Shown here one piece after another: positions 1-64,000 of a stretch of 64,000 bases of DNA; positions within the stretch are counted from its first letter, which is position 1; every line of letters begins with the position of its first letter. Position numbers and translations under genes: made by a program. Source of the stretch: Ascidiella aspersa (Eukaryota); NCBI GenBank assembly GCA_963924565.1, contig OZ004608.1, positions 18,104,001 through 18,168,000 of the forward strand. The letters are read 5' to 3'. The notes beneath the pieces were generated by a model that was not told the origin of the DNA, did no database searches, and worked only from the letters and a program-made list of their open reading frames with translations.

Positions 1-678
1 AACAAGATAATACTATGAAATTATCAAAGACGCGACTTACAAACAAGTCCTGCCGTCAAACGTGGTACCATTTCATACGTTACTGCTAAAGTAAGTTCGG
101 GTCTTAAAACTCTTTTTGCAATTGCAGGATGCGCAGAAGTGAGGTTGAATACTCCATGTTGTCGATAACAACGCGCCACAAATAACAAGTCGTCCGCAAA
201 ATGGTCGGTGTACAATTATACCGATTTGCGAATATAAAGAGCAAATAAAATAACGCATTGACTGCGAGAAAAGGTACCTTTAGCATAACTGATATAATCT
301 CAAGTTACTAAGTTGCGATTATTACCAATGTATTTTAGCCTCAGCCAAAGGAACAAGCAGTTCAGCGCATTGAAAACAAGTTACTCTTTATTTTACAGCC
401 TAAGCCGCCATATTATATCGGCGACGGTGATCAGTTAGGAAATAGCAGTGGACGCGTGTGGAGAACAAAGCGAACAAGGCCGACTGCTCTTCCATATAAA
501 ATCTCGCTAAAACATCAAGTGTAGAAAATAAACTCTCTGGACAAGAACAATTAAGAATTGAGCGAGTGTCGGTTCAAATGAAATGACGCTTGCTGGAAAT
601 GTGGCAGTGCAGTGCGCACACGCGATAAACCAATAACAAAAGTACACTAATAGTTGTTTTTATACAGCGGAGCTTATT

Positions 679-3600
679 TCAAAATCCGGTGAATTCCTCA
701 TCCGATTCGGAGCTGCTGTCCGCATAATGCACGGTTGACCGCTTTCGCATCTCCGGGGGAGCACCAGGCACCATGTTGGAGTGTTTGCTGCGCTGCTTAG
801 AGCTGCTATGCTTTTTGCTTTTGAGTGCGGTAGACTGGCGTATTGCCTTTACAAGTTTTTGACAAGAAACATGTTAAGCTAAACTAAAATCATGCTCGAT
901 CGAAAACATGGAATGCCTTTTATAATATTTAAAAAAAATTTTAAACAACAAATTCAGCTGTATGATGCGTAACAAACAACCGTTTTCGTTCTTGTTATAT
1001 GAAGTATTTGAGGCAGAACATCCCATTTCTAAGTGTCCGTGTATTCTTATAAAAACTCCAGAAAAAGGGGATTTGACTAAGTACTAACTCCAACCCCGGC
1101 CTTTTGTGCAGTGGTTTCCAACCCTAGCCTAATATCCTTGTGTAATATAAATAACAACGGTGGCCATTTTCGCAGCGTAGGTTTAGGAAAACTGGAAAGC
1201 AGGTCGTGACAACAAAAAATGTTTAGGAATAACTGGACTACTACACGAGGTAAGCGAAGCGAGCGAGAATTTGGTAAAGAAATTAAGTTAATTTTATAGT
1301 AATACACATATATTTAGATACCCCCAATATGAATATAAAAAACACCAAAAATAGTGCGGTATCCTTTACCACAAAAGTTCGGAGAACAGCTTGATTTAGT
1401 TAGGTTTAACAAGACAAAAGAGTACGAATAAACTACTTCGTTGAACTACATTTAGCATTGATTTAGTTAGGTTTAAAAAGACAAAAGAGTACGAATGAAC
1501 TAATTCGATGAACTTCATTTAGCAGTATAAATTGGTCATCGATTGTGAAAATCGCCTAGTAGTACGAGACCAACATACCGCGAGTGCCGGTCGAGGTTTG
1601 TTAACGTCGTCATCAGAATCACGGTCGCTATCCTCGTCATCCTGATCATGTTCTTTCAATGGAGCTTCAACTGTTGGAAAACAAATAAATAAAGCATTAA
1701 CCAAGTGAAATAAAAGCGATGGTAAGAAAAAAAAAAAAAGACATCAAAACGCGCCTTGACTAGAAACGAAACTCAATTACCAGTTAATACGGTTGATGAA
1801 CTTTGTTTTGACGGAGTTTTCTTGTTGTTTTCAGAATCCGAGTCGTCTTCATTAGGATCCAGTTTGTTCATCCATTCATTAAACTAGAAATATATGAAAT
1901 ATTTCTTGCACTCGACTATAAACCATACAAGCCGATTAAAAAATGGCGCTAAATCAGAATTACTGTCGAAAAGCACCTGTTCGTGTCTAAAACACAATGA
2001 AAAAAGTTGCCAGCCTTCATTGACACAAATACAATCAGAGTGTTTTAAACAAGTTTGCCCAGCCATTGTATTCTTTTGTTCAAGTTATAAACACAGGGGT
2101 GGCTTTCGCCGACAATTTTTTTATCAAATAACCTCAAAACATTGTATGGATGTCTAATTGTCTATTGTCTATCTTACCTCGTAGTATTGCTCGACGACTG
2201 ATCGTTTGTAGTCGGGGTGCTTACACGACATCCCCTGTCTGGTCCTTTCTAGGTGTTGCAAAGCACGGGTGGGTTCAAACTTGAGATCTGCCCGGCGGCG
2301 GTGGCACGGCCGGTCATTTGCTCTGTTTACCTCACTCGGCGAGTACTTGTGGATTTTGCTACAAAAATAAACGCAATTTAAGTTTTTCAGGAGATTCACA
2401 ACACTCAACGATTTGTAGCAGTTTGATTACAAATGGCAAGGGTAACTAGCTCGAGTTTACAATGTTATTTCAAACAAGAAGATTTTCATAATATATGTTG
2501 CTAGCTCGTTTAATGTTTGCAACGATGCTTGAACATAATCCAAATAGAAGGATGTTAACCTAAACAGAAAAGCGGCAATAATGCATTATACCTGCATATA
2601 ACTTTATCTAAAATTAAATATTTTTTAAACTCACTTGTCTGTAAATCCAAACATGGACTTGAGATGATGCTTGACCCAGAGTAGGAGTAGGCAAGCAAGT
2701 GAGAGGTGCGCAAATTCCTTAACTGGCTCGTCCGCATCAGGCAACCTCGTAATCATTCTCTCGATGCCCTCATCTCCATCTACGTCATCGTTTTCATCAT
2801 CTTCGTCTTCTTCATCTTCCTCAGACGAAGAAGAACTTGAAGAGTCGCTCTCGCTACTGGAAGAGGATGAAGAAGAAGATGCGTCCTCATCGGAGGATCG
2901 CTTTCTCGCACGCTTCTTTTCGATCTTTTCCATTTTCTTTCGTTCTTTGGCGTCCAACTTCTCTTTGCGCTTGAGAAGTCGCACTTCCTTCTTCGTCATT
3001 TTTGGTTTAAGTGACTAGAAACGCACACAGATAAACTACTAATGGGCCTATAGATGTAGCTTGTCTAGACGAGAGGTGACCAACCTATGGCGCATGTGCC
3101 TACAGTGGCGCATTGCACGATTACAAGTAGCGCACTGTTTAGCAAAGAAGTACCCCGGGGTTCGCGCAACTAGCCAGAGCACTTCTTACTGCGTATTAAT
3201 AATTTATTAATTAATCTCTTTAACAGCAAATAGTTTGTAATTGCTGATTTGAAAGTTAAGAACAGTCTTCGTACAGTGTTAATTAAAACTTTTCTCGTTT
3301 CAAATACGCTATTTTTATATCAAGGAATGAAAATGGGCTGCGAGGTAAGAGGTTTGAAAACCTTGGCTGTAAAGTTTCTAAACCCATGCTATAACATTGG
3401 AAACAAATAAGCCCATTTACAATTAGGGTTAACATAAATATATTAAACCACAAATCTTAGAATTCAAAGGAAGTCAGTTTGTCGTGCACTTACCTCTTTG
3501 AAGCATTGCAGGACGTTAGTCCCGGAAACCGACACGTAAACTTCAATTTGACTCATGAGGAAGAGAGGTTCGTCCAATGTTGCGTACGGAAAGTGAGCAA

Positions 3601-6600
3601 GGTTGTCAGCAATGAACAGCAACATGCTAAGCTCAGTTTTCTGGCCAGAAATAAATTTTACGCGATTTTATAATCTTGTCAAGCCACAGTCGGATTCCAG
3701 TTAGAATTTAAATTACAATATCGATAGTTCAGTATTAATCACGTTAGGTAAAATTTTGGAAATATTAACGTAAACGAACGGTAAAGAAGTGAAAATAAAG
3801 CAATTTCTTACCACTGTATCGTCAAACAGTTTCAACAGCGACAGAATTAAAGCCCTTCGATGCTTGCGGTCGGAGCGAACCATTTGGTACAAGTGGGAGC
3901 AGCTGGCCTGGAAACAAAAAAAACTGAATGTGGTGAAAGCTGCAATGCTTACAATAAATACATTTTATAAACTATAGAAGTTTGCATACGTATTGTATCG
4001 TGACCTTTGACAATATTACAACTAGTCTAAAATATAATATCAATTCAAAATGAAACGATAAAAAACTATTCGCCTTACTGACACATGATAAACTATTATA
4101 AACTTGGTGTTTACCTTATGAAGACCAACGCTTTCGTCTAGTCCCGGAACTGTGGTTTCCATGTAGCCCCGTGTTAGCTTGTTAGTTGGTCTTACATAGC
4201 GCTGAAGGCGATGGGCTAACTTCATACCTTGTAAAGCTTGAGTGTGGATGAAGCCGGAGTAACGTTTGCTAAGTTCGCTCAACTGCAAAACGAAAATAAA
4301 TAGTTTTTATCACCAGTTCTTAGCCCATTTTTTCTATCACCAGCCCCTTTTGTAACTGCTGTATGCTTGGGCCCTTCGGGTACTAAATAAGTTTGATACC
4401 AAAACAAATTTTGTTTTTGTTAATTACACTCCAATCAGACAATTGAACATTTTTGCTTTTTTGCTTTTTAGGAATTTGATTTTTTGAGCGAGAATTAATT
4501 TCTTGGAGCGTTAAACAAGGGCGGATCTAGGATAACTGTTTGGGGGGACTATAAAAAATTCAAGATGATATCATGCGGTAATTGGCAACCTAAGGCGAGT
4601 CTTTATCGCGCGAACGCGAAAAAGTGTGCTTTATTTTAATTAAATTGTCAAAACCTAATTTGTAGGCATAACGCAAAATACATGCCATTTAGTGCAAGGA
4701 GATTTTGAGGTAAAGATAAGTCCACAAAAAGAATAAAACAGAAGTAGAAAATGACAAAAGAGTGACGTTTATTATTCAATAGAGTGTCGTTTATTATTCA
4801 ATAGAGTGTCGTTTATTTATTGTATTCGCAACTTGAGTCTCGCCGTTTCCCGTTGTGTTGCATGTAGTAAGGTCATTCGATTAGGCTATGCTAGAAAAAC
4901 AACCAAAATTTGCGGTGAGAAACTTACGACCTCGGCCATACCTGAACCATCGCTCTAACAACTAAACCACTATAACACGCAACACTAACAACGAAGATAC
5001 CGAGACAGACAAAAGCATCTAACTGATTCGAACAAAACCTTATTATATTGTTTACCAAAACGGAACACTTGAAACCCACGAGGAAAATATTTACTACGGG
5101 TAGATTAACAACGTACCTGCTGGTCAGCCTCCTTATGTACAGCGGGAGTTGGATCGGATGCTGCCGCGATAAGATATGGAACGCACTGGACAGGGTGGAC
5201 CAGACCCTGTTGCAAGGTGAGGAACACTGTGTGCAAAGCAGCGTGACGAACCATGGCATGACGGTGAAAGAACGACTCCAGTACCTAAGATTGTATAAAG
5301 GGTGCTGTTGTTAATTTATTGGTTATAAGCACAGGAAATTACACAAAAATTTGCAAATATCTGTGACAGGGTGGAATTACGAGCAAAATGTGCTTACAAT
5401 TTTAGTTAGTGCTACATAGTACTACGGTTTTTATTTTTATTGTGGGCCCGGCGCAACTATTTGAATATACCAAAAAATAACCCTAGAATAAGTAAAAGGT
5501 TTAGGCCAGTGGTTTGCATCCTTAGTACCCTTCTCGTGTGTTTCTCGTGTAATTTATGCCGCTTTCTTCTTACATTTTAGAAGAAAATGTTTCGTCAAAT
5601 TTGAGTTTCACTGGAGAATATTCACATGTTATATGCTTGCGCCCCCCTTCGAAGACTCCCGAATGGGAAAGGAAACCGGTTGAGAAACCTTGGTTTAAAC
5701 GGACAAACTTTTATTCTTAACTCGGTAGTTGAAATAATGCCTTGGCTCACCTTCCTTAAATTAAGCCATTTTTTATATAACCTTTTTAAAATGTTTTACT
5801 TGTTTGAGAAAAAGCTGCATGACCGATGACGCCATTCCACTGGATACGTCACAAATCTCCTTGATGTCATCCTCGGTGGTGGTTGTGTCGTCAGCCGACA
5901 TCGAGCGGTTTGCTTCATGATCCTCTCCCTCCTATAAATATTAATCTCAAGTCAACACTGATATGAAGCAAATATGCCAAAAGAGAAATAGCAAAGGTAT
6001 AATCAATGCTAATTTAGATGTTGAACTTAATAAAAGTGGAATCAAATTTTATTGAATCTAAAGCAGAAAACTGACTTACTATAGAAAATCTTAGTTTACC
6101 TGTTTTGCTTTCCTGGCGCTCGCTTCGGCAGCCTCTTGCATTTTTACATCTTCGGTTTGAAGATAGTTCTGAAGGTTTTGCAAAATCTGAAACAAAGTCA
6201 GTATATTAGTCTAACTACCAAGAATCGACGCAAAAATCTTGTGGTATTTTGGGCCATACCAACTTGTGGTATTTGGGCCATACCTAACTTGTGGTATTTG
6301 GGCCATACCTAACTTGTGGTATTTGGGCCATACCTAACTTGTGGTATTGTGGACCTTCCCTAACTTGTGGTATTGTGGACCTTCCCTAACTTGTGGTATT
6401 TTGAGCCATACCTAACTTGTTGATGTTGGGTCATACCTGCTTTTTGAGGCGATTCGACGCTTGGCCCGGGTCGAGGAGCGAGTTGTAAAGATCGCGGGTG
6501 CTTTGTCTGAACATCATGTTTGGGTCTTGTACCATAAGCAGGCCCAAGGCAGCTACTGAAAAGCCCCTTAGTTCCTCTGTGTGCGGGGTTGTGCGAAGGT

Positions 6601-9600
6601 CGGCAAAGTAGAACAGGCACTCGTACACTTTGTCCTTGACGCACAGCTGAATAAAAAACTGAAATAAGGCGACACACCTCCATATACACATATTATTTTA
6701 AGAAATATTTCGTTTAAACCACGGCATGCAACAAAAATAAATCTTGTCGAGTTCGCCGTAATGCACATAGCAGATTGCGCATCCGTTACTTGTTTATTAA
6801 TTAATACGCACCTGAAGCTTTCCTTTCAAGTTTTCTTGGTCAAAGTCGAAGTTTTTGCAGAAGTGTCCAACCACGAATAAAGTCCTGAGAAGTTGCTTCA
6901 TGTACAACGGCTTATAAACCAATTCAGGCTTTTGCTGGTGCATTTGACGGGCATTGGAGAGCTGGTCTGTACAACAAAAACAAGTTACGTGACAAAAACA
7001 TGTTTCGGTTGAATGTAAATTTTGTCAAAGAAATGCAAAAATCACGATTTACAGAGACCACCTTTCTCGTCCACTTACTACACATCCTCTGAAAGCAGTC
7101 CCATATGAGGCGGTAGTTGAAGGTGACTTTGCACGTGATGGCGCCCAGACACGCAACCGCCGCAATGACCACGTGGAAGCGGTGGGTCAAGGTCAGACGA
7201 GTCATGTCCTCTTCGATAGAGGCGAGGAAGAGATCGGAGGGATGCTCCATAAGAGGAACAGCGAGTTCAAGAATACGGCAGACTCCGTGGATGATGAGCG
7301 CCTCATCCGGGGTCTGACAAAAGTAGTTCAGTTTATTTTATATCCATGCATTACACTGCTTAACACGGGTGGGAATAAGGTGTGCGAAGATTAATAGCAA
7401 ACGGCAAAACAGAAATACCTGGCGATTCCAAAACAAATTACCAACTGAAATCCATGTGCTTTGTAAACGAGGTGTTTCATTTAAAATTTGTAAAATAAAT
7501 CGGAATACAAAGAATAAATAATAAATTTACAAAAAGCTCTCTAAATACTAAAGTTTGTGAATGCCGGAATAAAATCCATGTAATCACGGGGAAAAATTAA
7601 AAATCTGTAATAGACTTAGCCTGATAAAAAAGCGTCGACCTTTTATAGATAATAATAGGAAAAAAGTAATATAAATGTACAAAACACAAAAAAAGCATTA
7701 ATTAGTGGCCAAAAAAGCACAAAACGCATCGTACGTCACACTTAGCCGCAAGGTACGGTTGGAGGGTTGTGAGGTGTGGCACCAGGAGACCAGGACGGAT
7801 ACGGGCCAGCTGGACCAGTGTTTGGATGGTCGCCACCAAACGGATTCCACGTTCCCTTGTACGTGTCAGCCTGTGATGCGAATATAATCGAATTTAGACT
7901 TTAAAAAATGGTAAATTATAACTGGTATTAATGTGGCTCACAGAGTAACACAACTAACGAATTTGGTTGGATACAAAGCTTATCCTAAAGCCAGTTTCTG
8001 TTCAAATATAATCGTGACATCATACCTTTCAGTTTCACTTGCTTTTTCACTCTCTTTTTCGCAGTTTTGTTCTTCCGGAACCTTTTCGCTGTTGGTTTCT
8101 TCTTTTAGCGCGTTTTTCTCGTTTTCTTCTGCAATAAAAAAATGAGGGGGTGGTGTTTAACATCAATAATTAAGAAAACTGATTATTAAAGTTTTAACAT
8201 CGATAGTGTGTGGAGCAAAGCCTATTATATCATAGACGTTTAATTTATCCGGTTTGTTAAGTTTCAAAATATTTGTCGTAAATGTGTAAAGTTAAGAGTG
8301 TTTTAGAGTTGCCGTTTGCACCGTGCACGAAACAGGATGTTTCACGATAAATCATCAACAGATGATCTTTTCACCTTTCAATAAATTATTTTCTAATGTT
8401 CAGTTTGCCTCCATTTATCCATTTGCTTATTACCCGCTTGCTTGTCGAAGATGATTACGTGCTGTACCAGGCAATCGACTATCTGCTTGCAAGACCGTTC
8501 AACGTTCGGGTTGGGCACTGTGGTGTCAATCAGCTAAAAATACAAAAACAAGGTAAGTTCGCTGGTTTTCTTTTGCTGGTTTCAGCTGCTGACACGATTG
8601 CTTGCCGGCTTGGCAGCATTTTTGCGCCTATGACACACTTCCACGGACAAGTTCGCCGCATATGTCTTTACTGTATTAAACAATCGCTAAACTTTTCTCA
8701 AACGGGTAGTTAAATGCTATTTTTCCCGAAATAAAAAAACCTCGTGATTAAATAACATAAAGAGAGTTTGGTTTTACAATATATTAGAAATGTTTAAAAT
8801 ATCTTGGATTTTGTATTTCGACTTCAACAATTAATGAAAAAGGTCATAAAACACTAATAAAAAGGTGGTTTAAGTGTTTTTACGTTTTTGAAGAGCTGCT
8901 CAATCCACTCGTATCCTCTCTCGCGATTCGCCGCCACAATATCGGTGATTAGCAGCGCCCTTTTGCGCAGCGATTCAGTGTCCTGTGAGTCGAGAGGCGT
9001 GAACCACATCTTCATAAACACTTCATGAACCAGTTTCTGGAGATTAATATAATTGATATTGGAAAACAGTTTGACTGTAACAAGTTAAACTGTTGCGTAA
9101 TTCAGAACACAATTTCCTTTCAAATGGGTCGAACCAACACTTATATGGTATTTTGCTGCAAACTTTTTGTTTAAAGCGCTAATCAACTTACACGAGTAAG
9201 CCCTTTATCCATTTCTGTTGAGAGTTATATAGAGATCAGAAAACAAGCGGGTCTGAAGTTACACACGACATTAATGACAGTTACATGATCGTGTGTCAAT
9301 CGCTACTCACCTAAGCTGTCCAACACGCCCAATTATATTGACGCACCTCGGCGCAAAATAAAAAAAACACTGGACTTTGGTCCTTACCTTGATTCCCTCC
9401 TCGTCATTCACTCTTCTGATCATCTTCACGCAGGCGTCAGTCAGCTGAGGAAGCTGCGGATGCTCGTGGCAGAGATCGCGAAGGATGCGGATCACTCTCT
9501 TACGCACACTCACACCAGTGTCCTGGAGAAACATTATACAAAACATCGTGTGATGTACTGCTAAGAAAAGTATTGCCACACAAGAGAATTGATAAAGTTT

Positions 9601-12600
9601 AAACACAAACACCTATGAAATATATTCTCATGCTGTATTAACGAAAACGTTTCGAGCAAATTACAAAGGGGGTTGGATCCGGTTGGCACTTTGTTTCGTC
9701 ATGATCTGGGTTACACGGTTGTAAGTTAATAGAGTTTCTTACCATAATACGCGCGGTGAGCATGTGGTAATAGTGCTTCACGAGTTGCGGTTTAAGAAGA
9801 ATGAACTTTCCAACCAAATCGATGGCGGCCTCGCGAACACTGGTGGAAGCGTCGACCAGGCTCGCTTGTACTCCCTGTGCAATGTCCTCCTGCAAAAACA
9901 AAAGCTATAGTGAAAAACTTGGTTCTCTGCGTTCGTTAAAAATGTTAAGTCAACGTTTGTGCATGTTTATTGTTTAACCTAAATTTAACAATTTGAACTT
10001 TTAACGTTTTGAGAAATCTAACACAAACTAGAAATCAATTGACTTATGTATTTGTTAGTTTTTCTTTGTACATCTAGTCTTCGCAGTCTTAGTAAAGGTA
10101 ATCTAATGCAAATCGATATGCAAATAACAAAACGATAAAACTTTGCGCAATTGTTAGATTATATAGATAGGTGTTTCTTAATTTTTTTTACCTCGGGGTA
10201 CAAATGCGTTTTTATAAATTTTTTTATTTATCTAAGCCGCCCCTGGAAAACCGGTGCGATGCAAAAGACAACGGTAAGAAAATGAAGCAAAATATTTGAA
10301 CAAAATATGCTAATTGTGTAGCTTGTGGCGGTGTGGCAAACGACAAAAATCGGATCTTTAGAACCAGGTCAGTAGGTGTATCATTTTTTTTTATACGTGT
10401 AGACTCACCCTTTCCATGATGGACGGATCTACGGCAACCACCTCGGCGAGACACTTGATGGCGCGTGTACGCAGAGCCACCGCCGTTTCTTCTCTGACGC
10501 GAAGAATGTAGGAGAGGTAAAGGTCGAAGGCCTTGGAGAAGGGTCGAGTAGAGGCGAGGTGCCGCGTTACTAGCGACGCGTCTTCAACCGTCAAACCTCC
10601 AGCGAGTTTTTCAGCTCTGAAATAGACATATCAGTGACGACTGTTAATGCGGGTCGTTTCTGTGACATGTAAAATGGACTTGACCGCTTTAGTGAGACAG
10701 TTTACTGAACAACGATAACGCAATAGTTCGAAGAGAAGTGGTAATTTTCAATTAAAGGTATATTGCCGATCTAAAACGAAACTGAAAAATTTGTAGCAAG
10801 AGTAAATTTACTGAGGTATTTAAATTAGATAACGCTTTGCACAATATAGAAAAAAAAAAGTAAGTTATAAATCTTGAATCAAATGATTCGATCATAGTGA
10901 TTTAAATTTACACGTAATTGTTTTATTTATGCTGTGATTAGCACTTTAATATTCAGTACAGCACAATATTAGAGATGTTTGTTCGCGAATTTGCTGCAGC
11001 AGGGATACATAAAGTCGAAAAGGAAAATGAAATGTGTTTCTTTACTTTAACTGCAGTTCGCTGATTGGTGGCAGCTTCTTGCTTCCATCCGCTTCAGGGT
11101 TCTGATCACGCTTGAGTGCGGCCACCGACACAGCTGCCGAGGTCGCAATTTCCATGAGCGAGTCTTTCCTGCGCTGGCACGCCTGCAGCTTGTCGCTTTG
11201 CGCGTCCATCTGGTCGATTGCGTCATCGCCGGTGACGTCATCGGCCTTTTGCAACTGCTGGAACTCGAGCGAGACATCGCGCAGCCACTGGCCGATGTAA
11301 AAGTTGTGCGCGAACTGCGGATATGTTAGAAGGTTGCAATTTAGTTTACTGGCTACAATCTATTTGCTCCACGGGTATTGTCTTTTCTGCAATGCACAAA
11401 AGCGATACAGACTAGAGATATCCAAAACCTATTTATTCCAATAACGATACACGATATTTAGGTAAAACATACAGTCGGCCTATTTTATACCTAAACGATG
11501 TAGTTACTATGGTCAAACAAACAAACTCGAAAAGTGCAAAGACCGTATCTCAGGTTATTAGGGCATAAAATAAATGAAAATATATGATGACGCTAAGTTT
11601 TCTTCGCTTGTTCAATTTAATGTAGAAATGGCTGCGTTAAACACCTAACAATGATTGACTTGTACAAATTAATTTTGCAAAGCATACGTACCAATAGCAT
11701 CCTAGTATCGGTAAGTACTGACGATAGCCTACCACTATGGCTCGGTTTTCGCCTTCGATTCGATAATTTATTACAACCCCAACATAGACCATAAGTATCG
11801 TGTTAAGCAAAATGTGTTTCTGAAACGTACCAGAAGCGCAGGGTCTGCTCTCGAATTTCGACGAAGGTATCCAAGGATAAGATATTGAAGTCGGGTGTTT
11901 AGTCTCTCTTCTTCGGTCTCAAGGCTTTTAGTAGATTTCTTAAACAAAAGTCGGGTTTAAAGCAATATTCACAAAATGTCAACACTTTTTTGCTGACAAA
12001 AAAAACATTGTAAAACAAAATCCATGTTTTACATGTTCTTACACTGTACTTTTTACCTAGGAAAATTAGTCGCAAGTTATTGAACTTTAGAAACGACTGA
12101 GAGTAAAGATAACAAAAATAACGGCCTAGGACATGCGGGGATGCCGTGCCGATTTAGCTACAAATTGGTGAAAATGCATGTGAACAACACAATACGTCAT
12201 TCCTTGTTGTATCCTGATCAAACCACGACAAAGTATTTTACTATAGTTTCGAGCTGATCAACTTGAGCCCTACAGAGTTTGACTTTACATTAGCAACTGT
12301 GTGCGTTATCCTGCTTATAACTTGCTATAATAATTGTGCTATAAGCTGAAGTGTTCGTCGACTAACATTTTTTACTTTAGGCCAACTGATTTGAGATATA
12401 AGTAATTTTTTTTACTTTATTGAAAAGCGCCTATATTATTTAGTTTGCCTATACAACGCTACCTGCTGATTCCAGATTAACATACGGCTCGCATAAACTT
12501 TGTTTAATGTAATTTCAAATGAACAGAAACCTTTGCTTTCGATAATTTGATAGTTTTCTGCTTCTTCCGACTTCTTCTGGTGGCCTTTTTCATGCAAAGT

Positions 12601-15600
12601 AAACAAACTGATTGATAATAATGATCTATTGCAGAGACTTGCTTAATCCTGTCCCTTGAAAGAATTTTAACGTAATTAATGGTTTATTGTCACGTTAATT
12701 TATTCACGTATCACTGACAAAACATAAACTGCCTGCATATGACTTTTTAGAATAAAATAATTATTTCAATGCCTGAACATTTCATCGAAGTTACAAAGCT
12801 TTCTGCTACACTCAAGAAATTTCTGATGAGCAATATCTGACATTTCTTCGCAAAACAATTACAGTAAATCACTTTGGTTAAACATCTATTCTTGCACGGT
12901 TCAAACAATGAAACCTTTTTCGTTTCCTCCTGGGCTTTTTCATTCTCCTGCTCGACTCCTTCCATTGGTTCCTCTTCGGCAGCTTCCTCAAGACGCTGTA
13001 GTAGGTTTCGGATGGTGGCTACATCGGAGTGACTTGAAACGCTGTCCCTCCGTAGTTTAGCGGCCACCACTCCAAGATAATCCAGAGCGGCAACTCGAAG
13101 CGACATCTCCGTTGACTTGGTGCTAAAGGTATGAACCTGTCAAAAATAGACAAAGAATAACTTTTAAAATCAGGTTTCCATTTAGGCAAACTGCGTTATT
13201 TTAAATTACATAAATATGTTCAGATTCCCGTCTTAAAAAAACATTAGATTGTCGAATAAAACTTTTGTTAAAAGTAAAGGTCAAAAACTACGGTAACATT
13301 ACATGTAAAGGTGTGGTGTCGGACACGCCTAACATTTGTTAGAAACGCCCTTTTTCTTGTTTTGCCCTGTCTCTCTGTGTTTCCTTAACGTGTCTTGTTT
13401 CAGCGTGTCACAGCTCATTATTAACTGGACATGCTGAATAAAAACAACTTCGCTACAAAGTAGTTATTTAAATTCAGGTTGAATAATTGCGCTTACCAGC
13501 AGACGTCCGAGAAGACTTAGCAGCATCTCAGAAGCTGGCCACTCCGGTTTATTCACAGTGGCTAGTAAGTCATGAACCAAGTTCTCGAACAAAGGGCGGT
13601 AGTCGACCTCTTCAGACTTTCCGGCACACCTTTGACACAAAAATCGTTATGCAACAGAGTTCCTCTAATTTTTGGCATTCGTTGAAGTCTGGGGTGCTTC
13701 AACTACAACACGGTTGACAATAATCTGCTTAAAAACTTGTTAAATAGGCACGGTTCGGGTTGTGCGATATACGCCATTATAATATTCAAATTTGCCACTA
13801 GCTAAAATACACTTTTATAGTGTTTAACAAAATAGATGCTTTAATCTGTACAAAATTTATAAATCTTACTTTTTTAAAAAAACTGAGAGGAAGTTTTGAC
13901 CAGTTCGTGATGACATGTCGTAGCTGGTGATTATCTTTAAATCGTCAACCTGAAAATAAATTAACAAAAAATTACCTTAAGAAATAGGAAATGATTATGC
14001 TTAATAAAGCTTTAAATTAAAAAAAAAACGCTTACTCACGACCATGTAAGATGACTAAATTTTATTACTTACGAAATTATTATTAATATGTTGCGGAGTT
14101 ACCTGGAGCTGTTTTTCTGCGTTGTTAGCGGATTCGTTTTCATCGGGAAGCTCAACATGCGGAAGTTGGCAGATGGCGTGCATCATTTGCAGCACAAGAG
14201 CGGACACCATCTGGATGTACTGCAGCTCCGAGCCGACTCCTCCTCCGCTGCTCTTTCTTCCCGCCGACGTCTCCTCTTCATCCGAAGATGCGACATCTTC
14301 CTCGGCGTAAGTCAGCCTTGGAAGGAACAATATCGAAATGAACTAAATAGGAGTAGATAGCTGTAAAGGACTAAAACGATGACGCCACACTATTGTTTTT
14401 TGTGCCCCAATTAGGGGTAACTAGGGGTGCGGACTCCTAAACCTTTTATACGCAACGCACCTACATACCATTCTAGGCCATGTCTGAAAATTTAAAAGTT
14501 CTACGATCTCTACTTTTTCTATAAAGCTTCGGGGACAAAAATCGGTCTGAAACATACCATAGCAAACCATAGTAGATAGCTGTAAAAACTAAAACAATAA
14601 CGTCACACTTTTGTTTTTTGCCCCCCAATAAAAGGCCCCTAGGGATGCAGAGTCATAAACCTCTACAGCGCACCTACATACCACTCTACGCCATGTCTGA
14701 AAATGTGAAAGTTCTACGATAACTTTTTCTATAATGCTTCGGACAAAAATCGGTCTGAAACATACCAAGCAAACCATAACAACCAAAAAAGAATAAGAGC
14801 AAAAACAAGATATGTCCCGAAAATAAATTTTCGGCCCATATAATAACCAAAAAAGAATAACGGCAAAAACAAGATATGTCTCGAAAATAAATTTTCGGCC
14901 TATATAATTGGGCGTATGGCAGGTTAAGGAAACTGCTGTAGGATTGTTTATTTTTGCTGTATTTAGTAGGTTTTCATGCAAGTCTACGTTTGTTAAGCGA
15001 TATTTTAGAAATTTAATTTTTAGTCATTTTAACGCAGTTTTACCCATCGGGGACTACGAACTGCGTTTTACCGCAATTTTTTAACGCTAGCAATCTTTTG
15101 CACCTATAAAAGTAAATCTTTTGCACCTATAAAAGTATGTTTTTTGACAATACCTCGTTTAGAACAGGACGAGTAACTCGCTGCTCGTTAGCTGACCCAG
15201 GTGACCTCACAGTAAAATTTCACAAAAACAGAATGAAAATACGAAAACAGCTATAAAAAGACGGCTATTTCTTAAACAAGGTTTCACCTGTAGCTCCTTA
15301 AGTTCCGTTTGCTGGTTGGCAACCTGGCAAGCGACTGAAAGATGTCTTCTAGTATTAATGAGCGGTGCTTATCGTAGCGGGAGAAAATGGCGGTGGTAAG
15401 GCGGATCGCACTCAGCTGCAGTTCGCGCACGTTTTCCACAAAAAACGGGGAAACACCAATAGACGAAATCTAAGCAGACAAGGTTTATAATTAGACTTGA
15501 ATAAGAATGCTTAATGCCTAGACCAGGGTTTCTCAACCGTGGCTCTCGGTCACCCCACTTTAGGGGCACGGGCATAACTCTCTAGCTAGGTATTAATATA

Positions 15601-18600
15601 CTTTGGCGGAGTCCAAGAACAAGCTTTGTAATGACTAACTAAGTTCATTTATATTAAAATGACTGACTTGTTAAGTTTTTAGAAAGTAAGTGAATTCATT
15701 CATTGCTTTTCGTTTAAGTAAAACAAGTGAAAACACGTTAAACACAATCGAATGTGAGGTATTTTTATAAGCAGAGTGGCATCCAAGACTGAGAGCCTTT
15801 TAAAGGAGGTCACGAAGCATATAAGGTTGAGAACCACGTGAGTCTAACCTCAGAACAGGCTAGACTTTTCTACCCCAGTCACTTAACTTATCAACTAATT
15901 TAGGTTAGCCCCTCTGAAGGCCCCACACCAAAATATGTATTGGCACTTATCATTTTAGGCCGTTCACAAAAGTTATTTTAAGTCGTACGAAACCAGTAAA
16001 CTCGTTATTGTTGACTTCTAGCGGATTAACAATTTTACGACTAATGGGAAAACTACAAACCAATGAAGTTTGGAAATTGGGGTGTCATTTTCACAAATAA
16101 TCAACATTCAATTTAGACATACTAAAAAGCCTGTTCGGTTGTCTACGATATTTATAAATTGTTTAAATGACAAAGCAAGTCCTTCGCTTGAAATAAAATC
16201 CATTCTTAGAAAAGCTACAGTAGGTATTAAACTTGACATGACATTTGCCAAGTTTTTGATATAAATTTCTAACGATAACTGTATTCCGCACACTATAAAG
16301 ATGACGATGGCAGCAGCTGGATTTATTTCTAACATTAAAAACTTGTTATATTGGGAATATATCAAAATGTAATTGCGAAGGACTTAATTACCTGCAGCAC
16401 TGTGGTGTCCGTCATAGGTTGCAAGGTGACTAGTTCCACCCAGAGCCCGAGAAGGATGTTGAGTTTGTTGTAAAGCTGCAGTATCGTGCGGTTCTTCGGC
16501 CCCTTGTAATGCGCGCGCTTCATTCTGGTGCTAGCTGTGCTTGCAAGCTCAGCTGCCAAAACATAGTAAGATACTGTTTAGCACAAAAAGGCGTACAATT
16601 CGCACTGACTATTTATTTATGAAAACACTCTCAGTTGTCCTAATTTGAAAGTCCTAACGGATGAACCCAAACCTGGCTTTGGTGACCAGGAAGAAATTTT
16701 AATGGAAAACTATATCTAACTGTAAAAGTAAGCGGCTTCTTTTTGACAATTGCGTATGAAAGGTTGTTTATGTCTTTTGAAATACATTGAACACAGCCGT
16801 AATTGTCATCACAATAAAAAGGTGGATAAGTAGAAATCGATGGCACGTCGGTAAGGTGTACCTCATGCCAAGCATGTTCGTTACATCAACTAAAATGAAA
16901 CAATAATGTTCGAAATGTGACATATGTTGTGCACAAACAACATACAAGATACATGAAGTGATGTGTTGCATATCTTGCATGTTTACTATTTTTTAAGAAA
17001 CACATCAACAAAACATTGTAATTTCCTTTAAGTTTACATGGAAAATTTAATGCAGCAATTGTTATACTTGTCGCACGTGTCAATTGAAATCAGTTGGTGA
17101 TGGATTTATTTTATACATGATGCGGCAACTGACTCAACGCCTACCTTTTCCGCCTTTCTTTTTCCCGGGTGTGGAAGTAAGGTTTGGCGAGCGGTAGACC
17201 AGGTCGTACTCCGGGTAAATGGTGTTGGAGAGCTGCTGGCGAAGCAACTGGGCGCTCCTCTCCATTATGTCGTCGAGGTAGACGGCTTTGGGCATGTTGT
17301 GGGCTGTGAGCACGTGCATTGCTGCCAGCGCCGCTTCCGTTGAGCCGTTAATGCGCTCAAGCTTCGACTCTCGGTTCCACTTTTGCTCCTCTGAGCTGTG
17401 ACCCTGTAAGGATGCTCGGTCAGTACGGAGATTGGACATTAGTGAACTGCTGAAAATTTTGTTATGCACGATTTGCTTTCTAAGTGAACAAAACAGATTC
17501 TACTGCGGGTTTAAAAAAATATGTTACACTCTTATAATTTTGGCGAATTGCTACCACTATACACGTATGTCAGTCGAGGAAGCTAGTGTGTAACCATCCT
17601 TAAAACAATATACTGGATAAGCTAGTACTTGTACTTACAGTAGGCTTTAATGGTCGAAGATGCACTCCGTCTCTTATATTGGGCTCCAAAATTGTAAGCA
17701 GGCGGACAAGTGATTTCTTCGGTAACTGAATAAAAAGACTTATAGCAAATGGAAAATTACGAAGGAAACACTGTTAAAGGTTAGAAATATAAAGCGCAAA
17801 TTGCATATAAAACGCGATTAAAGAAAGTTAAACAAAAAAAGTTTAACCGCTATTAGAAAAGGCTAAATAGTCTGACGGGTTTGATTGCCTCGTTTGATCA
17901 ATATTTACAGCAAAAAAGGGAATTTGGTTAGAAATTACAAGCTAAGTCTCCAATCCTAGTCAATTGAAAAAAAAATCCTTTTTAGTAATGATCTAGCTGG
18001 ACATATTTCGATTAATAGATAAATACGCTGGAATGAAAAACAATGACCTTAATTAAATGCCTTTGAGGCGAAAAGAAAGGTGTTTGGTTATTTTGTCTTA
18101 TAAGATAATTTGTTTAATGCCAAAATAACATAAAAAACATGGGAACTTCGGTGGATTAAGTTCTAAGAAGAAAGCATCTGACACCTATTAGATTTACGGT
18201 GTTTAGTAAAGAATAGTAAACAAATAAATTGTGTACCAAGGTTAGAACGTCTCAAGAAATGGTTTCAAGGCCTCACTCTAAACCTTTTTTCGAATTATGG
18301 CCTTTCCAAAAACATTGAGCTGGACTTGTTTAGTGAAATCTTAATATTTTGCAAAATGATAAGATATTAACCATAAAAACATGCAAAATTGCTCAGAAAA
18401 GTACGATATCGATAACCAGAGAGGTTTTATGTTGTTTTATAGCATTTTTGTATAGTATAACATAATTCCTATATGTAATGCATTGATTAAACAATATGTA
18501 ACATGCCACTGCCTCATGTAAAGAAAATAATGGTGACAGCTTAAAGGGTGTAATTCAGAATCAAGTAATTGGGTTCCCTCTGTCAACCACGTTTCGATAT

Positions 18601-21600
18601 TTACTTAGTGTTTGGCCTCTTGAACTACTGACTAACACACGCGATTTTGAGGGCTGCAATAAGGTTTTAAGTAACAAATGTTCGGGCGTTAAGCAGTAAA
18701 CATGGTAACATTGGTAAGCTGTACTTACTCCACAGAGGTGGCCAGTCGCCTTGAGTTTGGCCAATTCTCCACTCAGCTCTTGAAGCTTGGGCCTAGAAAG
18801 AATCAAGCACTGTGGAACAAGGGCTTTTTGGGAATTTCCCTCATCCATAGCCTCTGCTAATATCCTGGGGTCGATGGAATCCATGTTGTCAAAGATGGTG
18901 GAAATCATTTTGTTCATGTGGTGAAATAACCCAGCACCATCTAAGATGTTAATTTTTTTATCACGGTAGACAAATCAAGGCAATAGTTTTTCTACCTAGA
19001 AATACTTTTGGTTAAAAAGCATGTCAAAAAAGTAGTAATTTTGCTCTGGTGTCTTAAATAAAATGTCTCAATTCATTATCTCAAATTTTAAGTTGGAACC
19101 GGCAAGAGAGTTGACAGTCAAGCCCCATGTTTAATTAAAATAATGTAAAAACTTGTCATGTGAATCAGAGTTGAAGAAGCTATGGATTTGAGCAGTTTTT
19201 TAGTTTCATCAGTAAATACGGATATTTGTCTTACCTTCACTTTTAATCCGAGACTCCACAGCTTTCCTTCTTTCTCTTTTACGCATTTCTTCCTGGTGTG
19301 AACGTTTAGAGTCCGGAGAGCGAAAGCTTTCATCAGCAGAGTCATCACTTTGCATAGTGATAAGTCTGGCAGAAGATTCATGCTTCCGCTTTTGTCCTGC
19401 ACCATTGAGTAAAGAAATAATTTTTAGCAGAAAATATCACACAGGGTCAGTCTATAAGTAATTTTAAAAACAACTTCTTAGTTAAATATTTTTTTAATAA
19501 TTGAAGGTTAATATGTTATAATTAGGGCTATTAGTTTTTGACTTGTCAAAAAAAGGCAAAATTTTGTCAAAATTTACATGTTAGGTCAAAATTTGTCAAA
19601 AATTTTTCAAGTCAAAATCGAATAAAAATGCACGTAAATCGTTTACAAAAAAAAAAAAACTATAGTTAGCTTTTTGAAATTCGTCGTTCAGTTGTTTTGA
19701 AATTTATCGTTTAATTTTATCAAAACAAATTAGTTTTGATTTTTGTTCAAAGTCATTTTAACCGTATTATATATTTATTAGAGCAATATACGGTATAAAA
19801 ACGCGTGATTAACAACGCTTAGGTTATTTAAATCGATGTATTTCTAACAGGTCAAATTTTTGTCAAAATAAATTATTTTTAGGTAAAAATTTTAATTTTT
19901 CAGGTCAAAAAATAATCGCCCTAGTTATAATATTTGTTTTTTATCAATGCGATATATATTGCCTTTGCAACTAACTTCTAATAAACCAAATTTTATTCTA
20001 ACCAACTTTTAATAAAATAACTTAATCTAACAAAAACAAATCAAATAGGCGCAAACATCATTATTTTACCTTTAGTTTCATTCCGCTTTCGTTTCTTGTC
20101 TTTAATTCTGTCAGCCATCGAAGTGTAAGCACCAAAATCATTGTCATCCAGCAAATGCTTGGGAATAGCAGTGTCCGATGCAAATTTATTGACATCAATT
20201 TTATCGATAACCACAGATGGCTGATTGTAACTATCTCTTCTTTCCCTGCGGCCAGAGCCCACTTGAGCCTGGAATGGTTTGGGAGGTGGCTTTCTTTCTC
20301 TAAATCGCCGTCCTAGCATAAAGAAATACATATTTTTACTTTTTACAATTTTTTTTAGAAATTACAATCAAACATCAAACTTTAATAAAAAACTTTTGAG
20401 AGCCAGGCATTTTACAGTAAATAGATTTTATTAAATTGTTATTTCCTGTTTTAGAAATTCTGGACTATAATACTAAATTTTACAACAGTGATAACAATAA
20501 ACACTAGAGATAGACCGATATATCGCGAGCTTACCACTAATATCAGCCAATATTTGGCTTTTACCGATGTATCGGTATCAGTGAATGTAGGCCGATACTT
20601 TGGCCGATATTTTAGTACGAAAATATGATATAAATTTTCCTGTACAACAAACAACTTACCCATTTTTTAACAAAAAAAAATTGGGTTTTAGCATCACACC
20701 AAGTTAATATGCAAAATATTAGTTTAACAATTAATGAAAGTATATAATCTAAAACGTTATTTGGATTTTATTTTCAATTAATTCAATTTTTTAACATTTC
20801 TTAGGAATATAAAAAAAATCGGTATCGGTATCGGGTACCGGTTGACAAAATTGTAATAAATCGGTTATTGGTATCGGTCCAAAAAAGTGATATCGATCGA
20901 TCTCTAATGAACACTAATAAAAAATTAAGATTGTGTTGTGACAATCTACTTAAAAAAGGAAACAAGATTATCTAGCTTGGTAAATAAAAACTAAACAAAA
21001 AAAGGTTAAAATCAACATTAAAATCAGTTAGATCCATATTTAGTTGTTTTGTGAATCGACATTAAAACAACTAAATGAACCAGGTGATATCTACGTGAGT
21101 ATTATTATTGTTCAAAACATACAAATTAAATTTATTTGAGCTGTGTGCCAATAAAAAATACAAAGAATGGTCTCATCAAAAAATACCACAAAAGCTGGCT
21201 TAGGACAGCCGTTCTCAACCAGTGGGCCATGGCTCACTGGTGGGCCATAAGAACATTTGAGGTAGGCCACAGACCATTTTGAAAAAACTCAGATTTAGTT
21301 TCATTTTTTCGTTTGTGTCACTATATTTAATTTTACAGGAATAATGGCTTGGGGAGGAATTAAAAAGGAATGTAAATTTATTGTTCAGCCGCAAGAACCC
21401 CACTAATGCACGGTTGAATAAATAATCTGTTTTGAAATTGGTTTCTGCTGTGTTTTGTTCTAAACCTATTTTACAGTTTTTTCTTTCATAAAACTATTGG
21501 GCCACAGAATTTTTTTTCAACGTAAATGGGCCACGAAAGAAAAAAGGTTGAGAACCACTGGCTTAGGATGTCCATGACGATAAGATTTTTCATTTAAGCT

Positions 21601-24600
21601 TGTTAAATTGTTTACTGTCTACCTGTTGTTTTTTATTTTATTTTAATGGATATTAGCTTTTTACATCTGGCAACATAGAATTCCCATAATTTAGTGATTA
21701 GGAATGATATAAAAAAGCAGTGGGACTGCTAGGTCTGTCGCAAGCCTTACCAGTAGCACACTGAAAGAAAGTGACAAACCGCAAAAAAAACATAAAATCC
21801 TATATTTCTGAGTCTATATAAAGCTTTCAAAAGTTTTCATATTTAAATGCATTATCTAAAATGACATGTCATATAATTTTCCAACATATGCCTCAAAGCA
21901 TTGCCACAATGATATTAGATACTACTACTGTTTCAGATTTGTAAGTGACTGCTTGTTAAGGAATGTAATGAGAGGTTTTAATACAGTAAAAAATTGTGAA
22001 CATGAATGTTGTGTCCACTTGGGAAAAACAATCTTCATTTCATATTGCAGGTGGCGAAAGCGCTTGTAATTTAGCGAGCCCCGGACAAGGAACTTAGGAA
22101 ACTGCGCTGCTGAAAGTAGAAACATAATTCTACCAAAATTAATCACACATATTTCCCGGCCTTGTTTTACTTTTTCGCCTAAAGTTAACTGCACACAAAG
22201 CAGTTTCACAGCTTTGTGATTGCACACAAAGCAGTTTCACAGCTGGCCCCTAGCAAGAGTGTTTTAAAATGGTCGCTTTGCATCTTAAGTTTTGCTTTTG
22301 CTGGACATTAATTGGCTGTTTCTGAATAGTGTTTTTTCTATTTAAGACATCATACCATCACTTTTTTATGATGTCAATATTCGGTCATACGGAAAATAGG
22401 GAAATTCCCTAGTTGAAATTTGGGATCCCCCTTTTAGATTTCTGGATAGGCCTCTGGGCTTATAGGGCAGACATGGGCTACTTATTGTTACAGTTATACA
22501 CAGTTAGGTGCACTCTACAAAAATAAGTCACACTAACACTGGGAGAAAACCTAACATTTTGACAAGATGATTGTTTTGACAAACAGACAAAGCACAAAGG
22601 ACAGACAAACTGCTCAAAAACATATAAGGTATAGTACACCACAGCAACCACTACAAGCATGCAGTAAATCGTTTTAGAACAGCAGAAGTTATCAGATGTT
22701 CCACGAAAACAATATTATGGAAAAGCAACACAGCAAGCGTGTACGAACCAGTATTGTCAAGGGGATCTATAACAATTGCAGCATAACGCTTTCCATTCAT
22801 TGGCCATTTCGCCACAATCTCAGTGCCAGGTTGTAGTTCACCAAAGTCGTTAACTTCAGTATCATCCGGATAAAGGACATCTTTCAACTTATAAATGTCA
22901 GCCTCTTCAGCATCAGCAATAAACTTAACCCGGATGTGTTGTACACCTGGTTAAGTTTGTGTAAGCAAAAATCACAAACTATGCATTCAACTTGTAGTTA
23001 TGATAAGATTTTTTATACAAAGAAAAGGGGAATATATACAACAAATAAATACTAAAGAGCACACATCTAGTGCAGATATGCTGTCTAAAATTGCCTGAAC
23101 CTGAACCACCATAAATTTATAAAAACACAACTCCTCTTCAGATTATCCCAACATAAACAAAATCAGACAACATTATAAATATATAGTGCCAGTTCCTGGC
23201 GCTGAAGCTAAAACTAAACTCACAGACTTCAAGTAACCTGAATAATTAAAACTCAATAAAGAATATGGCCACAACCACAATTCACCTTACTTTTCTTGCT
23301 ATATCTGGGCAGACTACAACTTGCCTGGAAGGACGGTTATTAGTGAAACCATTTTCGGCTTGTCGTGCTTGGCAACTTGCATCTGGTCTCTTGGTCTAAA
23401 AGTATTGGGGCTGGTCTGCTGTGAGCCACTTGAACCAGAAACTACTCGAACTTTTGCTGCAATGCTGATAGGTTTTGACAACAACAGCACAGGATTATTT
23501 TTAAAATTATTTTGGCACTTGATGATATGATCACTGATTGTGGCAGCTTCTTTTTTTGTTGCATTCATGACCAACTACAAAACTCCTATTGCATAACTGA
23601 AACAAACAGAGAAAAATGAATTAATAAACTATGCAGGTAAACTAAAACTATCTGTTTCTGCAAAATGGCACTACAAACTGTTACACTCAAAATAGTAACT
23701 ACACTACATCCATAGAGGTTTTGATTTAAAAAACAACAGCAAAGGATTATTTTTTAATTATTTTGGCACTTGATGATATGATCACTGATTGTGGCAGCTT
23801 CTTTTTTGTTGCATTCATGGCCAACTAAAAAAAACCTATTGCATAACTGAAACAAACATAGAAAAATAAATTATTAAACTATACAAGTAAACTAAAATGA
23901 TCTGTTTCTGTAAAAATGCATTACAAACTGTTACACTTCAATAAAACAATCAACTTTACATAATATCAACTTAAGCCCATTTTGGTAAATTGCTGTTTTT
24001 AAGGAAATTTACAAAACATTATCAATAAACATGTTCTGTTGTTCACACTCCCATCTGTTAGTGTTTTATAAACCAGGATATTTTTTTGGATAACTTCTTG
24101 CCCTTTATAACATGCCTCAAAAACTGTGTCTCTCTGGATACCTGCTAAACATATTACTGGTTACTGCAATGCTCTTAGGTAAAAACCTTAAAACTATCTT
24201 TACTTTTAAAAATTGCATATTGTCAAAATAAAGGTAACTATAATTATAACAATTTTATGAAACAGCTGAGAGTCTATAATTTAAAGAAAATACGAAAGTG
24301 TTCAAACCTTTTCTTTTAAGATTTGAGCCATGGCTGGAGCTGGATATTGAAGAATGCCTACTTTTACCACCAGAAGAGGGGTGTGTCTACAAGGAAAGTT
24401 TGGTAAGTAAGCAAAGGCTTTGCAATGATATATTAATTACGCACAATTTTAAAGTTGGGTGATACAACCTACCAATGTTTATTATGTGTTTAAAGAAAAT
24501 GTTTTTGCACAAACAGGCTGTATTTACATTTTTTTAAGTTATAGTAACCTAGAGGTTCCCAAGCTGTGTGAGGTGACACTCTGGTGCATTGTTTAAATAT

Positions 24601-27600
24601 TTTAATGGCGTCACATACCGATTTTGTTTCTTATAAATTAATATTTTCTTCAACAAACAAATAAATAAATTGGCTTTTGTGAATATATTTAGGTGAAAAA
24701 ATATTTTGCTAAGTGTGTGACAGGTTAAACTTTTTTAAAGGAGTCACAAGAGTTTGAGAACCACTTTATTAACCCATTATGCCTCACCTGTGGAGCATTG
24801 CAATAATTCACAAGTGGATAAGGGGCATTTTCTTTTATCGTCCTTTTGGGAGCACTTGACATATGTACTTGACTGAGGCTGTCAGTTTTCACAGAAGGTG
24901 GTAGATGATGACTTTGAAAAGAGCTTTGTCTTGATTCTGTAGGTATGGGAACAGAAGAGACATCTTTAGTAGAAAAAGTGGCATGTAGCTGTCTACCTCC
25001 AGCAGGGACTTGCCGCTGTTGGGCGTTTGCAACCTCTTGAAGGTCTGGTTGAAAGTTTTGTTGAAGGTTAGCACGAGGAGAAATGAAACCGGGTTGCGTA
25101 ATATGAGATGAGAGTTTATTAGTCTCCAAGCCTTGGTTTCTTCCGCCTATTGCTTCACTATAAGGTGGAGGTTTAACAGGAGTATTTTGCACTGTTTGGT
25201 TGTGAAGTTGAGGTGTATATGCCACCTGCTGATTATCCCACAAGGATTGCTGCATATAGGAGTTTACTTGGGACTGTCCTGGAAGTAGATGTGAAGGGTA
25301 ACTCTGGGGAGAGACAAAACCTCCCTGTTGAGAAGACTGGTTGTACATGTTTGGCGAACTGAACATGTTTGGTGGGGTTCCAACATTGGAATATGGAAAA
25401 TGCTGGGCAAGTTGCTGTGGAGTAAATGTTGGAGATAAAAAATGGCTGGACGGAGTTCTGTGCTGTGGGTGCTGTGATTGCAAAGTAAAATTATGATTGT
25501 CTTGAGTGGAAGGTAACCTTTGCTGCTGAACCTGCTGTAGAGCTGGTTTGGGGGTTTCCCTCGGATGAATCATTGAATGCTTCTGTGTAGGATTCTGGAA
25601 GTCAGAGGGATTCCTGTGCTCAATTGCAGAAGTATTAGTCTTTGGTTTTGGTGCAGAAACAAAGCTATGAGAATTTCCCCTATCTTGTTTAAAATCTCTA
25701 GACTGGTGATTTGTTGCTTGTATAGTTTGAGGATGACTCTGTGGGATTTTATGAGGTCTGTGTCGGTTCTTTTCTTTTTCCAGTTTGCTGCTGTTAGGCA
25801 GTGCTTGCTGCTGCTGCACTGAAGCCGCATACTGGTTGTTAAACACTTGCTTTACCATCGCCACAGCAGCATCTTCAGCTTTCTTTTGTCCAGATTCACT
25901 TCCAGGTTTCTGTTTTGTTTCAGTTCTCGGAGAGGATGCTCCTACGATGGAAGAAACTTTGAAAGCTTGATCTGATTTGGATCCTGATGATTCGCTTGAA
26001 CCAGAGGTTTTCACTCGTGTGAGAGTCAACTTAATAGGTCCAACGGGATTGTTCTCAGGTTTATCAGAAGACACTACCCCATACTCAACAGGTTCATTTC
26101 CAGCACTTCTTTCTCCCCTATCTCTTGATTTACTTTTGTTTTTCTTTGTCCGCCTTTAAAAAAAAATTGATTTAAGAAAGAAAAAAAATATATTCAATTG
26201 AGGTAATAAAAAAGTTAGTCAAACACAACCTAACATAAAAAAAACATTTTAAAATAGCTGATAAAATGTTTTAGTACATGCCTTATTTTAAGGCAGATTT
26301 TTGGATTCTCTTCCTGCATTGCAGGTGTTTGTTGAATATTAGCTGCAGGTTCCTGAGTATTTTTTTCTTGATAGTAATTCTGCTTGGTCTCTTTCGATTG
26401 AGGTTGTTGTATAGACTAAAAACAGAAACACAACACAAAATTCATACAGCATTGTTAAAAGCAACTACAAAAGTGTAAGTGTACGCAGCAACTTACCTTT
26501 TCAAACTGTCTAGGATGCCTTGGCTGCGGGGCAACTGCTTGAACTGGCTTAGCAACAGGACGGTTGGTATTTCCTAAAGTTACATGGATTGCAATACCAA
26601 CTTTGAAAAATCACTTATATACATAATATAAAGGTTGCTCAATTTTCAAAAAGTTAAAAAAATGTAAGATTTTGCTCAATTTTCAAAAAATGTAAGATTT
26701 TTCCATTGTATGGACAAAATAAACGACTTTGGTAAAAAAATATATAAAAAAGTAGTTCATTTTTTATACACCTGGCATTCAAAGTTTGCCAGACAAAAAC
26801 ACCTAAATCATGGAATCCCGCTGTGAAACTTTTTATAAATAAAGCTCAAAATAATTTGTATATAGGCCAGTCAGGCAAGTGTCTTGCAATCAGCACTCAC
26901 CCTGACAAAATGAAAAGGGCTTTTTCGTGGGTATATAAACATAGTTCTTATATGGCCTGCCTTGATTGTTACTGCACTATTAAATGCATAAGACTTTATA
27001 TACCACTTGTGATAAATTGAGTCCAGTAGATTTAATAAAAACAACTAATTTTAGTTTGGGGCACTTTCCAGTTGGGTGAGTTGGTGTCAATCAGCAGTTG
27101 CATGGAGCAAATTGCACTAAATTGCCAACCATCCAGGTATTGTGTTTTTTTATTACAGAAGTCAATTTTTTTATCCATGTAATAAAAATGGCCTTGAAAA
27201 CCATACATTTTCAACCCTTGAGTGTATATATTATTGTTCATATATCTAACTAACCATGAAGTAGTGGATTAACTCTTGCACTTGCAGTTTGGTCATTCTG
27301 AAGAGGAAAAGATTGCAAAGGCCTAGCAACAAAACATTGTGAATTAAAAGGAGTATTACCGGGCAAACTGTTTTACAAGAAAAATAAATGTTTGATTACC
27401 CAGACACAGGGTGTTGGGAATGTTGTGTAAATCCTAAATGTCCAATGCTCTGATTAATACCTTGCTGAACCTGTCAAAAACAATTAAGATTCTTATCAGA
27501 AATTAGTATAGTTAAAGAACAATAAAAATATAAAAGGGTTTACCAAACAAACATTGACAATAAATAAACAGTTTTTATGAAAAAAAAGTTACCATATTTC

Positions 27601-28679
27601 TGGAATACATTTCCTGAGGCAAAGCTTGGTACAATGAACCTGCTGCAAGCCCATCAACATTACCATCTCTAGATTTGGTTCTAACAAGAGAAGGAAAAGA
27701 AAATTGACACAAACGCTAAACATTTTCAAATGAGACAAAGTTAAAAAAAATAAAAAGCATTATTTTATATTTCATGTCTTGGTGGACTGTGGACCTCTGT
27801 AACTTATGTTACCAATAAAACAGAACCATTAATAATATTATTAAAATAAGAAGTATTGTTTACTTTGAAGGAAAATTTTAAGGGATTGTTCTTTGTAGGA
27901 TGTGTATTTAATACATTATAATTGAGTAAAAATAATGCAACCTTCAGTAAAAAATAGGGGTCATTACCTGTAATCGGGTGCACCTGCGACTGTATCAACT
28001 ATATGATTCATAAAAGCAGCATCTTGTGTCTTGAGAATTTTGTTTGCAATCTCATGTCGACTCTCCGGGTGAGGGTGATTTAAAGCATGGTTAGTGACTG
28101 CATGCGGCAACTCATCCACCACTAAAACATAGAAAAATATTATATAATGTTTAAAGTTTTCTACTCAAATTGCACAGGCTACATGCAACATATTTTATGT
28201 TGTTAGAGTTGGCAAACAATTTTTTTCTGAGATACTTTTTTGTCAAGAAGTTAACATAAAAACATCATCGAAAAAACAGGTTTTTGTGGAATTTTTATGT
28301 TTGTAAGGAACCTTTATATTTGAATGAGAACAGAAGTCATTAAGGTACCTTTATATTTGAATAAGAACAGAAGTCATTTATCAAATTTAAGTAACTTTGT
28401 TGTCTGGGATATTACCCAAATGGCAATTGAAATTGTGCCACAAATAATCACATAAAAATAAAACTCCCAAGGATACAAAAATGGACTTTCAACAGAACAA
28501 AAAGTCAAGACAAGTATAAGTATTAGTATATATATGTTAGCAAATTATTATGATAACTCTATACAAGCACATATCATGTATATACAAGCATTAAAGACAA
28601 TAACAAGGAATAACTTACAGTCAGATATTCCAGGGATTGGATAACGTGGTATCTTTGTTAGATCATTGCCAAAATTCAT
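679..28679 (-). CDS. NIPBL: Nipped-B-like protein / Scc2 cohesin loader, 45 coding exons, ~2712 aa
   Basis: Exons (high to low): 28619-28679, 27968-28121, 27593-27680, 27400-27470, 27255-27322, 26497-26573, 26282-26415, 24788-26153, 23325-23574, 22749-22946, 20070-20312, 19235-19396, 18729-18940, 17639-17725, 17145-17403, 16392-16534, 15288-15469, 14103-14316, 13870-13949, 13497-13629, 12915-13136, 12531-12584, 11831-11938, 11046-11314, 10409-10616, 9743-9889, 9388-9522, 8884-9036, 8434-8533, 8026-8128, 7735-7870, 7079-7313, 6812-6966, 6437-6646, 6100-6186, 5800-5931, 5117-5284, 4115-4282, 3812-3907, 3494-3640, 2635-3014, 2178-2358, 1781-1883, 1579-1670, 679-846. All junction phases match; total 8139 nt. 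Recognisable NIPBL peptides: PFFVENVRELQL, LARLPTSKRNLRSYR, DYRPLFENLVHDLLATVNKPEWPASEMLLSLLGRLL, SLRVAALDYLG, DTGVSVRKRVIRILRD, QGLVHPVQCVPYLIA, IADNLAHFPY..DEPLF. N-terminus MNFGND..PGISDL resembles the MAU2-binding N-terminus. Exons 23325-23574, 22749-22946 and 12531-12584 are less certain than the rest. Confidence 0.97.
1391..1524. repeat. Tandem duplication, 2 x 67 bp
   Basis: ttgatttagttaggtttaa(c/a)aagacaaaagagtacgaat... repeated at 1391 and 1458. Confidence 0.9.
4760..4817. repeat. 22-bp tandem repeat, ~2.7 copies
   Basis: agagtg(a/t)cgtttattattcaat units. Confidence 0.9.
5507..5692. mobile_element. Degenerate hAT MITE
   Basis: CAGTGGTTTGCATC ... GGTTGAGAAACCTTG; TSD gtttaggc/gtttaaac. 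Confidence 0.55.
6238..6438. repeat. 25-26-bp minisatellite, ~8 units, abutting a NIPBL splice donor
   Basis: Unit aacttgtggtatttgggccatacct, with two variant units aacttgtggtattgtggaccttccct. Confidence 0.95.
13312..13457 (+). mobile_element. Probable short solo LTR (Gypsy-like), 146 bp
   Basis: TGTGGTG...CGCTACA inverted termini, pyrimidine-rich middle, AATAAA ~15 nt before the 3' end, flanks aagg/aagt. Confidence 0.45.
14352..14905. repeat. Tandemly duplicated interspersed-repeat fragment (2 x ~219 bp plus 2 x ~60 bp)
   Basis: agtagatagctgtaaa at 14352 and 14571. aacaagatatgtc(c/t)cgaaa occurs twice here and again at ~43083, so it is a dispersed family of unresolved class. Confidence 0.85.
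15524..15840. mobile_element. Degenerate hAT MITE
   Basis: CAGGGTTTCTCAACC ... GGTTGAGAACCAC termini; TSD not clean. Confidence 0.55.
19523..19923. mobile_element. hAT-type MITE, 401 bp
   Basis: TIR TAGGGCTATTAGTTTTTGAC / GTCAAAAAATAATCGCCCTA; perfect TSD gttataat; many subterminal GTCAAA repeats. Confidence 0.88.
20505..20906. mobile_element. hAT-type MITE, 402 bp
   Basis: TIR TAGAGATAGACCGATA / TATCGATCGATCTCTA; TSD ataaacac/atgaacac; subterminal CCGATA/TATCGG repeats. Confidence 0.8.
21206..21560. mobile_element. hAT MITE, 355 bp, in NIPBL intron
   Basis: TIR CAGCCGTTCTCAACC / GGTTGAGAACCACTG; perfect TSD gcttagga; subterminal GGGCCA repeats. Confidence 0.88.
22749..22946 (-). CDS. Putative symmetric (phase 1-1) NIPBL exon encoding a permuted/hybrid Tudor-like module
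   Basis: ccag|GT acceptor and G|gttcgt donor, 198 nt, open frame: GVQHIRVKFIADAEEADIYKLKDVLYPDDTEVNDFGELQPGTEIVAKWPMNGKRYAAIVIDPLDNT. Tudor-like pattern PGxxVxAxWxxxGxxYxAxV. Phases fit the flanking exons. Confidence 0.6.
23325..23574 (-). CDS. Putative NIPBL exon (phase 0 to 1) with GC donor
   Basis: ttttgtag|TTG acceptor, CAG|gcaagt donor, 250 nt open (LVMNATKKEAATISDHIIKCQNNFKNNPVLLLSK...LITVLP). It supplies the phase shift needed between exon 24788-26153 (ends phase 0) and exon 20070-20312 (starts phase 1). Confidence 0.6.
23480..23937. repeat. Tandem duplication (~205 bp, period ~250) covering an exon 5' end and its acceptor
   Basis: ~23480-23687 vs ~23733-23937, high identity; the second copy has a 1-nt deletion in the T run. 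Confidence 0.92.
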
Positions 28680-30255
28680 AGTTTCACCGTTCTTCTACTT
28701 TTGTATTTTACTTTCCATGATTGAAAAACAGCAAACAATCGAACTACCCAGTACTTAATTTATTGTATATACTTAAAATTAAAAGTTTGTAATGCATCTA
28801 CATTTAAATCTTTAAACAAGGACAACCAACAACAGATTAAGAAACATCCAAAAAAAAAACAAAGAGAAGATTCTAGGCAGTCATTTGTTAGAATCGAACT
28901 AATGTTTTACTTTTGTTGAAAATGCAGAGCAGGAATGTCCAACCTTTTAATATAATGGGCCTTGTGACTTTAAATATTTAAATGGGCCACAGAACCTATT
29001 AAATTAAATTTTATGAAAAATGTCAACATAAAACGAGTGACACATTTAGAATTTTTGTTTAAAGTGTAAGGATGAAAATGTTTAAATATTATGCCAAAAA
29101 ACAAATATTTTCAAACACCTGCTTGTAGTATGTGAACTCAGGTTAATAGAGGTAAATTTAAGTTCACAGAGCATAACAAGCTGTGGTACTGGACCTTTGG
29201 GCTGAAGATAACTTCTTAAAAAGGTCATAATCATACTATAAAATAAAAAAGTTCTTGGCAAGATTTTATTTTTTATTTTAATAGCAAATGCTAGAAATAT
29301 ATATAGTTTGTGGGGGGGGATAATGACCCTGTGCCTTCTTCCCCATAAAATGTCAACAAAATTAAACAAACATGCAGAACAGTGTAGTAGTTAAAAAAGC
29401 GGCAGTATGCCCACCCCTGATCTATACAAACCAATAGCAAAAAATATTGAGACTAACATGGCAAAGACAAGCTGCATTTAGCCCACTAAAGTAAATAAGA
29501 ATAAGAAAATAATACGTAAAGCGGCCGCTGTTTACACTAGATTTTAAAATATTTTGTTTTCGAACAAATCATTTATAAAAACACTTATATGGGCTGTTTA
29601 CAGAATATAGTGGCAAAAGCTTTCTTGTTAAACAGCATAAAGCAAAGCCTGTGATTGTGGATAACCTGTAAGTATTAACTTTTAGGGTTTTTAAATTGTT
29701 GTTTCTGTTTCAAATGCATGTTAAAATCACTACAAGTTAGTTTTCAAGTATGTAATAATCAAAACAAATTTGCAACATAATGCTGTGACTTTTAATACAA
29801 CAACACGGTATGTTAACTGTTTTAAAGTGTACTGTGTAAAAATAAAGTGGCAGCCTTAAACATTGACAGATGTTGCATTGATTGTATTTATAGTAATCGT
29901 GGCAACGTAACAGGATTAATTAGAGTAACTGACTTAATACCACAGACAAAAGTTACAACTAAATTCGGTTAGTATGGTTGCTATACAGTATACACTTTTT
30001 CAAAAAGTCCAACAGTATTACAACACTCCCTAACTACAATACGTTTTCCTAGGCCTAAAACAAGCAAGACGTCTTAACTGCAAACAGTTCAGGTCAATTT
30101 TACAAATAAAGAGACAGTACACTGTCATTACTATTAATAAAAAACACACGATGTCATCCGCTTTACGCTTGTAACTATGTTAACGCTTGGGATTATATAT
30201 TATTTAAAACAGTCGGGTCTCCTCACAAACATAGTGATCTAATAACCCCACCTAC

Positions 30256-30405
30256 CGATGCTTTTTACTATACGTCGAAATACGAAGCTGGCCATTTTGG
30301 ATTTTCCGTCACTTTCTTTTCCGATTTACAGTCTGATGGCTAGAGGGCGCTATAGAACAAAGAATTAAATATTATCTCCAATAATGTTGGCCACAGAGGG
30401 CAGTA
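30256..30405 (-). promoter_or_regulatory. Probable NIPBL promoter / non-coding first exon
   Basis: Donor-like G|gtagg at 30255. YY1-type CAAAATGGC (gccattttg, 30291-30299). Two YAGAGGGCRS motifs (30341-30350, 30394-30403). Lies ~1.6 kb upstream of the ATG exon. Confidence 0.4.
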
Positions 30406-32354
30406 TATATTCAAATCACTCCAACTTGTACGTTCAGTGATTATACTTTGTAGTAGCGCAACTGCCTAATAATAGTAATTCAATCGTATTGTATAAAAGC
30501 TTGTTAAATTAATAAAACATTTGTTTTATTAAACCAGACAAAAGTTATATTCCACCTAACGTTGGTTTAAAACAATATTCCTTAATTGTTTTTAGCGGCG
30601 GCCCAAATAATTACCAAAGCTTTGCGATCTAATTTTATTCACTGATTTATTTGCAAGATTGTAGTAAATGTCGCTTTGCTCTTGCTATTTTACTAATAGT
30701 TATTAGAAAATCCTCTCTGCAACCACCTTAATAAATGTACCGGTAACCAAGCCCACACGACATATGGGTTAGGAAAAACTGATTTAGAATACAATTGAAA
30801 AAATGTTTTAAAAATGTAATTCTAATTTAAATAGGCTACGATTTTAATTGTGTGACATTTTTTTTATTTATTTAAATGATTGCTCGTTGTGCTTTCATTA
30901 GGCAAATTATTTTGTTTGACAGTCAGCGTGTATCGCATGCGAAACAAAGTTAGCCTACATAATTTTAGTTTAACTATTGTCTAAATATCGTTTGTAACAC
31001 TCGTTTCAGGAAATGTATATGTACCGCATTGATTACAGCTGTTTTTAGTATACCAGTGGCAGTGTCACAAAAAAATACGAGCCCTGTGACTGTAAAATCT
31101 TACTGAGTCTAAAAGTAAATGACCAATCTTAAAAATTAAAGATGTTTTAGCAGCAACTGCGAAAATTCGCCACAAAAATATTGCTTATGTCCCCTAAGAT
31201 TGTTCAAGTCAACCATGTTTTTGTTACAGTGTCCACAGACAATTTAAATATCAAAACCTCTTAGGGAACACTAAGTTCAATTTTTGCTTTGGGCTGCATT
31301 ACGCTGGCGTCCAGTCTTTTCCAATACATGGGCTATTTGTAAGGATTCAATAGAGTTTATTCGGGTAGTATAAATGTCTACATGTATCGTAAAAGACTTA
31401 CTGTAACTATTTGTGAAGAGCAATTCGCTGACCTTTCCCGACTTCTTAAAGGGTAACAATAGACCCAAACGGGTTTGCACTTTTATATTGAAAAAGTTAG
31501 TCATGTGAAAAGTTTACTCGAAAGAACATGTTTTTGCTTATCGCTTTACATTGTCCTGTACTCACTTTCACCAACCGTAATTATTGTGAGCCAGAACGCC
31601 CGGATAGGCTATACTAGGTTGTATTGGCGTTTTCAAACAAATATACGCTTCAACGTCCTATATACGTATGATTGTGCTAAAATGCGTCATATAAACGCAA
31701 TACCAAGACGCCGTACCTGTCGAACGTTGACCTCTACGCAGAAAACGTACGTAAAGCATGGCCATAATTGGCATCAAAAATAGATTAGACTGCCAATTAG
31801 TGAGCAGGCCGATCACGTTGTCATATTTATCACGTACGAAGTACGGTGCAGTGTATTTAGTCGACATAACACATCCACGCACAGTAACAGATATCAAAAT
31901 GGGACTTTAGAGAGGGTGGAATTTATTTTCAAAAGCTTAAATTATGGTCGTTAAATTTTTCGATGCAGACGTGTCCAGTAAATAGGTGTAAAAATAACTA
32001 TGAGCGGAGACAATTACCGGAGTTTTGCGTAAGCTTCAGCGATATCCAACCCTACGAACGCATGAGAAATGCGTAAAAATAAATAAAGATAACCTTTCAC
32101 GACTGAGCACTCTCATTACCTTGAATATGTTTAAACTGTTTTATATTAAGTTTACGGACATAGCCTAATAAATGTTTAATTTGCTGAAAACTAGTGATAA
32201 ATCTATTCGAATTGTGCAGTTTAAAACTTCTTATAGTACTCAAACGATGGTCGATGCTTTCTTTTATTTTGGGCAAGATTCGATTGTCACCAATCAACAG
32301 AACAAGCATGGTGCTGGCCGAACACATGAAATAAATAGAACTGCGTTGAAAATT

Positions 32355-32812
32355 AGGAATAATAAATAAACGAGCAAAAAAAGTGTGAAGTCATGACAGC
32401 AGCGGTTTCGAAGTTGGCAAAGCGTGACGCCCCATTCCTTCTCGTCGTATGTTAATAAAACGGGTGGTAAAGGACTTTTTTAAGTTGAACGTAAAAAAGG
32501 CTTGGCGAAATATCGGATAGAAAACAACAAAAATAAATAAGGCTTATGAACTTATGGGATATTATTTCGCAGATGAAAGATGGCAGCACCCTGAAACAAT
32601 AATCACTTACAAAGATGTTTTAGAAAACGTAGACAAAAATAAAAATGTATCAAAGAAACCCGGATAATACACAACGCATCTTACAGATGCCAGTTTTTTC
32701 AGCAGCCAAATAAATATAAATAATCAAAATAATAAATAAAATAAAAAGAGGAATCGGTAGGATTGACATACAAAAACGCGATGTTATATTGTACACAATA
32801 AATAAATAAGAT
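32355..32812 (-). promoter_or_regulatory. AU-rich elements in the probable PLK 3' UTR
   Basis: Several TTATTTATT nonamers on the minus strand (near 32365, 32535, 32735 and overlapping at 32797-32810), downstream of the stop at 32993. Confidence 0.45.
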
Positions 32813-32992
32813 GCAAAAAAACGGACGTCAAAAAGTAGCATAACATTTCAAAAAATAAATATCGTAGAACTGCAATGTTTCGACAATACTGCAACTGTCG
32901 AGCTACTACGTAAAAGTATCGAATTTTTCTTCGGACATTGCACACAAATCTGTTTCATTACGAGCCGTTCGTTGAGCAAAGCCGTTTCTGGT

Positions 32993-38152
<5,160 letters not shown>

Positions 38153-41100
38153 TCACAAAAAATACTTAAATTTCACTGGTGGTATCTGCAAGACATTAAT
38201 TAAATAGCTTAAACAACACATTATTAAACACCTTTTACCGCTGTGAAAAAACGATATTAGCGCAAACCTTTCGCCCGCCAGTAAACCTGTGTTTGACGTT
38301 ACGCAGAGCAACACGACATATAAAAACAGAGCCCAGAATAAAATTGCCTTTTTTCCTTCCTTCCTTGCGCCGTGTTGCGAAGAGAAAAGAGAAACAACAC
38401 AGCGTCCTTCATTTCTGCTCGTGGCGCAACTACGCCTCTCGGGAACCGCCATGCCTTTCGGTCGTGGTCAGCAGAAACTCGGCCCTGTTTTTGTGGGAAA
38501 ATTAACAAAACATGATCAAACTGTATTTGCACAGTCTCCGGCGACGACCCGAAACAAAGTTGCACCAACGTAGTCGTAGCTGTGTGATAGCTCAACTTAT
38601 ATGGTATTCTAACGTCGGGTTCGGAACTTGAAGGTAAACATTCTTCGCGTGTTCTGTCAGCCAGGCTAAGTGGCCGTGGTGTCAATGAACATGGGCAGGT
38701 GATGTAATGATAAGTGACGCGACTCGTTGAAACACATGTCCGGGATTTTTAGACGTTTGTCGGGCCGTGTTTCGGCGTGCCTTCGAGTGGCCGGCAAAAG
38801 GAATGCAAAACCTTTTTCTCGAGTTATCTCCCATAGTCGCCAAATTATTTTAACAACGCGTGAGTCGGATCTATTCAGACGGAATGGTTTCATTATGAAA
38901 GCTTGTCTCGTTTTACTGGGCGTCCGCATTGGTGAAATTCCGTTCTCCCTTGGGATTCCTCCCATCCCTTTGCTGTGTGATTGGATGCGTAGAGACGATT
39001 ACCTCACTCTTTCGCCATTGTTGATGCATACCCAAGTACCCTGGCAAATTAAACAATACATTGTGGAGGGGAAAGCATTTGTTTGCATACATCGTCGGTG
39101 GACGTAATGCTACAAGTAGTTCTCTACTGCGATAGAAATGTGACCCGATCTTAGGTTACGATGTTCAGTTGATAAAAAATACCTCGTTAATTTGTGTGGG
39201 TGTTACCTTGCAAAAACGTGGGCAAAAGTGCAGCTCAATCAAATCGATTGTCATGGTAACAAATCAACATGGTTGGCTCATTATTGAAACAGCCTTTTTA
39301 CGGCGATTGTCCAAGGGCTGCCTACGTGGAGTTTAGTGGGACCTGTCTTTGTCTAGCTTCGCTTTGTTGTAGGTTTACGTTGTTGACTCGTTGCGTAGTC
39401 ACGCAATACGGGGCTTTCCCGGCATTCCAAATTGTTGAGGCCATTGTGCGCGATCGTTTCAGTTTTCCTCCAAAGGCGATGCTGCGCCACTGTTCTGTCA
39501 CCCATGTTATTGTGTACCTGTCATTAACGGATAGGCGCCTTTTGTAGCTGGTCCTCAAAGGGCGTGCCGATGGCGGTTGGGAATCAATGGCAAACCTAAA
39601 TCCGGAGCCCAGATAGCAAGTGAGAGCTAACATGGCTTCAAAGACGTCACTGCGGTCTTCGGGCCGCCACTTTTCATTTCACATCGCCTTCCTTTACAGC
39701 TGAGGGCGAGGTCAAGCTTTGTTTGGCAACGAGGCCATTCAATTAGTTGGAACTGGCGTTGTAAGCGTACCAGCTTAATTATAACCTGCCCTCTAGTCCC
39801 ATGGGGGAACCGATTAGGCGATTATTAACAAAAGGTTATCCGGCGAAGGCGCGACATGCCGCCTAATTGCACCACCTCCACTCCAATCCTTCATACAATT
39901 TTTCGAGATTTAAATGTTGTCGACCTCTGTGCTCTTGAAGAATGGAAATTATAATGTGATATTAGCACTTCCAGACTCCCGTTCTTTGGCAGGTTTTGTG
40001 GTTTCGTTTGACGCATAGCAGCAACTCAACTTCCTCTGTTGTGTAATTGTAGCTTGTAATTTCCGCACATACAAAAATGCTTAATGACTCGTTTTTGAAA
40101 TGTCATGTTGGGCCACTTTTTATGGTGGGACTTTGTGCTAACCGGATGTCATCAATATGCCATTTCTGGAAAGAAAACTACTGTTGCGCCAATTAAATTT
40201 AATAGATTAAGTTACCACACTAAAATCGTTTTGGCAAGAGTGATAGTAAACTACTTTTTTGAATATCGCGACAAAGAAATAAAACAAAAGCGCAATCAGC
40301 TTCCTATTTGGGCGGTACCCGTGAGGTGTAAATTAGCTGTGTGTTAAAACCTCAGACCCGCTTTTATATGCGGCTTTATACTGGTAATTATGTTGACATT
40401 GCGGTTTTGCTAGAAGTGTGACAAATTTTATTATATGGTATTTGTTCCACAAATTAAAATCCCATAAATTAGCTTTACATGCCAAACCCATACTTACGCA
40501 GCCTTTTATTTGGATAAATTCGGTAAAATTGACCTCATAGATTGTTTGACCTTCATATGTCTCCCAATCAACTTTGAAGCAGAATATGTCATTAACTTTT
40601 ATATTTTCGGCGGTCTTTGTATTTCCTAAAATGAACGCATTATTGAAAAATATTTCTAATAAACTTCAAGTTAAATGCTATTTTGTACAAAGGATTTACA
40701 ATCTATGTAACACATATAAGAGAATATAAAAATAATTTTCAAGATAAATAAATTAATTTTAAGTTTTTTACAGGTTGCATTAAATTATGTGTGTTTGACA
40801 CTGACAAGGTGTTATTATATTTAACAAGCGCAACATTTACTCATAAAATTATTTTGACTTATCCGTGACCGAAAGGTGATTACCGATGATAAGCCTGTTC
40901 GTGGAAATCACTCCTTGCGGAAACCTAACAGACAATCGCTGCGAATTTTGTCTGGAAAATTTTGAATAAACCTTTGCAAGTTAAAGAGGCAATCGTCTTG
41001 CCGCCTAATGGAGATTAAAAAAAATCTTACAAGCGATTTGTGCGCGAGATTGCGGTTGTTGAGTGCTTTTATGCTGACTTCCCAAAAGGCTGCAAATCAA

Positions 41101-41504
41101 TTTAGTTCAGTGACTTGGGGTTAAACAGTGAAAACAATTTTCAACTTAATTTTCTCGAAAGAGATGCAGAGGCGATATGCATGCAAAAAATGGTGTTCCT
41201 TGATAAACGAAAAACGCCTCGGCCCCCACTGCGGTTGTGTTAATGCTAAACGTTCACGCACCTTTTTTCTCTGGTGCTATTTTTGGCTAGGTCGTGCAAT
41301 CGCGGCGGAACGTGTTTTTAACGGGGAAGGTAATGCTCCTTATTAAGCGTTGAAAGGCCGGTAAAAAGCTTGATATAATCTTGGCCGCAAGTGAGCTCTT
41401 GTACCACGCCTTGCCACAAACAAGTATAAACTTTCTCTCACTGCGGCGTTTTACTGTACTCTGTTTTTCGTGTGTACGTCGTCGTATCATGTATCGCTTT
41501 AGTG

Positions 41505-42349
41505 CAGTGGTTTTCAACCTTTTTCATACAGCGACCCATTTTAACAACCCAATGTAACTAACGACCCCCTTGCAAAAATTTTGATTCGGACCTATGTAAT
41601 ACACTTATATATGCGCAATATCACAAAACACATAATTAAAATAACAAATTATAATACCACTCTGTTAAATTTATTAAATTCATCACCAACATTAGTGATA
41701 TGGCTGGTGTTGCAGCTTGACGACAAGCTTGTCTATGCGTGGCGCAGCGCTGTTGTTGCCAGAGGACACCTTAGATCTGGCTTTACTTGTGACATAATAC
41801 CCAAATATTTATCTTGATAATAATCGTTATTGTGATGTAATAACTAGTTATTGTCACCACTGTTAATAGTTATTTTGCAGTACGGTAAACACCTGTTTAG
41901 CTTGTGATTTCTGTCTTTATTTAATCCAAGAAAAAACATAGCGCAATATAAGTAATTGCAAATTGAATTACAGGTTAGAGTTTTCGCTTAGTTGTTTGAC
42001 AAATTTCGAGGACTGGTGTGTACAAGTTCTTTATTAAACGTAAAAGTGTGTACTGTTCCTGTGATTGATACCGGGAGCTAAATAGTAAGCCTACACTGTT
42101 AAAGTCATAGTCAATTTCGCAAATTGCTTCCTGGCTGCATCCTGTTTGAACAGGTGACTTTTATTCAACTGTTTGAACATTTACTGTCAACAACATTCAC
42201 TCATATCATTACAGATATTTTTCATGTTAATTAATTGGCATTATCGTAATAGTGATTGGTATTTTATTGTCGTCTTCGCGACCGCCGGAGAAAAGGCAAA
42301 CGACCCACCTGGGGGTCGCGACCCCCGACCCCCAGGTTGAAAACCACTG
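41505..42349. mobile_element. Non-autonomous hAT (Buster/Charlie-like) element, 845 bp
   Basis: Perfect 16-bp TIR CAGTGGTTTTCAACCT; 8-bp TSD ctttagtg/cttaagtg; no transposase ORF. Confidence 0.88.
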
Positions 42350-45300
42350 CTTAAGTGGCTATTCTGTGAAAATTACTGTGCGAGGCCATACGCTGTTTTG
42401 GTGCCGTGCATATTCAACTTGTCTCAGGAGGAGCGTCATTAGTTGGGCGTCGGACGGGCAGCCTCCGGTGCTACTTGTCACAAGTGCCGCAGTTGTCACT
42501 GACTGGACGCTTGATTCCTTTTATCTGAAGGACCGGCTTTCATACGACCGTGACATGGTCCTTACGTTATCAACCGCAAAAGGCTTGCTGTTTTGCAACA
42601 AACAGCACGCAATCACCCGGTGGGCCAAAACACATGCGTCACGCAACAATACTTGGTGAGCTTCTGGGGTTTGCTGAAAACAACGTATTAATTGTTTAGG
42701 AAACGATGGGTTTCGGGACGGCCATCAGTGATTGTTATGCTTCATCGTTTTAATGATAGCTGTGGCCAGCTGTCTGACGAGAATGTTTCGACCTTAACTT
42801 GCCAGCGAAGTATCTTTAAACACTACAACAGCAAAACACGCGTGTTCCAAAACGTAAATTGATTACCTAGGAAACTTCCAACATCTTCTCAGAATAATTG
42901 CTCGAACTGGTGATATCAAAGGAGGGTAACATAAATGCCCAATGTATTTTTTCAACATACGAACTATACAATATTTTTGGTAGCTGCTCTGCGACCCTAC
43001 CACATTAATTTTAACACTAACGAAATGAGTTGTCAAACTTTAAATCTCATGAAAGACATAAATATATACGAATAAAAATAATAACAAGATATGTCCCGAA
43101 ATTGAAAAATGCCCCATTTAATAATACTTGATCCGAGATTTTTTTGAATTAGTGAATTAAAAGAAGTGGTCCTTTAAATTGCATTATAGTGTGCATGATC
43201 GGCACTGGCAATAATACATTAAAGTAGTTTTCGAGAAAATAGTGATTAATTATTATATCTGACCTTCAATTTTTGTATATCGGAAGCCTTGGCTAACTAG
43301 TTACTCGCGTTTATTGTATTGTTCGTTAAATTTAAACAAAACATCTGGCCCAAGGCCATGCCATCCGAGGCAGCCCACCTAAAAAGGTGGCGTAAGTTCG
43401 ATAAGATCGCTATGGTCATGGCCATGCTCTGAACAAGTCTTATTGTTTACATAAATGCGAGATATTTCTCTTGGCTCACAGATAATTTGTTTTGGCCAGA
43501 CGTCGGCATCTTGTGTGTAGTATAATGTGCTGGAAAAACACGCCTGCACCAAATCAATATACTAACACTTCGGAACTCTGCTAATGTTGTTTTAACCGAC
43601 GACCGATACCTGAACGACTGAACGTTCGCTTTTGCTTGGATTTAGAGTTGACGAGGGACGCTCACTTATTTATGATTTTGTTGTTTTGTTGTCTGTTGCA
43701 CGTTGAAACAGTTTTATAGGCAGTAATGTAAACGACAAATTGACCCCGCCGCAATTCAGTTTATTTTCACGAGAAGCCTAACAGCACGTATTTTATTCTG
43801 TCGCACACCTCACCTTCTCAATTGCCTTAGTCTCGGTGTTTTGTTTAACAGCAGCTGTTGATCTAACGAGAAACAAATTGTGTCACGTCTGATAAACAAA
43901 TGCAATTGGATCGATATTTAGGTTACAATAAGAATTATAAAATGATGTCACTAAGTTGTCTTTTCTTTTAATAGACAAGCTTTATGGCACGCCATTTGAT
44001 GCTTTTTTCAGTAACTAAAATATGTAACCCCCACCATCTGAAGTTTTAGGAGGTTTAAGGAGGCTATTTGAGCGCAATCGAAATTTACTTTCTGTCACAA
44101 CATGGGAAAGCACATACTGCGTTTACAATTTTATGGCGCCATCGGCGATCCGATATCTTGTTGTCACTAACTGTCCGCATCAATGATTCAGTTTGCAAAT
44201 CCTATTTCGGTGTTGTCTTTCGCTTGTTTCGACAACAAATTAAGCCCATTATCGAAGCCGGTTTGTCGAATCGATCGCTTTTGCCGTATTTCGATCAATT
44301 GTTGCCATAACCTCCGGCATAAAGTTCCGTGGCCGTTCGAGCTCCTGTGGTCTCTTTGGCGCAAATCGTAGTTTTATCTGCGATGATTAATCAGTGGCGC
44401 CACACGCGTTCTACCTTAAACTCCGCACACTCGCGAGTTATAAGTTGTATTTAAATTGAACTTGAAGTGATTTTTGTTTTAAAAGCAGGTTCTAAAAATA
44501 ACATTTTAAACATTTTGACTAAGCAATTTTTTCTTCTTCAGTGTTGTGCATGAATTTGGAACTATTTCCTTATCGCCCTCTAAATCTTTTGCGATTTTAG
44601 TCCACATGTGTAGTCGAACGAAAGTTGCGAAACGAAGTCTTGCTTATCATACTATGTTTTTATTATTTAACGTATACTGCAACAAAATAAAAAACATCAC
44701 TGTTTTCGAAAGGTGAAGGACGACGATTTTTGCTCTAGCCGGCTAAATGGGTACAATTTGATGTGTTAACGATGGACGTGCCGATGTGCACGTCTGCGCA
44801 TTTACATTTCTCGAAGATAAAGGAGCTTTTGTGGGCGAAAACGCTTTCCTAAATCACGAAGCTGTCACATTAGCGAACCGGATTTGCTTGGTGCTGATGG
44901 TGCCGATGATTACACCAAGGTTCGAAAAGGATTTCGCTGTAATGTTAAACGAAAAGTGTCAAACAAGTTTGACTTAAAATATTTTTTTCGAAACATGGAA
45001 AAGAAATTATTTTCTGATATGTTTGGGATGCTTAGGGTCTAAGTTAAAAACTCAAACGAAGGATTGTAAAATATAGTTCACCATCCGGCCAATTACATGT
45101 CATCGCCCACTGGGGTGATTTTTGTCGAATAGTTTGTAACCCTGGGTTATTATGAATTGATTTATCACCTCAAAGTCGAATAGGGCGCTATTACAGGTTA
45201 ACCGTTAACCCATTTTTACAAGGCGGGCCTCTGTTTAGACAATTAGACTATACGGTTACTGTTAAAATGTCGACAGACGTGGCGAAACGTCTCGCAATGG

Positions 45301-48300
45301 AGCACTTCAAGTGGATTTATGTTCGCCGAATCTCACTTGTGACGTCACAAGCCTTTATCAGTCCAACTGGAGGGCGCCTATTTGTGGCAGGAGTGGCTTT
45401 GTCGCGGAAGTTTGCGTTGCTGTTTATAGCGCCGGCGCTCACTGGTTGCCAACCGGTCGCTCGACGCAAAGAAGGAAAACATTTGTCTCCGTGACGCAAC
45501 ACAAAGCGCGTCGCTCGATCGACTTTGGAAACATCAAGGCTCGGGAAGTGGCGTATTGATTCGGGCGCGGTTTCATCACGCCAATTTTAGACGCACGCGA
45601 GGGAATGCGCAGTCGTGCGTGATCCTACCTTGCTAGACGTGACTCGTCGGCAACTTGTACCAGACGCTGCAATAACACAATGTTCGGTAACTTTTTCGCT
45701 TTGGAAAGCCGTGATGTTTTGAACCTTGCCGAGTGCACCGCAAAATGGAAGATGTTTGCACCGATATCAATTCAGGTCGATGTTCCCATAATTGTTCCGT
45801 GAACCGTTGTTAAACATGACCAAATTTGACCAAACGTGATCTGGCTGATGGTGTTATCGAAGCGCGGATCGGATTGGTTTTTATACAAACGCCAATCACC
45901 CGTTGCTGCAAAACAGCAGTAAGGTCGATTAAGAACCTTTCTCCCGACATCAGCGACCAAAAGTGTACATTTTAATCTATTTTAATACGCCTGGGTTAGC
46001 GTTAAGCAACCAAGAAAATGCCTAAGAAATCCTACCAGCGAACCACTTAACTGCATATTCTATAGAAAGCTTTTCAGGTACATCTATTCTGGTGGCTTTT
46101 GACAAAATCTCATTTTGTATTTGATCGGCCGACGAGTAAAATGAAATCATGGGATTTTAAAATGCCTAATTAAATGTGTAAGTAACATACAACCTGCATA
46201 TTTGCGGCTGCGGTCCATGAATGGCATTTTTTTTTAAGTTCCATGAAAATCCGATTAGCTAAACGTTGTTGTACCCAATGAGTAAGTCCTATCGATCACT
46301 TAGCCTTACACTAGGGCTCTAGGCTTTTCTTGATATAAGTATACGCCTAGATTAATAATTTAAAACTGTATACTGGCGAAAACTTATCTTTACTGTTGTT
46401 TATATTTGACAAAGATAAGTGTAGGCTTTAGTTTAAAGTTCGTTGTTTGAAGTTGCTGGTATTCGGGCCGGATAATCCACGGCTTAGTGCTGTAAGATAT
46501 ATCACGAAATTTGCATCGTTTTGTACAATGAAAAGTCAAATCACATGCATCACTAAAGTTATGGTGGTGTGTTGCACGTTGCGCATTATTCAAAAGTTAC
46601 GAATTTATAACAATAGTGTGTCATATAAAGTCATAACATGATTGTTTATAAGTTTTTGCTTCTATATTGGTAGTAAATAGCACAGAACAACAAGAATACA
46701 AATTAATAAGTAAATAATCATGCAGAGAGCCACTATATACTTTTGTTAATCGACATATTTCCTATTTTCAAAACCAAATATCGCAGTTCGTACAAAGAAA
46801 AGTATCGCGAAAACATATAATATCTTAAGTTGGGAAATTTTCCGTATCCCCGCGCGGATAGCCCACAACAGCACATAAATATAAACTGTCATAAAAGCAC
46901 ATAAAATGACACACTTAACATTTAGAATCGTTGATGACTGCGCTTCAAAAAGTAACCGCTTGGGGTAAAAGAACAGCGATATTTTTTGGGTAGGCTACGC
47001 TATTGCACGGACCGGAATTATTTAGCCTGATAATGAATTGAAAAGCCAAAAAGGCCGAGTAGATCGACATTATCTTGATTTAGACGTTTCAATACGAGCT
47101 CGACCTTTTTGGCTTTGCAATTTTTTTCAACCGGTATTTCTGCTTTGCAATTATTTTCAACCGGTATTTCGAACTATTTTCGACCAATAATTACATTTTT
47201 TTTCGACCAATAATTACACGTCATTGGACAAAAGCAAAATACTTGATACACGATTTTGTTGCGATTTACCGAAAGTATATTGGTTAGATTACATTTTAAC
47301 AAACATATTAAGGATTTTTTCTTTTAATTGCAGCCATTTTAAACTGACGCTTTTGGGTTTGTTTTGATGGTGCATTATACAGGTTACAATCAACATGTTA
47401 CAATAAAAAAAATTCCATGGCAGACGTGCCCTACCGCAACCTAAAGTCCGATGCCAAAATAAAGGTTTGAACTTCCAAAGGGCCGTTTGCCTTGGTTTCT
47501 GTAAGGGCGTCTTCTAACGGTAACTTTTAATCGCCCATCTCGTAAGCAATTGCTCTAATTCACTTCCTCAAATGCTCCGGGCAGGCCATTTACTACTTAT
47601 TAGACCCTGTAATTGCACGTCAGCTTATAGAGGTTTTATCTTTGGAAAGTTCTTGTTTAGTGGTATGTTAAACATTATAATGTACCAGATTTATAAGTAT
47701 ATAAAATATATTATGGTTTACCGAATGGTGGTATAGTGTACATCAAGCTTGCAATTTAAATATATTCACTTTCCGCCAAAATATAGTTAACGAAGCGCAA
47801 GTTCTCCACTAATACAGGTATAGGTTTTTAGTGCCTCTTTTCTGATCGAATTTCAGCGTTGCATGTTTTATATGATTACATTTGAGAATAATAAATGAAA
47901 TACTATAGCCTACGTGGAATCAGCTATATTTGTTTATCTTACGCAAGTCGCAAGTGTTGTAAATGGCAGTATTTTATTTAACTCAAATTAGTGCAATAAA
48001 TTGTTTTCTTAAATACGTGGAGTAAATTTTAATTTTGTCCATCTATTCTAATTTGTCACTGTGAATGGGAATTATTTAAAGCAGTTTTCAGAAGTTGCTT
48101 ACTTTGAGTTTTTTGAAGGCGATGCCAAGCCTCAAATATTTGTTTTTATGGCGTTGGCCGTTTGTAATAGATGAGCGTGGCTTTGTTAGGTTTGCGACCA
48201 GTGTTTAGTTATTGGTCGCACCTCGTTTATCATAATACTGGTAAAACTAACTTTAATCAAATTATATTCGCACTTATAAATGTACGATGGCAAAGCGGTG

Positions 48301-51300
48301 CACTTTGTTCGCATAACCAGCTTAGCAAACATAGATTTGAAATGGCTGTGGTTACAATTAATCCGGAGTCAGCTTTTATCAGGAGTATGTTGCTAAAAAG
48401 TGTCGGAAGATATTTTTTATATTACAACAGTTAGATATAGCTAGCTTCAGTATCCTGACTATTTAATGTCCTAATACGTACGCTACTACAAAGAATGTAG
48501 CACACGTAACAGTTCTTGCGCAACACTTAACAAACGAGAATCAATGGTGTTTTTGTAACCCCAAATTGCGCTAATATTGTTGTGATAACCTATTGCATCT
48601 ACCGTGAGGAAACAATATACCTCAATTTTCTTCCCATTACAAAGCGGGATTATAATCGCTTACAATTTTGAGGGGCTTAATCAAAGCGTGAAATTCGAGT
48701 AAAGCCATATGAGTAGGGAGAACTGGGACCGCATGTTCTTCCATTTAGTTGATGGTTTTACGATCGCGGTTTAGACAACTTAATGCTCGAAACATGAGCA
48801 GCAATTTTACCGTGACTTAAATAATCACCAGGAATCCAAATCAGAAAGGCACTTAACTAAAAACGGCCGATGAACATCGTATGAGTAAAGTGTCACTCAA
48901 ATTCTTAGCTTGATTCAGTCGTTTGTAAACAGTGTTTGTTTTACATCAGTTTCCCCAGTCAATCCTATCACAGTTGTGCATTCAACTGTTACTTTATACG
49001 ATGTTACAATTACACAAAACCTAGAAGACTAGAAATAAATTTCGACATTTCTGCTATTGCAAATATACAAAAAAGACTGATTTTTAAGACAAATTAGTCA
49101 TAAGAGAAAATACACAGTAAACAGCAGTGCAGCGCTGTAGGAAAATAGGTTAACGTTGGGTTTTGAAAAGCTATATTTTATTGCTTAACCCCAATCGGTC
49201 TTATTAAGTCATTTTAATTGTTACACCAACACTGTGTAGAACGCTTAAGTTGTTCAGTTTGCGACACTCTAATGCAAAGTTCCTCAACTGGTGGGTAGTT
49301 CCAGTAGGGAACGTTACCTTTCGTAATTATGTAGGGTTATCTTATTAATGTAGGGTTTTTATCATCATTGTTCATAATAATGGCTCAAAAAATTTTTTTT
49401 CATCTATTTTTTTAGGACAAGCGCCATCCACTGCTGTTTTATGCACATTTCGTTTTGCCTAACCCAGTGGTTCTAACTCCTTTGGAAAAGTTTGATGGAC
49501 TTATTTCCGACGAATCCAGTGAGGGGAATATCTATGTCTGCCTTTTTTTTACAAAAATAATGTCGAGTGCACATGTCAGGAGTTAATAATATTTGAAAGC
49601 ATTTTATTACTGCAATTAGTACGAAACGGAATCAATGTGCGACGCCCTTAAAACGTTGAAACGGCTCACAGTTTATAAACTTCTCTCCTAACCTGCCTTG
49701 TAGCTAAACAAAAGTGACAGCTGTAGGGTTAATTCCACAACTTGTTTCAAATCATCTTGATGCTTTCACCCAATTATATCACTACTCATTTTTTTCTTAC
49801 TACGTCATGTGCCGAATCAATACAGTGTACTGTAACCGGAAATACTTTCTTGCTTCTTATTTCCAGAAGTAGTAAAATTAACGTTAGAAACACTAATGCA
49901 GACAGAGTAAGATCGTATGTGTAATAATTTAATTTTTCCTAAAAGCTTTCCGAAACATCAATAACAGTTTTTTTTTTTTAAATGATTGTTTCTATTTAAA
50001 AATCTAAATTTAAACCAAAATCACATTTAAGTTGGATGATATAAGTATAAACGCACAATTAGTTGGAAGTTTGACCATACGCAAAATACATATGCGTATT
50101 GGTGCAAGTTATGAGAAGAAACTACTTTAATCCCTAGTATTTTTCGCGTGTGTTGACATAACGATTTATGACTAAATTAGTCTTCATTGCCTGTCACCAT
50201 ACGTCATATGTGTCTCTCTATTCCTTTCATCGACAGCCTAGTTTTTCACGAAAACTATGTGATAATAAGAGTTATTTTAAGTAGTGATATGTGGCCACGG
50301 GTAAAAAATGGTTGAAAACCACTCTACTAATGTAAAGGGTGCATTGAAATCCCACATACCTCTTTGCAGTACAAAATCGCTATTTGCTAAAATTAATTAC
50401 AAGTTTCGCAATTGGAAACCTTTAGGGCTGGTTCTCCGCAGCACACAGTTTGAGAACCATTACTTCTGTACTTCCGTAGGGGTGCGCTAGCTGTACTACA
50501 ATATTTAACTTTTGATGGTGATTTTAATGATTCCATGTGACGCTTCGCGTTAATGTCCTATGCTTTATCTTTAAATTTAAGTTGTGTAGTTAAGTAAATG
50601 CAAAATGGGTTCATGATGTTGATAGTTGCACATTTTTAAGCTTTTGATTCGTTTCTAGGTGTTTGGGTCCCTTGCTTATAGTCAGGATAATTTGGTACAA
50701 TTTTTTTTGTTCATGTTTGTAGCTAAAAACAAGTAAACAAATCAGATCCGCGTTAATTGTGACGTATTAAATGTTTTTCTGTAAATTACTTTGCCTACTA
50801 ATGGGTTTTCATCATTTGTGCTGTGTATGTTTTTTTATCTCACGTATAGAATTAAAAGTCTACTCAGGAAAATCAAATTGAAAAAAACTTTAGAAGGATG
50901 CTGAGTGGAGTGTTCATCTTACCGAAATGCATTTTTGGGGATTTTTTGTGCAGATACCGTTGTGGTAATTTTTGTGCAGATACCGTTGTGGGATCAATGG
51001 GCCTCACAAATTGACAAAATCATCTTGATAAACAAATGAGCGAATAATTCGCGATTCTTGATTGTGTGCTAAAGACATCACGTATCCTATTTTGCTAAAT
51101 TGGACGTTTTGTCAATTTAACCCAAACAATCGTTTATTTTTTTGCGCGATCGCTTTGTTGCCATATCCTTAAACGTATATAAACCCGATTGCAGTTATAT
51201 TTTTGCGCACTACAAAAAATATTTGCGCTGTTGAAAATTTTCTTTTGGGAAACACTGAAGGGCCCTATACCCACTTTTACCGGCCATGTATTGAACACAT

Positions 51301-51871
51301 GGCCTTTTCAACTGACTATACTCCCGCATATTTTGGCGATTCCCACATAATTTAATCCACTTCATGTGGCTCTTGATTTAACTACTGAATTTGAAACACG
51401 GCTCGCAAGCTGAGAAGGTTGCCAACCCACCTATAGGCTATATGGCATAGGTAAGCGGTATGGAATTTGCAAATCTTTCAAGTGGTTAAACTTTGGAGAT
51501 AGTAGATAGGCCTACCGGAAACCATGAGTAAATATATGTTCGTCATTCAGGTAAAACTGAATCATCCGGATATGTACTACGCTACATGACATGCTACAGC
51601 GCATATTGAAGACTATGCGCTGGCTAAAATAAGCTTGTCAACCATATAACCAGTTTAGAAGTATTTATCAGGAAATGCTTAATTTTATTGAAATGTCTAC
51701 TGTGTATAAAACTGCACGGCCACCGATGATCTAGTACTGATTGGTGGTTATAGGTCAAATTAATAAAGTTTTACACACCAAAAACAAAAACTATTCAAGT
51801 TTTACAACTTTGTGTATTTCTGCTGTAACAATTACGCCAATAACCTCTGTATAACATTCTAGAACTCATCA

Positions 51872-52045
51872 ATGGAATATAACTCAAGGCAGACACACCG
51901 GCTTGTGGATATCAAGAAACCAGCGTATCTCTCTGAATATGTTGAAAAATATGGGAATGGAGAAGATTTAAGCTTGACTCATAAAAGTTCCTCCATGACA
52001 AGCGTAGATGATCCAACGAAACTAAATCGCCGCACTTTAAATTTG
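51872..52045 (+). CDS. Candidate upstream coding exon of the ankyrin/TRPA-like gene
   Basis: ctag| acceptor 9 nt before ATG, 58 open codons (MEYNSRQ...RRTLNL), TTG|gttagt donor. The link to exon 58417 (phase 2) needs an intervening exon that I could not fix; 57151-~57241 is a candidate. Confidence 0.35.
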
Positions 52046-54051
52046 GTTAGTGTCTGATTTTATATATAGAAACTATAATGCAAATTAGGCTTTGACTGCT
52101 CATAACATGTTGAGTGGCAATAAGTGTTATGTCATCGCATTAATCATTTCTGTAATAAACCAAGTAATTCTACTTTCATCCGGTATTTAGGAAATAATAC
52201 TGAAAAAAACCTGAAGTACAAACGTATTTTTTCGTTTAACTTATAGCATTTGTTAATACTTGGGATTTCATCCCTGAGTTATTTAAAACAAACCAGCATT
52301 TATTATTATCTAGATTAGTGTTTTTCAAACATTGGCAGCTTGCGGCACAGTATCAAATTTAACGGTAATGGATTAGATCAGGGGTGAGCAACTATTTTTT
52401 ACCTCGGGCTCCATGAGAAACGAAATATGTTGTAGCGGGCCGGATTAAAAATAGGTTCTCAAATACGCGCAATATGAAGTCATACTGTGACGCAATAAAA
52501 CAAATAAGCTAAAAACCTGTTATTACGTTAGGAGTTGTGCGCAAATGCGCAACTGAAGTCGAATTTAAAGAAAAGGCGACAGGGCGTTGCGGGAAGCGCT
52601 ACAAAATTGCGGCTATTTGTTTAAAACGTAAATTTAAATTTAGAGAGGGACATGACGCACTGAGCACAGTAAACATATATGTAGGCTACAGTGCTCTATA
52701 TATTGGCATTTATCAAGTTATGGGAAGCGTTGACCTAAAATGAAGGTAAAATACGTAAAAAAATTCCCACAAAAAAAATACAAGAAAATTACAATGCTTT
52801 TTTATGCATTCTGAGAGGCTTTCAGTTGCCAATGTGTTACTTGTGTTACCGTGACCATATGGGAAATACTGTAGAAATCGGAAGAAACACAAAACAAGGA
52901 ATTAGCTAAATCAGTTTAACAAAATGTGAATCGGGATGTTTTAGAGATTGGAAAACGGACGTTATACTAATTTTGGTCCATATTATAAAGAAAAAGACGG
53001 AATACATTCGACCGAAGCCAAAAAATCCACTTTAAAATATTAGGCTTTAGCGTAACAATCAGGTTTGAAAAAACTTTCTTATGAGAGAGTGCCGCGGTAC
53101 AGAGGACATCGTTTGCCTGTAAAAACGCGTGGAACATACGAGAAAGACAGATACTTCACCCAAAGCGTGAAAATAAACTTCCATGTTAGTCTATAAAAGA
53201 GGCTAAAATTAGACTTTTGGAGGTGTCATGATTAGATTAGTCCCTGGAAAGAGTGTTTATGATGCAACCAAAGATGTAGAAACTTGAATTTACTTAGCCT
53301 ATGTATTTCAAGGAAAAAGAGCCGCGTTTTTGGCAGGATTGTTAACTTGTGTTCAATTGACACCAAGACAATCATGCGGCGGACCCGACTTTTTATAGGT
53401 ACTTGCCTTCTTTAGTCTACAGCAATTTTTTTCTTGTAATAAAAGGGTCAATGTAATGAGGTTTTAAACCTCTTCCATTAAATTAACTAATTTTATATTT
53501 TCTTTGCCAAACATGATGCAGTTGAAACATGCTTTTATCCCTATCGCAACTGTACGCTTGGCTATTCCTTCGAATTATGTTTATAACGGCTGTGCTGCAG
53601 TCGCATTAATCTAAAATACTTTTTAAATTACTTCCTCTTTGTTTACCGTCTAATGGTGTTTTTTATGTTCTAAATAGTAGGTTAATGCCTTATTTTTACT
53701 AGTATCGATTCTGCCAAAGTTGTTTAGGTTTAGGAGAAAGGATTGTTTGCTTTCCACTAATGAATAGCCTAAATCGTGTTATAAGTGCGCTGAAATACTG
53801 ACAGTAATACTGACAAAAAAAAAATTTGTGGCGAAAGAACTAGGTTTAACCAAATATTAGGTGCAGAATAACGCTTTCCTTCCTAAGCTATACTAAGGCC
53901 GACAAGTAAGAAAATGGGAAATGGCTATATTTAGTTAGGACACCAGAAGTGTAGGCATTGAAACATATTATAGTTTTAAACATTTTCATTTGAATTGGTT
54001 AAACGTGTCAATGATATGGACTGTGTGACGTCGCCCACTATAGCCATAGAG

Positions 54052-54581
54052 CAGTGGTTCTAATCTGTTTTGTTCTCACGACACACATTTAGTTTTCTGA
54101 AACTTGTGCGATCCATATTTGGTATATTACAAATACCCAGAGTCATTAGAATCACATTCTAATACAGTAGGAATCGTCTGTAGGAGTGTTGTCAAAGTTT
54201 TTTCAGCTGCGTATAGCCTTTTCAATTAATTATCTGCGTGTGTGACGTACCCCTTAAAATAATTAATGTTTTTAACTTATTGGCGCATGAGAGCCGAATA
54301 TCCCTAGATATTTCTGGCTTACAACCAGAACGGCAGTGGATAAACTTAAGTTTGCTAGTTGCGATCACTAGCGTCACAAGAAATACAAAATCTTGTGTGT
54401 TACGTTCAAACTATACTTATTCCGAAGGGTGCAAAAAATATTTCTTGATCTCCACATAAACGTTAGCAACGATTTCTATGAATCAGGGTTGCGGAAAATA
54501 TTTTGCCAGTAATTTGTAGGGTACGCGTACCCCACTTTAAGGACCCCTGGGGGTAAGTACACTCCAGTTTGAAAACCCTTG
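54052..54581. mobile_element. Degenerate hAT MITE
   Basis: CAGTGGTTCTAATC ... GTTTGAAAACCCTTG termini with the GGGTAC/GTACCC subterminal palindromes seen in other copies (e.g. 57370-57442). Confidence 0.5.
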
Positions 54582-55132
54582 GCCTATAGTTGACTTCGGC
54601 TATAGTGACAGCTTACCTATATAGCCATGATTTGCCCTTTAAACTTTAGCCATGATTTGTCTTTGAACTTAAACGGTGAACTAAAAAAACGGGAGGAAAC
54701 TAGTATTCTTAACCCTAAAGCAAATTCTGGACTTATGACCTGGAAATATTATCATTTATTTACTTGTTTAATCATAGTAATAACGTAATTTGACCTCGAT
54801 TTTTATCGCAATATTTTTATATTAATATCTAGGAGTGGATTCAGGCCATGCCCCTCCAAAAAAACTGTATTTCTTGCCTATTTCACCTATACGTAAATAC
54901 AATTTTTTGTGAATTTGGTTGGCGTTTCTTAAATATTTTGATGTATTTTGAGAAATTTGTTTTAGCCCATATGCGTTGTGCGTCTTATTACACCATCGAA
55001 AAAATAAATATAAAGGCGTTGTTTCGCATTGCCCGAATCGATAACATCTTTGTAATATAGCGTTTGTATTAAAAGTAACCGCTCTCCAACCTAAAACTTT
55101 AACAAATGAACGAACTGTGTAGTGTTTTAAAT

Positions 55133-55482
55133 CAGTGCTCTTCAACATTTTTTGGCTTGGTGAACCCTTAAAATTGTTATGACGAACTCATGCACCCTGT
55201 TTGCTTAAAAGGTAAACTAAGGTAAAAAGCAATATGAAAAATCATAATGCATATCAATATCATTATGTCAATTAAACCGAGCGGAGCTGTCGCATCAACA
55301 TTTTAAGTAAACACAGAGGTTCATTTATACATCAACTAAAACCAACATTTTTTCTAATATACTGAATGTCAAATATTAATGGTTTATTAAAAGTTTATGA
55401 TGCACCCTTGTATACCTTTTCGTACTGATACACCCCATGCATATTTTGGTGGTGCACCGTGCACACCGGTTGAAGAGCACTG
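55133..55482. mobile_element. hAT MITE, 350 bp, nested in an older element
   Basis: Perfect TIR CAGTGCTCTTCAAC; TSD ttttaaat/ttctaaat. Confidence 0.88.
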
Positions 55483-55525
55483 TTCTAAATTACTTCTTCA
55501 TGAAGTCTAGTTTAGATTAACTTTG

Positions 55526-55585
55526 TGACGTCAAATTTTGACGTAAGTTTGTGACGTCACGTTATGACGTAACTTTGCGACGTCA
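55526..55585. repeat. 13-bp-periodic array of five CRE-like octamers
   Basis: TGACGTCA 55526, TGACGTAA 55539, TGACGTCA 55552, TGACGTAA 55565, CGACGTCA 55578. Confidence 0.85.
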
Positions 55586-56418
55586 TCAATTGAAAAATGC
55601 AAGCCCCCAAAAAATATCCTGGATCCACGCCTGTCGGTATCTGAATAAACTGTCAACAATCAGACAACCCTACTTTAGTTTGTGATACAATATTATCGTC
55701 TTTGTGCAACAAGATGGTAAAAAAGGTTTATGGACATTGACCAGGCTTCATAATTGAGATGCAAGACAAAGCGTATAGGCTGATGTGGCTACGAGACAAT
55801 AGTTCCAAACTTACAAGACTTTTGTTCTTGCTGACCACTTAGGAATGACAAAAAGTTCCGGTAAGCAAAAATTTGACTCATTGTTGCATCACAAATCACC
55901 ACAGGCCGGGCCTCCCTAAACTATACTTTTACTAAAGTTTAACTATGGAAATACTTTTTTTTCGCGCGTAGCGCGAACTTTTATTCGTTTTACTATCTAT
56001 TTAACCAAAGATGATATGCGTACAGTTCAATCTATGTTAAATTAGACTATAAATGCCGTTATTTCGAGAAATATTAGAATCTATTTAATGTGCCGCATGC
56101 GTCACATATCCGTTTAATTAAAGTTTTACCAATAAAAGGGTACGACATGACGCATGAGGCACATAAAAGACTTTCGGGTATTGTTAAAAATAACACTTTG
56201 TAGTATTTATTCGTCATGTCACGTGGCGCACAACTACATAAAAAACAATTATAAATATCTCGATAAATAGCAACGTGTTATTTTTAAGATCGATTAACAG
56301 TATCGTTAACTCAGAGTTTCCTTTGCGGATGCAATAAAACTGCTTTGCGGACTCCTCAGATACCGCGGACCCCAGGTTGAGAACCACCGGTTTAGAGCGT
56401 AACATAATTAAATTAAGA

Positions 56419-56728
56419 TAGGGGGTAAGGGTGTCCGATACTTGATATTTCATTCCAATGCGCGATATTGTGGACAAAAAGTTTCCCGATTCAATACCAA
56501 TACACGTAATTACTATAGTCAAAAAGCAAATTGATCAAATAGATAAGTTAAACGGTAATGATTTTCAGGATATTAAACTTAAGTTTTAAATGCGATAAGA
56601 AGCCTATTTATCTACTATTGTTAATGTAATTGTTTCAGCAATTTAGGTTTCAAAGACGAAAAGTTAAATTAGGTCGCAGAACAAGGCTGTATTGCACTAA
56701 ATGATTTGGTATCGGATCGACACCCCTA
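56419..56728. mobile_element. Degenerate TAGGG-terminal MITE related to 20505-20906
   Basis: TAGGGGT..GTGTCCGATAC and GTATCGGATCGACACCCCTA ends. Confidence 0.45.
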
Positions 56729-58416
56729 GTATTGAGCGACTACTACCACTTCGGATATCGGCTTCGATCTGATATTATCGGACATCTCTAGATCACAGGC
56801 AAAATATGTGTATCCGGATTAGGACCAGGGGTAGGTAGAATAATTTTCTCACCTGAACGTATGGAGGTTTTCAAAAATGACGTTATATTGAGTATTGTTA
56901 CGCCATAAAACAGCAACATCAGCAAACCTGTTGTTCTCGGTCGTTCTTGTGACAACAAAGCAGTTGCGCGTGCGAACATACGATTATTGCAGATTTAGGT
57001 GATATTAAGCAGGAAAAGACATATTCACCACGAGCTGACCGTAGCAGATCAATAAATCTCCATTTGCTCCTTAGACTGTTACATTTGCACTATTTGGAAA
57101 TATTTAACTGCATTGACTGGATCTTAAAAAAAGTGTTTGTTTTCGTATAGGCCGTTGCCAACGCTAGTCGAGTATCCGTGGTTTATTGGGTTAAATTGAC
57201 GAAAAATATTTTAACTCAAGCACATAAACCAAGTGGAAAGCGTAAAGTGCAAAAAGTACATATATAAGACGTTCAAGAGGTTCGCGTGAAGAAAATCGGT
57301 AACGTTTATCGCAAAACCGTAATTTTTTCTTTTTAAAAAATAATTCTATTTTAAATTATACACTAAGATCCCAGTAAGCCTGCATGGACCCTTTAAAACT
57401 AGACCCCTAAGGGGTCCATGTACCCCAGTTTAATAACCCCTGTTTACACAATCGCGTGTCTTTAATTGGACAAAGGTGTTGAACATTAATTGCTGTCTTT
57501 TTCGCTTGTAATTTGCAATTATCCTATTTCCTGTTTTGATAACATGCTAAATCTTGTTAATTTTCTACAATTCTTTTTACCTTGTATTTTAACTAACCGT
57601 TTGCTCGACAATTTTTAAAAATGACCAGCGTCTTGTTTTCCTTTGGCGTTTTATAATTGCCTGTCTTTTTGATATGCCAAAAATATGAACATTTTCAAGA
57701 GTCTTGAATAAACACAAAAAAATCTGTATGCTGCATAGGGGGTATGTACAGTATGCCATGTTGACACGATTAAACAACAGAAGAATAATCTAGCAAAGCT
57801 AGCCTAATTCGAATTAAAACGATGCTAACAATGCCTTGGCTGGCGAAATATATATATATATATATTTATAGGCCTATATATATATTAAGATCTTTTAATA
57901 GTGCGTCTGACCTGAATTGCTAGTTTGCTAGAGTAGTCTGCTGTTACTAATCAGAAATTTAGATTGACATTTATCTTGCACGGGTCAAGGTTATTTCCAA
58001 CCTATTCAGTGCAGCAATGTTGACACATTTTTTTTATAAATTGCTGTATTTTACATGAACCTAGGACATTGCGAGGCAGTATTCGGCCACTACTGCGAAA
58101 AGGGACACTGAAAAGGTGAGAATGCGTGATATTTGCATTGTGAGAACTGATTCCGCTACAAACATATAGTGTTCTATATGTTTGTTGCTGTAAAGACCTT
58201 AGCATATTTCGAACTACGCATTATAGTGACATATTTTCTTCGTATTGTGAACTGGGCTGTTTTTTCGTCTTTCTACTAACTTAAATCAACATTTACCTTC
58301 TTTTATGTTTCTCGTTGTGCTTGAGCGCCTATTTATAGGCGTCCAGTCATTCGTAAGTTTAAAGTGTGGATAGGGTTTACACAATAGTCACGTTTAAATA
58401 AATTCAAAAGTTATAG

Positions 58417-61400
58417 CATGGATCTTTCAAATTTGCGAGAACAAACAGATAATGCTCAGATAAAACCTGTGTTTGATAATCAAGAAACTTCTACTTACGT
58501 CGAACTTCAGATTCTTCGCGAAGGCAATCTTGACGAAATTCGGGAAACGCTGAAAAGAATACAACTGCAAAACAGTGTCTTAGTTAACCAAATCTCCGCT
58601 GAAGATTGTCTTTCCCCACTTCACGTCGCAGTAAGGTATGCTGATTCTCCTATTTTTTAAATTTAAACATTAATTATAGAAAGGTATTTTATTCTGTGTT
58701 AAAGAGAAATGATGTAATACGTTAATTAGGTTAGTTATTTTCTCAAAAGCTAAATGGTACTTAATGTTTAGCAAACTTAGATACACTTATTTGATTGTTT
58801 TTAGTGTTCAAATGTAAAATTATTTTGCGAAAAAAAAGTTGTGGGTACTTTTCATTTACCTGTACGGCAATTAAGTGTTGTTGGCTTTTAGTGTTTCAAC
58901 AAAATACCTCAGCTATTATGCGAAGTGTATTTACTGTACTTGAAATCGTGCTGTTAATGGTATTTATTTAACTTCAGCTATAATTTCATACTATTCGAGA
59001 TTCTCGATTAACGAGTTATCTAAGTGGGGCCATGCCTTTAGGATGTGCACATATGTATTAGTCGCCAATTGAATTAACTTCTAGGTTTTTTAATTAACTT
59101 CTCCACTCATATCGTATCACGTTTAATAGAAGTGTTTAAAAATAATAAGCTTTATAAGCGTGATTCGATCGCATATTTCCACGAAACCATACATTATTTG
59201 CCTGTTTTACTTCCATAAATACAAACATTATTCGTGATTCGCGCAAATCTTACTTAAGTTTTTGTTTTAACTCGTTGTAAGTGGAATCTTTTTAGTACAA
59301 CTTCGTTTTCTCCATTAAAACGCAAGTATTGGCGGATTCGCGCGAATGGTTTACCTCGTTTGCTTGAATATATTCCGACCAAGATTCAGTTGCTCATTTG
59401 TGCACGAGTACGAAGAAAACGTTTCTAAGGGTTTCCTGCAGGGCTGCTGAGTCGAACACGTAGAACTACCCGAGTCCGACGTGCACATGCACAGACGCAA
59501 ATTTTAAAACTGATATTGCCGCCAACTGAAATTGTAAAGGTAGAACAGCATATGGTGGATATTTTTTAATGTATTGTGAGTGAATGAATTATACGAACCC
59601 CTATCAGGGGATTGCTGAAAATCCGCCATAATTTAGTTACGTAAATAGGTGAAATACAGGTTGTAGGTTCGCAGTCGGACTCGTGACTCAACAAAATCTC
59701 ACACTTGACCGGAGTCGGAATCGGGACTCGGGAGTAGGACTCAGGTTTATTTTATTAGTCGAAGTCGGACTCGGAAGTTTGGATTCGGGTTATTTTAAAC
59801 CGACACCGCAACCCTGGTTGCCTGTATCGTGATTTGAATACGCCATGAAGTTAACTGTTGGTGACCACCGATGTTGCGTTTCGTGTTTAGTAATGTCGTT
59901 TACTGTTCCAGGCGTGGCAACGCGGCGATAACCCAACTTCTGTTACAACATGGCGCCCTTACAAACGTCCACGATGAAGATGAGAAGCAGCCAGTCCATT
60001 ACGCCGCCAAACATTATAAGCCGATTCTGTCCAAGGTACGGTCTAGCTGTGTTTTTAAATATTAGTAGTCCACGAAAAAACACAGTTGTTTTGCTGATAC
60101 AGTATTGCGTTAAATGTGGTAAGTTTGACCAAGGCTTAGAACTTTAAATTTTGAACAAACGATTGGCTTCCTAGAAAATCCTTTGCTTGTCGGGTGATTT
60201 CCTTAAGCACTTCTAAATGCATCCAGCGTACTACTTCTAGAAAAGTATTTACGTTTATCTTTGGCGATTCAGACTTGAAGCCTTCTTATGTTATAAAACA
60301 AAGCCCCCTTACCCAATGTGTAAAACGGGAATACCTAACTATATTCAACTGTTGGTACTTAAATTGTTATAGCATACGATGTATAATATATTAATTTTAC
60401 CTAATTTATGTAAACAAACAAGTATATCTGTTCTCTACAGTCCGTTGCAGTTACTACTACACCGGAATCGCTGAGACATGGCATGGAAGAGGCGTGTTGT
60501 CTCCATATTTTGCTTGAGAATGGAGCCGATGTTAACGCTAGAGATAGATTTCAATCTACTCCTCTGCACTACGCAAGCGACAGAGGCCATTTGGGTGCTG
60601 TGGAGATCTTAATCAAGACTGGAAGAGCCAATTTACAGGTGATATTTTAAGGCATGGTCATCACGGATAAACTGCCCTCATCAGCAGTTCAGAACTACCT
60701 CGACAAACGAATTACATTTATAGGCCGAGTCCAACAACATTTATACGCCGAGTAATCGGGGTATCTTCAATGTAAACAGTTTATTTGAAATACAAGGTAA
60801 AAAGAAACGCAAAACAACAACAAAGCGCTAACATATTTTTGAAAAAGGATTCGATAATTACAAACCAACACAAAAAGAAGACACAGCAAATTTTATGTAA
60901 TACACTTATCCAAATCAGACATACCCAACTATATACCTAACTATTAAGCAAAACAAATTCGATCTGAATCTAATGCGATAAACCAGGCATGCGTGGCAAA
61001 TTCTCGCGTCTACTCTTTATATTGTCCCTACGACGACATATAACAGTTAAATGTTGTTGGATGTAATTCAAAATTCTTTATAATATAATTTTAAACTGAA
61101 CGACAATTTAAAAAAGCTTAATACATTTTTGTTAATTTTGTAAACGATTTTTGTGCACTTTGTTAATGATTTTGTCTTAAAATAATGTTGACAAATTTTG
61201 TCCTAGCGTGTATATTTTAACAAAATGTTGACTTATTTCCAATCGAAATATACTCGTAATAGTTCAACAGTCTACATGTTGCTATTGAGAGAGCTCTTTG
61301 TAAACTTTATGGTTCCTAAAAATAAAAGAAAAATACCGTTCTAAGCGTAAAGTATTCTAATGTCACGAAGTATGTAGGAAATCTATTCCACGTTATATAT

Positions 61401-62825
61401 TAACGTTCACGAATGACAAGTATATATCAAACATTGTGAGAAAAACTGAACTTAATATAGGCGCCACCTTTGTTCCTCGTTTGAACTTTTAAGCCGTCAT
61501 AGTGCACAAATTGATTCACCTATCAAACCAGAAATACTTTGAGTTTGCAAAGGAGCGTGACATTTTTATTGTGTTTAAGGCCCGTGACGACCACATGTCG
61601 ACGCCCATACACGAGGCAGCGAAGCACGGCCACGCTGACATATTGCGCCTTGTTTTGTCCAACGCCAACAACTACTCCAAACTTCTGGATTGCAAAGACG
61701 ACAACGGGTGTACACCGCTAATCCTTGCTTGCAGGGATGGATTTAACGAGGTCTGTCCATAATTCAATCACATGTATTATAACTGATTTTTTCTTTATTT
61801 ATGAGATGATTTTAGGCCACCGCACGATAAAATGCTGGACGTTAATTCGAGAGGTTTCATTAGGCATCCATCACAGCAAAATATTTGTTGTATCTTTAAA
61901 ATTCAGGGTAACACGTTCCACATTTTTAAGGCCGCCGCCGTACTCCTGGAATTTGCCAGAAAAGTAAACTGTAGCGAGGTCGTATCTCGTTTGTTGGATA
62001 AGAACAACGACCTTGATACACCCATACACGTAGCTACTGAAAGTGGGTCGGTAGCTACCGTTCGCTTGTTGCTCGAAACATGGGACAAAGAAGTTGTACT
62101 GCTCACCAACCGCTACGATGAATTAGCAAGTAAGTTGCTTTAAATACAGAAACCTTAAAATAATAATATATTACAGCTAATCTTCGTACCAGCGAATTTT
62201 TGTGATGAATACTCTATGTTCAGAAGACCTTCCGAAATACATAGACATCAGACAAAAGCACGGAAACACCCCTCTTCACTTGGTTGCTCACCACGGAAGC
62301 TTGGAGACCCTCACGACGCTTTGTAACGGCAAACCTAACATCGAAGCACAAAACAATAACCAGGAAACGGCGCTGTGGATTGCAGCTCAAAGGAACAACT
62401 TAAATATTGCGGAAGCCCTGTTAAACATGCGAGTAACATTTTTACTTTAAACTGTAACTAAATGGGCACTGCCTGTAGTTGTTTTGAACGGGATAAGAAT
62501 GTATTTTGTAGTGAAACCGTTTACAGTGAGAAAGATTGAATTCAAATATTTGCAACTTTTTACGTAATGATATACAATTAAAGCGGCGATAGGTAGCATT
62601 TTTAATCGCTTTAGTCATTATTGATTTAAATTTACACACAGAGGTGCCAATATGGAAATGCGTAACGTGAGCGGAATGACGTCATTGATGGTGGCCTGTA
62701 GAGATGGCCATCCAGAAATTGTTAAACTTCTAATTGCCCGTGGTGCCAATACCAGTTGCATTGATGCAAAGGAAAGAAATTGCTGTATATTGGCGGCCGC
62801 CGAAGGAAGAACTGACATATTAAAA
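58417..62825 (+). CDS. Multi-ankyrin-repeat protein, probably a TRPA1-like channel N-terminus (incomplete; continues beyond the window, next acceptor near 63965)
   Basis: Exons 58417-58635, 59912-60035, 60441-60638, 61580-61750, 61931-62129, 62224-62428, 62642-62825 with consistent phases. Serial ankyrin motifs SPLHVAV, QPVHYAA, TPLHYAS, TPIHEAA, TPLILAC, TPIHVAT, TPLHLVA, TALWIAA, TSLMVAC. The ankyrin call is firm; the TRPA assignment is inferred because no TM domain is in the window. Confidence 0.8.
59439..59816. mobile_element. hAT-type MITE, 378 bp
   Basis: TIR CAGGGCTGCTGAGTCG / CGACACCGCAACCCTG; TSD gtttcctg/gttgcctg; subterminal GAGTCG/GACTCG repeats. Confidence 0.82.
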
Positions 62826-63061
62826 GTAATTAAATGTGCTTTTAATTGTCTATATTTCTAGAAAATATGATGTTTGTACCGAGACCTAAATCTAAATATT
62901 TTTGTAATGTTTTTTTTTGCAAGATTACCACTTTTCATGCATCACAACAGTGGGTATAGCAAACTCAACCTAAAACTATTTAATAGTACACCGAAAAGCC
63001 ATCGCAGACTCGCCGAAGCTTTCGATCTATGATGCAAGCAGAGCAAGCCAGAAAAACAACT

Positions 63062-63136
63062 CGCCTGCAGTGAGGTTCGAACTCACGACCTCCGGTCAAG
63101 CCGGGACCGTCGCTCTACCAACTGAGCTATGCAGGC
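63062..63136 (-). ncRNA. Second full tRNA-like copy (inverted unit)
   Basis: 74-nt body identical to 63651-63724; discriminator G instead of C; followed by the same T5 terminator. Confidence 0.8.
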
Positions 63137-63338
63137 TCAGAGAGGGGCGAGTCGAGAAACAACCATGCGCCAATACTTGCACATTTTGTTAGTACAAGCA
63201 ACTTCACACTGGGGAATCAACAGTCCGTATCAATCAATGAAAGACACACACAAACATATGTGTTTAATAACATCTGTGATCTAGCCCCTCGGAAGTTGCT
63301 TTATGACCAACGATTACGGCTTCCGGCTTTTGACGGCT

Positions 63339-63377
63339 TTTGACCGGAGGTCGTGAGTTCGAACCTCACTGCAGGCC
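63339..63377 (+). pseudogene. 3' half of a third tRNA-like copy, truncated at the inversion junction
   Basis: TTGACCGGAGGTCGTGAGTTCGAACCTCACTGCAGGCC, preceded by a scrambled GGCTTTTGAC duplication. Confidence 0.8.
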
Positions 63378-63650
63378 AGTTGTTTTTCTGGCTTGCTCTG
63401 CTTGCATCATAGATCGACAGATTCGGCGAGTCTGCGATGGCTTTTCGGTGTACTATTGATACGGAAGCCGTAATCGTTGGTCATAAAGCAACTTCCGAGG
63501 GGCTAGATCACAGATGTTATTAAACACATATGTTTGTGTGTGTCTTTCATTGATTGATACGGACTGTTGATCCCCCAGTGTGATGTTGCTTGTACTAACA
63601 AAATGTGCAAATATTGGCGCATGGTTGTTTCTCGACTCGCTCCTCTCTGA

Positions 63651-63725
63651 GCCTGCATAGCTCAGTTGGTAGAGCGACGGTCCCGGCTTGACCGGAGGTC
63701 GTGAGTTCGAACCTCACTGCAGGCC
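63651..63725 (+). ncRNA. tRNA-like Pol III gene with non-canonical anticodon arm (undetermined isotype)
   Basis: Acceptor GCCTGCA/TGCAGGC, D stem GCTC/GAGC with A box TAGCTCAGTTGG, anticodon stem CGGTC/GACCG with loop CCGGCTT, T arm GTGAG-TTCGAAC-CTCAC, T5 terminator at 63731-63735. Confidence 0.8.
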
Positions 63726-64000
63726 AGTTGTTTTTCTGGCTTGCTCTGCTTGCATCATAGATCGACAGATTCGACGAGTCTGCGATGGCTTTTCGGTGTA
63801 CTATTGATACGGAAGCCGTAATCGTTGGTCATAAAGCAACTTCCGAGGGGCTAGATCACAGATGTTATTAAACACATATGTTTGTCTGTGTCTTTCATTA
63901 AAACTATTTAAGTTTCCTAAGTTTCTGCAAACGTTAGTACTATTTTTACTCTCCATTTTTACCAGAACAGCCTGAGAGGAGGAACAAGGTTAAGTCAATA

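What the first reader, a model, noticed from the sequence alone, without database searches (positions are those of the whole stretch)
22749..22946. NIPBL appears to have acquired a hybrid/permuted Tudor-like reader exon
Seen: a 198-nt phase 1-1 exon on the NIPBL strand, with splice sites and phases compatible with both neighbours, encoding IRVKFIAD...IYKLKDV...LQPGTEIVAKWPMNGKRYAAIVI. The order is Tudor beta3-beta4-like followed by beta1-beta2-like. Established: this strand order is that of hybrid Tudor domain 2 of KDM4A/JMJD2A, whose methyl-lysine cage is a Phe, Trp and Tyr plus a nearby Asp. Vertebrate NIPBL has no Tudor domain, whereas plant SCC2 carries an inserted PHD finger. Inference from by-eye alignment: F (VKF), W (AKW), Y (KRY) and D (IAD) sit at equivalent positions, so this lineage's cohesin loader may read histone methylation directly. 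Being symmetric, the exon could be an alternatively spliced cassette gained by exon shuffling. Alternative: a relic of an unrelated gene, such as a BEN-domain-type or transposon-borne gene, lying in the intron.
Basis: partly seen in the sequence, partly recalled or inferred. Interest (0 to 1): 0.8.

Follow-up and report, generated by a model that had tools for sequence, protein, structure and literature searches.

The report
Tudor-like reader exon in tunicate NIPBL
The cohesin-loader gene NIPBL of this sea-squirt-type genome carries a conserved, transcribed 198-base exon that folds like one lobe of the "hybrid" Tudor histone-mark readers of KDM4A and ARID4. This suggests that in tunicates the loader may recognise chromatin marks directly, which has not been shown.

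Summary
22749-22946 (minus strand) is a 198-nt, phase 1-1 exon with AG and GT borders, single-copy in the 308-Mb genome, inside a gene with a Nipped-B_C match.

Evidence that it is a real exon:
- Stranded RNA-seq covers it with sharp edges, at about a third of the depth of the neighbouring exons.
- Relatives keep the same exon with the same splice sites. Against a metagenome contig, 40 of 55 differences fall at third codon positions (pN 0.095, pS 0.97).
- Two Ciona UniProt fragments join it directly to the next NIPBL exon (…DNTG|RRFRERKPPPKPF…). One of them is auto-named "Tudor domain-containing protein".

Evidence on the fold:
- AlphaFold2 gives a confident four-strand barrel (pLDDT 90).
- The only low-rmsd structural matches are the interdigitated double Tudors of KDM4A, ARID4B and RBBP1.
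- The strand order is that of their middle lobe, HTD-2.
- F8, D11 and Y54 are invariant and W47 is kept in 12 of 13 homologues.

A profile search of 1.84 billion proteins found the module only in nine fragments: two Ciona, seven unnamed. It found it in no other lineage's NIPBL. I found no paper describing it.

Methyl-lysine binding is inferred, not shown, and DNA binding as in ARID4 is the main rival. Junction reads in this species were not displayed. This scan had not noted the feature before.

The parts
22749..22946 (-). 198-nt phase 1-1 coding exon that encodes the whole ~65-residue Tudor-like (HTD-2-type) module
   Evidence: Sequence and translation. Stranded RNA depth is 3.8 in bin 22759-22955, against 0 and 0.17 in the flanking bins. 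Orthologous exons exist in other species. AF2 models.
22947..22948 (-). AG acceptor of the exon, with a rather weak pyrimidine tract upstream
   Evidence: An AG sits at the homologous position in L015.
22747..22748 (-). GT donor of the exon (ACTG|GTTCGT)
   Evidence: Protein conservation in six genomic ORF fragments ends at this G. L015 has ACTG|GTTGGT at the same place.
22921..22923 (-). Codon of F8 (…RVKF…), proposed cage residue on the beta3-like strand
   Evidence: Invariant in 13 of 13 homologues. It occupies the place of the F in the '…KVNF…' strand of this genome's KDM4-like Tudor. KDM4A cage residue F932 is described in PMC5114558.
22804..22806 (-). Codon of W47 (…AKW…), proposed cage residue on the beta1'-like strand
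   Evidence: Kept in 12 of 13 homologues. It aligns with the W of 53BP1 '…VVAKWSSNGYFY…' and with the W of the KDM4-like second Tudor motif.
22783..22785 (-). Codon of Y54 (…KRY…), proposed cage residue on the beta2'-like strand
   Evidence: Invariant in 13 of 13 homologues. It aligns with the Y of 53BP1 and of the KDM4-like motif.
22912..22914 (-). Codon of D11 (…IAD…), an invariant acidic residue in the beta3-beta4 loop, followed by invariant E13 and E14
   Evidence: Its equivalence to KDM4A D945 is doubtful (see report).
23325..23574 (-). Upstream NIPBL exon. Its 3' end is at 23325 with GC donor CAG|GCAAGT, phase 1. Its 5' limit is approximate.
   Evidence: Open frame and sequence. RNA depth is 8.2 in 23350-23546, and 15 reads cover 23328. 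Single copy.
20065..20312 (-). Downstream NIPBL exon (GRRFRERKPPPKPFQ…SMADRIKDKKRKRNETKG), phase 1 at its start
   Evidence: RNA depth is about 10. The same sequence follows the Tudor-like module directly in Ciona proteins P0007 and P0008, and lies 1.35 kb downstream of the module in L015. Single copy.
3467..3667 (-). Exon of the same gene that matches Pfam Nipped-B_C. It identifies the host gene as NIPBL/Scc2.
   Evidence: E 3.8e-9, 37.3 bits against a cut-off of 26.4.

Best explanation
The stretch is a genuine, selectively maintained coding exon of tunicate NIPBL. It inserts a self-contained ~60-residue beta-barrel into the disordered region between the large low-complexity exon and the HEAT-repeat body of the cohesin loader.

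The barrel has the strand order of the HTD-2 lobe of interdigitated double Tudor domains (beta3-beta4 of one Tudor motif, then beta1-beta2 of the next). In effect it is a naturally permuted, single-lobe Tudor. It keeps an aromatic trio (F8, W47, Y54) and acidic residues (D11, E13, E14, D27/D28) where KDM4A-type and 53BP1-type Tudors build their methyl-lysine cage.

The most likely mechanism, which is inferred, is that the module binds a methylated lysine (or arginine) on a histone tail or another chromatin protein. That would bias where NIPBL-MAU2 loads or stimulates cohesin. Because the exon is symmetric (1-1), sits behind a GC donor and a weak acceptor, and has about a third of its neighbours' RNA depth, it is probably a regulated cassette, so the targeting could be switched by splicing.

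Shown: exon, conservation, transcription, join to the next NIPBL exon in Ciona, predicted fold. Inferred: ligand, effect on cohesin, cassette behaviour.
For: - Exon anatomy.
- Host gene is NIPBL.
- Single copy.
- Strand-specific RNA coverage confined to the exon.
- Orthologues at 71-79% amino-acid identity whose similarity ends at the donor.
- L015 has the same AG/GT positions and the next NIPBL exon downstream. pN is 0.095 and pS 0.97, differences by codon position are 9/6/40, and the flanks are no better than shuffled sequence.
- Ciona savignyi H2ZDX1 and Ciona intestinalis H2XP27 ('Tudor domain-containing protein') read …DNTG|RRFRERKPPPKPF….
- AF2 models: pLDDT 85.6 and pTM 0.71, then pLDDT 90.4 and pTM 0.75, with four strands.
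- Foldseek: 2gfa_B prob 1.00, rmsd 2.2 over 58 columns; 7dm4 prob 0.98, rmsd 2.1 over 59; 2mam prob 1.00, TM 0.65, rmsd 1.7 over 61.
- ESM-Atlas structure hits to ARID4/RBB1NT (TM 0.68) and KDM4 (0.65).
- Sub-threshold Pfam hits fall only in Tudor-clan families, DUF4537, SGF29_Tudor and Tudor_2.
- 21 of 22 weak PDB profile hits are Tudor beta1-beta2 hairpins, including 53BP1 and the plant PDS5C Tudor 7de9.
- F8, D11 and Y54 are invariant and W47 is kept in 12 of 13.
- Literature: the middle four strands form HTD-2 and the JMJD2 aromatic box lies in HTD-2 (PMC8038949). The KDM4A cage is F932/W967/Y973 (PMC5114558).
Against: - No Pfam Tudor model reaches its curated cut-off, and the window's own peptide gets no hit at all.
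- Foldseek E-values are 0.1-0.5, because the domain is small.
- The two closest structural matches by TM-score (ARID4A, ARID4B) lack an aromatic box and bind DNA rather than methyl-lysine.
- The most distant homologue, P0016, has H in place of W47.
- Junction reads for this species were not displayed, because the table was crowded out by intronic repeats. Splicing here rests on coverage shape plus the Ciona proteins.
- No full-length NIPBL protein carrying the module appeared among the 1.84 billion representatives.
Confidence: 0.6

Rival explanations
1. The same exon and the same hybrid-Tudor fold, but the module binds nucleic acid or an unmodified protein partner rather than a methyl mark. 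ARID4A and ARID4B Tudors do this with DNA. It would give NIPBL an extra DNA or chromatin anchor.
For: The best TM and rmsd matches are RBBP1/ARID4A (2mam) and ARID4B (7dm4). According to PMC8038949 these bind DNA and lack the aromatic box. The module is immediately followed by a very basic stretch, RRFRERKPPPKPF. This recalls the RGR tail that enhances ARID4B DNA binding.
Against: In ARID4A and ARID4B, DNA binding is mainly through HTD-1, the lobe that is absent here. The module is strongly acidic (D11, E13, E14, D16, D22, D27, D28, E30), which is unfavourable for DNA. The F/W/Y trio that ARID4 lacks is conserved here.
Confidence: 0.25
2. The exon encodes only half of a functional unit. The barrel is completed, or a true interdigitated double Tudor is formed, by strand exchange with a second NIPBL molecule or another protein that carries the complementary strands. 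The exon would then be a dimerisation or partner-capture element.
For: In every known case these strand orders occur within interdigitated double Tudors. Three weak paralogous exon-like copies with the same borders exist elsewhere in the genome.
Against: AF2 folds the 66 residues alone into a closed four-strand unit at pLDDT 90. HTD-2 is made entirely of the middle four strands, and these are exactly what the exon encodes. Two of the three paralogous copies carry stop codons.
Confidence: 0.08
3. This is not a functional part of NIPBL. It is a relic or an exon of an unrelated or transposon-borne gene in the intron, or a neutral, noisy splice product.
For: No Pfam hit for the window peptide. The intron downstream is packed with high-copy repeats. 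RNA depth is lower than in the neighbouring exons.
Against: The exon is single-copy. Conservation is limited to the exon, with pN 0.095 against a saturated pS and 40 of 55 differences at third positions. The splice sites sit at the same positions in another species. Ciona proteins join it in frame to the next NIPBL exon. RNA reads lie only on the NIPBL strand.
Confidence: 0.03

Closest known systems
HTD-2 lobe of the KDM4A/JMJD2A double (hybrid) Tudor domain (PDB 2gfa, 5d6y)
   Same: The strand order is the same: beta3-beta4 of one motif followed by beta1-beta2 of the next. It is the top Foldseek match of model 1 (prob 1.00, rmsd 2.2 Å over 58 columns). F, W and Y sit on the corresponding strands, as with the KDM4A cage F932/W967/Y973. 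An 'LYP[DE]D'-like turn follows beta4 ('LYPDD' here, 'LYQQD' in this genome's KDM4-like gene).
   Different: Only one lobe is present, with no HTD-1 and no second pair of strands. There is no significant sequence match: Tudor_2 reaches only E 0.19 in 1 of 6 orthologues. The beta3-beta4 hairpin and the linker are longer. The W-to-Y spacing is 7 as in 53BP1, not 6. It is encoded by one exon, whereas this genome's KDM4-like gene has an intron between the two motifs. The host protein is a cohesin loader, not a demethylase.
Interdigitated double Tudor of ARID4A/RBBP1 and ARID4B (PDB 2mam, 7dm4; Pfam RBB1NT)
   Same: These are the best structural superpositions: TM 0.65 and rmsd 1.7 Å over 61 columns, and TM 0.60 and rmsd 2.1 Å. 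The ESM-Atlas model of the Ciona homologue matches them at TM 0.68. The strand lengths of HTD-2 are similar.
   Different: ARID4 Tudors lack the aromatic box and bind DNA mainly through HTD-1. Here the aromatic trio is conserved and HTD-1 is absent.
Tudor domain of plant PDS5 proteins (PDS5C-H3K4me1, PDB 7de9)
   Same: It is a cohesin regulator that acquired a Tudor reader in one lineage (bioRxiv 10.1101/2025.05.08.652912). 7de9 is among the weak beta1-beta2 profile hits (E 1.5).
   Different: It is a canonical, non-permuted Tudor. It sits in PDS5, not in the loader. It occurs in plants. The acquisition was independent.
Other chromatin-targeting features of Scc2/NIPBL: the PHD finger of plant SCC2 and the HP1-binding motif of vertebrate NIPBL.
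   Same: The idea is the same: the loader carries its own link to histone-mark-defined chromatin in its N-terminal or middle region.
   Different: The fold or motif is different, and so are the lineages. No Tudor is reported in NIPBL in the 34 papers that hold both words.
53BP1 / SMN / SGF29-type canonical Tudors
   Same: The beta1-beta2 hairpin motif G-x-x-V-x-A-K-W-x(6)-Y-x-A-x-V aligns at sequence level.
   Different: In canonical Tudors beta3-beta4 follow beta1-beta2. Here they precede them. No canonical single Tudor appears among the top structural matches.

Membership tests
NIPBL / Scc2 / Nipped-B (host gene) | C-terminal Nipped-B_C domain (PF12830) above the curated cut-off on the same strand and gene | tested here: met
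   Window 3467-3667(-): E 3.8e-9, 37.3 bits against 26.4. HEAT-region exons run along 1-17.5 kb on the minus strand.
NIPBL / Scc2 / Nipped-B (host gene) | The candidate exon is spliced in frame to flanking NIPBL exons | tested here: inconclusive
   Met in Ciona proteins P0007 and P0008 (…DNTG|RRFRERKPPPKPF…), and by conserved exon order in L015. In this species there is only strand-specific, exon-limited coverage. Junction rows were not displayed.
Tudor / 'Royal' superfamily | Significant match to a curated Tudor-clan sequence model | tested here: not met
   The window peptide gets no Pfam hit at E<=10. Orthologues get only sub-threshold hits: DUF4537 0.0033 (5 of 6), SGF29_Tudor 0.016 (4 of 6), Tudor_2 0.19 (1 of 6). 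PDB profile hits have E 0.2-1.8, though 21 of 22 are Tudors.
Tudor / 'Royal' superfamily | Small barrel of four (or five) antiparallel beta-strands | tested here: met
   AF2 pLDDT 90.4, with strands 2-8, 14-17, 42-46 and 53-64. The best superpositions are Tudor structures at rmsd 1.7-2.2 Å. An independent ESM model agrees.
Tudor / 'Royal' superfamily | Aromatic cage of 3-4 residues that forms the methyl-lysine or methyl-arginine pocket | tested here: inconclusive
   F8 and Y54 are invariant and W47 is kept in 12 of 13. W and Y align with the 53BP1 and KDM4-like cage positions. The 3-D geometry could not be inspected, because no coordinates were available.
Tudor / 'Royal' superfamily | Binding of a methylated ligand | not testable with these tools
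   Needs peptide arrays, ITC or NMR.
Interdigitated (hybrid) double Tudor, KDM4 / ARID4 type | [quoted passage not shown] | tested here: not met
   Only four strands lie within one exon. The flanks are basic or low-complexity. It is therefore not a member, only an HTD-2-like single lobe.
Interdigitated (hybrid) double Tudor, KDM4 / ARID4 type | HTD-2 strand order beta3-beta4-beta1'-beta2' in the sequence | tested here: met
   Sequential Foldseek alignments of 58-61 columns to 2gfa, 7dm4 and 2mam. The C-terminal half aligns with the beta1-beta2 motif at sequence level. The definition of HTD-2 is taken from PMC8038949.
Alternatively spliced cassette exon | Symmetric phases, so that skipping keeps the frame | tested here: met
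   Phase 1-1, and the 23325>20312 join reads …LP-G-RRF….
Alternatively spliced cassette exon | Both inclusion and skipping transcripts observed | tested here: inconclusive
   Exon depth is about 4 against 10-15 in the neighbouring exons of one RNA run. That is about 8 reads where about 22 were expected. Junction rows were not shown, and read laying is capped at one call.

The most novel reading that the evidence does not exclude
In tunicates, the sister group of vertebrates, the cohesin loader reads a histone methyl mark directly. It does so through a splicing-switchable, single-lobe permuted Tudor, a free-standing HTD-2, which is a domain form not described on its own. The 1-1 exon is a mobile module: three further exon-like copies with the same borders lie elsewhere in the genome. 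Cohesin loading and loop extrusion would then be steered by chromatin state through an isoform choice.
Probability: 0.3. Interest if true: 0.85.

Novelty: new variant of a known kind. Interest (0 to 1): 0.68.

Why it matters
How the cohesin loader is directed to particular chromatin is an open question. In vertebrates the links are indirect, through partners such as HP1, Mediator and BRD4 (my background knowledge). The only direct reader domains in cohesin regulators are reported from plants, such as the PDS5 Tudor that binds H3K4me1.

A conserved reader-type domain built into NIPBL in the closest invertebrate relatives of vertebrates would be a natural experiment. It sits in Ciona, a tractable model organism, so the exon can be deleted or its cage mutated and cohesin positioning measured.

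Structurally, the module would show that the HTD-2 lobe of interdigitated Tudors can exist as an autonomous, circularly permuted Tudor encoded by one symmetric exon. That bears on how hybrid Tudors evolved. It also offers a minimal 60-residue reader scaffold.

Tried and rejected
**Searches that gave nothing or were spurious**
- Pfam on the window peptide and on the 99-aa ORF gave nothing.
- phmmer against PDB with the single peptide gave only a chance hit to a polyketide cyclase.
- Bacterial repeat proteins P0012-P0014 in the big HMMER search are spurious, with multi-stretch low-complexity matches.
- A word search with the paralogous C4 copy gave no homologue.

**Ideas rejected**
- High-copy repeat fragment: rejected, because the exon is single-copy.
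- Exon shuffled from this genome's KDM4-like gene (C2:17.315 Mb): not supported. That gene has an intron between its two Tudor motifs, and the profile-profile match covers only beta1-beta2.
- Partial NIPBL duplication as the source of the three weak paralogous copies: rejected, because the flanking NIPBL exons are single-copy.
- The weak hit in a 2927-aa open frame (C6:16.87 Mb) is a TDRD-type multi-Tudor protein that matches only beta1-beta2.

- The VIA-align libraries were not installed, so no aligned ranges or Z-scores were obtained.
- The Atlas could not read the window peptide.
- Model coordinates are not exposed.

All searches were exon by exon or with database proteins as returned.
Full report
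**1. Observation**

On the minus strand the sequence reads …aaccAG|GTGTACAACAC…GACAATACTG|GTtcgt. The exon runs from 22946 down to 22749 and is 198 nt, that is 2 + 65 codons + 1, so it is phase 1-1. It translates to VQHIRVKFIADAEEADIYKLKDVLYPDDTEVNDFGELQPGTEIVAKWPMNGKRYAAIVIDPLDNT.

The exon upstream ends at 23325 in phase 1. Its donor is a GC donor in the consensus context CAG|GCAAGT. The nearby GT, 5 nt further on, would break the frame. The exon downstream starts at 20312 in phase 1 (…tag|GACGGCGATTT…). Inclusion and skipping are therefore both in frame.

The host gene is NIPBL/Scc2. Minus-strand exons with NIPBL-like HEAT-repeat sequence run from about 1 to 17.5 kb. The exon at 3467-3667 matches Pfam Nipped-B_C above the curated cut-off (E 3.8e-9). 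The window is C2:18104001-18168000 of a 308.6-Mb, 75-contig genome. The exon is single-copy there, and so are its two neighbouring exons.

**2. Is it a real exon?**

(a) RNA. One stranded RNA-seq run of the same organism (X6) was laid on 20001-25900. All NIPBL-exon coverage has the first mate on the + strand, which means the RNA comes from the minus strand.
- The bin 22759-22955 has depth 3.8.
- The bin above it (22956-23152) has depth 0.
- The bin below it (22562-22758) has depth 0.17. That amount equals the 10 exonic bases it contains at about 3x.
- Neighbouring exons have depth 8-15: 8.2 in 23350-23546, 15 reads at 23328, 11 at 20137 and 10-11 in the large exon.

The exon is thus transcribed with sharp edges on the NIPBL strand, at roughly 0.36 of the neighbours' depth. 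The junction table was crowded out by high-copy intronic repeats, so explicit junction reads were not displayed.

(b) Conservation. A word search found genomic ORF fragments from other assemblies at 72-78% identity by BLASTP to the 65-aa query. In the trimmed alignments the range is 71-79%. In each fragment the similarity ends exactly at the G of the donor: …DPLDNTG|TQSH…, …DTAG|KFSY…, …DNTG|TELI…, against the window's …DNTG|SYTL….

A JGI metagenome contig (L015) carries the same exon with AG and GT at the same positions. It also carries the next NIPBL exon (GRRFRERRPPPP…SMADRIKDKK) 1.35 kb downstream. Window against L015:
- 55 nucleotide differences, split 9/6/40 over codon positions 1, 2 and 3.
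- pN 0.095 and pS 0.97 (saturated).
- Flanking intron identity no better than shuffled sequence.

This is the signature of strong purifying selection on the protein.

(c) Splicing in relatives. A profile search of 1.84 billion representative proteins returned, besides three spurious bacterial repeat proteins, only nine real hits. Two are UniProt entries:
- H2ZDX1, Ciona savignyi, 262 aa.
- H2XP27, Ciona intestinalis, 207 aa, auto-named "Tudor domain-containing protein".

Both read …VVIDPLDNTG|RRFRERKPPPKPFQA…SMADRIK…. The module is joined there directly to the orthologue of the window's downstream exon. The genome is therefore that of a tunicate, ascidian-like, and the exon is shared at least with Ciona.

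**3. What does it encode?**

Sequence evidence. Six orthologues scanned one by one against Pfam gave only sub-threshold hits, and all were in Tudor-clan families: DUF4537 (5 of 6, best E 0.0033), SGF29_Tudor (4 of 6) and Tudor_2/JMJD2A (1 of 6).

A 13-sequence profile against PDB sequences gave 22 weak hits (E 0.2-1.8). Of these, 21 are Tudor domains: SGF29, TDRKH, Drosophila Tudor, 53BP1, SMN and 7de9. All align to profile positions about 25-63, the beta1-beta2 hairpin (for example …VVAKWSSNGYFY… of 53BP1). Entry 7de9 is the plant PDS5C Tudor-H3K4me1 complex. hhalign puts the same half on the beta1-beta2 of both Tudor motifs of this genome's own KDM4-like gene.

Structural evidence. AlphaFold2 folds the 66 residues alone.
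- With 6 sequences: pLDDT 85.6, pTM 0.71.
- With 13 sequences: pLDDT 90.4, pTM 0.75, and all five models at 86 or more.
- Strands lie at 2-8, 14-17 (continuing to 24), 42-46 and 53-64.

Foldseek against the PDB gives no significant E-value, as expected for 66 residues. The only matches with low rmsd and probability of about 1 are 2gfa_B (JMJD2A double Tudor; rmsd 2.2 Å over 58 columns), 7dm4 (ARID4B; 2.1 Å over 59) and 2mam (RBBP1/ARID4A interdigitated double Tudor; TM 0.65, 1.7 Å over 61). The inteins, GreA and others on the list have rmsd 4.5-8 Å. Canonical single Tudors are absent from the top of both lists. This is what a permuted strand order predicts for a sequential aligner.

An independent model, the ESM-Atlas structure of the Ciona protein (residues 70-140), has ARID4/RBB1NT (TM 0.68) and KDM4 (0.65-0.66) clusters among its nearest named neighbours.

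[quoted passage not shown] The JMJD2 aromatic box lies in HTD-2. The exon therefore encodes a free-standing HTD-2-type lobe, in effect a circularly permuted Tudor. It is not a member of the double-Tudor family, because the second half (HTD-1) is missing.

**4. Cage residues**

Across 13 homologues, down to 33% identity, the invariant positions are F8, D11, E13, E14, L37, G40, N50, Y54 and V58. W47 is kept in 12 of 13, and the most distant homologue, P0016, has H there.
- F8 sits at the end of the first strand, like the F of '…KVNF…' in the KDM4-like gene.
- W47 and Y54 align with the W and Y of the KDM4-like second motif and of 53BP1.
- In KDM4A the cage is F932, W967 and Y973, and D945 salt-bridges H3R2 (PMC5114558).

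In this genome's KDM4-like ORF, however, the D at F+13, which is the F932-to-D945 spacing, is the last residue of '…LYQQD'. The matching turn in the NIPBL module is 'LYPDD' (Y25 to D28). D27/D28 are therefore the better candidates (my inference). D11, E13 and E14 remain an invariant acidic loop of unknown role. I could not inspect the geometry, because model coordinates are not exposed.

**5. Distribution and origin**

No NIPBL of any other lineage, and no other annotated protein family, was hit by the profile at E<=0.001. Of the nine real hits, two are Ciona and seven are unnamed ENA, JGI or Logan fragments. The lineage range beyond ascidians is therefore open. No full-length NIPBL model carrying the module appeared either. 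This fits the idea that annotated models skip the exon, but it may simply reflect what the database contains.

A profile search of the window's own genome found three weak paralogous copies:
- C4:5992791-5992970(+), intact.
- C2:37260144-37260317(-), with one TAA at the Y54 position.
- C3:19822222-19822371(-), with one TAA.

The C4 and C2 copies are 174-nt units with AG and GT borders at the same points and the same 1-1 phase. They lie in repeat-rich surroundings with no recognisable host gene and have no database homologues. They may be relics of a donor gene or decayed exon duplicates. Either way they fit the idea of a shuffled symmetric exon, but they do not prove it.

**6. Mechanism**

Shown: a conserved, transcribed NIPBL exon that is predicted with high confidence to form an HTD-2-like barrel with a conserved aromatic trio.

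Inferred (about 0.45-0.5): it binds a methylated lysine or arginine on chromatin and biases cohesin loading. This would parallel the plant PDS5 Tudor-H3K4me1 link.

Inferred (about 0.5): it is a regulated cassette. The supporting points are the symmetric phases, the GC donor upstream, the weak acceptor and the depth ratio of about 0.36. That ratio corresponds to about 8 reads where about 22 would be expected.

The main rival (0.25) is an ARID4-like nucleic-acid or protein-binding role. The module's strongly acidic composition and the absence of HTD-1, the lobe through which ARID4 binds DNA, argue against direct DNA binding by the barrel. The basic tail that follows it could still contribute.

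**7. Novelty**

Thirty-four papers in the library hold both "NIPBL" and "Tudor". None of the 15 best-ranked, listed with title and abstract, describes a Tudor in NIPBL. Searches for Ciona or tunicate NIPBL also gave nothing relevant. The only trace is UniProt's automatic name for an orphan Ciona fragment that is not recognised as NIPBL. I rate it a new variant of a known kind: a Tudor-superfamily reader in a new, single-lobe permuted form and in a new host protein.

**8. Limits**

- The VIA-align libraries were absent.
- The Atlas could not read the window peptide.
- Junction rows were not displayed.

Noticed in passing
G000:C4:5992791-5992970(+); G000:C2:37260144-37260317(-); G000:C3:19822222-19822371(-): Three weak paralogues of the module lie elsewhere in the genome. 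The C4 and C2 copies are 174-nt, phase 1-1 units with AG and GT borders at the same points. The C4 copy is intact but has C in place of W47. The C2 and C3 copies each carry one TAA. No recognisable host gene lies nearby, and no database homologue was found.
   Followed up: partly
window 20400-22400 (intron between the Tudor-like exon and the next exon): There are blocks of very high-copy repeats here. Summed contig depth reaches 10^4-10^5 against about 50-100 for unique sequence. They are transcribed on both strands in the RNA run. They swamped the junction table of read laying.
   Followed up: no
window 23323-23325 (minus strand): The intron upstream of the Tudor-like exon uses a GC donor (CAG|GCAAGT). 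A strong GT donor (AAAAG|GTAAGG) lies about 36 nt further into the intron, behind an in-frame TAG. Residual RNA depth in that bin could mean that it is used occasionally.
   Followed up: no
window 23328, 24901, 25753: All RNA reads show A where the assembly and the two DNA runs show G on the + strand. This is C>U in the mRNA sense, and at 23328 it gives Pro>Ser next to the donor. It is most likely polymorphism between individuals. All three listed are of the same type, but 344 further differences were not shown.
   Followed up: no
window 23751-23813 (minus): A short local duplicate (21 aa, 86% identity, one TAA) of the start of the upstream NIPBL exon lies in the preceding intron.
   Followed up: no
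window 23744-24531: There is low, even, strand-specific RNA depth (1.2-1.9) across about 800 nt of the intron between the large exon and the exon at 23325-23574. The next bin has depth zero. This could be intron retention or an unannotated exon.
   Followed up: no
window ~33000-36900 (minus strand): The neighbouring gene is a polo-like kinase. Its kinase-domain exons read …GGFARVYEV… and …[11 protein letters not shown]…, and its polo-box exons read …[18 protein letters not shown]…. A 221-aa serine-rich first exon lies at 37490-38152.
   Followed up: no
G000:C2:17315467-17315929 (L003): This genome's KDM4-like double Tudor matches Pfam Tudor_2 at 40.7 bits. It lies on the same contig, 0.79 Mb from NIPBL. 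An intron separates its two Tudor motifs.
   Followed up: partly
G000:C6:16874209-16877334 (L002): This is part of a 2927-aa uninterrupted open frame that encodes a TDRD-type protein with many extended Tudor domains.
   Followed up: no
row 7: The ESM-Atlas structure neighbours of the Ciona module include a BEND6 (BEN-domain) cluster at TM 0.62. This suggests a similar small barrel in those proteins.
   Followed up: no

What the first reader, a model, noticed from the sequence alone, without database searches (positions are those of the whole stretch)
62971..63911. Tandem tRNA-like array moved as a tailless insertion with TSD and 5' inversion (twin-priming-like signature)
Seen: a 12-13-bp direct repeat (T)AAAACTATTTAA brackets the insert, and the left site reads CT|AAAA. 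The left segment is almost exactly one inverted unit sharing AA microhomology with the TSD end. The internal junction (63326-63345) has a stuttered GGCTTTTGAC duplication at the anticodon loop. There is no poly(A) and no ORF. The inverted unit differs from the direct ones at 7 sites and the two direct copies differ at 2 sites, so the donor was a heterogeneous array, not one monomer copied repeatedly. Established: TT|AAAA-like cut sites, 7-20-bp TSDs and 5' inversions with microhomology are hallmarks of L1-type target-primed reverse transcription with twin priming. Inference: a multimeric read-through transcript of a tRNA-like array was retroposed in trans, which would be a way for such arrays to spread. 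DNA-level capture during break repair is the alternative.
Basis: partly seen in the sequence, partly recalled or inferred. Interest (0 to 1): 0.78.

Follow-up and report, generated by a model that had tools for sequence, protein, structure and literature searches.

The report
tRNA-like retroelement inserted Penelope-style
This is a recent insertion, still absent from some individuals, of an abundant non-coding mobile element that carries a tRNA look-alike and is copied into DNA the way Penelope-like retrotransposons are, not the way L1 elements are.

Summary
An exact 13-bp duplication (62971-62983 / 63899-63911) brackets a 915-bp insert with no poly(A) and no ORF over 52 aa. The insert is an inverted 344-nt arm, a 14-nt stuttered junction, and a direct arm of 1.6 units of 348 nt.

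A contig in run X2 joins 62970 directly to 63899. I read this as the empty site, so the insert arrived as one event and is still polymorphic.

The L1/twin-priming reading is only partly right. The family has over 1,100 exact 31-mer hits. Its insertions have variable 5' ends and 10-14-bp duplications (15 of 22; 0 of 110 controls). Outward ends fall at only two places, each beside a copy of an 11-nt motif. All 13 two-armed copies carry one end of each kind.

A young resident Penelope-like element (785-aa RT plus C-terminal GIY-YIG) follows the same rule in 9 of 9 pairs, with 10-13-bp duplications. This matches the published Penelope "tail at one end" structure.

The unit-to-unit differences are private to this locus, so a heterogeneous donor array is not supported. 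Both arms share a rare variant, which points to one source.

I found no hammerhead core. The partner's tail similarity is not significant.

The scan had already met this family at least six times on other DNA of this genome, with the same reading.

The parts
62971..62983 (.). Left copy of the 13-bp target-site duplication
   Evidence: D4, 100% identical to 63899-63911. A single copy is present in the empty allele inferred from an X2 contig.
62982..63325 (-). Inverted arm, unit positions q1-q344 read on the minus strand. The outward end is of type B (..GGTGTACTATT) and the inner end is at the q1 hot spot.
   Evidence: (I1). It has 5 private substitutions plus the shared rare q106T.
63062..63136 (-). 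tRNA-like module of the inverted arm
   Evidence: ARAGORN; Rfam RF00005 at 55.5 bits.
63224..63234 (-). 11-nt motif ATTGATACGGA (site-A copy) in the inverted arm
   Evidence: I8/I9.
63326..63339 (.). 14-nt filler at the inversion junction. It is part of a tandem 10-nt duplication (63325-63344) built on GGCTT microhomology.
   Evidence: Read directly; arm limits.
63340..63898 (+). Direct arm: q227-348, q1-348, q1-89/90 (1.6 units). The outward end is of type A (..GTCTTTCATT).
   Evidence: (D1).
63455..63465 (+). 11-nt motif, site-B copy (a unit boundary inside the direct arm)
   Evidence: D3.
63553..63563 (+). 11-nt motif, site-A copy (internal)
   Evidence: D3.
63651..63725 (+). tRNA-like module of the direct arm, followed by TTTTT
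63803..63813 (+). 11-nt motif, site-B copy (second unit boundary)
   Evidence: D3.
63899..63911 (.). Right copy of the target-site duplication
   Evidence: D4.
62652..62825 (+). Context: ankyrin-repeat exon ending about 158 bp before the insertion, which therefore probably lies in an intron
   Evidence: Pfam Ank_4 1e-9 and Ank 3e-9.

Best explanation
The insert is one copy of an abundant, recently active, non-coding retroelement with a 348-nt unit. Each unit holds an internal tRNA-like module and two copies of an 11-nt motif.

The element is mobilised in trans by the reverse transcriptase and GIY-YIG endonuclease of a Penelope-like element (PLE). The endonuclease makes nicks staggered by about 13 bp, and both exposed 3'-OH ends prime cDNA synthesis on element RNA.

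One primer starts at site A (q~89-94). The other starts at site B (q~339-345), 93 nt upstream. Each site lies at the 5' edge of a motif copy.

The two cDNAs grow towards each other across one or more units and are joined by microhomology. Here the join is at GGCTT, with a 10-nt stutter. The result is the head-to-head, two-armed, TSD-flanked structure.

Shown here: the anatomy, the family-wide rules, the parallel in a resident autonomous PLE, and the insertion polymorphism.

Inferred: that a PLE enzyme did it, that the motif is the initiation signal, and that the template is a linear multimeric RNA.
For: 1. Family and ends. A 31-mer of the tRNA half has 603 + 585 exact matches in the genome against 0 for the control. 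In 24 complete insertions, every outward end lies at q88-94 or at q331-347, and 5' ends vary.
2. Heterotypic ends. 13 of 24 insertions are two-armed. All 13 are head-to-head and all 13 carry one A end and one B end. If end types were independent, P = 1.2e-4.
3. TSDs. 15 of 22 insertions have TSDs of 10-14 bp (mode 13), against 0 of 110 shifted controls. All 10 well-preserved two-armed copies have 13-14 bp.
4. Resident PLE 'Fam B'.
- The ORF is 785 aa, with RVT_1 followed by a C-terminal GIY-YIG.
- Copies are about 99% alike, with a tandem period of 3,422.
- 3' ends fall at two sites about 80 nt apart, and 9 of 9 adjacent head-to-head pairs carry one of each.
- TSDs are 10-13 bp in the 2 of 2 pairs I read.
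5. Literature. PLE insertions are described as partial tandems plus an adjacent inverted 5'-truncated copy, with a 'tail' at only one end. Non-autonomous derivatives give multicopy head-to-tail insertions (PMC8557442, passages). PLE terminal repeats suffice for mobilisation in trans, with 8-10-bp TSDs and a 31-bp tail on one inverted repeat (PMC3846280, passages).
6. One event, recent. An X2 contig of 1,699 nt joins 62912-62970 directly to 63899 onward, which is the empty site with a single TSD copy (tables 2, 3 and 8).
7. Same source for both arms. Both carry q106T, whose 33-mer has only 4 matches in the genome.
8. Genome-wide ends. Loose ends of raw DNA reads pile up at the A and B positions, with diverse AT-rich continuations (table 7).
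Against: - No autonomous element with a convincingly homologous 3' end was found. The element's 93-nt B-to-A segment aligns collinearly with the 84-nt tail of Fam B, but not above shuffles (91-177 of 1,000 shuffles score as high). Predicted folds of the two tails differ and are not exceptional.
- The canonical PLEs sampled here carry a CUGAUGA..GAAA hammerhead core near their 3' ends. The element has no CUGANGA on either strand.
- Two other PLE families (L049, L051) have two-armed copies with like ends, so the one-of-each rule is not universal among PLEs.
- APE-type LINEs with long open frames are present, and I could not compare their 3' ends.
- RNA reads show only low, strand-symmetric, mostly read-through coverage. 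No discrete template RNA was seen.
- The empty allele is inferred from three concordant table entries. The joint itself was not in the rows shown.
- The filled-allele contigs of X1 reach only 24-25 nt into the element, below the tool's 31-letter bridging rule.
Confidence: 0.78

Rival explanations
1. An L1/APE-type LINE retroposed a multimeric read-through transcript, and classical twin priming produced the 5' inversion.
For: - The TSD length of 13 bp lies within the L1 range.
- Several target sites start with AAA(A), including this one.
- APE-type LINEs with open frames of about 998-1,042 aa in several copies are present.
- The head-to-head geometry is what twin priming gives.
Against: - There is no A-rich or microsatellite tail.
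- The outward end of the inverted arm is never at a variable internal position. It is at one of two fixed sites, always the one not used by the other arm (13 of 13).
- TSD length is tightly 13-14 bp in two-armed copies, not 7-20.
- The pooled nick context is A|(G/C)T on both strands.
- 54% of copies are two-armed. From recall, not from a call, this is far above what is reported for L1.
- The same anatomy is seen in a resident GIY-YIG element.
Confidence: 0.07
2. The enzyme is the same (PLE-type), but the template is a circular monomer RNA copied by rolling-circle reverse transcription, as proposed for retrozymes. The tRNA-like module would replace the hammerhead as the processing and ligation handle.
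For: - Insertions hold from 0.25 to more than 10 perfectly periodic units.
- Animal non-LTR retrozymes are tandem, of similar size, thought to depend on PLEs, and circularised by a tRNA ligase (PMC7229834, passages; preprint 10.64898/2026.07.22.740005, abstract only).
- No junction of the type 'site A joined directly to q1' was seen on one strand. Arrays are therefore not built by end-to-end jumps between short linear RNAs.
Against: - There is no self-cleaving motif: no CUGANGA and no Rfam ribozyme at E<=1. That scan also misses the PLE hammerheads here, so it is a weak negative.
- 5' ends cluster at q1-5 in 8 of 37 arms (P = 7e-7 for 7 of 36 without the window copy). A circle has no 5' end, although a roadblock at the ligation site or a bound protein could mimic one.
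- Neither site A nor site B coincides with the tRNA-like module's ends (q190, q264).
- Tandem genomic arrays can supply multimeric linear transcripts.
Confidence: 0.12
3. A DNA-level event: capture of array DNA during double-strand-break repair, or a Helitron, rolling-circle or foldback DNA transposon with fixed termini.
For:
- The junction shows repair-like microhomology and stutter.
Against: - TSDs are regular at 10-14 bp, whereas Helitrons make none.
- The inner ends are variable, as in 5' truncation.
- Both fixed ends are sense-strand 3' ends pointing outward, not one 5' and one 3' terminus.
- There are hundreds of dispersed copies with the same rules.
- No transposase or Rep gene is associated with the element in the loci I read. 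I ran no domain search for one.
Confidence: 0.03

Closest known systems
Penelope-like elements (EN+ PLEs) and their insertion structure (Evgen'ev & Arkhipova; Craig et al. 2021, PMC8557442; Arkhipova et al. 2013, PMC3846280)
   Same: - Partial or multiple head-to-tail copies, with an adjacent inverted 5'-truncated copy lying head-to-head.
- An extra stretch ('tail') at only one of the two outward ends.
- Short TSDs, AT-rich targets and frequent 5' truncation.
- Mobilisation of foreign sequence in trans.
   Different: - There is no RT/EN gene and no hammerhead core.
- The offset between the two ends is 93 nt, against the published 30-40 bp (84 nt in the resident Fam B).
- TSDs are 13-14 bp, against 8-10 bp in Adineta vaga.
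- Each unit carries a tRNA-like module.
Non-autonomous PLE derivatives: Chlamys-dependent MRC1 and similar elements in Chlamydomonas (PMC8557442); short non-autonomous Penelope elements in butterflies (PMC6685494, one passage)
   Same: [quoted passage not shown]
   Different: The published cases share recognisable 3' ends with an autonomous family. Here that similarity is not significant. None of the passages I read mentions a tRNA-like module.
Animal non-LTR retrozymes (Cervera & de la Pena 2020, PMC7229834)
   Same: Tandem units of 170-400 nt, low GC, TSDs longer than 4 bp, and a proposed dependence on PLEs.
   Different: Retrozymes are defined by a type I hammerhead in every unit and by circular RNAs. 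This element has no hammerhead core, and circles could not be tested.
tRNA-derived SINEs with LINE partners
   Same: Short and non-coding, with a tRNA-related module carrying A- and B-box-like sequence, mobilised in trans, and present in hundreds to thousands of copies.
   Different: - The tRNA-like module is internal (q190-264), not the 5' head of the inserted copy.
- It is followed at once by TTTTT.
- There is no LINE-type tail, the copies are multimeric, and the insertions are two-armed.
L1 twin priming (5' inversions of L1 and Alu).
   Same: Both target 3' ends prime on RNA, giving a head-to-head inversion joined by microhomology inside one TSD.
   Different: In L1 the second priming site is set by chance microhomology and varies. 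Here it is one of two fixed sites, and always the other one.

Membership tests
PLE-mobilised non-autonomous retroelement | Head-to-tail (partial tandem) copies made at insertion | tested here: met
   Arms span 0.25 to more than 10 units inside single TSD-flanked insertions.
PLE-mobilised non-autonomous retroelement | Adjacent inverted 5'-truncated copy, head-to-head | tested here: met
   13 of 24 complete insertions are two-armed, and all 13 have their 3' ends outward.
PLE-mobilised non-autonomous retroelement | Extension ('tail') at only one outward end | tested here: met
   13 of 13 two-armed copies have one A end and one B end, 93 nt apart. The resident PLE Fam B shows this in 9 of 9 pairs.
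PLE-mobilised non-autonomous retroelement | Short TSD | tested here: met
   15 of 22 insertions have 10-14 bp, against 0 of 110 controls.
PLE-mobilised non-autonomous retroelement | Autonomous EN+ PLE present and young in the same genome | tested here: met
   62 GIY-YIG matches. Fam B has a 785-aa ORF with RVT_1 (24.2 bits, below the 29.6 cut-off) and GIY-YIG (26.8 bits, above the 22.6 cut-off). Its copies are about 99% alike.
PLE-mobilised non-autonomous retroelement | 3'-end sequence shared with the autonomous partner | tested here: inconclusive
   The alignment with the Fam B tail is collinear but reached by 9-18% of shuffles. blastn with word size 7 against 28 PLE loci found only inserted copies of the element.
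Non-LTR retrozyme | Type I hammerhead ribozyme in each unit | tested here: not met
   No CUGANGA on either strand of a unit dimer. No Rfam hit at E<=1, although that scan also misses the PLE hammerheads here.
Non-LTR retrozyme | Circular RNA of unit length | not testable with these tools
   Tandem DNA gives the same read joints as a circle would, and the single read-laying run cannot tell them apart.
L1-type (APE LINE) dependent SINE with twin priming | A-rich or LINE-derived 3' tail | tested here: not met
   Ends read ..TTTCATT or ..GTACTATT with no A run.
L1-type (APE LINE) dependent SINE with twin priming | Second priming site variable, set by microhomology | tested here: not met
   The ends are fixed and of unlike type in 13 of 13 two-armed copies.
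L1-type (APE LINE) dependent SINE with twin priming | TT|AAAA-like target | tested here: inconclusive
   Across 15 sites, the base before the nick is mostly A and the bases after it are G/C then T. Several sites do start with AAA(A). The sample is small.
Canonical tRNA-derived SINE | tRNA-related Pol III head at the 5' end of the retroposed copy | tested here: not met
   The module sits at q190-264. 5' ends cluster at q1-5 and are otherwise scattered, not at about q180-190.
Helitron / DNA transposon | Fixed 5' and 3' termini with no TSD or a short fixed TSD | tested here: not met
   Both fixed ends are 3' ends, the inner ends vary, and the TSD is 10-14 bp.

The most novel reading that the evidence does not exclude
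The 11-nt motif present twice per unit is the cis-signal at which a Penelope-type reverse transcriptase both starts cDNA synthesis (just 5' of the motif) and stalls (just 3' of its GATA).

The two 3'-OH ends of one staggered break prime at neighbouring signals of a single multimeric RNA, which is why one end is always A and the other always B. The long-unexplained 'tail at one end' of Penelope insertions would then be the stretch between two adjacent initiation signals.

This 348-nt element would be a minimal natural substrate that defines that signal.
Probability: 0.25. Interest if true: 0.65.

Novelty: new variant of a known kind. Interest (0 to 1): 0.4.

Why it matters
How Penelope-like elements integrate is still unsettled, and the reviews I read call for an in vitro system (PMC8557442). 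This element is small, abundant, very young and non-coding. It obeys the same two-end rule as a resident autonomous element, so it offers a compact substrate.

It gives clear numerical rules for testing models of dual priming:
- one end of each type per two-armed copy;
- a 13-14-bp stagger between the nicks;
- a 5' stop at q1.

It also shows that a tRNA-bearing element that looks like a SINE need not depend on a LINE. That matters for repeat annotation in marine invertebrate genomes.

For this particular locus the result is ordinary. It is one more polymorphic copy, probably intronic, of a family the scan already knew.

Tried and rejected
- Ribozymes. Rfam at E<=1 over 62000-64000 gave only tRNA and two chance plastid-UTR hits. 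The same scan on four PLE loci found nothing, although hammerhead cores are visible there. I therefore rest the absence of a hammerhead on the missing CUGANGA, not on Rfam.
- Partner by sequence. blastn of the unit against 28 PLE-bearing loci gave only inserted copies of the element. Local and global alignments with the Fam B tail were not significant.
- Shared hairpin. The apparent GGAAG/CTTCC versus AGAAC/GTTCT pairing is not in either minimum-energy fold, and neither fold is exceptional (z = -1.6 and 0.0). I dropped it.
- Larger unbiased survey. Only the first 10 places on contig C1 were fetched.
- RNA evidence. The RNA run shows the element only at low depth, equally in both orientations and mostly continuing into flanks. 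I obtained no discrete ends, no strand and no test for circles.
- Literature. Searches for a PLE-dependent tRNA-bearing SINE and for the Ciona SINE Cics-1 (a name recalled, not from a call) returned nothing specific. This covers the held library only. Supplementary files, such as the PLE consensus sets of PMC8557442, were not consulted and could contain this family or its partner.
- Rows dropped before the counts:
  - L012 (N gap inside the insert);
  - L039 (runs off the locus);
  - L064 (decayed fragments);
  - L061 and L066 (local duplicates of L060 and L065);
  - L036 (same place as L044);
  - L001 (the window itself);
  - loci overlapping the same arrays.
- Sampling. L002-L030 are the top-scoring hits and so are biased towards full units. 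L059-L068 are the first places in coordinate order.
Full report
**What is there.** An exact 13-nt direct repeat, TAAAACTATTTAA, lies at 62971-62983 and 63899-63911. Between the copies are three parts:
- an arm at 62982-63325, the reverse complement (344 nt, 98%) of 63462-63805;
- 14 nt of filler at 63326-63339;
- a direct arm at 63340-63898 with a 348-nt period (99% between successive copies).

The filler belongs to a perfect tandem duplication of GGCTTTTGAC (63325-63334 and 63335-63344). The pentamer GGCTT occurs at the inner ends of both arms, so the arms were joined at a microhomology with a stutter.

Each full unit contains a tRNA-like module: 63062-63136 on the minus strand and 63651-63725 on the plus strand (Rfam tRNA 55.5 and 54 bits; ARAGORN Ala-GGC). 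TTTTT follows the module directly. There is no A run at either end, and no ORF above 52 aa overlaps the insert. An ankyrin-repeat exon ends at 62825, so the insert probably lies in an intron.

**The family.** I define unit positions q1-q348 on window 63462-63809. The unit matches 178 places at 84-100% identity, mostly 97-100%, among the 40 scored of 2,497 candidates. A 31-mer from the tRNA-like half has 603 forward and 585 reverse exact matches in the 308.6-Mb assembly, and the reversed control has none.

I mapped every copy in the loci I held, which gave 24 complete insertions. Their outward ends fall in only two narrow windows:
- site A, q88-94 (..GTCTTTCATT);
- site B, q331-347, mostly q339-345 (..GGTGTACTATT).

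Both sites lie at the 5' edge of an 11-nt motif, ATTGATACGGA, which occurs exactly twice per unit (q92-102 and q342-352). Inner (5') ends are scattered.

Thirteen of the 24 insertions are two-armed. All 13 are head-to-head with 3' ends outward, and all 13 have one A end and one B end (P = 1.2e-4 if the end types were independent). The window copy is a normal member, with a B end on the left and an A end on the right.

Raw DNA reads from run X23 agree genome-wide. Loose ends pile up at the A positions (63550/63551, and 63236/63237 on the inverted arm) and at the B positions (63444/63452), and their continuations are diverse and AT-rich (table 7).

**Target duplications.**
- A flanking direct repeat of 10-14 nt (mode 13) is present in 15 of 22 insertions. 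It is absent from all 110 shifted-window controls, whose maximum is 9.
- The ten well-preserved two-armed copies all have 13 or 14 nt.
- The seven without a clear TSD are five single-armed copies, 5'-truncated or decayed, and two old two-armed copies (L021-old, 9 nt; L068, 7 nt).
- I aligned 15 reconstructed empty sites with the A end, or the only 3' end, on the right. The base before each nick is mostly A, and the bases after it are G/C then T, on both strands.
- This sample is small, and 1-2 nt of microhomology blur the boundaries.

**Empty allele.** In run X2 (same organism label and same study as X1), a contig of 1,699 nt and depth 96.1 lies on 63899-64000 from its 60th letter (table 8). 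A piece of the same depth covers exactly 62912-62970, which is 59 letters. Two entries support this:
- table 2 gives bin 62908-62958 a value of 88.5, which equals 96.1 x 47/51;
- table 3 puts the variant at 62960 eleven letters from that piece's end.

The contig therefore joins the left flank to a single TSD copy and the right flank. I infer this from three concordant entries, because the joint was not among the 15 of 157 rows shown.

X1 contigs enter the element from both flanks, but by only 24 and 25 letters. That is below the tool's 31-letter bridging rule, and X1 may be the assembled sample. The insertion is therefore polymorphic, and the two arms came in together.

**Donor.** Compared with 54-71 other copies, depending on position (from 91 aligned segments), the window copy has these differences:
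- 5 private substitutions in the inverted arm;
- 3 private substitutions in the full direct unit;
- 1 private substitution in the terminal partial unit;
- one rare variant, q106T, shared by both arms.

Exact-word counts show that the private combinations exist only here (1 match each). The q106T word has just 4 matches in the genome.

So there is no donor array with these differences in the assembly. The differences are reverse-transcription errors or later mutations. The flanks carry 15 variable positions within about 410 nt among the runs, so the species is very polymorphic. The shared rare variant indicates one source lineage for both arms.

**Who did it.** The genome holds many GIY-YIG matches (62). 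These belong to several young PLE families. One, which I call Fam B, has these properties:
- a 785-aa ORF with RVT_1 followed by a C-terminal GIY-YIG;
- copies about 99% alike;
- a tandem array of period 3,422 on contig C2.

Its insertions have the same anatomy as the tRNA-like element. A query ending at its 3' terminus finds ends either at the terminus (A') or about 80 nt upstream (B'). All 9 adjacent head-to-head pairs among the 43 matches carry one of each. In the two pairs I read, the TSDs are 10-11 and 12-13 nt.

This is the structure published for Penelope-like elements. The published features are:
- partial tandems;
- an adjacent inverted 5'-truncated copy;
- a 'tail' often present at only one end;
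- non-autonomous derivatives that make multicopy head-to-tail insertions (PMC8557442, passages read);
- a 31-bp tail on one inverted repeat, 8-10-bp TSDs and mobilisation in trans by the terminal repeats alone (PMC3846280, passages read).

I conclude that a PLE-type enzyme, not an L1-type one, made this insertion.

**Weak points.**
- I could not show that Fam B itself is the partner. The 93-nt B-to-A segment of the element aligns collinearly with Fam B's 84-nt tail, but 9-18% of shuffles score as well.
- A tempting compensatory hairpin is not in the predicted folds.
- Two other PLE families have two-armed copies with like ends.
- The sampled PLEs carry a CUGAUGA..GAAA hammerhead core near the 3' end, whereas the element has no CUGANGA at all.
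- Rfam misses those PLE hammerheads even at E<=1, so its silence on the element counts for little.
- APE-type LINEs with open frames of about 1,000 aa exist.

**Mechanism proposed.** The inferred steps are:
- The endonuclease nicks both strands about 13 bp apart.
- Each 3'-OH primes on element RNA immediately 5' of a motif copy.
- The two primers use neighbouring signals, A and B, hence unlike ends.
- The two cDNAs run towards each other and are joined by microhomology.

A further regularity fits a bound protein or a primer acting as a roadblock at the signal. 5' ends cluster at q1-5, just after the GATA of the site-B motif, in 8 of 37 arms (7 of 36 without the window copy; P = 7e-7). This includes three A arms that are only the 90-nt B-to-A stretch (L044, L059, L065).

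Whether the template is a linear multimer or a circle is open. No direct join of site A to q1 was seen on one strand, which argues against end-to-end jumps between short RNAs. The q1 peak argues mildly for linear molecules.

The RNA run shows only 382 reads, with equal depth in both orientations, and 77% of them continue into unlike flanks. This looks like read-through transcription and settles nothing.

**Standing.** The scan had already met this family on other DNA of the same genome at least six times, with the same Penelope-style reading (notes s1-801663, s1-790960, s1-801627, s1-787237, s1-788680, s1-790928). I had reached that reading before opening the notes, and I tested it independently here. 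This report adds:
- the empty allele;
- the one-of-each end rule with its parallel in an autonomous PLE;
- the q1 stop;
- the evidence that both arms came from one source;
- the nick context;
- the failed positive control for Rfam.

The locus itself is an ordinary family member. The family is a new variant of a known kind: a non-autonomous, PLE-type element with a tRNA-like module and no ribozyme.

Noticed in passing
window 62652-62825: An ankyrin-repeat exon (Pfam Ank_4 1e-9) with a GT just after it. The insertion lies about 158 bp downstream, so it is probably intronic. No RNA reads cover the exon in run X24.
   Followed up: partly
one search run table (no coordinates): Runs labelled as eight other organisms, and as seawater, sediment, microbial-mat and marine metagenomes, hold 0.22-0.34 of the sampled words, roughly the share made up by the repeat unit. 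Either the element occurs beyond this species, or this animal's DNA is common in marine samples.
   Followed up: no
G000 C2:30628151-30641023 (L055 covers part): A tandem array of at least four 3,422-bp units of an autonomous Penelope-like element, plus an inverted arm ending at the short site. An apparently intact 785-aa ORF of the same family is at L046:3034-5391.
   Followed up: partly
L060/L061 (C1 ~0.65 Mb and ~0.66 Mb) and L065/L066 (C1 ~2.372 Mb and ~2.380 Mb): Two pairs of loci, 11.7 kb and 7.8 kb apart, carry insertions with identical arm limits. These look like local segmental duplications that copied an existing insertion.
   Followed up: no
L043, L045, L049, L051: The Rfam covariance models report nothing at E<=1 on PLE loci, although CUGAUGA..GAAA hammerhead cores are readable about 75-150 nt before the 3' ends. 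Minimal PLE hammerheads escape this scan.
   Followed up: partly
window 63347 (table 7): Eight RNA reads carry the same 13 loose letters before 63347 (agreement 0.94). This implies an expressed copy or subfamily with a different anticodon arm.
   Followed up: no
unit positions q141-146 (L017, L065, L062; rows C1:10656054 and C4:25352161): A second, weaker cluster of 5' ends lies about 45-50 nt upstream of the tRNA-like module. It is unexplained.
   Followed up: no
G000, e.g. C3:24732003, C3:36857642, C2:5237740, C1:30466573: APE-type LINE endonuclease domains sit inside open frames of about 998-1,042 aa in several copies, so LINEs that may be active coexist with the PLEs.
   Followed up: no

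Follow-up and report, generated by a model that had tools for sequence, protein, structure and literature searches.

Frangieh et al. 2024 (PMC11167929) reported that a purified Penelope-like protein acts on both DNA strands, which it cuts and extends, and that it favors AT-rich targets. It initiates reverse transcription internally, at two sites of a multi-copy RNA, and these sites are non-homologous to the target. The two internal start sites explain the optional "tail" of genomic Penelope copies, the RNA required by the reverse transcriptase (RT) sits just 3' of these sites, and the hammerhead is dispensable for the activity of the protein (PMC11167929). A type I hammerhead in each repeat is the defining feature of the non-LTR (metazoan) retrozymes, which are non-autonomous partners of Penelope-like elements (PMC7229834; bioRxiv 10.64898/2026.07.22.740005). 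Sm-alpha of Schistosoma is described in PMC2770079 as SINE-like and high-copy, with a tRNAscan-SE prediction of tRNA-Gln (tRNA-Gln-TTG); the same paper discusses Sm-alpha and Sj-alpha, citing Ferbeyre 1998 and Laha 2000.

The DNA analyzed here is a stretch of 64,000 nucleotides (the window), near the end of which a sequence-only reading had described a tRNA-like gene carried in a tandem repeat. To our knowledge, it is the hammerhead ribozyme by which non-autonomous Penelope partners have been recognized until now. tRNA-derived heads are the norm for SINEs, where they are 5' terminal and without a following terminator, and where the pairing of the cloverleaf has usually been lost. The Sm-alpha unit is ~330 bp long and occurs both in tandem and dispersed.

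A single two-armed insertion in the window

Our repeat search showed that the sequence at 62982-63899 is a single insertion of 918 bp, consisting of an inverted arm, a 14-nt junction, and 1.6 direct units. The direct units have the period of 348 bp given in the sequence-only reading, but the repeat is not a plain tandem. The target-site duplication AAAACTATTT, 10-12 bp in length, lies on both sides of the insertion; the AA that follows its left copy can be assigned either to the duplication or to the element. TRF did not report the 348-bp period of the window insertion. In the numbering used below, unit position 1 is window base 63462, and the tRNA occupies unit positions 190-264. The parts of the insertion are as follows.

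62972-62981, no strand: left target-site duplication AAAACTATTT; it recurs at 63900-63911, and other insertions are duplicated likewise
62982-63325, minus strand: inverted arm of 344 nt, running from unit position 344 back to 1; its complementarity to 63462-63805 is 98%
63062-63136, minus strand: tRNA-like module within the inverted arm, discriminator G (ARAGORN; Rfam RF00005, 55.5 bits)
63326-63339, no strand: 14-nt junction GCTTTTGACGGCTT between the arms (sequence reading; repeat map of the arms)
63340-63899, plus strand: direct arm, 1.6 units of 348 bp (direct repeat with a spacing of 348; BLAST map)
63340-63377, plus strand: innermost part of the direct arm, a tRNA-like copy 5'-truncated to tRNA positions 38-75 (348-bp repeat register)
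63621-63650, plus strand: 30-nt leader ATGGTTGTTTCTCGACTCGCTCCTCTCTGA; 29 of 30 positions identical in the 141-bp sister family
63651-63725, plus strand: tRNA-like module, a 74-nt cloverleaf plus discriminator C (sequence reading, ARAGORN, Rfam, and structure counts)
63731-63735, plus strand: T5 run 3' of the tRNA-like module, of terminator type for this genome
63900-63909, no strand: right target-site duplication AAAACTATTT (+AA) (sequence reading)

The outer end of the inverted arm (62982-63325) is the "short" cDNA start site (..GGTGTACTATT), and the direct arm (63340-63899), which runs through unit positions 227-348, then 1-348, and then 1-90, stops at the "long" one (..GTCTTTCATT). The junction GCTTTTGACGGCTT between them resembles the anticodon-loop region, as if copied with a stutter. 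Six changes separate the inverted arm (62982-63325) from the family consensus. One variant, at unit position 106, is common to both arms, which therefore derive from the same template. Over 904 bp, the window copies carry nine private changes relative to the consensus, and the 186 nt of tRNA body are free of them. An earlier comparison of the two full copies had found no substitutions in the tRNA body and seven in the rest of the unit; recomputed against the consensus, this contrast is not significant (p ~0.13 for 0 of 9 private changes falling in the tRNA body).

An open frame of 61 codons with an ankyrin-repeat-like translation (..GMTSLMVACRDGHPEIVKLLIARGANTS..) lies at 62652-62834 on the plus strand. 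Because the insertion is found ~140 bp downstream of this frame, it is probably intronic.

A tRNA-shaped module with a predicted non-decoding loop

All four stems of the module at 63651-63725 are Watson-Crick paired and its A and B boxes intact, in line with the sequence-only reading. The acceptor stem is GCCTGCA/TGCAGGC (7/7 paired), the D stem GCTC/GAGC (4/4), the anticodon stem CGGTC/GACCG (5/5), and the T stem GTGAG/CTCAC (5/5). The A box is TAGCTCAGTTGG and the B box GTTCGAACC, and the bases engaged in tertiary contacts (U8, G18 G19, and T54 T55 C56) are kept. A T5 run starts 6 nt downstream of the module, where it had been placed before, with five bases between the discriminator and the run (63731-63735). 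ARAGORN called a "tRNA-Ala(GGC)" both at 63651-63725 on the plus strand and at 63062-63136 on the minus strand. Comparison with the Rfam tRNA model RF00005 by Infernal upheld the likeness, with 54.0 bits for the former and 55.5 bits for the latter at a gathering score of 29; genuine tRNAs of this genome reach 61-77 bits.

In a decoding tRNA the 7-nt anticodon loop contains U33 and purine 37, position 26 is a single base, and the variable loop measures 4-5 nt. The anticodon arm of the module reads G-A-CGGTC-CCGGCTT-GACCG-GAGGTC. Infernal aligned the module over the whole tRNA model with a 9-nt anticodon loop, a 2-nt insertion with respect to the model, and in this reading the loop is CCCGGCUUG. 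Alternatively, the loop of the arm can be taken as the 7 nt CCGGCUU, which places C33 and U37 in it and leaves an additional base on either side of the stem. Both the Infernal insertion and the direct reading of the sequence agree with the earlier description of an enlarged anticodon arm that lacks U33 and R37. The module has the stems, A and B boxes, tertiary contacts, and T-run terminator of a decoding tRNA, and its loop does not show the combination of 7-nt length, U33, purine 37, and standard spacing. Judged from its sequence, the cloverleaf is a predicted non-decoding tRNA mimic. The corresponding loop in the 141-bp sister family is CCGGUAU, with C33 and A37.

In most of the lineages sampled, a run of at least four T residues is found no more than 10 nt downstream of the cloverleaf; three old, decayed copies retain just T3. 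Genuine tRNA genes of this genome terminate mostly on T4-T6, and their upstream regions are unlike the 30-nt leader. Among the Glu, Lys, Arg, Cys, and Asp genes sampled in a search for the parent tRNA, Lys-CTT resembles the module in its D and T arms. For pairing between leader and cloverleaf, RNAalifold gave no more than a small hairpin of local extent and one additional pair, A(-1):U73. We also noted a self-complementary CCGG in the anticodon loop (63683-63686), which recurs in the 3' stem strand GACCGG (63693-63696). The loop CCGG is conserved across all lineages, and the repeat might allow an alternative hairpin or loop-loop pairing between RNAs.

Abundance and age of the 348-bp family

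Our search of the 308-Mb genome returned at least 178 scored matches to the 348-bp unit (2497 first-look candidates), with 98-100% identity and on all large contigs. A pattern anchored across the anticodon arm has 1398 exact matches genome-wide. The element has no ORF, and its arrays range from 0.3 to 12 units. One sequencing run has the properties of whole-genome DNA from the same organism. As a rough guide only, the unit is covered in it several thousand times as deeply as the flanks, and the tRNA part more deeply still. The family is a warning to annotators of this genome, since thousands of "tRNA-Ala/Thr" calls derive from a transposon.

The 34 best units differ from one another by ~0.5 bases, and this near-identity indicates a very recent burst. 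Arrays are internally uniform; where the unit measures 349 or 350 bp, the variant is confined to one array. The mean number of differences per unit was 0.4 within and 0.55 between arrays, a comparison without power, because hardly any of the best-scoring copies depart from the consensus.

The exact family consensus was also present in two sequencing runs labeled as other organisms (X3 and X4), where it forms 378-nt (348+30) cyclic contigs at a depth of 12-13. The unique flanks of the window left no trace in X3 and X4. The consensus in these runs might come from traces of this species' DNA, from a close relative, or from RNA.

Older relatives and selection on the fold

An older sister family has a unit of 141 bp (e.g. 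L031:1276-1669), composed of the leader (29/30 identical), a cloverleaf with the loop CCGGTAT, and the trailer TAGTTTTATGAACAGG, followed by the next unit. When the older relatives were compared with the 348-bp unit by BLAST, only its positions ~129/160 to 273 gave a match, which correspond to the leader, the tRNA, and the T-run. On the evidence of these alignments, the 348-bp and 141-bp families have only leader, cloverleaf, and T-run in common. Older composite arrays (L033:1542-1807 and L036:1382-1650) contain, in alternation, cloverleaf modules with the trailer type AGTTGTTTTTCTAGCC.. and with the type TAGTTTTA.GAACAGG; these arrays may be dimeric ancestors of the 348-bp unit.

Lineages differ in the acceptor stem at pairs 6:67 and 7:66. 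We counted the forms genome-wide with exact-anchor patterns.

GCCTGCA / TGCAGGC: pairs C-G and A-U, 890 copies
GCCTGTG / TGCAGGC: pairs U.G and G.U, 69 copies
GCCTGTG / CACAGGC: pairs U-A and G-C, 46 copies
GCCTGCA / CACAGGC: two mismatches, 3 copies

Paired forms are found in 890, 69, and 46 copies and the doubly mismatched form in 3, which is the genome-wide pattern of compensatory change expected from the proposal that this is a multicopy tRNA mimic kept for its structure; at both pairs the exchange is compensatory via G.U. The wobble form (U.G/G.U) occurs with both types of anticodon loop and hence looks like an intermediate or ancestor of both Watson-Crick forms. None of the four acceptor-stem substitutions involves CpG. 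The compensatory changes represent few evolutionary events, as the copies share descent, and the decay of dead copies is uninformative on selection.

Across 20 distinct copies, 93.7% of cells are paired, compared with 30-43% in slid controls. In this set, pair 6:67 is CG in 8 copies, UA in 8, and UG in 3, and pair 7:66 is GC in 11, AU in 6, and GU in 2. None of 500 shuffles reached the covariation score, and RNAalifold independently recovered the acceptor, D, and T stems. Four substitutions that fall exactly on two pairs, via G.U, fit selection for a folded RNA and are unneeded by a DNA promoter. These comparisons indicate that the pairing of the cloverleaf is kept by selection in the amplifying lineages.

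Structure of the insertions

To describe how the arrays insert, we mapped 14 independent loci by BLAST. At 11 of the 14, direct repeats of 7-12 bp surround the entire array, arms included, and these target duplications are mostly AT-rich (e.g. AAAAATGGAG, AAAATTATATTG, AAAATTTAGATC, AAAACAGAA, TCTGTTGTTGTT, and TACATATCA). Since whole arrays lie inside target duplications, they were made at insertion and not by satellite-type amplification, and the suggestion that the unit is the seed of a tRNA-derived satellite is not supported.

The 3' ends of the arms fall either at unit positions 88-98 (..GTCTTTCATT, at times followed by CATT or AATT) or at 339-345 (..GGTGTACTATT). The two sites are 94 nt apart, and after both of them GATACGGA comes next in the unit. 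Arrays that end at one site run through the other without a seam, so neither site is the end of the template RNA. Poly(A) or LINE-type tails were absent from the mapped array ends. The 5' ends are scattered; approximately 3 of 30 lie in a 19-nt interval at or just upstream of tRNA position +1, where 1.6 would be expected, and the mapped loci show no excess of 5' ends at unit position 190, the start of the tRNA. Many copies are truncated inside the tRNA, as at 63340.

Two-armed insertions include, besides the one in the window (62982-63899), L002, L004, L013, L015, and L020. Wherever both outer ends of a two-armed insertion could be read, one arm ended at each site (~90 and ~344), in 9 of 9 cases; at the site usage of single-armed copies the chance of such a split is <0.001. 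This suggests that the two RT start sites are apportioned between the two DNA strands. In L1 twin priming the arms are contiguous pieces of the element, whereas in the two-armed insertions of the 348-bp family their contents overlap.

Neither of the fixed 3' ends coincides with a tRNA boundary (RNase P or Z site), and Mauriceville-type priming by tRNA-CCA was dropped on these grounds. With its fixed ends away from RNase P and Z sites, the tRNA neither defines the ends of the element nor primes its cDNA.

A candidate Penelope-like partner in the same genome

GIY-YIG matches are numerous in this genome, together with many further RT matches, and a protein atlas places a young Penelope-like family among RT/GIY-YIG clusters. 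This family encodes RVT_1 and GIY-YIG on a single ORF (Pfam), and its copies are 98-99% identical, so the genome that carries the 348-bp family also holds an autonomous RT+GIY-YIG element. The copies are 5'-truncated and occur as partial tandems and head-to-head pairs (L062-L067, e.g. G000:C1:15310224-15313478). They end in ..TCTCTATTT, and in tandem copies AGAATTAGGACAAATACGG.. comes next.

One Penelope family was compared with the 348-bp unit over its 3' 3 kb. BLAST found no similarity between them, and they have in common only an end of the ..CTATT type and, close to the junction, the hexamer ATACGG. Rfam searches of the 3' 3 kb of the young family detected neither a hammerhead nor a tRNA. 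As the sampled Penelope RNA is without a tRNA-like structure, a cloverleaf handle, if real, was not copied from that element. A Penelope-like element is nevertheless the probable partner, assigned by style and mechanism of insertion alone.

The 348-bp family itself displays partial tandems, an inverted 5'-truncated arm, and variable target duplications, as well as the "tail" signature of two alternative internal cDNA starts. In our analysis its insertion pattern agrees with each of the points established for the purified protein (PMC11167929). Autonomous Penelope-like elements (PMC11167929; PMC8557442) likewise show partial tandems, a head-to-head inverted arm, and AT-rich variable duplications, with two 3' ends, an internal cDNA start, and no poly(A). 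The "tail", however, is 94 nt in the 348-bp family and 30-40 nt in the autonomous elements, and where Penelope elements have a pLTR and a hammerhead, the 348-bp family has a tRNA-like module and no ORF.

Ribozyme search and comparison with retrozymes and SINEs

At E values up to 1-5, Rfam detected no ribozyme in the window, in consensus-like arrays, in the 141-bp family, or in the Penelope loci; for the window and the consensus-like copies this holds for either strand. The permissive search returned only the tRNA, plus microRNA artifacts caused by the inverted arms. A CTGATGA is present in the family consensus at unit positions 103-109, 13 nt after the long start site, and is mutated to CTGTTGA in the window copy (63564-63570). 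GAAA is absent from the whole plus strand of the consensus, and no helix II follows the CTGATGA. Without GAAA on the plus strand a hammerhead core cannot form, and the lone CTGATGA is probably a chance match or a relic.

The 348-bp family resembles retrozymes in its non-coding unit (~150-450 bp in retrozymes), in its dispersed copies that range from dimers to large multimers without LTRs or poly(A), in the strong self-pairing of its unit RNA (-128.9 kcal/mol, z = -5.5), and in residing in a genome that bears Penelope-like elements. It differs in that its tandem repeats do not carry the type I hammerhead that every retrozyme repeat has and contain instead a tRNA-shaped module with a leader and a T-run. 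Like Sm-alpha, it is a high-copy retroposon family predicted as tRNA genes; Sm-alpha, though, carries an active hammerhead. The tRNA part of Sm-alpha is classed as tRNA-Gln-TTG, whereas the 348-bp family has a non-canonical loop (C33, no R37, extra bases) and shows compensatory evolution.

The unit resembles tRNA-derived SINE heads and mascRNA-type processing signals in that its A and B boxes belong to a stretch of tRNA origin within a non-coding element. In SINEs the tRNA head is at the 5' end and transcripts start there; here the tRNA is at unit positions 190-264. Nor does the unit have the 3' tail and the freedom from internal terminators of a SINE, as it ends in ..GTCTTTCATT or ..GGTGTACTATT and a T5 follows the tRNA. 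Unlike SINE heads, the module is internal, is followed by T4-T5, and has kept its pairing. From its sequence, the fold is plausibly tRNA-like enough for recognition by RNase P or Z; a difference is that the ends of the 348-bp element are off the RNase P or Z sites.

Discussion

We put the probability at about 0.75 that the tRNA look-alike is the conserved core of a non-coding, non-autonomous retroelement family that is mobilized in the manner of Penelope and whose fold is under selection. The core would consist of the 30-nt leader, the cloverleaf, and the short T-run. In the mechanism that we propose, a multi-unit (or circular) plus-sense RNA would be copied by a Penelope-like RT/GIY-YIG endonuclease. 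Reverse transcription would initiate inside the RNA at ~90 and ~344, each with GATACGGA next, and the cDNA would reach varying lengths, to a maximum of 12 units. Extension would often take place at both of the cut DNA ends, giving two outward-facing arms as in the window, and the insertions would end up between AT-rich target duplications of 7-12 bp.

The cloverleaf would act in this process as a folded RNA, not as a decoding tRNA. Together with the leader it would form a cis-acting handle, 50-100 nt 3' of the cDNA start, that recruits the RT or an RNP or helps RNA traffic. We prefer a cis-acting handle because Penelope RT needs RNA just 3' of its start sites, and this is where the core sits: leader and cloverleaf are located 3' of the start site by 50 nt in the 141-bp family and by 100 nt in the 348-bp family. 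Such a handle, if true, would explain why only multi-unit copies act as sources. The retention of a terminator-type T-run suggests a small Pol III transcript, and by its sequence the module may also be a Pol III gene giving a small RNA. The handle model leaves the kept T4-T5 run unexplained; such a run sits better with a small Pol III RNA made independently than with a long template.

If the family were an ordinary tRNA-derived SINE, the cloverleaf would be an internal Pol III promoter only, and transcripts from the tRNA would be copied by a LINE. The A and B boxes are indeed intact and invariant across lineages, and tRNA-derived heads are normal for SINEs. Sm-alpha (PMC2770079) offers a precedent. 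We nonetheless consider this explanation unlikely, given a tRNA in mid-unit without a pile-up of 5' ends at tRNA +1 (~3/30 against 1.6 expected), a terminator-type T-run after the tRNA in the sampled lineages, 12-unit arrays that would require Pol III to read through 12 terminators, ends without poly(A) or a LINE-type tail, and compensatory acceptor-stem changes of which a DNA promoter has no need. Since the 5' ends bear no mark of a Pol III start and each unit brings its own terminator, we read the cloverleaf as more than a SINE promoter.

An RNA circle of retrozyme type, in which a host tRNA endonuclease active at the enlarged anticodon loop and RtcB ligase replace the hammerhead, reduce multi-unit transcripts to unit length, and circularize them, and in which an RT rolling round the circle produces the arrays, would account for a 348-nt unit in tandem, TSD-flanked arrays like those of metazoan non-LTR retrozymes (PMC7229834). 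The strong self-pairing of the unit RNA (-128.9 kcal/mol, z = -5.5), the uniformity of the arrays with 349/350-bp variants confined to single arrays, the internal cDNA starts that a circular template would require, and an anticodon loop that is the single abnormal part of the cloverleaf all point the same way. Against these, Rfam revealed no self-cleaving ribozyme among its families, with E values up to 5 admitted, and no bulge-helix-bulge motif is evident in the anticodon arm; the 378-nt (348+30) cyclic contigs in two runs are also expected from tandem DNA. Moreover, the linear multi-unit transcript of the published Penelope model (PMC11167929) accounts for the same facts, and we regard circles as distinctly unlikely. 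It is very improbable that the modules are free-standing tRNA-mimic ncRNA genes with a cellular role of their own and that the 270-bp flank is a passenger or satellite spacer. The A and B boxes, the tertiary-contact bases, the T4-T5 terminator at the usual distance for this genome, and the maintained stem pairing would suit such genes. However, the copies behave as mobile DNA, being dispersed, target-duplicated, 5'-truncated, and often inverted; thousands of near-identical copies reflect a very recent burst and not conserved host genes; many are cut off inside the tRNA, e.g. at 63340; and the non-tRNA parts have defined ends that are constant between insertions. The free-standing gene family that the sequence-only reading had proposed gives way to a module that is an internal part of a mobile retroelement unit.

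Read as the core of a retroelement mobilized in Penelope style, the module belongs to a very young and successful family that has the full Penelope insertion signature without a ribozyme and whose sole conserved part is tRNA-shaped. The family is a natural test case for the template needs of Penelope RT, and it lends genomic support to the in vitro findings that both DNA strands are extended and that RT starts at two internal sites.

More speculatively, and in our estimate doubtful, the host-tRNA mimic formed by leader and cloverleaf may have taken over the job of the pLTR/hammerhead, either as a handle for the RT or a host protein or through processing at the anticodon loop into circles. As a handle, it would be bound by the telomerase-related Penelope RT or by a host tRNA-binding protein; in the case of circles, host tRNA enzymes would act on the enlarged anticodon loop of the multi-unit RNA. 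If true, this would constitute a ribozyme-free, tRNA-based route to retrozyme-like propagation.

Finally, our sampling of tRNA genes revealed a very large cluster of genuine tRNAs at G000:C3:31.37-31.62 Mb (L051-L055), consisting mostly of Glu-TTC, Glu-CTC, and Lys-TTT genes spaced 0.6-2.6 kb apart. ARAGORN made 237 calls in nine sampled loci (~58 kb), most of them from this C3 cluster and many of them slightly decayed copies. The Arg, Cys, Asp, and Lys-CTT calls came from four small loci outside the cluster.
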